Assembly (NCBI GenBank): GCA_964589775.1 | Contig: CAZPUN010000020.1 | Location: 30,118 to 62,117, forward strand | Direction of reading: 5' to 3' | Origin: an uncultured archaeon | GTDB taxonomy: Archaea; Asgardarchaeota; Thorarchaeia; Thorarchaeales; CAZPUN01 | Length of the DNA: 32,000 nucleotides | Shown: positions 1-32,000 of the stretch, piece after piece | Layout of the letters: the number at the start of each line of letters is the position of its first letter | Position numbering within the stretch: position 1 is the stretch's first letter | The notes under the pieces: model-generated | Database searches by the model: none | Told to the model about the DNA's origin: nothing | The model's input: only the letters and a program-made list of their open reading frames with translations | Translations under genes and position numbers: made by a program

Positions 1-687
1 ACCCATATTTTTTTGTTTAACTATCTTAAAAGTCCCAATTTCGGAAAGATTACGAACATGAGTACCAGCACAAGATGCTGCATCATAATCATCAATAATT
101 ACAATTCTAAATTCTTTCACGCTTTCAGGAACCATTTCAAGATATTGGGTTTGATATTTTCGCGCTTTTAGAAATTCTATTGCCTCTTGGCGTGCCATAA
201 ATTTTATTTCAACATCATATTTTTTTGAAAGGATTTCATTTATATTAGACTCAATATTAGAAATTTCATCATCAGACAGTTTTTCCATCGGATGAAAATC
301 CGCATGAGATTTTGGAACATTGACTGATGAACTAATTGTTTGAGCAGAATATGTATTTTGCATATAACGGGAAAACACGTGTTGAAGCGTATGCATCTTC
401 ATAAGCATATATCGGCGATCCCAATCAATTTCTCCATGAACCATATCACCAACTGAAAATGAGACATCCCCATCGAAATAATGGCGTACTTCACCCGATT
501 CTTTTGTTACTTTTGTAATATTTACCGTGGAATTTCCTTTTTTGATTATGCCATGATCGCATGCTTGCCCACCACCTCGAGGGTAAAAAGCAGAACGATC
601 CAAAACCAAATAGTTTTCACCCACGTTTATTACTTTAGCATCAAATTCTTTAATGTAGTTGTCATGCATATGTAGAAGTTCGGTCAT
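1..687 (-). CDS. alaX: Alanyl-tRNA editing protein AlaX (AlaX-M type), 3'-truncated by window edge
   Basis: Not in ORF track; translated by hand from ATG 687: MTELLHMHDNYIKEFDAKV...LDRSAFYPRGGGQACDHG...MKMHTLQHV...DAASCAGTHV. Has the FYPxGGGQ motif and the HxxxH and CxxxH Zn-editing motifs; AGGTGA RBS upstream. Confidence 0.92.
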   Translation of the reverse strand, partial: MTELLHMHDNYIKEFDAKVINVGENYLVLDRSAFYPRGGGQACDHGIIKKGNSTVNITKVTKESGEVRHYFDGDVSFSVGDMVHGEIDWDRRYMLMKMHTLQHVFSRYMQNTYSAQTISSSVNVPKSHADFHPMEKLSDDEISNIESNINEILSKKYDVEIKFMARQEAIEFLKARKYQTQYLEMVPESVKEFRIVIIDDYDAASCAGTHVRNLSEIGTFKIVKQKNMG

Positions 688-836
688 GATATTTCACCTA
701 AAAATTCAGTTGAATTTTTGATATTAACGTTTTACCATATAATACAAAAAGAAATTTTCGTTTTGTAGTACATTTTAATTATTTTGCGTAAATTTACAAA
801 ATATGAATGAAAAATCGTTACATTGCATAAACAATA

Positions 837-1283
837 CTATTCCAAATATTCACGTTTTGCAAGCTCAATGACATCATCAATTTTATCGGGTGAAATACCA
901 GAACCTTGCAGAATATTTTTCCAGTCCGATATTTCAGAATCTTCAAGAACTTCACAAATTGCATCAGCTTCACTATAGGAAAATCCACATTCAACTAAAA
1001 ATTCAACTAAAGGCTTTCCAGATAATAGAATCTCAGTACTTATTGTGGAAGGTTTTGATTCGGGTGGTTCAAGTTTTGATTCCTTTAATTTTTTATAATA
1101 ATAATCATGAACGATTTTTTCAAACGACCGAACTTTTATTTCTTTAATCTTCTTTTTGTTTTCTATAGCATTAGCAAGAGATTTTATCTGCTTTTTTATA
1201 AATCTCCGTCTTAAGAAACTCCCAGCTATTATTATTGAATACAGTAGAGGTATATACATGTGAATTGATAATGTATTAAGCAT
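837..1283 (-). CDS. Hypothetical protein with N-terminal membrane anchor and small acidic helical C-terminal domain
   Basis: ORF 837..1391. The first 36 codons lie in the AT-rich intergenic/promoter zone, so ATG 1283 (MLNTLSIHMYIPLLYSIIIAG, followed by basic RRRFIKK) is the more likely start. Confidence 0.6.
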   Translation of the reverse strand: MLNTLSIHMYIPLLYSIIIAGSFLRRRFIKKQIKSLANAIENKKKIKEIKVRSFEKIVHDYYYKKLKESKLEPPESKPSTISTEILLSGKPLVEFLVECGFSYSEADAICEVLEDSEISDWKNILQGSGISPDKIDDVIELAKREYLE

Positions 1284-1428
1284 GTCTGGCCCCTCAATAA
1301 TATATGTTTGACAATACATATAAAAAACATATTTAAAACATTTATGTAAAAATAAATCAATAATAAAAAAAATAATAAAGAAAAGATACAATGAATATTG
1401 TGAGGGATAAGTCTGCGGAGATATTTCT

Positions 1429-2148
1429 ATGATTCAATGCTTATATATAATTTCACATAATGGGGACGAATTGTTTTCAAAAGCATATATAAAGGAAATG
1501 TGCCATCTGCCATCACATATCGCAAATGTAGCAGTAATGATCTTTCAACCGGGAATAAGTAATCAATCGATTTATTACCTTAATGAAAATGGAACATTAT
1601 GGACGTATTCTGTATATAGCAGGTTTATTCTTATAATTAAAAGTTCAAAGGAAACAGACCCAATTGAACTAAAACTGAAGACTCTAGAAATTGGCGAGTA
1701 TATGACTCAAATAATGAAGAAATTACCAGACAATTGGGAAGGTAAATTAAACGATTTCAAAGACATTGAAGATGAAATAAATAAAATTGTACATAAGAAG
1801 ATATCTATGGCACCCTCATTAGTTGTGTCATTAAAAAATATTGCAGAGGTATATGAGGAAACAAAAAAAGAAATCGACTATATTTCTTTTTATGACATGT
1901 ATGGGAACCGTATTACCTCACAATTACCAGCATACCTCGAAAACACAATAATTGAGCATATTAACAATTCAAAAAATGCAATTGAAAATGATAATATTAC
2001 TGAATATGTAGTAGACAAACAGCCATTAATTATATGCAAGATCAATAAAATATACATGACGGTAGTTCCAGCACCTGGAGCACACCATGAAAAAATATTG
2101 GATATAATTAAAGATATATCCGAACAAGTTGAAGGCTTACTAACTTGA
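1429..2148 (+). CDS. Longin-like N-terminal domain fused to Roadblock/LC7-like C-terminal domain
   Basis: The N-terminus MIQCLYIISHNGDELFSKAY resembles the longin/sigma-adaptin start (hydrophobic strand-xxxG-xxLFxxxY). The C-terminal IDYISFYDMYGNRITS...LIICKINKIYMTVV...EKILDIIKDISEQV fits roadblock topology. Confidence 0.6.
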   Translation: MIQCLYIISHNGDELFSKAYIKEMCHLPSHIANVAVMIFQPGISNQSIYYLNENGTLWTYSVYSRFILIIKSSKETDPIELKLKTLEIGEYMTQIMKKLPDNWEGKLNDFKDIEDEINKIVHKKISMAPSLVVSLKNIAEVYEETKKEIDYISFYDMYGNRITSQLPAYLENTIIEHINNSKNAIENDNITEYVVDKQPLIICKINKIYMTVVPAPGAHHEKILDIIKDISEQVEGLLT

Positions 2149-2160
2149 TATTAAAAATAT

Positions 2161-3300
2161 TCACTTTAGTATTCGTTTTGCTAAGCCATAATAGATCTTT
2201 GCAGCCTTAATAACGGATTCTAGTTCAACATACTCATTTGGTTGATGTGCTTGCTCAATGCGACCAGGGCCAAAAATCACATGGGGTATTTTTAATTGTG
2301 GCTCAAATATTGATGCATCAGTACCATATGGTGCTCCAAAAATGTTCGGCTTTTTACCAGTGATTCTATTTGTTTCCGCAATAAGTTCTGAAATAATCCA
2401 GTGATTGAGATCAATTTCAACAGGAGGTCTAGATATAATTTCAGATAATTCAAAAGTAGAACCATCAAAATATTCAGAAAGCCTTGTACGTAGCATATTG
2501 AGAATTTCATAAGGCATTTGCCCAGGTATTAATCGCATATCAATGTGCAGTTCGCAATAATCAGGAACAATATTGATTTTTGTACCTCCGGAAATTATGC
2601 CAAAGTTGAGTGTTGTAGATTTTAATATCGAATGATGTTGTATTGGAACTATTTCTTTAATTTTCAACATCAATTGCGTCATTAATTCGATAGCATTTAT
2701 ACCAAGTTCTGGTTGGGACCCATGTGCAGATTTACCAAATGTTTTAACTTTAAACCAAAGCATTCCTTTTTCAGCTATTCCAATATTAAGATCTGTGGGC
2801 TCTGCACAAATAGCCACGTCAATCTTACCAAGCTTTCCCGAATCAACAACCGTTTGTGCTCCGCTACTACCTGCTTCTTCATCAGAAGTTGCTACAAAAA
2901 TGAAATCACCATTAATTTCATCTTTAGATAGGCATACAGCAGTTTCAGCAATTGCAGCTATTGCTCCTTTCATATCTGCTGTACCACGTCCATACATTCT
3001 GCCATTAATAATTTTAGCCTCAAAAGGATCATAATGCCACAAATCGATGTTACCAATTGGAACCGTATCAAGATGCCCATGAATCATTAAAGATTTATCC
3101 GATGTTCCTTTCCCTATATGAACAAGAACATTTGGTCTTTTTGAGTCTCCAATTATTTCCGAAGAAATATGATGGTCATCTAAAAAGTCAACAAGAATTT
3201 TCGCTGCGCGATATTCATTACCGGGAGGATTTTCAGTATTTGCTTGTACAAGTTCTCTAAGGAGATCTGTCATTCGTTTAGAATTTATGCAGTCTGACAT
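2161..3300 (-). CDS. M20 family metallo-amidohydrolase (ArgE/DapE-like)
   Basis: HGHLDTVP, GRGTADMKG, DEEAG, AEPT, GKSAHGS and AHQPNEYV motifs. Confidence 0.93.
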   Translation of the reverse strand: MSDCINSKRMTDLLRELVQANTENPPGNEYRAAKILVDFLDDHHISSEIIGDSKRPNVLVHIGKGTSDKSLMIHGHLDTVPIGNIDLWHYDPFEAKIINGRMYGRGTADMKGAIAAIAETAVCLSKDEINGDFIFVATSDEEAGSSGAQTVVDSGKLGKIDVAICAEPTDLNIGIAEKGMLWFKVKTFGKSAHGSQPELGINAIELMTQLMLKIKEIVPIQHHSILKSTTLNFGIISGGTKINIVPDYCELHIDMRLIPGQMPYEILNMLRTRLSEYFDGSTFELSEIISRPPVEIDLNHWIISELIAETNRITGKKPNIFGAPYGTDASIFEPQLKIPHVIFGPGRIEQAHQPNEYVELESVIKAAKIYYGLAKRILK

Positions 3301-3394
3301 AAATTTCTAAAAGAGATTCTAAATATATTTACTTTTTTATTATAGAACGCTATTTTTAAAAACTCACAAGTGAGCTATAAGACTGTGAATTACA

Positions 3395-3763
3395 ATGATT
3401 GAAAAACCAAGAGGCATCATATTTTCAGTAGTCATCTTGATAATTAGCGGAATAATATTAAATGTATCAGGCATTGTATTGATAATATTTGGCTGGAATG
3501 TTGCACCACCACCAGGATGGAGTGCAGACTTTGTATTATTATATGCAACTATATCAATTATAGTTGGAACTATCGAGATCATATCTGCATATGGGTTATA
3601 CAAAATAGAATTTTGGGGATGGGTAATTACGGAATTTTCATTAATTGTAATTATTGCGGCATTGTCAGAAAACTTAGCAATGTTCTTAATATATGTGATT
3701 ATATTTGTATACTTAATTTATGAACGAAAACTATTCATAAAAGTGGAAGACACAAATAGTTAA
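3395..3763 (+). CDS. Small multi-pass membrane protein
   Basis: 122 aa with about 4 hydrophobic segments and a 'YGLYKIEFWGW' pattern. Confidence 0.75.
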   Translation: MIEKPRGIIFSVVILIISGIILNVSGIVLIIFGWNVAPPPGWSADFVLLYATISIIVGTIEIISAYGLYKIEFWGWVITEFSLIVIIAALSENLAMFLIYVIIFVYLIYERKLFIKVEDTNS

Positions 3764-3772
3764 ATCATACAA

Positions 3773-3852
3773 TTTATTGAGGCGATGATGAAGTTACCCC
3801 TGTAGGACCTACCCCGGAATGACTCAAGAAGAGCAGGCTGAGCCTCAATAAA
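3773..3852 (+). ncRNA. Box C/D 2'-O-methylation guide sRNA
   Basis: Perfect C box ATGATGA (3785-3791) and D box CTGA (3838-3841), flanked by an 11-bp inverted repeat TTTATTGAGGC/GCCTCAATAAA; GC-richer island in an AT-rich intergenic region. Confidence 0.85.
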
Positions 3853-3924
3853 AAGTATATAATTTTAACAAATTCATAAGCAGTGTAAACCCAGCAAAAT
3901 GAAACTTAAAAAATAAAAAAAGAA

Positions 3925-4089
3925 TTATTTAATTCTCCTAATGATCGGAGAACCATTCTTTTTGATCAGTTCATAAGTCGCATTACCAAAAGTCAACCTT
4001 ATTTTATCGCCTTCTTTCATACGATTTAAAAACTTGTCACCGTAAGCGTTTATGAACTTGCTCAAATTTTCGTATGTGGGATCAGTCAT
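3925..4089 (-). CDS. Small hypothetical protein, 54 aa (MTDPTYENLSKFINAYGDKFLNRMKEGDKIRLTFGNATYELIKKNGSPIIRRIK)
   Basis: Below the ORF-track cutoff. Clean ATG..TAA filling the intergenic gap, protein-like composition, TATA-like motifs upstream and a T-tract downstream. Confidence 0.7.
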   Translation of the reverse strand: MTDPTYENLSKFINAYGDKFLNRMKEGDKIRLTFGNATYELIKKNGSPIIRRIK

Positions 4090-4119
4090 TGGGGGCACTC
4101 TATTTAATTTTAATTAAAA

Positions 4120-4141
4120 TATATAAAAAATATATAAAAAA
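4120..4141. promoter_or_regulatory. Tandem TATATAAAAAA x2, probable TATA elements of a divergent promoter
   Basis: 11-nt direct repeat between the divergent 54-aa ORF and cutA starts, about 30 nt from each. Confidence 0.4.
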
Positions 4142-4170
4142 CTTATGCTGTATTATTAAAATTGATTAAA

Positions 4171-4485
4171 ATGTCAGATTATTATATAATTTTTTCAACA
4201 ATTGATAACAAAAATTCGAAAAAAATAGCACATGATATTGTACAGAAAAACTTAGCAGCGGCCGTCTCTATTGTTCCTATGGTGCAAACATACAAAGCAT
4301 GGAAAAACGGCATGACTGAATATTTAGAGAATTTATTGATAATTAGAACGACATCACAGAAACTTGATGAGCTGAGACAATTCATCAAAGAAAATCATCC
4401 TGATGAAAATCCAGAGTTTGTTGCAACTCCTATAGAGTATGGATCACCAGAGTACTTTATGTGGATTTCAAAAAATACAGAGTAA
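4171..4485 (+). CDS. cutA: Divalent-cation tolerance protein CutA
   Basis: AHDIVQKNLAA, YxxW..G...ENLLIIRT, IKENHPDENPEFVA..I..GSPEYFMWI are the CutA1 signatures; ATG 4171 is preferred to TTG 4162. Confidence 0.9.
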   Translation: MSDYYIIFSTIDNKNSKKIAHDIVQKNLAAAVSIVPMVQTYKAWKNGMTEYLENLLIIRTTSQKLDELRQFIKENHPDENPEFVATPIEYGSPEYFMWISKNTE

Positions 4486-4493
4486 TGGAGGCG

Positions 4494-6908
4494 CTATTTA
4501 TGCCTCCGAATATATCTCAATGATTCATTAAAGTATTTACCGATAAGAGACGCCATTGCAGGACCAACGATTTGCTCAATTTCACCTGGAAGCAATTCCT
4601 CAATATTTGTTTTTGATGATAGTTTCCCAGATTGCCTCAAACGACTTATTTCACGATCAACAATTGTGCGTGCTTCAGACATTGAAACTGTTTGCTCTTT
4701 TTGTGATAAATGCGTTCGGATCGATGTTAAAGCCTTAGATAAGAAATATACAAGATTTTCATAATCGTTCGCAACAACTACGCTTGCAGAACCATGAATG
4801 GGACAATAATCTCCTGTTACAGTAGCACCACATTCTTTACACATTTTTATTCCACGTCGGTTCACAAGGAAATATGTAAGCAAGTTTGAGGCCTTCTGAG
4901 TATCGCGTTGAGTCCATTCAAGACCAGCTACACCACGCCTACCGGCACGGAATATTGATATCGCACGAGAATCGATCCAGCTTAGAATATCTACTCGCTT
5001 TCGTTTTTCCTCAAGTAAGCGTTTTTCTTCTTCAGCTCGCGCAAGCCATAAATCTTCTCTAATTGTTTTCTTCTTGAATTCTTGAACAATATACCGATGG
5101 GATATATCATAGCCAATTGCATAATTACGATAATCAAGCTTATCAATGGCTAAGGGCATGTCGACAATTCCAGCAAATACAGGACTAGGTGTCGTCATGA
5201 GATCTTGCTTTGCGGTTTCGATAGATTGACTGCTAAATCGTGCCCATATGAACGATGCAATATCTAATGCAGGAAGATATGGTAAAACTATCTTGAATTC
5301 ACGTGCTGTATTATTTAGAGCGTCTGTAAGAACTTCTTCACGTGCAGGTTGTAGCTCAGATATAGTATCCTCAAATATCCACTTTATTACAGATTTTACA
5401 CGTTCCAAATCTTTACGTGCTTTTAGATAAACTTCAATGACTCTACTAAGATGTCTTAAAAAGTCACCAATAGACATATATGCAACATCAAGAACGATTT
5501 TATCTCCAACTTTCGAGCTTGTCATTGCAGACTGTAATTCGGAAATAGATTTGAAACCTAATTTGTTTAGTGATTCAGTTACTTTTTGTTCAAGTTCAAG
5601 CATGGACTTTAATTTATCAGGAGGCGGAATAGTGACAATTTTTGATAATTCAGATAATACTTGATTTTCAATTCCAAATAGTTTTTCGCGAGGCTTTAGC
5701 AAAAAGTCGATATGGATCTGCATTAATGCATCTCCACGAAGACCACGTGCGAGCAATCTAGGCTTTACTTTCTTCTCAAGCGATTGACGTATTTTTGCAA
5801 GATGTCGTAGATCGCGTTGAAGAACATCCATATCCTCTACAAAATCAAGTTCAATAGTTGTACCACCTGAGGAACCAGTTGCCTTCAAAGTTTCAAAAAG
5901 CTGTGAAGCTGTAGAAATTCCAGAGCGTCTCAGATCCATCATAACTTCAGACTTTGAAATATCAAATAACGCTGCAATTGCATCAATAGTTTTATCGCGA
6001 AGTGATTCAAAAACTTCAAGTAATGCATTACGAATTATATTACTGAATAGTGTATCAATGTTATCAAAATTAATTTCTTTATCAATATATTCAGAAATCT
6101 TGGAAATTATACTTAATTTAATTTTGTACATTCCAGCCAGTACATCTATAGAATATTGATTTCGCTCGAGATTTTCAATGATTGATTTTATAATATCATC
6201 TTTCACTTTACTAAATTTATCCCACGTTAATGTTTCTTGAAGCATAGATTCAGTAAACTTCAATCTGTTAAACACCGCAATAAATGTGGAAATTTCAATT
6301 ACCTCTTCTTCATGACGACGAAGCATTTCTTGCTTTAGACTCAGAGATGTTTCTTTTAGACTGGATGCCTTTTGATATAATTTATTCTTATAATACTTAG
6401 ACCAACCGGTGATGTATCCGATTAGATCAATTATTAAAAAGGAGGGATACTTATTAGCATTTTCAGAAAGATATGCTTCTAAAATTTCATTTACTTTATT
6501 AATTTGCTCTTCACGCATACGAGTTGATTTCAAACTATCTATTATGTCGAGCATAATTTTTATTTCATCTATTGCAATACGAATTTCATCAATATGGTGA
6601 TTATTTACTAAAAATCGAATCTCTGAACGAAGTAATGATTTTTCTTCCTCAATTTTTTTCTGCTGCTCTTCTGCATTTAGTTGAGACTCCGAAATATCGA
6701 ATAAGCGAACACCTTGAAAATGATAAAGATACATTGCAGCAAAATCTAACAGCGCATCATTTAGAGTAATACGATCACTGCCCACAAATTGTATCAGATT
6801 TCTACGGTCGCGAGAAGACCGCATATGAAGGGGTAATGCCTCTGTGAGGATTAGTTCTTTTCCTGCTTCACGCATTTGACGAGACCGGATAATATTTACC
6901 ATGGACAT
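4494..6908 (-). CDS. Large (804 aa) mostly alpha-helical hypothetical protein with inserted Zn-ribbon (CKECG...CPIHG)
   Basis: Long ORF whose start overlaps the upstream stop by 1 nt (TAATG); family not recognised. Confidence 0.85.
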   Translation of the reverse strand: MSMVNIIRSRQMREAGKELILTEALPLHMRSSRDRRNLIQFVGSDRITLNDALLDFAAMYLYHFQGVRLFDISESQLNAEEQQKKIEEEKSLLRSEIRFLVNNHHIDEIRIAIDEIKIMLDIIDSLKSTRMREEQINKVNEILEAYLSENANKYPSFLIIDLIGYITGWSKYYKNKLYQKASSLKETSLSLKQEMLRRHEEEVIEISTFIAVFNRLKFTESMLQETLTWDKFSKVKDDIIKSIIENLERNQYSIDVLAGMYKIKLSIISKISEYIDKEINFDNIDTLFSNIIRNALLEVFESLRDKTIDAIAALFDISKSEVMMDLRRSGISTASQLFETLKATGSSGGTTIELDFVEDMDVLQRDLRHLAKIRQSLEKKVKPRLLARGLRGDALMQIHIDFLLKPREKLFGIENQVLSELSKIVTIPPPDKLKSMLELEQKVTESLNKLGFKSISELQSAMTSSKVGDKIVLDVAYMSIGDFLRHLSRVIEVYLKARKDLERVKSVIKWIFEDTISELQPAREEVLTDALNNTAREFKIVLPYLPALDIASFIWARFSSQSIETAKQDLMTTPSPVFAGIVDMPLAIDKLDYRNYAIGYDISHRYIVQEFKKKTIREDLWLARAEEEKRLLEEKRKRVDILSWIDSRAISIFRAGRRGVAGLEWTQRDTQKASNLLTYFLVNRRGIKMCKECGATVTGDYCPIHGSASVVVANDYENLVYFLSKALTSIRTHLSQKEQTVSMSEARTIVDREISRLRQSGKLSSKTNIEELLPGEIEQIVGPAMASLIGKYFNESLRYIRRHK

Positions 6909-9547
6909 TATTGAACCCTCCTGAAATAGTTGTTTCCTGCACGCATTATCATTTTACCATCCTTAAATTCATATTCGATAATGTATTTCAAATCATGATC
7001 ATTAATATCCCTAAGACGTACAACATAGCTCTGTACATATAGATTTCCTAATGCTTTTGCACCATGTTCAATAATGGATGCGATCATATCTTCTTTTGAT
7101 GTCAATCCAAGTTCTGACAAAACTGGTAACTTGTTTTCCTTCAATAATTTGATTTTATTCTCGATTTCTCTTTGAATTCGGATTCGCTCAGATGAAATTT
7201 CATTGTATAGATTTCCAATTACATCAGCAATAATCTCGAAAGTGTATAGTCGCTCAGGAGGTAAAGGCTCCTTAGGTAATGGAAGATCTTTCAATTCCTC
7301 AGGAACAACATAAGATGCGCGAACCTCATCTAATGTAGGAACATGAACTGAAGAGGGATCTGGAAACTCAGGTTCCGGCGGGGGCTCCTCCCCAATTTCT
7401 AAAGCGGCTCTAACCTGTGCCTGATAAAGCTCTTTAGCTTGCTGCAATTCAACTGATAATTTTTGCTTCTCATCCATGGCTTTCTTGAGAGCTGTTTCAT
7501 AGATCTGCTGAATTTCTTTTTCACGTGCCCAGCGTCTCTTTTCATTCTCTTGTTGGACTTTTTGCACTTCAGCCTCCCAAGCCTCTATCAGTTTATCGTA
7601 TGTAGTACGTAATAGCTTGGCTTTCTGAAGAATTGGAGTGACTGTATCTTCAAGAGTGATTATTTGCTCAGATGAGTTCTTGAGAAATGCGAACCATTCA
7701 TTTAAAACTGTTAATAGTTCCCCATCAATATTTGTCTTTCCAAACAAATCTAAAAGATTTTGAATATCATGCATTTCAGATTCTGATACATCAAAATCTT
7801 GGGCAATAATTGACATTGCTGAAACAAATTCACTTGAACTTTTAATATCCATATTAAGATCAAGCAACCGCGATATCGTCTCCCTTGAACTTAAAAGATC
7901 AAGTATATGAGGCGAAACTCCAGACAATCTAGCTTTAATTTCATTTAGAATTGTTTTTGCATCTTCAATATCAGCCGCAGATACTCCGGGTTTGTCTACA
8001 ATTGAGCTGTCATTCTCAATTTTATCTAGGGAGATATTTATGAATTCATCTAGTGTAATTAGATCATCTATCTTTAGTGAATTCATCTTTTCAAATACAC
8101 GAGATAAAATGTTCAAACTGATTTCTACAGGAGTTTTATTAAATTGACCATAATAGTCTACACGACCAAGTTCAGAGATAATATTCTCATCAAAATAATT
8201 TTTCAGCCTATCCGAAATTATATCATGAACTGATTGTGTATCTTCGAAACTTGGTTGAATATTCTCAGTAATATTATCGATTATCGCCTTAGTCATACTC
8301 ATAATTAGGAATCGTTTCAATTCATATGCAAAATAGGAAGCCACTTTCTGAGCGTAGGAAGTGAAATAGACCAGAGTACCCTTTAATTGCCATGCTTTAA
8401 ATGAATTGGAAGAATCAAGTACTTTGTAAGACTTGATTAAATTCTGGGCAAATAATAGAGCAATGCCACGCTTAATTCCATCAAACTCTGAACCACGAGA
8501 TTTTATTTCTTCTTGTAATTTATTAATATGGTCTTCAGGAGTACCTTCAAACCCACTTCGAAGATGTTCGTCAACAAGATCTTTGAAAGATTCGCTCGCG
8601 GACTTGAACTCTTCTGCATATTCGTTTGCAGCCTTAAAATATGTGTCCAGCGTCGTTAATTTTAGATTCGAAAAATCAATAAAACGCATAAATCCTTCAA
8701 CAGCAATTTTTATAATATCAATCTCTTCTTGCGTGTAGGAATACTTGTTTATGAATTCTAAAATTTCTCGACCTGCAGAAGGTATATAAACAGCCAAATT
8801 CTGAATAGCTGATAAGCCAAGTAATCTGTATCGTAGATGTTGTAATGCTTTTGATTTTACCTTAAATGGATTGAGAAACGTGATATTATCAATTTTATCA
8901 ACAATTGATGCTGCAGGTCTAAATGAGTAATCTTCTAAGTAAGAACCTTGAACTTCTAAATCAACATCAACATCTGTAATTCTCAATTTTCGTGTATCAT
9001 AGTCTTCTTGATATTCACGGTCCATAACATTACTATAGATTATTGTGGCAAAACGATCTGCAAATGTCGAAAGAACCGATAATTTTTGATCTTCAGATAA
9101 ACCAGATAATTCGGAGGCAATATCAATATCATTCATCTTTCGTGTAATTGCATCGCCATCTAATATTAACTTTCTAGGGTCTACAATGCCGCGCTCCCAT
9201 TCTAAAACAGTGAGAAAACCACTTGTTTCCAAAGAACTACCGCGAGTCAATAGCAAGGTTTCTGGAAAAATTCTATGACTTGATTCGCTCATTATTTTCC
9301 ATTCAATCGATTCCAACTCGAATTGCGATGACTTTTTCAAACTTTCATAAATGAAATTAAATATCGACGAAATACTCATAACAACATCTTCAGCTCTATT
9401 GGACAGTTCTCGCCCAGCTCCACGAGCGCCACCAATTGATGACCCATCCTTTGTAGTATAACCAATTATTGCTGCGGAAGCACGCCTAATCTCTTCCACT
9501 GTGCTCGGTGATGAAACACTTTTCTTCGAGACCCTAGTTATGGACAA
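6908..9547 (-). CDS. Large (879 aa) hypothetical protein: alpha/beta N-terminus, long helical body, coiled-coil + Pro-rich segment
   Basis: Long ORF, TTG start with a strong GGAGGAG RBS; family not recognised. Confidence 0.85.
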   Translation of the reverse strand: MSITRVSKKSVSSPSTVEEIRRASAAIIGYTTKDGSSIGGARGAGRELSNRAEDVVMSISSIFNFIYESLKKSSQFELESIEWKIMSESSHRIFPETLLLTRGSSLETSGFLTVLEWERGIVDPRKLILDGDAITRKMNDIDIASELSGLSEDQKLSVLSTFADRFATIIYSNVMDREYQEDYDTRKLRITDVDVDLEVQGSYLEDYSFRPAASIVDKIDNITFLNPFKVKSKALQHLRYRLLGLSAIQNLAVYIPSAGREILEFINKYSYTQEEIDIIKIAVEGFMRFIDFSNLKLTTLDTYFKAANEYAEEFKSASESFKDLVDEHLRSGFEGTPEDHINKLQEEIKSRGSEFDGIKRGIALLFAQNLIKSYKVLDSSNSFKAWQLKGTLVYFTSYAQKVASYFAYELKRFLIMSMTKAIIDNITENIQPSFEDTQSVHDIISDRLKNYFDENIISELGRVDYYGQFNKTPVEISLNILSRVFEKMNSLKIDDLITLDEFINISLDKIENDSSIVDKPGVSAADIEDAKTILNEIKARLSGVSPHILDLLSSRETISRLLDLNMDIKSSSEFVSAMSIIAQDFDVSESEMHDIQNLLDLFGKTNIDGELLTVLNEWFAFLKNSSEQIITLEDTVTPILQKAKLLRTTYDKLIEAWEAEVQKVQQENEKRRWAREKEIQQIYETALKKAMDEKQKLSVELQQAKELYQAQVRAALEIGEEPPPEPEFPDPSSVHVPTLDEVRASYVVPEELKDLPLPKEPLPPERLYTFEIIADVIGNLYNEISSERIRIQREIENKIKLLKENKLPVLSELGLTSKEDMIASIIEHGAKALGNLYVQSYVVRLRDINDHDLKYIIEYEFKDGKMIMRAGNNYFRRVQ

Positions 9548-9613
9548 AATATACTCCTCCGTTTTTTGTCGTTCTATAAATGTATAATAGTGAAACTAGA
9601 TAAAAAGTATTTC

Positions 9614-10576
9614 TCAAGTTTTCAATACCCAAACGTTCTTTTCCAATTCCGAAACAAGTCCAGCCGTTGTAAGAAATCTTAATGCCACTAGGATTGTTGT
9701 TCTAAGACCTACACGATAAATTCGCGGAATCGGAAATAGACCCATGACATATAGATCATTTTCAATTTGGTCAAGGTCCGCACTACCACGAGTTTCCAAA
9801 ATATCCAAAATCGATTTCTGTAGAGTTTTTACGCCTTCAATACTTTGCTTAATTACACCCTTTGCATCATCAAATACGTATGTTTCATCATGAGTGGGTA
9901 AAACATAGTCAATATTTATCTTAGAAAGTGCATTTAATGTATTCAACTTTCGTACAAAATCACCAGTTAAATCCATATAGAATAATTCAGGATGATTTGG
10001 AATTTGCGCAAATTCATCCCCAGAAAAGACAAGTTTTTCGGATGGCGAATACAAGATTATATGATCGTTCGAGTGCCCTCCAGAATATATAACAGCAAGT
10101 TTCATGGCACCAACAATAATTTCGGACCCATGAGATACTGTTTGATCAACATTTACAGGTGGAAAATCAAAATTCAATGGATGCCCGGGTCTTTTAGGTA
10201 ATGATGCTTCGATAAATCCAATTGCAAATCGCTTCTTGTATGCCTTTCTGGGATCTTTCAATGTTTCTACAGCATTTTCGTGAGCGATAATTTTTGCTTT
10301 TGTCTTTTTAGCTAGCCATTTTAGTCCGCCTGCATGCATTGGATGTGAATGAGTAATTACAATCTGTGTAACATCTTTTTCCGGATTTTTACCGAGATCT
10401 TTTATGGCATCAATAATTGCATTTTTTGGAAAATCTGTCGAACCTGCATCAATAATAGTTACTTTATCTTCAACAATTAGATATACTGAGCTGTAACCGA
10501 CATCGCTCTGAAAATGCCCATAAATTCGGTAAACGTTATCTTTAATTTCCATTAATGACAAAGCTTCCCACCACAT
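9614..10576 (-). CDS. MBL-fold metallo-hydrolase with C-terminal winged-helix-like domain
   Basis: IIDAG, THSHPMHAGG, GGHSNDH, FSGD and PTHD motifs; C-terminal ALRFLTTAGLV..E...W. Confidence 0.88.
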   Translation of the reverse strand: MWWEALSLMEIKDNVYRIYGHFQSDVGYSSVYLIVEDKVTIIDAGSTDFPKNAIIDAIKDLGKNPEKDVTQIVITHSHPMHAGGLKWLAKKTKAKIIAHENAVETLKDPRKAYKKRFAIGFIEASLPKRPGHPLNFDFPPVNVDQTVSHGSEIIVGAMKLAVIYSGGHSNDHIILYSPSEKLVFSGDEFAQIPNHPELFYMDLTGDFVRKLNTLNALSKINIDYVLPTHDETYVFDDAKGVIKQSIEGVKTLQKSILDILETRGSADLDQIENDLYVMGLFPIPRIYRVGLRTTILVALRFLTTAGLVSELEKNVWVLKT

Positions 10577-10656
10577 TAATATGTATAAACATGTTCCTTA
10601 TATTGATTTTCAATTGATAAAGGAGTTGCCAAAAACTGAAGCGCTTTACGGTAGAA

Positions 10657-11715
10657 ATGGTTACAAAATTAATAAAAGAATCACGCGAACAGCTCGGATT
10701 TAACAAACATGGACATCCAAGTGTGGATGATGTCATCTATGATGCAGAATCAGATACATTATACATTATAGTTCCCGATAGACCAGAAAAAAGCGCAATA
10801 GTAGGAAAGGGCGGTTGGGCAATAGCTGAGTTGCGTAAGAAGTTAGATGTATGGAGTGTATCTGTACATACTACGATAGATCTGACAATTAAAAAAATGC
10901 GAGTACAGAATAGTATCAATTATTTAAAGAATGAACTAAAAGACCATCTAAAACCACAAGTACACGAATGCCTATTAAAAACAATATTACCATTATTAGA
11001 AGATGAATTGAAATATCCATTAAATAAGAGAAAAATAAATCCGATCCATGAATGTAATATAAAAGTTGGAGTCGCACTTTCAGATGGCCCAGACAGTATG
11101 GCAACATTAGCACTTGCAAAAAGAATCGGACTCAACCCAGATGCTTTCACGGTTGATTTAGGACCGTTATTTATACCACCTAAAGTTAACAAAAGAATTG
11201 ATGAAATACTTGCTGCACACGATATTAATAGGTATTTTATACCAAGACCGACAGGACATACGGAAATTCAAGAAAAAGCACGAAAAGGAAGAATTCATCC
11301 ATGTGGTGCATGCCACGATCTAACAACTCAAGCATTGTACAATTATGCTAAAGAAAATAAATATGACATAATAATGTTTGGAGAATTTTTACCTACTGGC
11401 CGATATGCGTTTGAAATCATAGATAATGATCTCTTGCGAATTAACTTACCCGCAGCTCTTGCATTGAATAAAATTGATACGATCAAACTTGCCGAAAGCA
11501 TGGGTGTTGACAAAATTTCAGGAAAATTTGGTTGCCAATTCTTGAATATGGTGCATATTGTGTATCCCGAGATGCGATACCCTTCAATAAAAAGAGTACT
11601 TCGAGAGGCACACGCAGGAGTATTACCACCATCAATCGCTTTGAAATATATAAAAAGTATAATAGTACATCGTAAAAATCCAAAAGCAGAAGCAAAGTTC
11701 CGAGGCGAAGGATAA
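10657..11715 (+). CDS. KH-domain + PP-loop ATPase (archaeal COG1365-like)
   Basis: PDRPEKSAIVGKGGW (KH-type GxxG loop), VALSDGPDS PP-loop, HPCGACH, RINLPAAL and FGC. Confidence 0.8.
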   Translation: MVTKLIKESREQLGFNKHGHPSVDDVIYDAESDTLYIIVPDRPEKSAIVGKGGWAIAELRKKLDVWSVSVHTTIDLTIKKMRVQNSINYLKNELKDHLKPQVHECLLKTILPLLEDELKYPLNKRKINPIHECNIKVGVALSDGPDSMATLALAKRIGLNPDAFTVDLGPLFIPPKVNKRIDEILAAHDINRYFIPRPTGHTEIQEKARKGRIHPCGACHDLTTQALYNYAKENKYDIIMFGEFLPTGRYAFEIIDNDLLRINLPAALALNKIDTIKLAESMGVDKISGKFGCQFLNMVHIVYPEMRYPSIKRVLREAHAGVLPPSIALKYIKSIIVHRKNPKAEAKFRGEG

Positions 11716-12179
11716 TTACAACAGGTGCATATATTCTAATATTGAAATTAAGTGAAGAAAAAACAATTCAAATTGGAAAGTTAGGAACATACAGATTCCG
11801 TAAAGGATTTTATATCTATGTAGGTTCAGCAATGGGAAAATATTCAACTTCTTTATTTGGTAGGATCAACAGACATATATCAGAGCAAAAGAAAAAATTC
11901 TGGCACATCGACTTTTTGCTTATGCAATCAAAAATTATGGATATATTTTGGGTAATTTCCAGAGAAAATATCGAATGCGAATTAAATAAACAGATTTTAA
12001 ATTGTAATGTACAGATACCAGTAAATGGATTTGGCTCGTCAGATTGCAAATATCACTGTAAAGCACACTTGAGTTTTACAACAGATTATGATAAAATCAG
12101 ATACTGCATAAAACAAATAATAAGTAAATATGGAGAGTTTGGCATTTTCAATCTAGCCAGACCCAATAATACTAATTAG
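11712..12179 (+). CDS. GIY-YIG/Uri superfamily nuclease (DUF123)
   Basis: GAYILIL...IGKLG...GFYIYVGSA...RINRH...FWHIDFLL...EC...GFGSSDC..HCKAHL. The frame stays open and homologous upstream of the TTG at 11742; the exact start is uncertain. Confidence 0.88.
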   Translation: MITTGAYILILKLSEEKTIQIGKLGTYRFRKGFYIYVGSAMGKYSTSLFGRINRHISEQKKKFWHIDFLLMQSKIMDIFWVISRENIECELNKQILNCNVQIPVNGFGSSDCKYHCKAHLSFTTDYDKIRYCIKQIISKYGEFGIFNLARPNNTN

Positions 12180-12767
12180 TTCAGATAATCTATTTTTGAC
12201 TTCATTTTCAACAATCTGTAGCTGAGCTAGTTCATGTAGATAATCCAACCGCTTCGCACGATATTCATCCTTTGTTATTTTATCACTCTTAGCAAGTTGG
12301 TCAAGCTTCCGAAGCTCTTCATCAATTTCAGCCCTACGCCTATCAATATTTTCAAATGATGATTTAAGTGCAGTCCATTCAACCATTGCTTCAGCACGCC
12401 TTTGCATTTCTTGACGCCTAAGTTCTCGCTGCCTTTTAAGTTCCGCTTCTTGCTGTTTGGATAACTCCTTAGCAATCTTTATGTTATCAAGAAGTTCTTG
12501 AAGACGTACTTCCAATTCACGCTTAATTTGAATTATATTAACAACCTCAGACCACACTTCACGATATATTTTGTTATGTTGCTCTTCTGTGATCTCTTTA
12601 CGCTCTAAAGCAATATCATTCTCATTGAGCTTTTGTTGTAATTCCTGCAACTTTGTAATAATTTCATTTAAGCTCTTTCTAAGGGCTGTGTATTCTACTG
12701 TCGATTCGGCAATCGCAAGAGCTGGATCCTTTATTACGTGATCATCTATTTTTTTATTCTTACTCAT
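12153..12767 (-). CDS. Coiled-coil protein with two 'EITEEQH/KITKDEY' hairpin motifs (CdvA C-terminal/SHOCT-like)
   Basis: 204 aa, all-helical heptad pattern, internally duplicated unit. Confidence 0.7.
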   Translation of the reverse strand: MSKNKKIDDHVIKDPALAIAESTVEYTALRKSLNEIITKLQELQQKLNENDIALERKEITEEQHNKIYREVWSEVVNIIQIKRELEVRLQELLDNIKIAKELSKQQEAELKRQRELRRQEMQRRAEAMVEWTALKSSFENIDRRRAEIDEELRKLDQLAKSDKITKDEYRAKRLDYLHELAQLQIVENEVKNRLSELISIIGSG

Positions 12768-12842
12768 ATAAAGTCCCCAATAATAATTATGTACAAGTTA
12801 CTATAAAAATTATCTTTAAAATAAAAAAATGAAAAGCATAAA

Positions 12843-13064
12843 TTATTTTTGGATTTTCATTGGAATTGCAACATATAAAATGTCTTCATAACCTACAATA
12901 CCATAGCCATTCTTATTTTGAAGTACTACTCTATCAGGATGTACTTCAACAACTATAACATTTACAATTTTGACAAGTTCGCCTTTCATTACACCACGAA
13001 TATAAACAGTACATGTAACTCTACGTTGCTTCAAGTCTTCAAAAACTTCCATCCAATTCGTCAA
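12843..13064 (-). CDS. Small beta-barrel protein (Sm/Lsm- or SH3-like)
   Basis: N-terminal helix followed by about five strands: VTCTVYIRG...IVVEVHPDRVVLQ...GIVGYEDILYVAI. Confidence 0.6.
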   Translation of the reverse strand: MTNWMEVFEDLKQRRVTCTVYIRGVMKGELVKIVNVIVVEVHPDRVVLQNKNGYGIVGYEDILYVAIPMKIQK

Positions 13065-13123
13065 TTAAACACATCCCCATACAGCTATTTTGTATCATAT
13101 TATGTAGATTATGAATATAAGTA

Positions 13124-13402
13124 TTAGCAAGCAAGCGAACAAATTTCATTATTATTACTTAATATAAATTGATAAAGGGCTGATTTTACATCATCAAAAC
13201 TAGGAAGACCTGAAAATTCTAAATCGCCAATTTTTATTAAAGGTACAGAATAGATGTCATCTCGGGATTTATCAGCGTCAATTATGTATAATGCAGGTCG
13301 AACTTCGGAGGGAAATGCACGAATAGCATTCAATACAATTTTAATAGCCGCTTCGCAGAATATACACTTTTCGCCTGTATAGATAAATACTTTCTTTTTC
13401 AT
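13124..13402 (-). CDS. Thioredoxin/glutaredoxin-like protein
   Basis: VFIYTGEKCIFC (CxxC), SVP cis-Pro motif, FSGLP; ATG 13402 is preferred as the start. Confidence 0.82.
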   Translation of the reverse strand: MKKKVFIYTGEKCIFCEAAIKIVLNAIRAFPSEVRPALYIIDADKSRDDIYSVPLIKIGDLEFSGLPSFDDVKSALYQFILSNNNEICSLAC

Positions 13403-13524
13403 ATTAGACTCACTATTAGTAGGTGATTGATGAATATAATATATAAACACCACAAATAATAGAAAAACCATGAGAAATTGAAACTTAATTGTTTTACGAA
13501 ATCCATGAAAAATAATAAAAAATA

Positions 13525-14244
13525 TTAATCAAAAAAGTGGCTTTCAAGGTTACTTTGTGTAAAAATACGTTCATCGGTATAATCAACATCCATATCAAAT
13601 ATATGCTCGGTATTAGATTCAGAATATATTTCGGAAGCACATTTTTCACATAGAAGACCTTTTACGGTATTTAAGGCAACAATCGATTCACAACGAATAC
13701 AAACCCACATACCAGCTTCTAATAGCTTTGTCTTACGGACAACAGCTTTTGCAATTTCTCTTAATGATGGCGGGCATTTTTCGGAAATTCCAGCAATTCC
13801 ATTTTCATCCCATTTACATATCAAAGAAACAAGCGTAGTAAGAAGTTCAATTAATTCCGTAATGATTTGATCTATGTGTTCTTCATCAGATTTCCTTCTT
13901 TTAGTGGGTGACGCATTTTTCAGAATTTCGAGAAACGCAAAAAATGCAGGATGTGGTATCTTAGGAGGCGCTGAAGTGTCGGCCATTTGCCCTAATACTG
14001 CAGAGATCAATAATGTTTGAGATAAACTATAATTTAGATATTTCAAAATTTCATTATATACATCAATTGGTGAAATATAGAATTCTTTATCGGAAATACC
14101 ATGCTCTTTTGCAATAGACTTAACTGTAAATACAATATCATTCCCGGTTTTTAATTTATTTTGCACTAAATTTAATGTATTTTGATAATCTAGTTTAATT
14201 TCCTGTGCCAACTTTTGAACTAATTGCCTTGCAGTAAGTATCAC
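13525..14244 (-). CDS. Hypothetical helical protein with C-terminal Zn ribbon
   Basis: CIRCE...LCEKC; GTG start; acidic tail. Confidence 0.75.
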   Translation of the reverse strand: MILTARQLVQKLAQEIKLDYQNTLNLVQNKLKTGNDIVFTVKSIAKEHGISDKEFYISPIDVYNEILKYLNYSLSQTLLISAVLGQMADTSAPPKIPHPAFFAFLEILKNASPTKRRKSDEEHIDQIITELIELLTTLVSLICKWDENGIAGISEKCPPSLREIAKAVVRKTKLLEAGMWVCIRCESIVALNTVKGLLCEKCASEIYSESNTEHIFDMDVDYTDERIFTQSNLESHFFD

Positions 14245-14411
14245 ATCTTTACGCCTCTATATTGCCCGCATTTTTTATTCAAATAAATTATTGTATTATA
14301 TTATAAAATAGATTTCTATTGGTATATATATTATTGGTATTCATCAAAAATCACTAGATAGATAAGAGAAATACTTTTGACCAGAATAAATTAATTATTT
14401 TATGAACTAAT

Positions 14412-15107
14412 ATGGAAATTCTGACTGGAAAAAACATATCAAAAATCTATAATAAGAAAAATCGAAAGATCACTGCGGTAAAAAACGCAAACATTTCAGT
14501 AAATGCTGGAGAATTAATCATAATATTTGGGATCAGCGGGTCAGGAAAAAGTACGTTACTAAGAATATTAGGTACTATCGAAAAACCAACAACGGGAGAG
14601 TTAATAATCGACAGTAAGAATATAACAGACACCTCATATGCGGAACTAGCAAAAATTCGAAGACATACCATAAGTTTTGTATTCCAAAAACACAATTTAA
14701 TGCCATATCTCACAGTATATGAAAATTTATTATTACGCACTGCAATAGCCGGAATTCCAAAGAATGAAGCAAAAAAACGCATAGAGCATGAACTAAAAGA
14801 ACTTAACATTCTCAATTTAATTGATCGATATCCGGATGAAATTTCCGCGGGTCAATATCAGAGAGTGGCAGTAGCACGTGCAATAATTACAAATCCAAGA
14901 ATAATTTTAGCGGATGAGCCTACTGCTATGCTAGATGAAAATATGGCAAAAACGCTAATGGACATTTTACAAAAAATCGCAATAGAGCGTAATTGTGCAA
15001 TAATTATGACATCTACAAAAACAAATATTCTTAACTACGCAACAAAAATGTACGAAATGAAAAATGGAATTTTAAAATTAAAACAAGATGTGAGAAATAA
15101 TGGATGA
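14412..15107 (+). CDS. ABC transporter ATP-binding protein (LolD/MacB-like)
   Basis: Walker A GISGSGKST, Q-loop FVFQ, signature ISAGQYQR, Walker B ILADEPT. Confidence 0.92.
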   Translation: MEILTGKNISKIYNKKNRKITAVKNANISVNAGELIIIFGISGSGKSTLLRILGTIEKPTTGELIIDSKNITDTSYAELAKIRRHTISFVFQKHNLMPYLTVYENLLLRTAIAGIPKNEAKKRIEHELKELNILNLIDRYPDEISAGQYQRVAVARAIITNPRIILADEPTAMLDENMAKTLMDILQKIAIERNCAIIMTSTKTNILNYATKMYEMKNGILKLKQDVRNNG

Positions 15108-16923
15108 AACCGCAAAAGTAAAAGAAACTGTACGTCTATATCGAAAGCTTTGGAGATTTCCTTCAGCAAAAGTCATCTTTAGCGCAGCAATTATTACATT
15201 AGTTATTGGTTCAATAATCATAACATTCTTAACAAAGGGAGTAGTTTCCGAATCATTTTTAATATCTTCAGTTATGTATTTTGGAATTATATTATTCATT
15301 CCGCCAATAATTGATTTCATCTTAGCTTTTGGCCAGAGAAATGTTTTGAGCTTAAGACGATTTATGGCAATTTCATATATTAATTTCATAATGATTATTA
15401 TATTTACAATTATCGCATTTCCATTTTATATAGGTACTATGACAGGCTATGCGAAGCTATTGCTATTCTCAATAGGGTTTAACACATCTCTGAGATTTCT
15501 TGCGATACTTGCAATGTGGAGAAGAACAGATATTTTTGGGATACTTGCATCAGCATCACATGGATTAATCGCTCTCACGTCAGCAAAAATATTAGATGTG
15601 TATAATGCATTAATATTTGATATTCCGACCAATTGGCTTATAATTGGATTCTTAATTATGTGCATTTTCGCGATTTCTGAGTCAATTCTATTCTACAGAG
15701 TAAATAAACCATTCATAGAAGAGTTAAATGTATCAGGATTAACATTCTTCAGAGGATTTTCTGCAGTATATTTAGCAAATGAACCAAAATTATTCGAGGA
15801 AGCAATGGACAAAATCGGTGAAAACCAAGATTTGAAAATATCACGCATAACAATTTGGAATGAAAATTCAGAAAAATACATCGGGTCGATCATAGTTCCC
15901 GAGGTACATCCAGGTCCGTTCAGAGAAGTTGGCAGTAGCGCAATGCCTGTTAGAATAATAGAAGCACTAGAAGATGATACACAAGCAATATCGGTAGTAC
16001 ATGGAACTTGCACCCATGCACAAAATCTTACAAAATCTGAACAAATTCAAACACTAATAGACTCATTAAAATCGATGAATAAAGAGAATATCTCGGAGGA
16101 TATACACGAAATCGTGACGACACAGCATAATCAATTCAAGTTTGTTTCTTGGAGGATTGGAAATAAAATTTTCTTAATTACAACAAGAGCACCAGAACCT
16201 ACAGATGATATTGAATTGGAACTGGGAAAAAAGGCTATTGACAATATTAGAACGCGTATTCCAGACGCAGAAGAAATCATTATTGTTGATGCACATAATT
16301 GTATAGTTCAGGATACCCCGAGTTTGTCGGCAGATAGTGAAGAAGCAGCAGATTTTATTGATGCATGTACTCGAGCAGCAGAAATCGCATGGAATACAAA
16401 AATTGTAAATACACAAATAGGAACCGCACAAAATAGAAACCTCAGATATAGTCTTGATGAAGGATTTGGCAAAGGAGGTATTACGGTATTTTCGATAATG
16501 CAGAAGGGTAAGAAAATTGCACTTATATCTATTGATGGGAACAATGCAAATTGCGAGTTCAGAAAGCATCTAATTACAAAGGTAAAAGAACGTGGGTATG
16601 ATATTGTAGAACTAATGACCTCAGACACGCATACAGTTAATGCGATCTCAATGAATTCTAAAGGATATCTACCTGTTGGAACAATAGATCAAGAACAACT
16701 AATTACAGATATTTTAGAACTATTAGATATTGCCGAGAAAAACACCCAAGATGCAAAAATTATGGTACATACAGAGATAAATAAATTAAAAGTATATGGG
16801 CGTAATGGATTTGAAAGGTTAACAAAGTGTGTGGTAAAAGCAGCGCATATTGCAAAGAACACGGGAATTGCAGTTTCACTCATTGCAATGGGATTGAGCA
16901 TAATAATCTTAATGATGATTTGA
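15100..16923 (+). CDS. DUF2070 family membrane protein
   Basis: N-terminal TM bundle, then HPGPFREVGSS, HGTCTH, VDAHN, DGNNA and TSDTHTVN motifs, and a C-terminal TM. Confidence 0.88.
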   Translation: MDETAKVKETVRLYRKLWRFPSAKVIFSAAIITLVIGSIIITFLTKGVVSESFLISSVMYFGIILFIPPIIDFILAFGQRNVLSLRRFMAISYINFIMIIIFTIIAFPFYIGTMTGYAKLLLFSIGFNTSLRFLAILAMWRRTDIFGILASASHGLIALTSAKILDVYNALIFDIPTNWLIIGFLIMCIFAISESILFYRVNKPFIEELNVSGLTFFRGFSAVYLANEPKLFEEAMDKIGENQDLKISRITIWNENSEKYIGSIIVPEVHPGPFREVGSSAMPVRIIEALEDDTQAISVVHGTCTHAQNLTKSEQIQTLIDSLKSMNKENISEDIHEIVTTQHNQFKFVSWRIGNKIFLITTRAPEPTDDIELELGKKAIDNIRTRIPDAEEIIIVDAHNCIVQDTPSLSADSEEAADFIDACTRAAEIAWNTKIVNTQIGTAQNRNLRYSLDEGFGKGGITVFSIMQKGKKIALISIDGNNANCEFRKHLITKVKERGYDIVELMTSDTHTVNAISMNSKGYLPVGTIDQEQLITDILELLDIAEKNTQDAKIMVHTEINKLKVYGRNGFERLTKCVVKAAHIAKNTGIAVSLIAMGLSIIILMMI

Positions 16924-16926
16924 GAT

Positions 16927-18111
16927 GTGGTAAATATGAGATATGTGGCATATATCATGATAATTCTATCGATCATTTCGCAAATACCCGTCTTACACTC
17001 AAATGCCACATATCAATCTAATATAGAAATTAGAGGCACAGATACAGAAAATACAATATTTTTAAATATTACAGACAGAACTGGAATAATAAAAATAAAC
17101 ACTACAATTCACAATATAGAATTAATAGATATTAAACACAACATAGATAACTATGATTACGTACTAACATATTTGGGAAGAAATACTACAAATTTCATAG
17201 TTGTAGATGTATCCACAAATCAATCAGCAACGCAATTCGAAGTTGAAATTTTATTATATAGAAATGGCAAAATGAATTCTAAAGATGCGTTTTGTACAAA
17301 TTTAAATATACAACTCTATGGTCATGTTCAGATATTAAATACAATAACACCAATGCCAATGATTATCGAAAATTATATACCAAAGGGGTTCATACCGGAT
17401 TACAACGATACCGATTTTATTATTGATATTTATGGAATATATATTACACCCATTGGTGGCACAATTAATCGAGATATTTATTACATGCGTGTATATCCAA
17501 TATCTTTTTCAAAGGAAGATTCAAAAATATTGATCTGGGCATTGGGAGTATCGAGAACTAATGGAACAATATATGCAATTAAAATTGAACAAAATAAAGA
17601 AATGACATTTATTAATCTAGGAACTGGAAGAATTGATGAACGTTTCCCGACTATAATTGAGGAAATATCAGCGATTCGCCTTGTTCGTAGAGAAATAGTA
17701 CTTGGAGACACCGAAAAACCAAATGTAGAGGTACAAAACCTTCAGAACAACAGCCTCATAGAATTTGAATATCAAATTATCATAAATGCAAGTGATGATA
17801 TCGCTATAAAATACATTATTATCAGAATAGATGATGATTATTACTTGACATTATTTAATACGCCATATACCTTTAAAATAGATCCGTCAAACTATAAAGA
17901 GGGATTACACAAAATAACTATAATTGCAGTAGATTATACACGTAAGACAACAGAAATAAACCTCGAAATCGAATTTAGAAATGGAATACTACACCAAATT
18001 CCAACTGCATTCCTAAAAACAGCAATAATAATAACAGGACTCACAATAATTTATGTTGTAATTGATAAATTAGAGAAAAAACAACAAATAGTGAAGAGTA
18101 ATGGTTTATAG
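16927..18111 (+). CDS. Exported, C-terminally membrane-anchored protein with Ig-like domain
   Basis: Signal-peptide-like N-terminus, several NxT/S sequons, Ig-like DTEKP.V...INASDDIAI...PYTF.ID...EGLHKITIIAVD, and a C-terminal TM with basic tail. Confidence 0.78.
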   Translation: MVNMRYVAYIMIILSIISQIPVLHSNATYQSNIEIRGTDTENTIFLNITDRTGIIKINTTIHNIELIDIKHNIDNYDYVLTYLGRNTTNFIVVDVSTNQSATQFEVEILLYRNGKMNSKDAFCTNLNIQLYGHVQILNTITPMPMIIENYIPKGFIPDYNDTDFIIDIYGIYITPIGGTINRDIYYMRVYPISFSKEDSKILIWALGVSRTNGTIYAIKIEQNKEMTFINLGTGRIDERFPTIIEEISAIRLVRREIVLGDTEKPNVEVQNLQNNSLIEFEYQIIINASDDIAIKYIIIRIDDDYYLTLFNTPYTFKIDPSNYKEGLHKITIIAVDYTRKTTEINLEIEFRNGILHQIPTAFLKTAIIITGLTIIYVVIDKLEKKQQIVKSNGL

Positions 18112-19342
18112 AAGTATAACAATTAAAGATGTCGTATATGGATATATTGACTTTGAAGATGAATGTAGTGAAATAGTAGATTCGGACCCGATTCAAAAAT
18201 TTAGAAGTGTAAAAAGTCCTCTTAGTATCCATTATGTATATCCCGGAGCCGAAATTTCACAATTTAGTCATATATTGGGAAATGCAAAAGTTGCACAAGA
18301 ATTCATGGAATATATGTCTGCAGATGAAGAAACAAAGTTCAAGGCACAAATGGTAGGATTATTTTCTGAAGCTTACCTGGGTCCATTTGTATATGCTTTT
18401 GATGAATTATTAGAAGAAGAAAATATAACACGTGACATGGTATTAGAAAAAATCATAACAAAGACAGAAATAAAAGATATTCTAAATAAAAAGGGATATA
18501 CATACAGGGACATACTAAAATGGATCAATGAAGGCATCGACATAAGAGGTTCTACAATCAATCTAATAAACACAATACTTAGTATCAATTTAGTGGACCG
18601 ATTAGAACGTGATGATTATTTTACAGGGTTGCGATACCAAATAGAACATCATAGACTATATTTAATGACATTTCCCATTGAGAACAAGCTTGCATTAGCA
18701 AGAACTTACATGAACAGTCTTGAGGCTTTTATATTTTCAGCAAATAACTTATTCACAGAAGTATATTACAATCCAAAGATAAGATCTGCAGATTTAATGG
18801 CACTTGAATTACTAAAGTTAGTGAAAGATGAATTTCAGTTATTAGATTATAATGATGTTGATAAATACGTATTTGAAGATGATGGAACATTACAATTAAA
18901 GATTATGCGGTTAGATAATTCAAAAAACGATTATATTTTAGCAAAATCAATTTTAAATGACCTTAGAAATTCTAGATTATATCCGCGAGTATATGAGGCA
19001 ATACTTCCTGAAAATGCAAAAACAGAGGTCCTGGAAAATTACAAAACACGAAGAGAACTTGAAGAAGAAATAGCTGCCACAGGAAATGTAGACCCACGTA
19101 GGATACACATAGATTTCCCAAGAAGAAAATCTGTCGCATATTATCCAGATCGGTATGAATGGGAGAAATTCCATTTGTTTGAAAAATACGGTGATGAAAT
19201 TAAGCTTATGATGTTCAAAGATGAAAGTCCTGCTACAGAATCTCTACAAAAATATACAAAAATCGTAAGAGTCTATGCTCCAAAGGAATATAAAAATAAA
19301 ATAAAAAATGCAGAAAAAATAATTCAAGAAGCCGTGTTTTAG
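18101..19342 (+). CDS. HD-superfamily (SAMHD1/COG1078-like) protein with degenerate active site
   Basis: IKDVVYGYI, VYPGA..SQFSHILG, GPF, RD.YFTG and VYY match the family, but the HD dyad reads SE. Confidence 0.85.
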   Translation: MVYRSITIKDVVYGYIDFEDECSEIVDSDPIQKFRSVKSPLSIHYVYPGAEISQFSHILGNAKVAQEFMEYMSADEETKFKAQMVGLFSEAYLGPFVYAFDELLEEENITRDMVLEKIITKTEIKDILNKKGYTYRDILKWINEGIDIRGSTINLINTILSINLVDRLERDDYFTGLRYQIEHHRLYLMTFPIENKLALARTYMNSLEAFIFSANNLFTEVYYNPKIRSADLMALELLKLVKDEFQLLDYNDVDKYVFEDDGTLQLKIMRLDNSKNDYILAKSILNDLRNSRLYPRVYEAILPENAKTEVLENYKTRRELEEEIAATGNVDPRRIHIDFPRRKSVAYYPDRYEWEKFHLFEKYGDEIKLMMFKDESPATESLQKYTKIVRVYAPKEYKNKIKNAEKIIQEAVF

Positions 19343-19366
19343 GCTTCTATATTTCTATAATATAAA

Positions 19367-19540
19367 CTATAGATCGTGTGCCATTAAAGTAACTCTCTTG
19401 TTTGCCTTTGCACGTTCAATTGCTTCAGCAAGCAAGTTTTCGATCTTCTTGTTCAAAGCGTCGTAAACCGTCTGGCTTACTTTCATGTTTTTAGATGCTA
19501 CGAAATCTTTTACTGCTTTTTTCACGGCATAGTCGGCCAT
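19367..19540 (-). CDS. Short histone-fold protein, 57 aa (DUF1931/alpha3-truncated type)
   Basis: Not in ORF track: MADYAVKKAVKDFVASKNMKVSQTVYDALNKKIENLLAEAIERAKANKRVTLMAHDL. Has the A..RAKANKRxTxxxxD histone signature and a GGAGGT RBS. Confidence 0.9.
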   Translation of the reverse strand: MADYAVKKAVKDFVASKNMKVSQTVYDALNKKIENLLAEAIERAKANKRVTLMAHDL

Positions 19541-19627
19541 TTTTTAACCTCCATCTCCCGTGTATAGAGTATAATCCATTTATAATATGCTAGAAGTATT
19601 ATAAAAGATTAACTAGTAAAATTATCG

Positions 19628-19652
19628 AAAAATGAAAAAAATAAAAGAAAAA
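19628..19652 (-). terminator. T-rich archaeal terminator after porB
   Basis: Oligo-T tracts on the minus strand immediately downstream of the porB stop. Confidence 0.45.
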
Positions 19653-19660
19653 TTATGATT

Positions 19661-20584
19661 TTATAATTTATCAACGGGTTCTCCAAAGGCCTGGAATAGC
19701 AATTCCCATTTTTTATTGACCCATTCTTGGATCTCTTTCAGCTTTTCTTCGTCTCGCTTGGGTCTGAATAGGGGAGCAAAACGACCTTGAGGCTTCAGAT
19801 ACTCTTCAATTGGCTTTCTTTTTGCAGGATCACGATATTTACGACTGGGCCTAGAAATAGTCCATTTTTCGCCAATGCGTTCCCAGAGTATCCAATCACC
19901 AGTTTCAACTGCAAGCTTGCCAATCTTTACAGTATCCTGGACGGGATATTGCCATGCGGGAGGACATGGAGACAGTATGTGAATGACCTTTGGACCCTTA
20001 ATTTGTGAAGCTCTCTTGAATTTATCATAGAGGTCAAATGGATACGAGGGATTTGCTGTTGCTTGATATACGGGTCTGTGAGCAGCTACAATAAGATCGA
20101 ATAATTTCTCATGCTCCTGTTTTCCAGTCCATGTTGTGGTAGTTTTAGCACCCATAGGTGTAGCACCACTTCGCTGTACACCAGTGTTACTGTAGACATT
20201 GTTATTATAACAAACATACAAGAAATTAGTACCGCGCTCAATAGCACCACTTAGAGCTTGAATACCGATATCAAAAGTACCGCCATCACCAGCCCAGACT
20301 ACGACATTTGTATCAGTCTTGCCTTGAGCTTCCAATCCTGCAACAACACCCGAAGCAGCTGCTGCAGCAGAAGCAAATGCAGTATTATAAATTGGAACAT
20401 TAAAACCACTATAGGGAAATAGAGCTTGAATAACAGAGGTACAACATGCAGGTATGACAAGAATTGTCTTTTTACCTAATGCTTTTAATGCGTGACGTAA
20501 GGCAAGTGTATCCCCACAGCCAGCACATGCAGCGTTTCCGGGAAGAATGAATTCCTCACGAGGTATGTCTTTGATGCTTACCAT
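19661..20584 (-). CDS. porB: Pyruvate/2-ketoisovalerate:ferredoxin oxidoreductase beta subunit
   Basis: ACAGCG, GDGG TPP motif, YSNTGVQRSGATP and SPCP; ATG 20584 with AGGAGGT RBS. Substrate specificity (Por vs Vor) is not resolvable. Confidence 0.92.
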   Translation of the reverse strand: MVSIKDIPREEFILPGNAACAGCGDTLALRHALKALGKKTILVIPACCTSVIQALFPYSGFNVPIYNTAFASAAAAASGVVAGLEAQGKTDTNVVVWAGDGGTFDIGIQALSGAIERGTNFLYVCYNNNVYSNTGVQRSGATPMGAKTTTTWTGKQEHEKLFDLIVAAHRPVYQATANPSYPFDLYDKFKRASQIKGPKVIHILSPCPPAWQYPVQDTVKIGKLAVETGDWILWERIGEKWTISRPSRKYRDPAKRKPIEEYLKPQGRFAPLFRPKRDEEKLKEIQEWVNKKWELLFQAFGEPVDKL

Positions 20585-20589
20585 TTGTA

Positions 20590-21777
20590 TTACCTCCTCT
20601 TGATGCCGAACCACTCAAAGTCTTGCTTTTGCTCGCCAGACTCCATTTCGGCATACGCTTTCTTAATCATCTCTTTGATGTCTTTTATAGTGATATCACG
20701 ACCACCTAAACCTGCCATGTATCCTTTAACCATAGGACGCTTCTCACAGTCATACAATGCGGCACGAACTTCAAGATTCGCAGCAGGCCTTGCACCAAAT
20801 GCTGTAGCACGATCTAGTGTAACAATGCTATCGACCTTAGATGCCAAATTCCGAATCTCTTCTTCAGGGAATGGACGAAATACACGTATTCGAGTTAATC
20901 CAACATTGTAGCCTTCTTCACGCAGCTCATCAATTGCGTCTTTTGCCTCTGCTGCAACGGTACCTTGAGTTACTAGAGATAATTTTGCACCATCCATCTT
21001 GTATTCTTCAACGAGGTCTCCATAATAACGACCAAAACGCTTACTGAAGTCACGACTTGCTTCACGAATGACTTCACGAGCACGATTCATAGCTTCTTCC
21101 ATCTTATAACGGAATTCCATATAGAAGTCTGGAAATACAATATTACCCAATGATACTGGATGGTCTGGGTCTAATTTCCAATGCTTTGGTTCATAGGGTG
21201 GCAGGTATGGGTCTACCTCTTCAGGATCAAGCAAATGAACTGGAAATGCCGTGTGACTTAGAATAAACGCATCCAAATTTACCATTGCAGGCAAATATAC
21301 TCGTTCATCCTCTGCAACCTTAAATGCCTGAATAATTGTATCATAAGCTTCCTGAGCACTGGTAACGTAGTATTGAATCCAACCATTATCACGCATAGCC
21401 ATAGAATCGGTTTGATCTACATGAATATTCCATGCAGGTGCAAGAGCTCGATTTACGTTTGCCATGACGATAGGTAATCGAGAATTTGATGCCCAGTGAA
21501 TCATTTCATACATATATGCAAGACCTTGTGAAGCCGTTGCTGTGAAAGCACGTGCGCCTGTTGCACTTGCACCGATACTTGCAGCCATGGCACTATGCTC
21601 ACTTTCTACACGAATGTATTTACCATTCCATTGACCAGATTCATATAACTTTGCAACAATTTCAACAATGACTGTTTGTGGCGTAATCGGATATGCTGCA
21701 ACAACATCTGTTCGAGATGCCATAATAGAATATGCCACAGCATAATCAGCAGTCATAATTTTTGTTTCACCCAACAT
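20590..21777 (-). CDS. porA: Pyruvate/2-ketoisovalerate:ferredoxin oxidoreductase alpha subunit
   Basis: AYPITPQT, VESEHSA, TATASQGL, FRPFP and GLGGRD motifs. Confidence 0.93.
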   Translation of the reverse strand: MLGETKIMTADYAVAYSIMASRTDVVAAYPITPQTVIVEIVAKLYESGQWNGKYIRVESEHSAMAASIGASATGARAFTATASQGLAYMYEMIHWASNSRLPIVMANVNRALAPAWNIHVDQTDSMAMRDNGWIQYYVTSAQEAYDTIIQAFKVAEDERVYLPAMVNLDAFILSHTAFPVHLLDPEEVDPYLPPYEPKHWKLDPDHPVSLGNIVFPDFYMEFRYKMEEAMNRAREVIREASRDFSKRFGRYYGDLVEEYKMDGAKLSLVTQGTVAAEAKDAIDELREEGYNVGLTRIRVFRPFPEEEIRNLASKVDSIVTLDRATAFGARPAANLEVRAALYDCEKRPMVKGYMAGLGGRDITIKDIKEMIKKAYAEMESGEQKQDFEWFGIKRR

Positions 21778-22100
21778 TATCCCTCCAATTCAATGCCTGC
21801 GCGTTTCATATCAATACATTTCTTAGGACAAACTTGAGCGCAAACACCACAGCCTTTACAATAATCATAATCGATCTCAGGAAAATCATCAGATTCGCGA
21901 ATGAATATAGAACCTTCAGGACAATAAAGCCAACACAATTTACAATTTATACAATTATCATAATCAATAATTGGAATGAATGTTCTCCAGTTTCCGGTCT
22001 TCCCAGTAGACCCAATTTTAGGCATAGATATGGGAGCTTCTGGGAGATCTTCTATTGTTTCTGGATGTGGATTGACTTCATTTATCAACTTCAACACCAT
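21777..22100 (-). CDS. porD: 2-oxoacid:ferredoxin oxidoreductase delta subunit (2x[4Fe-4S])
   Basis: TGNWRTFIP, CINCKLCWLYCP and DYDYCKGCGVCAQVCP. Confidence 0.92.
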   Translation of the reverse strand: MVLKLINEVNPHPETIEDLPEAPISMPKIGSTGKTGNWRTFIPIIDYDNCINCKLCWLYCPEGSIFIRESDDFPEIDYDYCKGCGVCAQVCPKKCIDMKRAGIELEG

Positions 22101-22179
22101 CCGTAATTTAAACAATAAAAAAACAAACCAATTATGTTATAAACTCTTTGGGTTTGTGAGTTAATGATTTAAAGCCAAT

Positions 22180-22213
22180 AAACAAAAAAATTTGTAAAAA
22201 AAGAAGAAGAAAA
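22180..22213 (-). terminator. T-rich terminator after DUF126 gene
   Basis: Long T-tracts on the minus strand following the stop at 22219. Confidence 0.45.
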
Positions 22214-22218
22214 TTAAT

Positions 22219-22641
22219 TTATTTAAGAATTTTAATAAATCCTCTATTGTTTTCACACCATGCTTCAATTGATAAACCTGTGCGTAACTTATCAAAATCA
22301 GTATCCGAAAAATTACCAATCATTGGGATTTCCCCAAAAATCGCACCGGAGATGGTAATAGGTTCAGGATGCTGTACAATTAAGAGTTTGGGCGCAACAT
22401 TATTTTTCGCAAGGCCATACAGTACATTGGACCCAACGGTACTACCGCGTGAAGTTCTAAATACTAGTATTTTCCCAGTTATTTTTTCTTTGAAAATATC
22501 ACTATTCGAATCCATGATAATTCCAGTGTTTATGTCTACATCTCCAAGGAAGGATATAGCACGCTCTGTACGTAATATTGTACCTTTCAGAACGCCTTGC
22601 CATTCTTGTATAACGGTTCCATTAATAACTTCACTCATCAT
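22219..22641 (-). CDS. DUF126 / aconitase X swivel-domain protein (phosphomevalonate dehydratase small subunit-like)
   Basis: ISFLGDVD..TG.I, GKILVF...RGSTVGS and GLAKNNVAP motifs; start overlaps the ubiD-like stop. Confidence 0.88.
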   Translation of the reverse strand: MMSEVINGTVIQEWQGVLKGTILRTERAISFLGDVDINTGIIMDSNSDIFKEKITGKILVFRTSRGSTVGSNVLYGLAKNNVAPKLLIVQHPEPITISGAIFGEIPMIGNFSDTDFDKLRTGLSIEAWCENNRGFIKILK

Positions 22642-23947
22642 CTTCACCAGGTATTTTTGCTCGCGATAACATATCTACAGTCAATTCTTGGTGCTTTACA
22701 GGATGACGGACCTCATAAGGGATCGTAGCATCAATACCCCACTTGTTTCCACGACCAAGTAGATCCAATGTACTTCCAGCGGCTTCATATACAATTATAT
22801 CTTTTAGGGGATCTGTTCGAACTGCAATAGCCCATTCAACTGAAAATGGATCAGTAATGTCAATATCTTCATCAACAACCACAACGCGTTTTAAACTTGG
22901 ATGCCCTGAAAAAGCAGCCATAATCGCATTTTTTCCTTCTTTTGGCTTCTTCTTTTTAATAGATACAACTGCATGTAGCCAACCAGCACCGCCAGGTGTT
23001 AAATATACGTTTTGTACATTAATATTTGCAGCTTTAAGAGCACGATAAATTCTAGGTTCCTGTGGAAAGCCCATTAAAGTATAATGTTCATAACCTGCAG
23101 GTAGTAGTGCTTCAAAGATTGGATTTGATAATACAGATACAGATTTCACTTCAATTACAGGCTCCATACGAACTTCATCATAGGATCCTGTAGCATCACA
23201 AAATGGACCTTCAGCTACGCGTTCAGAAGTTAATTCACCTTCTATTAAAATCTCACAGCCATAAGGAACCTCAATCTTGTTCATAGGACTAAGATATGTT
23301 CGTAAGCCACCCATCAACTTAGAGGCAACATTTAATTCGAAAATATTAGGCGGAACAGACGAAGCTGCAGCAATGGATACTGCAGGAGGAGCACCATTAC
23401 AAATAACAATTTTAAGAGGTTCATTTCGTTCAACAACAGATTCTTGATACATTTCGTAAAGATGACGAGGTACGATCCGAATAGCCAAATGTGTCTCGTC
23501 AAGATACATCATTCGATGAATTGAAACATTTCTGCGTCCAGTTTTCTTATCCTCCGCAATAACTGATGCTGCAGTAAAGTAATAACCACCATCTTTCTCA
23601 AAATATTTTGGTATAGGTAGGTCTGATAATTTAACCGAAATGCGTTCCTCAGGTTTATCTTCGCGTATTAATTCTGCAGGATTATCAAATGCTTCAACTA
23701 ATTTATACAAAATTTGATTTGAAGGAACACCCAATATATCTCCGAGAAGTTCTCTATTTGTGAATATTCCCGCAACAACAGGCATGTTACTATCCTTAAC
23801 ATTTTCAAAAATCGTTGGTCGTTCGCCGTGCTTTTTCAAATATAAACCAATCTCAAATTCTCTAGAAACCTGTTCTTTTACATGCTCTAACTTACCCTTC
23901 TTATCAAGCCAGTCGATAAATTCCCGTAGAGTTGAAAACCCAGTCAT
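22631..23947 (-). CDS. UbiD-family decarboxylase (probable anhydromevalonate phosphate decarboxylase)
   Basis: DGGYY, NVSIHR, PRHL, EGPFCD.TGSY, GG.GWLHAVV, VVVVDEDID and VEWAIA.R motifs; adjacent to DUF126. Confidence 0.9.
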   Translation of the reverse strand: MTGFSTLREFIDWLDKKGKLEHVKEQVSREFEIGLYLKKHGERPTIFENVKDSNMPVVAGIFTNRELLGDILGVPSNQILYKLVEAFDNPAELIREDKPEERISVKLSDLPIPKYFEKDGGYYFTAASVIAEDKKTGRRNVSIHRMMYLDETHLAIRIVPRHLYEMYQESVVERNEPLKIVICNGAPPAVSIAAASSVPPNIFELNVASKLMGGLRTYLSPMNKIEVPYGCEILIEGELTSERVAEGPFCDATGSYDEVRMEPVIEVKSVSVLSNPIFEALLPAGYEHYTLMGFPQEPRIYRALKAANINVQNVYLTPGGAGWLHAVVSIKKKKPKEGKNAIMAAFSGHPSLKRVVVVDEDIDITDPFSVEWAIAVRTDPLKDIIVYEAAGSTLDLLGRGNKWGIDATIPYEVRHPVKHQELTVDMLSRAKIPGEDDE

Positions 23948-24036
23948 TTTTTACTCACCAATACACTCTAATAGGTTTCCAGTCTTACCCAATAATAGGT
24001 TTTTCGTAACGAATATACATCAAAGGTGAATCGTAA

Positions 24037-24777
24037 GTGGAGAAAATTATATTACTAACCAACGATGATGGCCCGGAATCAATCGGATTGGAAGCTGCCT
24101 ATAATGCAATAAAAAATTTAGGAAGAGTCGAAGTAATCGTTCCAGAACATCAGAGAAGCGCAACCGGTAAGGCACTAACCTTAGATCGCCCATTAAGATT
24201 ACGAAAAATCAGATGGAACAATATATCAATTTGGGTACATGACGGAAAACCTGCAGATTCAATAATTTTTGCAACTCATTTATTTGGAATTGAAAATATA
24301 CGTCTCGTAGTTTCAGGAATAAATTCAGGAGCAAACGTATCATATCAAAGTATGTTCACCAGTGGTACTGTGGGAGCCGCAATGGAAGCCGCAATGCTAT
24401 CAATTCCTGCAATTGCATTATCTATGGAAGTCAAACCAGAATTCTGGTTCACTAATAACAAGCCCCCAAACAATCTAGATAAGATTATAGAGATCTCATC
24501 TGAAATAGTTAGAAATGTTCTTGAAAATGGACTTCCAGATTGTGATTTCCTAAATGTAAACTTTCCAGAAATTGTCGATGAGAATACACAAATAAAATAT
24601 ACGAAACCTGCTATGACTAGAATTTTTAATTCGATGATGGAATGTACAGATCCACATGGAGTAAAATGCTACTGGATTTCAGGAGAACAGATTAAAACAA
24701 ACAAGGGTGAGGACGCTTATGTCCTAACAGTCGAACAGAATATAACAATATCAAAAATAAAGATCAATATGGTTTAA
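24037..24777 (+). CDS. surE: 5'/3'-nucleotidase SurE
   Basis: ILLTNDDG, G.PAD, VVSGINSGAN, SGTVGAAMEA and LNVNFP. Confidence 0.93.
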   Translation: MEKIILLTNDDGPESIGLEAAYNAIKNLGRVEVIVPEHQRSATGKALTLDRPLRLRKIRWNNISIWVHDGKPADSIIFATHLFGIENIRLVVSGINSGANVSYQSMFTSGTVGAAMEAAMLSIPAIALSMEVKPEFWFTNNKPPNNLDKIIEISSEIVRNVLENGLPDCDFLNVNFPEIVDENTQIKYTKPAMTRIFNSMMECTDPHGVKCYWISGEQIKTNKGEDAYVLTVEQNITISKIKINMV

Positions 24778-24876
24778 AAAAATACATTTATTAATAAATA
24801 ATTATAGATTTTAAAAAGAAAAACTTATTTTTAAAAAATATAAAAAATAAATTATATTGGGAAGGGGTATAGAATA

Positions 24877-25836
24877 ATGAGTAGTGAAAAAACACTTATT
24901 ACACCGCTATTAAAAATTATGAATTCAATAATGGAGATTATAGACCCAGAACAAAATGAACAGTTCGTAATTTTAACAGAAAAAAACATTGACAAGGCAA
25001 GCTTAGAGATCTTATTGAAAGAGGGATTATTATTAAGAACCCAATCAGAATCATACAAGGCTAATTTATCAGGAATAGTAAAAAAGACCCTGAAAATTAT
25101 TGAGATAATGTACGATAATGACATAAAAGAACCTAACGAAAAAAAGAAACTTAGGGATTTATCAATCGAATATAGCAAACAAGCAGCTGCGATAATCCAC
25201 ACTTTTATCGACAAGCATATAATAAATGAAAGTTTAATCAATATTCTACTAAATTTCGAAGACCTAACACATGCAATCGAAGAATTACAAGGATATAAGG
25301 ACCAACTTACGGTCGCAGGATATTATGTAAAACTAAGTGATGGAACATATAAATTCAATATGTCTTCTGATTTAATAGACGTAATAGAAAAGTGCAATGT
25401 GCAAATTGATTATGTATCCACATTAATTGAAGAATACATGAATAGGGTAATAGAAATAGAAGATGCATTAGACAAATATCCACGGTCTATTAAAAAGATT
25501 GATGATAAACACATTCAAATAACACTCACAGATTATGTTATCACAAAGGACCATCCATATTATGCACAATATGTTATGTTACTACAAGAAAATCTTGACG
25601 ACATTGAAAATGCGGTTAAAAACAAATATGTTGAACTACAAAAGAATCATGAGATATTACAAGATATCATTCCAACATTAAAAGAAATATTGATAACTGA
25701 TGATCGCTTTATTGAAATAGTTTCAGATAACATGTATGCAAATCTCATAAAATTACGAGATTCACACTTTACATTTCTAAATAAAATGGAAATAATATTA
25801 GAGCATGTTGCAGAGATAAAAAATACATACAATTAA
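24877..25836 (+). CDS. Hypothetical helical protein with repeated helix/beta-hairpin units
   Basis: 319-aa ORF filling the gap; no family recognised. Confidence 0.75.
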   Translation: MSSEKTLITPLLKIMNSIMEIIDPEQNEQFVILTEKNIDKASLEILLKEGLLLRTQSESYKANLSGIVKKTLKIIEIMYDNDIKEPNEKKKLRDLSIEYSKQAAAIIHTFIDKHIINESLINILLNFEDLTHAIEELQGYKDQLTVAGYYVKLSDGTYKFNMSSDLIDVIEKCNVQIDYVSTLIEEYMNRVIEIEDALDKYPRSIKKIDDKHIQITLTDYVITKDHPYYAQYVMLLQENLDDIENAVKNKYVELQKNHEILQDIIPTLKEILITDDRFIEIVSDNMYANLIKLRDSHFTFLNKMEIILEHVAEIKNTYN

Positions 25837-26852
25837 CTTAATTTACAATTCAATGCAGACCATAATGCATCAGTGTCAGGACGTACCAAATATTCAGATT
25901 TCCCATTTTTAATTAAGATTCTTTCGTTTGGATCGTCAAGAATAACGCCAATAATATCTGCAGGTATTCCATTTTTATTCAATACATCAACAATATTTTT
26001 TGCTAATTCATTCTTAGCAACAATAAGAAGAGCTCCACTACTAATGAGTTCCAGTGGATTAATATTAAGCAAATTACAAATCATTTTCGTCTCTTCTGCG
26101 ATTTTTAATTTTTCAAAATAAACTTTAAATCCAACTTCGGATGCATCTGCAAGCTCATGCAGCGCATTTGATATACCACCCTCAGTAGGATCGTGCATTG
26201 CAACAACTCCACCGGTTTGATATGCCAATACACCATCATTTACAACACTAACGTATTTGCGAAATGATTTTGCACTTTCAACAATAGAACGTGGTAAGTG
26301 GTCTAGTAGAAGTGATTCACATTCCTCAGCAATTATTGCAGTGCCTTCAATACCAACAGATTTTGTAAGAATTAATACATCACCTGCTTTTGCACCTGAA
26401 GAGGTTACAAATTCATTGTGACTGGTCTCGCCAATCATGGTACCAATAATAATGGGCTGCTCTAAGAAATCAGTGACTTCAGTATGACCACCAATAATGA
26501 AAATACCCAATTCACCAGCAGCTTTTCGGATTTGCGAAACAATAATATTTAGCATGTCCTCCGTTGATCTTTTAGGCAGCAAAATTGTAGTAAGCATCCA
26601 TTTAGGTCGAACTCCATGTGTCGCAACATCATTTGCATTTATATGAACAGATAACCAGCCAATACTTTTGATTGACCCAGTTATAGGATCTGTTGTAATT
26701 ATAAGATCTCGGTCTGAAATCCGTATTATAGCCGCATCTTGTCCTAGTGCAGGTCCTACAATCACATTTTCATCATTAATTGGCAAATTGTTGAAGACGA
26801 CTTTTGTGAGAATCTCTGGCGGAACCTTTCCAGGAAGAAGATATTTTTCCAT
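25833..26852 (-). CDS. AIR synthase-related (PurM/HypE-like) protein
   Basis: GKVPP, GPALGQDAA, TDPIT, NANDVA, IIGGHTEVT and MHDPTEGG; lacks the HypE C-terminal PRIC. ATG 26852 with GGAGTGA RBS. Confidence 0.9.
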   Translation of the reverse strand: MEKYLLPGKVPPEILTKVVFNNLPINDENVIVGPALGQDAAIIRISDRDLIITTDPITGSIKSIGWLSVHINANDVATHGVRPKWMLTTILLPKRSTEDMLNIIVSQIRKAAGELGIFIIGGHTEVTDFLEQPIIIGTMIGETSHNEFVTSSGAKAGDVLILTKSVGIEGTAIIAEECESLLLDHLPRSIVESAKSFRKYVSVVNDGVLAYQTGGVVAMHDPTEGGISNALHELADASEVGFKVYFEKLKIAEETKMICNLLNINPLELISSGALLIVAKNELAKNIVDVLNKNGIPADIIGVILDDPNERILIKNGKSEYLVRPDTDALWSALNCKLS

Positions 26853-26881
26853 TTTAGACTTCACTCCCTACTAGGTACGGG

Positions 26882-26982
26882 TGCGTGCCACTTTGTTCCT
26901 GCTCATGAGACAGAATATCATCGTATTCAAATGAACTCTCAATTCTGCACTATGAGAGCTAGGAAAATACAAGTGGCACGCA
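26882..26982 (-). ncRNA. Box H/ACA pseudouridylation guide sRNA (K-turn hairpin), predicted target LSU rRNA helix 69
   Basis: Minus strand folds as a 12-bp outer stem, a lower stem UCCU(A)GCUC/GAGCAGGA, a pocket UCAUAGU/CUCAU, an upper stem GCAGAAU/AUUCUGU and a K-turn UGA/GAUGAU. ACA lies 13-14 nt below the upper stem, and a TTTAAAT TATA-like element lies about 25 nt upstream. Confidence 0.8.
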
Positions 26983-27043
26983 ATTCAAATATGGAAAAGT
27001 TAATTTAAAGATTGTCTATAAAGACATACGAGGGAGAATTAAA

Positions 27044-27883
27044 TTGAACGACCAAGTAAAAATTGCACTAATTGGAGGTTCTGGCTTATATCATTTAATT
27101 GAGAATCCTAAAATTACTATTTTAGATACACCATGGGGCAAGTCTCCACGTATTGATATTGGGTACATTGGGATACATAAAATTGCATTTGTATCGCGAC
27201 ATAGTAAACCTGGAGTGTCGGATAAACAGACGCACGCTGTACCACCGCATATGGTAAATTATAAGGCATATATTTATGCATTAAGACAATTAGGTGTTGA
27301 AAGAATTATTGCGACTACGGCAGTAGGTTCATTAAACAAAAAAATTAAACCGGGTGATTTCGTCATCTTAGATCAGTTAGTTGATTTTACGAAAAGAAGA
27401 AGCTACACATTTTTTGACGGAACAGTACCTATAGAAGTTGAACCAAATAAGATAATCAATGGCGTCGCACATGTTGATTTTACTGAACCATATTGCCCAG
27501 AAATCCGAACTGCATTAATTGAAAGTTGCAAATTACAAAACATAAAGTGTCATACAAGTGGAACATATGTAGCAATGGAAGGTCCACGTTTTGAAACTAG
27601 AGCCGAAGTAAAATTACTTTCGTCATGGGGAATGGATGTAGTAGGCATGACACAATCGCCAGAAGCAATATTGGCACGCGAATTAACCATGTGCTATGGG
27701 GTTGTATCAATTGTAACAAACTATGCCGCAGGAATAAGTAACCAGAAAATCACGCATGAAGAAGTTGTTGAACTATTTAATCAAAAAATGAAAGATTTAA
27801 AAAGTATTATACAAAATGCGATTAAACTCATTCCAGAAGAAAGAAATTGTACGTGCAAAAGTGCTCTCGATGGTGCTCAATAG
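27044..27883 (+). CDS. mtnP: S-methyl-5'-thioadenosine (or methylthioinosine) phosphorylase
   Basis: IGGSG, TPWG, SRH, AVGSL, HVDFTEPYC, MEGPRFETRAE, VVGMT..PEA.LAREL, VTNYAAG and C-terminal CxC. The NYAAG motif means MTI-phosphorylase specificity is also possible. Confidence 0.9.
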   Translation: MNDQVKIALIGGSGLYHLIENPKITILDTPWGKSPRIDIGYIGIHKIAFVSRHSKPGVSDKQTHAVPPHMVNYKAYIYALRQLGVERIIATTAVGSLNKKIKPGDFVILDQLVDFTKRRSYTFFDGTVPIEVEPNKIINGVAHVDFTEPYCPEIRTALIESCKLQNIKCHTSGTYVAMEGPRFETRAEVKLLSSWGMDVVGMTQSPEAILARELTMCYGVVSIVTNYAAGISNQKITHEEVVELFNQKMKDLKSIIQNAIKLIPEERNCTCKSALDGAQ

Positions 27884-27894
27884 GAGGCAAAATA

Positions 27895-29016
27895 TTGTCT
27901 GAAGAACATGAAAAGCATTCAGCATGGAAAGTACGAAAGTCAGAAGCGTTAATAGTAATTTTACTAATTTTAGGGTACATAAATTTTAGGTTTATAAATC
28001 ACAATGAAATTCTTATGATCATATTAGGTTTGACATTAGGCGTTTGGCTTGCATTCAGACCATCAGAATGGGCAGTAGAAGGTTTAGAGAATACTGCGGC
28101 ATATATGGGATTATCAGCATATATGGTAGGTGTTATTTCATCACTCGCATCAAATACGCCTGAGGCAGTTATTTCGGGTCTTACTGCTGTGCGAGGGTTT
28201 ACAACAGGTAATGCAGCAATGTTAGATATTGCAGTTATTAGTGTTTTAACAGCTGTTGGATTTAATATTATGATTTTAGGAATTATGATCGCAATTACTA
28301 TTAAAAAATACGGAAAAGTAAAGATACACAAAGATGTAATTGAAAAGGATTCAGAATTGATGACATGGACTTTCATTGTGTTACTAATCATATTTTCACT
28401 TGGAGTTATGGAAATGATTGGTTCTTTGCGTGCAGGCATTCCAGAGGAAAAATTTAGCCTAAGTCCATGGATCTCTGCAATTCTTGTAATTTCATATATA
28501 ACGTACATAATCTTCGTTTATCAAGGTCAAGAAGAAAAAGGTATAGCAAAACCCCATTTTTCAAAGAGATTAGGATATACACTCGCAATTGCAGGCTTTG
28601 CAGGAATATTCATGGGCGGCGAAATAATTACATCAAGTATTGAAACTATGCTTGAAAGTATAGATCTTTCACAATATGGAAATCCAGTCATATTAATTTC
28701 ACTAATTATTGGTCTTGCGGGTACTGTGCCAGAGCATGGTATTGCAATAACTGCAGCACACAAGGGGAAAGTCGATATCTCGATAGGTAACCTAATGGGC
28801 GGCATATTACAAGTAATTCTGTTAGTATTAGGCGGCATTGGCATGTTTGTCCCAATTCCACTTGATAAATATGTGATGTTTCAACTTATGGTTTCAGGGG
28901 GTGTCATTCTATTCTTAAAGTCGACAATTGTAGATGATGGACATCTAGACGCCTTCGAAGGAATAATGATGATAATATTACAACTAGTCGTATTCATCAC
29001 AATGATCATCGAATAA
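27895..29016 (+). CDS. CaCA-superfamily cation/Ca2+ (or H+/Ca2+) exchanger
   Basis: About 11 TMs with two alpha-repeats (SLASNTPEA, GLAGTVPEH..A...A..G...ISIGN..G); TTG 27895 follows an AGGAGG RBS. Confidence 0.85.
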   Translation: MSEEHEKHSAWKVRKSEALIVILLILGYINFRFINHNEILMIILGLTLGVWLAFRPSEWAVEGLENTAAYMGLSAYMVGVISSLASNTPEAVISGLTAVRGFTTGNAAMLDIAVISVLTAVGFNIMILGIMIAITIKKYGKVKIHKDVIEKDSELMTWTFIVLLIIFSLGVMEMIGSLRAGIPEEKFSLSPWISAILVISYITYIIFVYQGQEEKGIAKPHFSKRLGYTLAIAGFAGIFMGGEIITSSIETMLESIDLSQYGNPVILISLIIGLAGTVPEHGIAITAAHKGKVDISIGNLMGGILQVILLVLGGIGMFVPIPLDKYVMFQLMVSGGVILFLKSTIVDDGHLDAFEGIMMIILQLVVFITMIIE

Positions 29017-29031
29017 GATTTTATATTCCTA

Positions 29032-29682
29032 TTATTTTTTTATCCATGCATCTAGATACGGAATGATGTCACTAATATCCTCTGATTCAACAATGACTTC
29101 TGCAGAATTAGCAACTTCTTCAGAGTCAGGATTAAATGCAATTGAATGACCAGCTATCTTGAATACAGGAATATCATTATCACCATTTCCAACAAAGATT
29201 GTATTTGATAATGAAATGTTTTGCTCTTTTGCGATTTCTCTAAGGATCTTATCCTTGTTCCAATATTCAACAAAAACTTTTACTTTCCCATTCAATACAC
29301 CATTATCATGCAAGAGTACATTTGAAATCGAATAATCAAGATTGAATTTTTCTTTAATAATATCTGTAAGTATTGTAAGACCACCAGAAATTGCCGCAAT
29401 AACCACATCATGTTTTTTTAAATAATTCATCAAATCTTCAGTACCCTTACGAATACGAGTACGCTTTGCAATTTTTAGAATCCTATCGTAAGGAATACCT
29501 TTCCATAGTGCAGCATCTAACCTAGCCCACTCAGCGTAATCAAATTCACCTCGGAAAAAACGCTCGTAATATTCTTTTCCGGGGCCATCCCAGGTTCCTA
29601 ATTCCATATGTAGCCTGCCCCATATACTACGCTCAATGGTTAGAGTCCCATCTACATCAAATGCAACGATCCACCGAGCCAT
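29032..29682 (-). CDS. HAD-IB phosphatase (phosphoserine phosphatase-like)
   Basis: FDVDGTL, ISGG, conserved Lys, VGNGDND and IAFNP. Confidence 0.88.
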   Translation of the reverse strand: MARWIVAFDVDGTLTIERSIWGRLHMELGTWDGPGKEYYERFFRGEFDYAEWARLDAALWKGIPYDRILKIAKRTRIRKGTEDLMNYLKKHDVVIAAISGGLTILTDIIKEKFNLDYSISNVLLHDNGVLNGKVKVFVEYWNKDKILREIAKEQNISLSNTIFVGNGDNDIPVFKIAGHSIAFNPDSEEVANSAEVIVESEDISDIIPYLDAWIKK

Positions 29683-29699
29683 ATTAAAACACCATTCAA

Positions 29700-30386
29700 C
29701 TATTTCTTTCGCTCTGCTTCAGCTTCCTTTTTTAGTTCTTCAAGCTCTCTCAAAATATCATCACTATCTGAGCTACTCTCAGATTTCTTAGATTCTTTTT
29801 CATGGGTCTTTTCAGCAGGTTCTTTATCGCTTGCAATAGATGGTAAGCTAGCTTCTTTTTCGAGCGCAATTTCAGTTTCAAGTCGAACTAATTCAGAATC
29901 AACTTCGCTTTCAACATCAACATCCTCAGAGGCAAACCCAACATCAGTTGCAAGAATATCGCTTGCATCCATAATTAAACCGATAGACGCTTGTATATCC
30001 ATAAGCATCTGTTGCATTTTGGCAGGGTCAAGCATTCTAACAGATTCATCCAGAAGAACTTTTGCATGGGATAGAGCTACTCCAACTTCCTCAGTATCAG
30101 CTGCAGTTTGAATTGCAAGAATTGTATCCTCTAGATTCATAATTTGTTGACTGTATCGTTTTCTAATTATTTCCAATGCCTTTTTTCGTTTCAAATATTG
30201 CTTTGCTTGCTCTACATCACCTTTTGCTATAGATTCTTTTGCTAATCTACGAAGATTAGAAATATCCTCGTCAGTCTTTCTTTTCCGAAGAGTGAGCTTA
30301 TTAATTGTTGACCTAATTTTCATAATAGCTTGATCTCGTTCCTTAGATTTATCAGCGTAAATGAAACCTTTTAGCTTATCCCACAT
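29700..30386 (-). CDS. ESCRT-III Snf7-family protein (Vps20/32/60 class)
   Basis: Aligns by eye to Snf7/CHMP4: amphipathic MWDKLKGFI, AI.KIR..I..L, KGD...AK..LKRKK..E, NLE....AIQTA, LD..K, VDSEL..LE and a terminal amphipathic DILRELEELKK. Confidence 0.88.
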   Translation of the reverse strand: MWDKLKGFIYADKSKERDQAIMKIRSTINKLTLRKRKTDEDISNLRRLAKESIAKGDVEQAKQYLKRKKALEIIRKRYSQQIMNLEDTILAIQTAADTEEVGVALSHAKVLLDESVRMLDPAKMQQMLMDIQASIGLIMDASDILATDVGFASEDVDVESEVDSELVRLETEIALEKEASLPSIASDKEPAEKTHEKESKKSESSSDSDDILRELEELKKEAEAERKK

Positions 30387-30604
30387 ATTAAAGACCGCCT
30401 TAATATTTGCCCATTGACAATTATTTATTGTATAATTATATATAATATATTTTCCATTTGATTATATAATAGAATATATCTTCATTTCGCAAATTAATAA
30501 ATTTTCAGCCAAAGAGAAAAATTGATAATCAAATAACATAATCCGATAATGTTAATTATTAAAGTTGTTCTTTTTCCATAAATATTTAAAAAAGGCGATA
30601 AAAC

Positions 30605-32000
30605 ATGGCACTCAGAAAATGTCCGATGTGTGATGGCACTGGGGAAATAACATTAAACAAAAAGAAATGTGATGCATGTGGCGGTCTAGGAAGAACAAAA
30701 ATAGTTCTTGGATCTGCAATGAGCTCAAAGAAGAGTGATAAATACATATGCAAGAAATGCAATGGAACAGGATATATAGCACAGACAGATACCTGTCCAG
30801 TATGTAAAGGTAAAGGAAAAATTTCTGTTTGCTGGCTTTGTGGAAAAGAGATTCCATCCAGATTTACCTTATGTGAAAAGTGTCATGTTGATCCTGTAAT
30901 TTATAGATTAGTAAAACCATGCAGCGTGGATACTATTGAAGAAGGCCACGCATATATCGGTCGCGTACAACAAAAGAAAGATTTTGGACTATTTGTTGAT
31001 TTAACAGAAGACATACATGGGCTCATTAGACCCCACAATCTTCCAAAACGAAAATATAAACCAGGCGAAAGAATTGCAGTACGTGTTATTATGATTACAC
31101 CAGATAAAAAGATAGAACTTGAACCGATTCCAATTAAGAGATACACTATAAGAAATGTACATGACCCCATACCAAGACGAAAGATCTCGGAAATCGATAA
31201 TTTAGCAAAAGATGTTGGAGTATATATTTGGGGACTTGTAACAAATGTGACTCAAACACCCGGGCCTACAGCATTTACAGTTATGGATGAAACAGGCATA
31301 GTTTCTGCAGTAGCTTTTGAAAGTGCAGGCGAAAGAGCATATCCAGAAATAAACCAGGGCGACTATGTTGAACTAAGTGGTAGAATTACAGAACACAAAG
31401 GCGAAATTCAAATCGAAATTGAGGATATGTCAAAACTAGGCGAGGATGATGCAGCCAACTTTGCACGCGCAATCGAGGAAGCATTAGATAAGAGAGCAGA
31501 ACCCGAAGAAATTGATTTCTTAATTAAAAGTGATGTACTAGAACGACTAAAGCCAGATCTTCGAAAAGTAGCAAAACGCATTAGAAGAGCAATCTTTACT
31601 GGTCAAACGATTATAATACGACATCATGCAGATACCGACGGAATTAGCGCAGGTGTCGCATTAGAAACAGCAGCTTCTGCCTTAATCCAAGAAGTGGCAA
31701 AAAATCCGGATGCAGTACGATATAAACTGATAAGATCACCAAGTAAAGCGCCATTTTATGAATATGAAGATGCAGTAAGAGACCTATATACCTCAATTGA
31801 AAATTCAGAAAGATTTGGAGAAAGTATGCCATTAGTTGTAGTATTAGATATGGGCTCATCTCATGAAAGTATTAATAGTTACCTTAAATTAAAGGTATTT
31901 GGCATTGAAATTTTGGTTGTAGACCATCATTTTCCAGATGAACGCGTAAAAGAGATTGTCGATGTTCATGTGAATCCATATTATGTTGATGGAGATTATA
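30605..32000 (+). CDS. Archaeal RecJ-like DHH nuclease with N-terminal DnaJ-type Zn finger and OB/S1 domains (COG1107, HAN-like), 3'-truncated
   Basis: Not in ORF track: MALRKCPMCDGTG...CDACGGLG...CKKCNGTG...CPVCKGKG; S1 motif FGLFVDL...HGLI; QTPGPTAFTV.DETG; RHHADTDG; VDHH; HVNPY. Confidence 0.92.
   Translation, partial: MALRKCPMCDGTGEITLNKKKCDACGGLGRTKIVLGSAMSSKKSDKYICKKCNGTGYIAQTDTCPVCKGKGKISVCWLCGKEIPSRFTLCEKCHVDPVIYRLVKPCSVDTIEEGHAYIGRVQQKKDFGLFVDLTEDIHGLIRPHNLPKRKYKPGERIAVRVIMITPDKKIELEPIPIKRYTIRNVHDPIPRRKISEIDNLAKDVGVYIWGLVTNVTQTPGPTAFTVMDETGIVSAVAFESAGERAYPEINQGDYVELSGRITEHKGEIQIEIEDMSKLGEDDAANFARAIEEALDKRAEPEEIDFLIKSDVLERLKPDLRKVAKRIRRAIFTGQTIIIRHHADTDGISAGVALETAASALIQEVAKNPDAVRYKLIRSPSKAPFYEYEDAVRDLYTSIENSERFGESMPLVVVLDMGSSHESINSYLKLKVFGIEILVVDHHFPDERVKEIVDVHVNPYYVDGDY

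Follow-up and report, generated by a model that had tools for sequence, protein, structure and literature searches.

Archaeal box H/ACA RNAs, as described in reviews and primary papers, consist of one to three hairpins with an ANA box after each. In the guides of Pyrococcus, the stem from the pocket to the GA of the K-turn is strictly ten layers high (PMC4652768). The ANA box of an archaeal guide is expected 14-16 nt below the upper helix; productive Pyrococcus guides have a spacing of 14 or 15 nt, and a spacing of 13 nt is among the features of pairings that were unproductive in vitro (PMC2377435). In the classic single-hairpin sRNAs, such as Pab91/Pf9 of Pyrococcus and sR115 and sR435 of Sulfolobus islandicus, the ACA is carried by a short 3′ tail that is single-stranded. 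Lineage-specific departures at the base of the hairpin are seen in the atypical H/ACA-like RNAs of Pyrobaculum and Sulfolobus. In eukaryotic H/ACA RNAs, the distance from the ACA to the 3′ end is strictly 3 nt (PMC7991803, PMC11077068), and the 5′ hairpin is followed by the H box, an internal ANA-type box between helices that the Cbf5 homolog still reads with its PUA domain (PMC7991803). Some yeast snoRNAs are released from their precursors by RNase III (PMC7991803). With respect to helix 69 of 23S rRNA, the H/ACA guide sR-h45 of Haloferax volcanii is directed at this helix; it has two stem-loops that guide the loop uridines U1940 and U1942, and no clamp is described for it (PMC7075261). A literature search on Asgard H/ACA RNAs or an enclosed ACA, with incomplete coverage of the literature, found no paper.

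The window analysed here is a 32,000-nt stretch of contig CAZPUN010000020.1, from an archaeon of the Asgard class Thorarchaeia. On its minus strand, at 26982-26882, a 101-nt hairpin is located upstream of an AIR-synthase-family gene (Table 1). The hairpin had a minimum free energy of -40.8 kcal/mol, compared with -23.9 ± 3.2 kcal/mol for dinucleotide shuffles (n = 200; z -5.35), and 0/200 shuffles folded equally well or better. The first-pass annotation of this DNA had taken the hairpin for an unannotated H/ACA guide RNA. The minus-strand sequence that it gave was identical to 26982..26882, letter for letter. It had also named multiple dispersed, MITE-like copies as an observation that would speak against a guide RNA; the hairpin is present in a single copy in the 2.16-Mb genome (35% G+C) and is therefore not a dispersed repeat. 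An Rfam scan of the window at gathering thresholds gave no match, HgcE (RF00060), HgcF (RF00058), HgcG (RF00064) and snoR9 (RF00065) included. When E values up to 10 were accepted for the region 26600-27300, no H/ACA family was matched and only unrelated chance matches were returned. Among sequencing runs, the stretch was found only in the probable source DNA run and in no RNA run.

Table 1. Features of the clamped RNA and its surroundings (positions in the window; RNA letters are given for the transcribed strand).
Feature	Position	Strand	Remarks
TATA-like box TTTAAATTA	27001..27009	-	18 nt 5′ of where the outer stem starts; same sequence in L076, a close relative
Outer (clamp) stem, 5′ strand UGCGUGCCACUU	26971..26982	-	Probable RNA 5′ end; perfect 12-bp pairing
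Internal loop, 5′ side, GUAUUU	26965..26970	-	Faces the ACA; 6-7 nt, poorly kept among relatives
Lower stem, 5′ strand UCCU-A-GCUC	26956..26964	-	8 bp plus one bulged A
5′ guide UCAUAGU	26949..26955	-	Complement of ACUAUGA in 23S helix 69; CAUAGU nearly invariant
Upper helix H2, 5′ strand GCAGAAU	26942..26948	-	7 bp; pocket-closing G.U pair in 28/28 sequences
K-turn	26917..26941	-	Non-bulged strand U-GA; bulged strand C-GAU-GA-U; C-stem G(A)GUUC/GAAU(A)C capped by AUUU
Upper helix H2, 3′ strand AUUCUGU	26910..26916	-	Fold and pair counts
3′ guide CUCAU	26905..26909	-	CUC pairs with GAG immediately 5′ of the target U; family consensus YUCAU
Lower stem, 3′ strand GAGCAGGA	26897..26904	-	Fold and pair counts
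ACA box	26894..26896	-	Invariant (28/28); on the 3′ side of the internal loop, not on a free tail
Outer (clamp) stem, 3′ strand AAGUGGCACGCA	26882..26893	-	Followed by CC, here and in most relatives
Spacer to start codon, 29 nt	26853..26881	-	Shine-Dalgarno-like GGGAGUGA at 26868-26861; no T-run, no promoter room
AIR-synthase-family (PurM/HypE/ThiL-like) gene, 339 aa	25833..26852	-	Directly 3′ of the RNA wherever the RNA was found

A hairpin with a lower stem, a pocket loop and an upper stem was obtained from the single-sequence fold, from RNAalifold (n = 26) and from the pair counts (n = 28). The tandem G.A pairs of the K-turn stack on the upper helix H2, and the distance from the pocket to the K-turn amounts to ten layers (7 bp, the U.U and two G.A), so that the element is a 10/5/8 in the notation with three numbers that Toffano-Nioche et al. 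use (PMC4652768). The 3′ guide and the lower stem together measure 13 nt in this copy. The ACA begins 13 nt after the upper helix here and in the close relative L076; most relatives have 14 nt at this place, and several have 15 nt. The K-turn is of the C/D type with a GAU bulge, tandem GA/GA and U-U, just as the first-pass annotation had described it, and the 12-bp stem that was said to enclose the ACA is perfectly paired. The ACA itself was also read correctly; the spacing, called about canonical, was close but not exact, since 13 nt is one short of the 14-15 nt that is productive in Pyrococcus. No free single-stranded 3′ ANA tail was found, as a 12-bp helix with the 5′ end starts directly after the ACA.

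The closest homolog of the protein encoded downstream (72% identity) was found on an NCBI contig; its divergent MTAP-like neighbour is the same as here, and the same RNA precedes its gene (L076). Between the two copies, the element is 91% identical, compared with 50% for the upstream flank, 66% for the downstream spacer and 75% for the coding sequence. The differences consisted of a scrambled 5′ loop, a change of the first guide base and two positions that were altered on both sides and still pair, namely a lower-stem U-A to G.U and the K-turn 3n.3b U.U to C-G. The outer stem, the upper helix, the ACA and the G.A pairs were the same in both. At the homolog loci L077 and L078, no member of the family was present upstream of the gene, and a related-locus search with the downstream protein yielded distant, uninformative loci only.

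In a sister family, the AIR-synthase-family gene was fetched from 30 genomes, the thirtieth locus running off the contig edge. A related RNA with the same 5′ guide was located directly upstream of the gene in 26 of the 29 genomes with an assembled flank. As the first-pass annotation had proposed, a covariance model (R2) was built from these syntenic intergenic regions, and it finds the family upstream of the same gene. A search with R2 in a phylum-wide sample returned one copy each in 23/27 sister-family genomes and 0/123 in other Asgard families, where the zero reflects the reach of the model and is no proof of absence. For genus g4, represented by three genomes (loci L089, L092 and L095), the gene was present and R2 detected no copy of the RNA genome-wide; the RNA may have been lost or have diverged in this genus. 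Less flexible searches were unproductive. A DNA similarity search of 40 relatives gave no homolog, and a covariance model from the single sequence (R1) gave no match in 86 relatives because it was too specific. Strict IUPAC patterns, applied to 87 genomes of the class, 400 Asgard genomes and metagenome contigs, matched at the level of the controls with no match having a pairing upper helix; they missed the relatives because these have 7 nt, not 8, between their 5′ guide and the GA of the K-turn.

To count pairs, 28 sequences were aligned with R2. In this alignment 93.4% of the cells pair, compared with 26.5-53.3% when the partners were slid by 1-3 columns. The covariation score was 0.482 versus 0.05-0.09 for the slid controls, and 0/500 shuffles reached any of the observed measures. 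An alignment fitted to a model favours its structure; an independent MAFFT alignment with RNAalifold (26 sequences) gave the same helices, predicting four, with changes on both sides in 17 of the 27 pairs. Together, the slid controls and the independent RNAalifold result argue that the covariation read from these sequences is real. The outer stem had both-side changes in 11 of its 12 pairs and pairing in 95.8% of the cells across the 28 sequences; it is 12-14 bp long across the family and has at most single-base bulges in relatives. Both-side changes were also seen in 6/7 modelled pairs of the lower stem, 4/5 of the upper helix H2 and 3/4 of the C-stem.

The invariant positions comprised CAUAGUG (with one A-to-G that still pairs as G.U), GA-GAG, C-N-AUGA, U-UCAU and ACA. 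Within the K-turn, the GA, GAG and C-N-AUGA strands do not vary, whereas the 3n.3b position does, being U.U here, C-G in L076 and G.A in most relatives. The G.U pair, invariant in 28/28, fixes the transcribed strand, and a reading of the hairpin on the opposite strand was rejected on the basis of the invariant G.U pairs. The K-turn, the ACA, the pocket and the outer stem, whose conservation the first-pass annotation had made a test of its reading, were kept with compensatory changes in 27 other genomes. The element is almost certainly a functional, conserved RNA.

The genome's own 23S rRNA was located at G000:C23:99368-103215, with helix 69 reading GCCGGGAG-UA-ACUAUGACUCUC. On the segment GGGAG-UA-ACUAUGA, the 5′ arm of the pocket forms seven Watson-Crick pairs with ACUAUGA and the 3′ arm three with GAG, without any G.U, and the U left unpaired is the equivalent of E. 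coli U1911. The two arms thus flank an unpaired U-N with duplexes of no less than 3 bp each (3+7 bp; P ~0.013 for a random pocket). When the pocket was compared with mature 23S and 16S rRNA, helix 69 scored 10 and the next best site 6; among random 7+5 pockets (n = 5000), 1.26% reached a score of 10 anywhere. The ACUAUGA that the first-pass annotation had expected in the cognate helix 69 is therefore present and forms part of the best rRNA match. The 23S sequences of three relatives were obtained by an Rfam LSU search on other genomes. For each of them, the helix 69 site ranked first for its own guide, making 4/4 genomes with this one. A search for 23S fragments in five relatives found nothing, probably because the rRNA is unbinned in those assemblies. 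The single A-to-G change in the 5′ guide of the family keeps the rRNA pairing as G.U.

The 3′ side of the pocket fits this target less well. The duplex of the 3′ arm is weak, with 3 bp here, and weaker still in two relatives. The base 5′ of the target U varies together with its partner in helix 69 (G here, A in one relative and C in two), and the sister-family guides always have U opposite it, so that two species have a mismatch and there is no co-variation with the rRNA. In addition, UCAU and the next purine of the 3′ guide are invariant in the 28 sequences, although the U1911 register uses just two or three of them for pairing. The 5′ guide also opens with UCAU, and the UCAU of the 3′ guide complements AUGA in the loop of helix 69. 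This invariance is greater than pairing at U1911 would require. Because of the weak 3′ arm, the mismatch that does not covary and the surplus invariance of UCAU, the equivalent of U1911 is predicted as the target with a confidence little better than even. The loop uridines guided by sR-h45 we take to be the equivalents of E. coli 1915 and 1917, and we know of no report of a helix 69 pseudouridine at the 1911 position in archaea.

The same observations bear on the possibility that the hairpin is the RNA of an H/ACA particle for which U1911 is not the substrate, or not the sole one. The modified base could be the U1921 equivalent, addressed through strong pairing of the 3′ arm (YUCAUR with UAUGAN), or it could lie in another RNA; alternatively, the particle could act as a chaperone of helix 69 without modifying it. 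In the loop of helix 69, the 3′ arm does complement an unbroken stretch of five or six bases (1915/6-1920), and in Pyrococcus the 3′-guide duplex weighs more than the 5′ one (PMC2377435). However, in the U1921 register the 5′ arm has hardly any pairs, and U1911 is the top-ranked bipartite site in all four genomes. As to another RNA, one perfect 5+7 complement occurs on contig C59, where a small ORF starts, but about 0.06 sites of that type per genome are expected by chance. Overall, this alternative is unlikely, and U1911 is retained as the predicted target.

Several further observations were made on the rRNA and on possible partners of the pocket. The complement on contig C59, AUGAG-UG-ACUAUGA, is the sole perfect 5+7 match in the genome; it lies at about 7815-7840 (-) of G000:C59 (L138 about 1025-1045) and overlaps the ribosome-binding site and the start of an ORF of 83 aa. 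The genome's own 23S rRNA contains an insertion of 800 nt directly 3′ of helix 69 (G000:C23:101409-102208; L002 about 2128-2927). At its junction, exon 1 ends with ...ACUAUGACUCUC and exon 2 begins with UUAAGGUAGCC, and the last base of the guide's predicted target lies 5 nt upstream of it. A LAGLIDADG-like motif (by eye) is present in an ORF of the insertion, and no Rfam group I intron matched the insertion. In three relatives, no insertion was present at this site. Separately, a box C/D sRNA was observed at 3777-3848 (+) of the window, with a 7-bp terminal stem and a D′ guide that has an exact 10-base match to mature 23S at position 2554; helix 69 is not the best match of this guide.

The genome was also scanned for other H/ACA hairpins. 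A relaxed descriptor gave 218 loci versus 140 in the reversed control, most of them false positives, and only three hairpins were convincing: the one described here and two belonging to a two-hairpin H/ACA RNA at G000:C13:54345-54555 (+) (L140). In hairpin 1 of this second RNA, the base below the ACA is closed by a box C/D-like K-turn. In hairpin 2, the ACA is in a 3-by-3 internal loop; a rod of ~18 bp closes this loop, and a T-run comes next. In G001, G017 and G021, the homologs of this hairpin have an ANA box and then an immediate closing helix of ~10 bp with a different sequence, and compensatory changes in this closing stem were seen by eye in the three relatives. The clamp is therefore not peculiar to the RNA at 26982-26882, as a second H/ACA hairpin family of the lineage is clamped likewise.

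Upstream of the outer stem by ~20 nt, the sister-family genomes share a promoter-like motif, CTCGATTA-(N)-GTTATTAG (L079, L081-L108, region about 20-40 nt upstream). From its fixed distance, transcription is predicted to begin with the first paired base or just upstream of it. Across the family, 20-35 nt separate the RNA from the ATG, with a Shine-Dalgarno-like motif, no T-run and no room for a promoter. The conserved promoter, the lack of a T-run and the lack of room for a second promoter lead us to infer that guide and mRNA form one primary transcript. As far as the sequence arrangement can tell, the guide RNA is probably the leader of the AIR-synthase-family mRNA. The downstream protein is a generic PurM/HypE/ThiL-like member of its family and fell below every equivalog cut-off. 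An internal promoter within the conserved CUUUUCAU was also considered and appeared unlikely, as the copy in this genome reads GUCUCAU and is not TATA-like.

This arrangement raises the question of whether the hairpin is instead a cis-acting leader, that is, a switch of the AIR-synthase-family mRNA responding to a ligand or protein, for example through an L7Ae-bound K-turn, with a merely convergent resemblance to H/ACA RNAs or with L7Ae and Cbf5 recruited for regulation. The RNA is indeed found directly 5′ of the same gene and on the same strand wherever it occurs, without a terminator or room for a second promoter. Moreover, regulation of archaeal translation by L7Ae through a K-turn in the leader is known (PMC6298567). 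Against a switch, the K-turn is ~60 nt from the ribosome-binding site and within a closed hairpin. The invariant unpaired bases complement helix 69 exactly in the geometry of a guide pocket, and an invariant ACA is found 13-15 nt from that pocket. The other H/ACA RNA of this lineage, which is unlinked, is clamped in this way too and is followed by a T-run, and the Thermococcus ortholog of the gene was without such a leader and had no room for one upstream. A purely regulatory role in cis is consequently considered distinctly improbable, and a guide RNA that is carried in the leader is preferred.

Regarding the release of this guide, the first-pass annotation had suggested either excision from the leader of the PurM/HypE-like mRNA or circularisation. 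The first of these fits the conserved promoter, the absence of a T-run and the class-wide link to the gene; the second found no support. For circularisation, the outer stem would be a processing stem for the tRNA-splicing endonuclease, and the guide would be excised and circularised like archaeal rRNAs and some C/D box RNAs. Circular small RNAs occur in archaea, and the helix does bring the ends of the RNA together. A bulge-helix-bulge motif (two 3-nt bulges on opposite strands with a 4-bp helix between them) was searched for and not found in the outer stem or the flanks, which makes such excision and circularisation unlikely. The stem is a perfect 12 bp here, with at most the single-base bulges of the relatives, and the flanks are unpaired beyond it. 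This route is accordingly rated as very improbable. That the element is a chance hairpin, a repeat or a terminator, nothing more than an inverted repeat in an intergenic region, can practically be dismissed given the single copy, the class-wide covariation, the absence of a T-run after it and the failure of any of the 200 shuffles to fold as well.

For release from the leader, a candidate enzyme is encoded. The genome has a class 1 RNase III of 223 aa (G000:C49:7166-7837; L139 1408-2079 +), comprising a nuclease domain with QRLEFLGD and a dsRNA-binding domain. An RNase III domain was detected in 30/31 genomes of the order and in 0/4 archaeal control genomes. A helix of 12-14 bp is short for a classical RNase III substrate, and cleavage by this enzyme at the foot of the clamp is put forward purely as a testable idea.

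The hairpin presents the parts that are used by Cbf5-Nop10-Gar1-L7Ae, namely a K-turn, a bipartite pocket, a lower stem of 8-9 bp and, 13-15 nt below the upper helix, an ACA that does not vary. Nop10, Gar1 and a TruB/Cbf5-family ORF of 353 aa are encoded in the genome. The fold (z -5.35), the covariation, the pocket match and these partner proteins support the claim of an unannotated H/ACA guide RNA. On this sequence evidence the element is classed as working like an H/ACA guide, and very probably it is one. That it is an H/ACA-type particle RNA is considered highly likely. The complete reading, in which it is a single-hairpin box H/ACA-type pseudouridine guide RNA, representing a family of this Thorarchaeia-like Asgard class and acting by the mechanism set out below, is held with good but lesser confidence.

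According to the proposed mechanism, transcription would start at the conserved promoter, at approximately the first base of the outer stem, and continue into the AIR-synthase-family gene, so that the resulting mRNA would carry the guide as its 5′ leader. The outer stem of 12-14 bp, coming directly after the ACA, would place the ACA in an internal loop of 6-7 nt by 3 nt. By joining the ends, it would steady the short, A/U-rich lower stem and protect both ends from exonucleases, and it would mark the point at which guide and mRNA are separated, possibly via the RNase III of the lineage. The PUA domain of Cbf5 would read the ACA in the flexible internal loop, as dyskerin does with the eukaryotic internal H box. 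The pocket would then bind helix 69 by pairing ACUAUG(A) to its 5′ arm and GAG to its 3′ arm, and present the U1911 equivalent at the active site of Cbf5. A helix directly after the ACA might hinder the PUA domain; we know of no solved H/ACA particle with a helix at this position.

Set beside the classic archaeal single-hairpin sRNAs (Pab91/Pf9, sR115, sR435), the clamped RNA is alike in its ten layers, in an ANA box ~14 nt below the pocket and in the encoded partners Nop10, Gar1 and a TruB/Cbf5-family protein. It differs in spacing (13 nt in this copy versus 14-15 nt) and in the position of the ACA, which is in an internal loop followed by a helix of 12-14 bp and not on a short single-stranded tail. 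The lack of a free tail on the ACA departs from the textbook archaeal H/ACA RNA and defines a new structural variant: an apparently undescribed RNA in which a conserved 12-bp helix closes the internal loop that contains the ACA. The atypical RNAs of Pyrobaculum and Sulfolobus also depart at the hairpin base in a lineage-specific manner, but in the opposite direction, since the clamped family adds a helix. Like sR-h45, the clamped RNA is directed at helix 69, with the U1911 equivalent, in place of the two loop uridines, as its predicted target. The ACA is flanked by helices as in the eukaryotic 5′ hairpin with its H box; there, however, the next helix is a second guide hairpin and the K-turn is absent, whereas here the strand returns to its own 5′ end. 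An end-joining helix that delimits or protects a guide RNA, as the clamp would, is also found in the terminal stem of box C/D sRNAs and in the stems at which RNase III (Rnt1) processes polycistronic snoRNAs of yeast.

The clamped family provides a covariation-backed model of an Asgard H/ACA guide RNA, and it shows that archaea do not universally follow the rule of a free 3′ ACA tail. Model R2 and the geometry of the clamped RNAs explain why these escape standard descriptors and Rfam. Since an internal ACA between helices corresponds to the state of the eukaryotic H box, these RNAs offer a natural test of how the PUA domain of Cbf5 reads its box. The tie between a guide RNA and an mRNA leader across a whole class poses a testable question of maturation, for which the RNase III of the lineage is the candidate enzyme. 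A broader reading, which we regard as rather unlikely, is that the H/ACA guides of Thorarchaeia have been rebuilt as a class, with an internal ACA, ends locked by a helix or a second K-turn, release by RNase III from longer transcripts and a helix 69 pseudouridine at 1911. If that were true, the rebuilt guides of Thorarchaeia would represent a snoRNA-style biogenesis in close archaeal relatives of eukaryotes.
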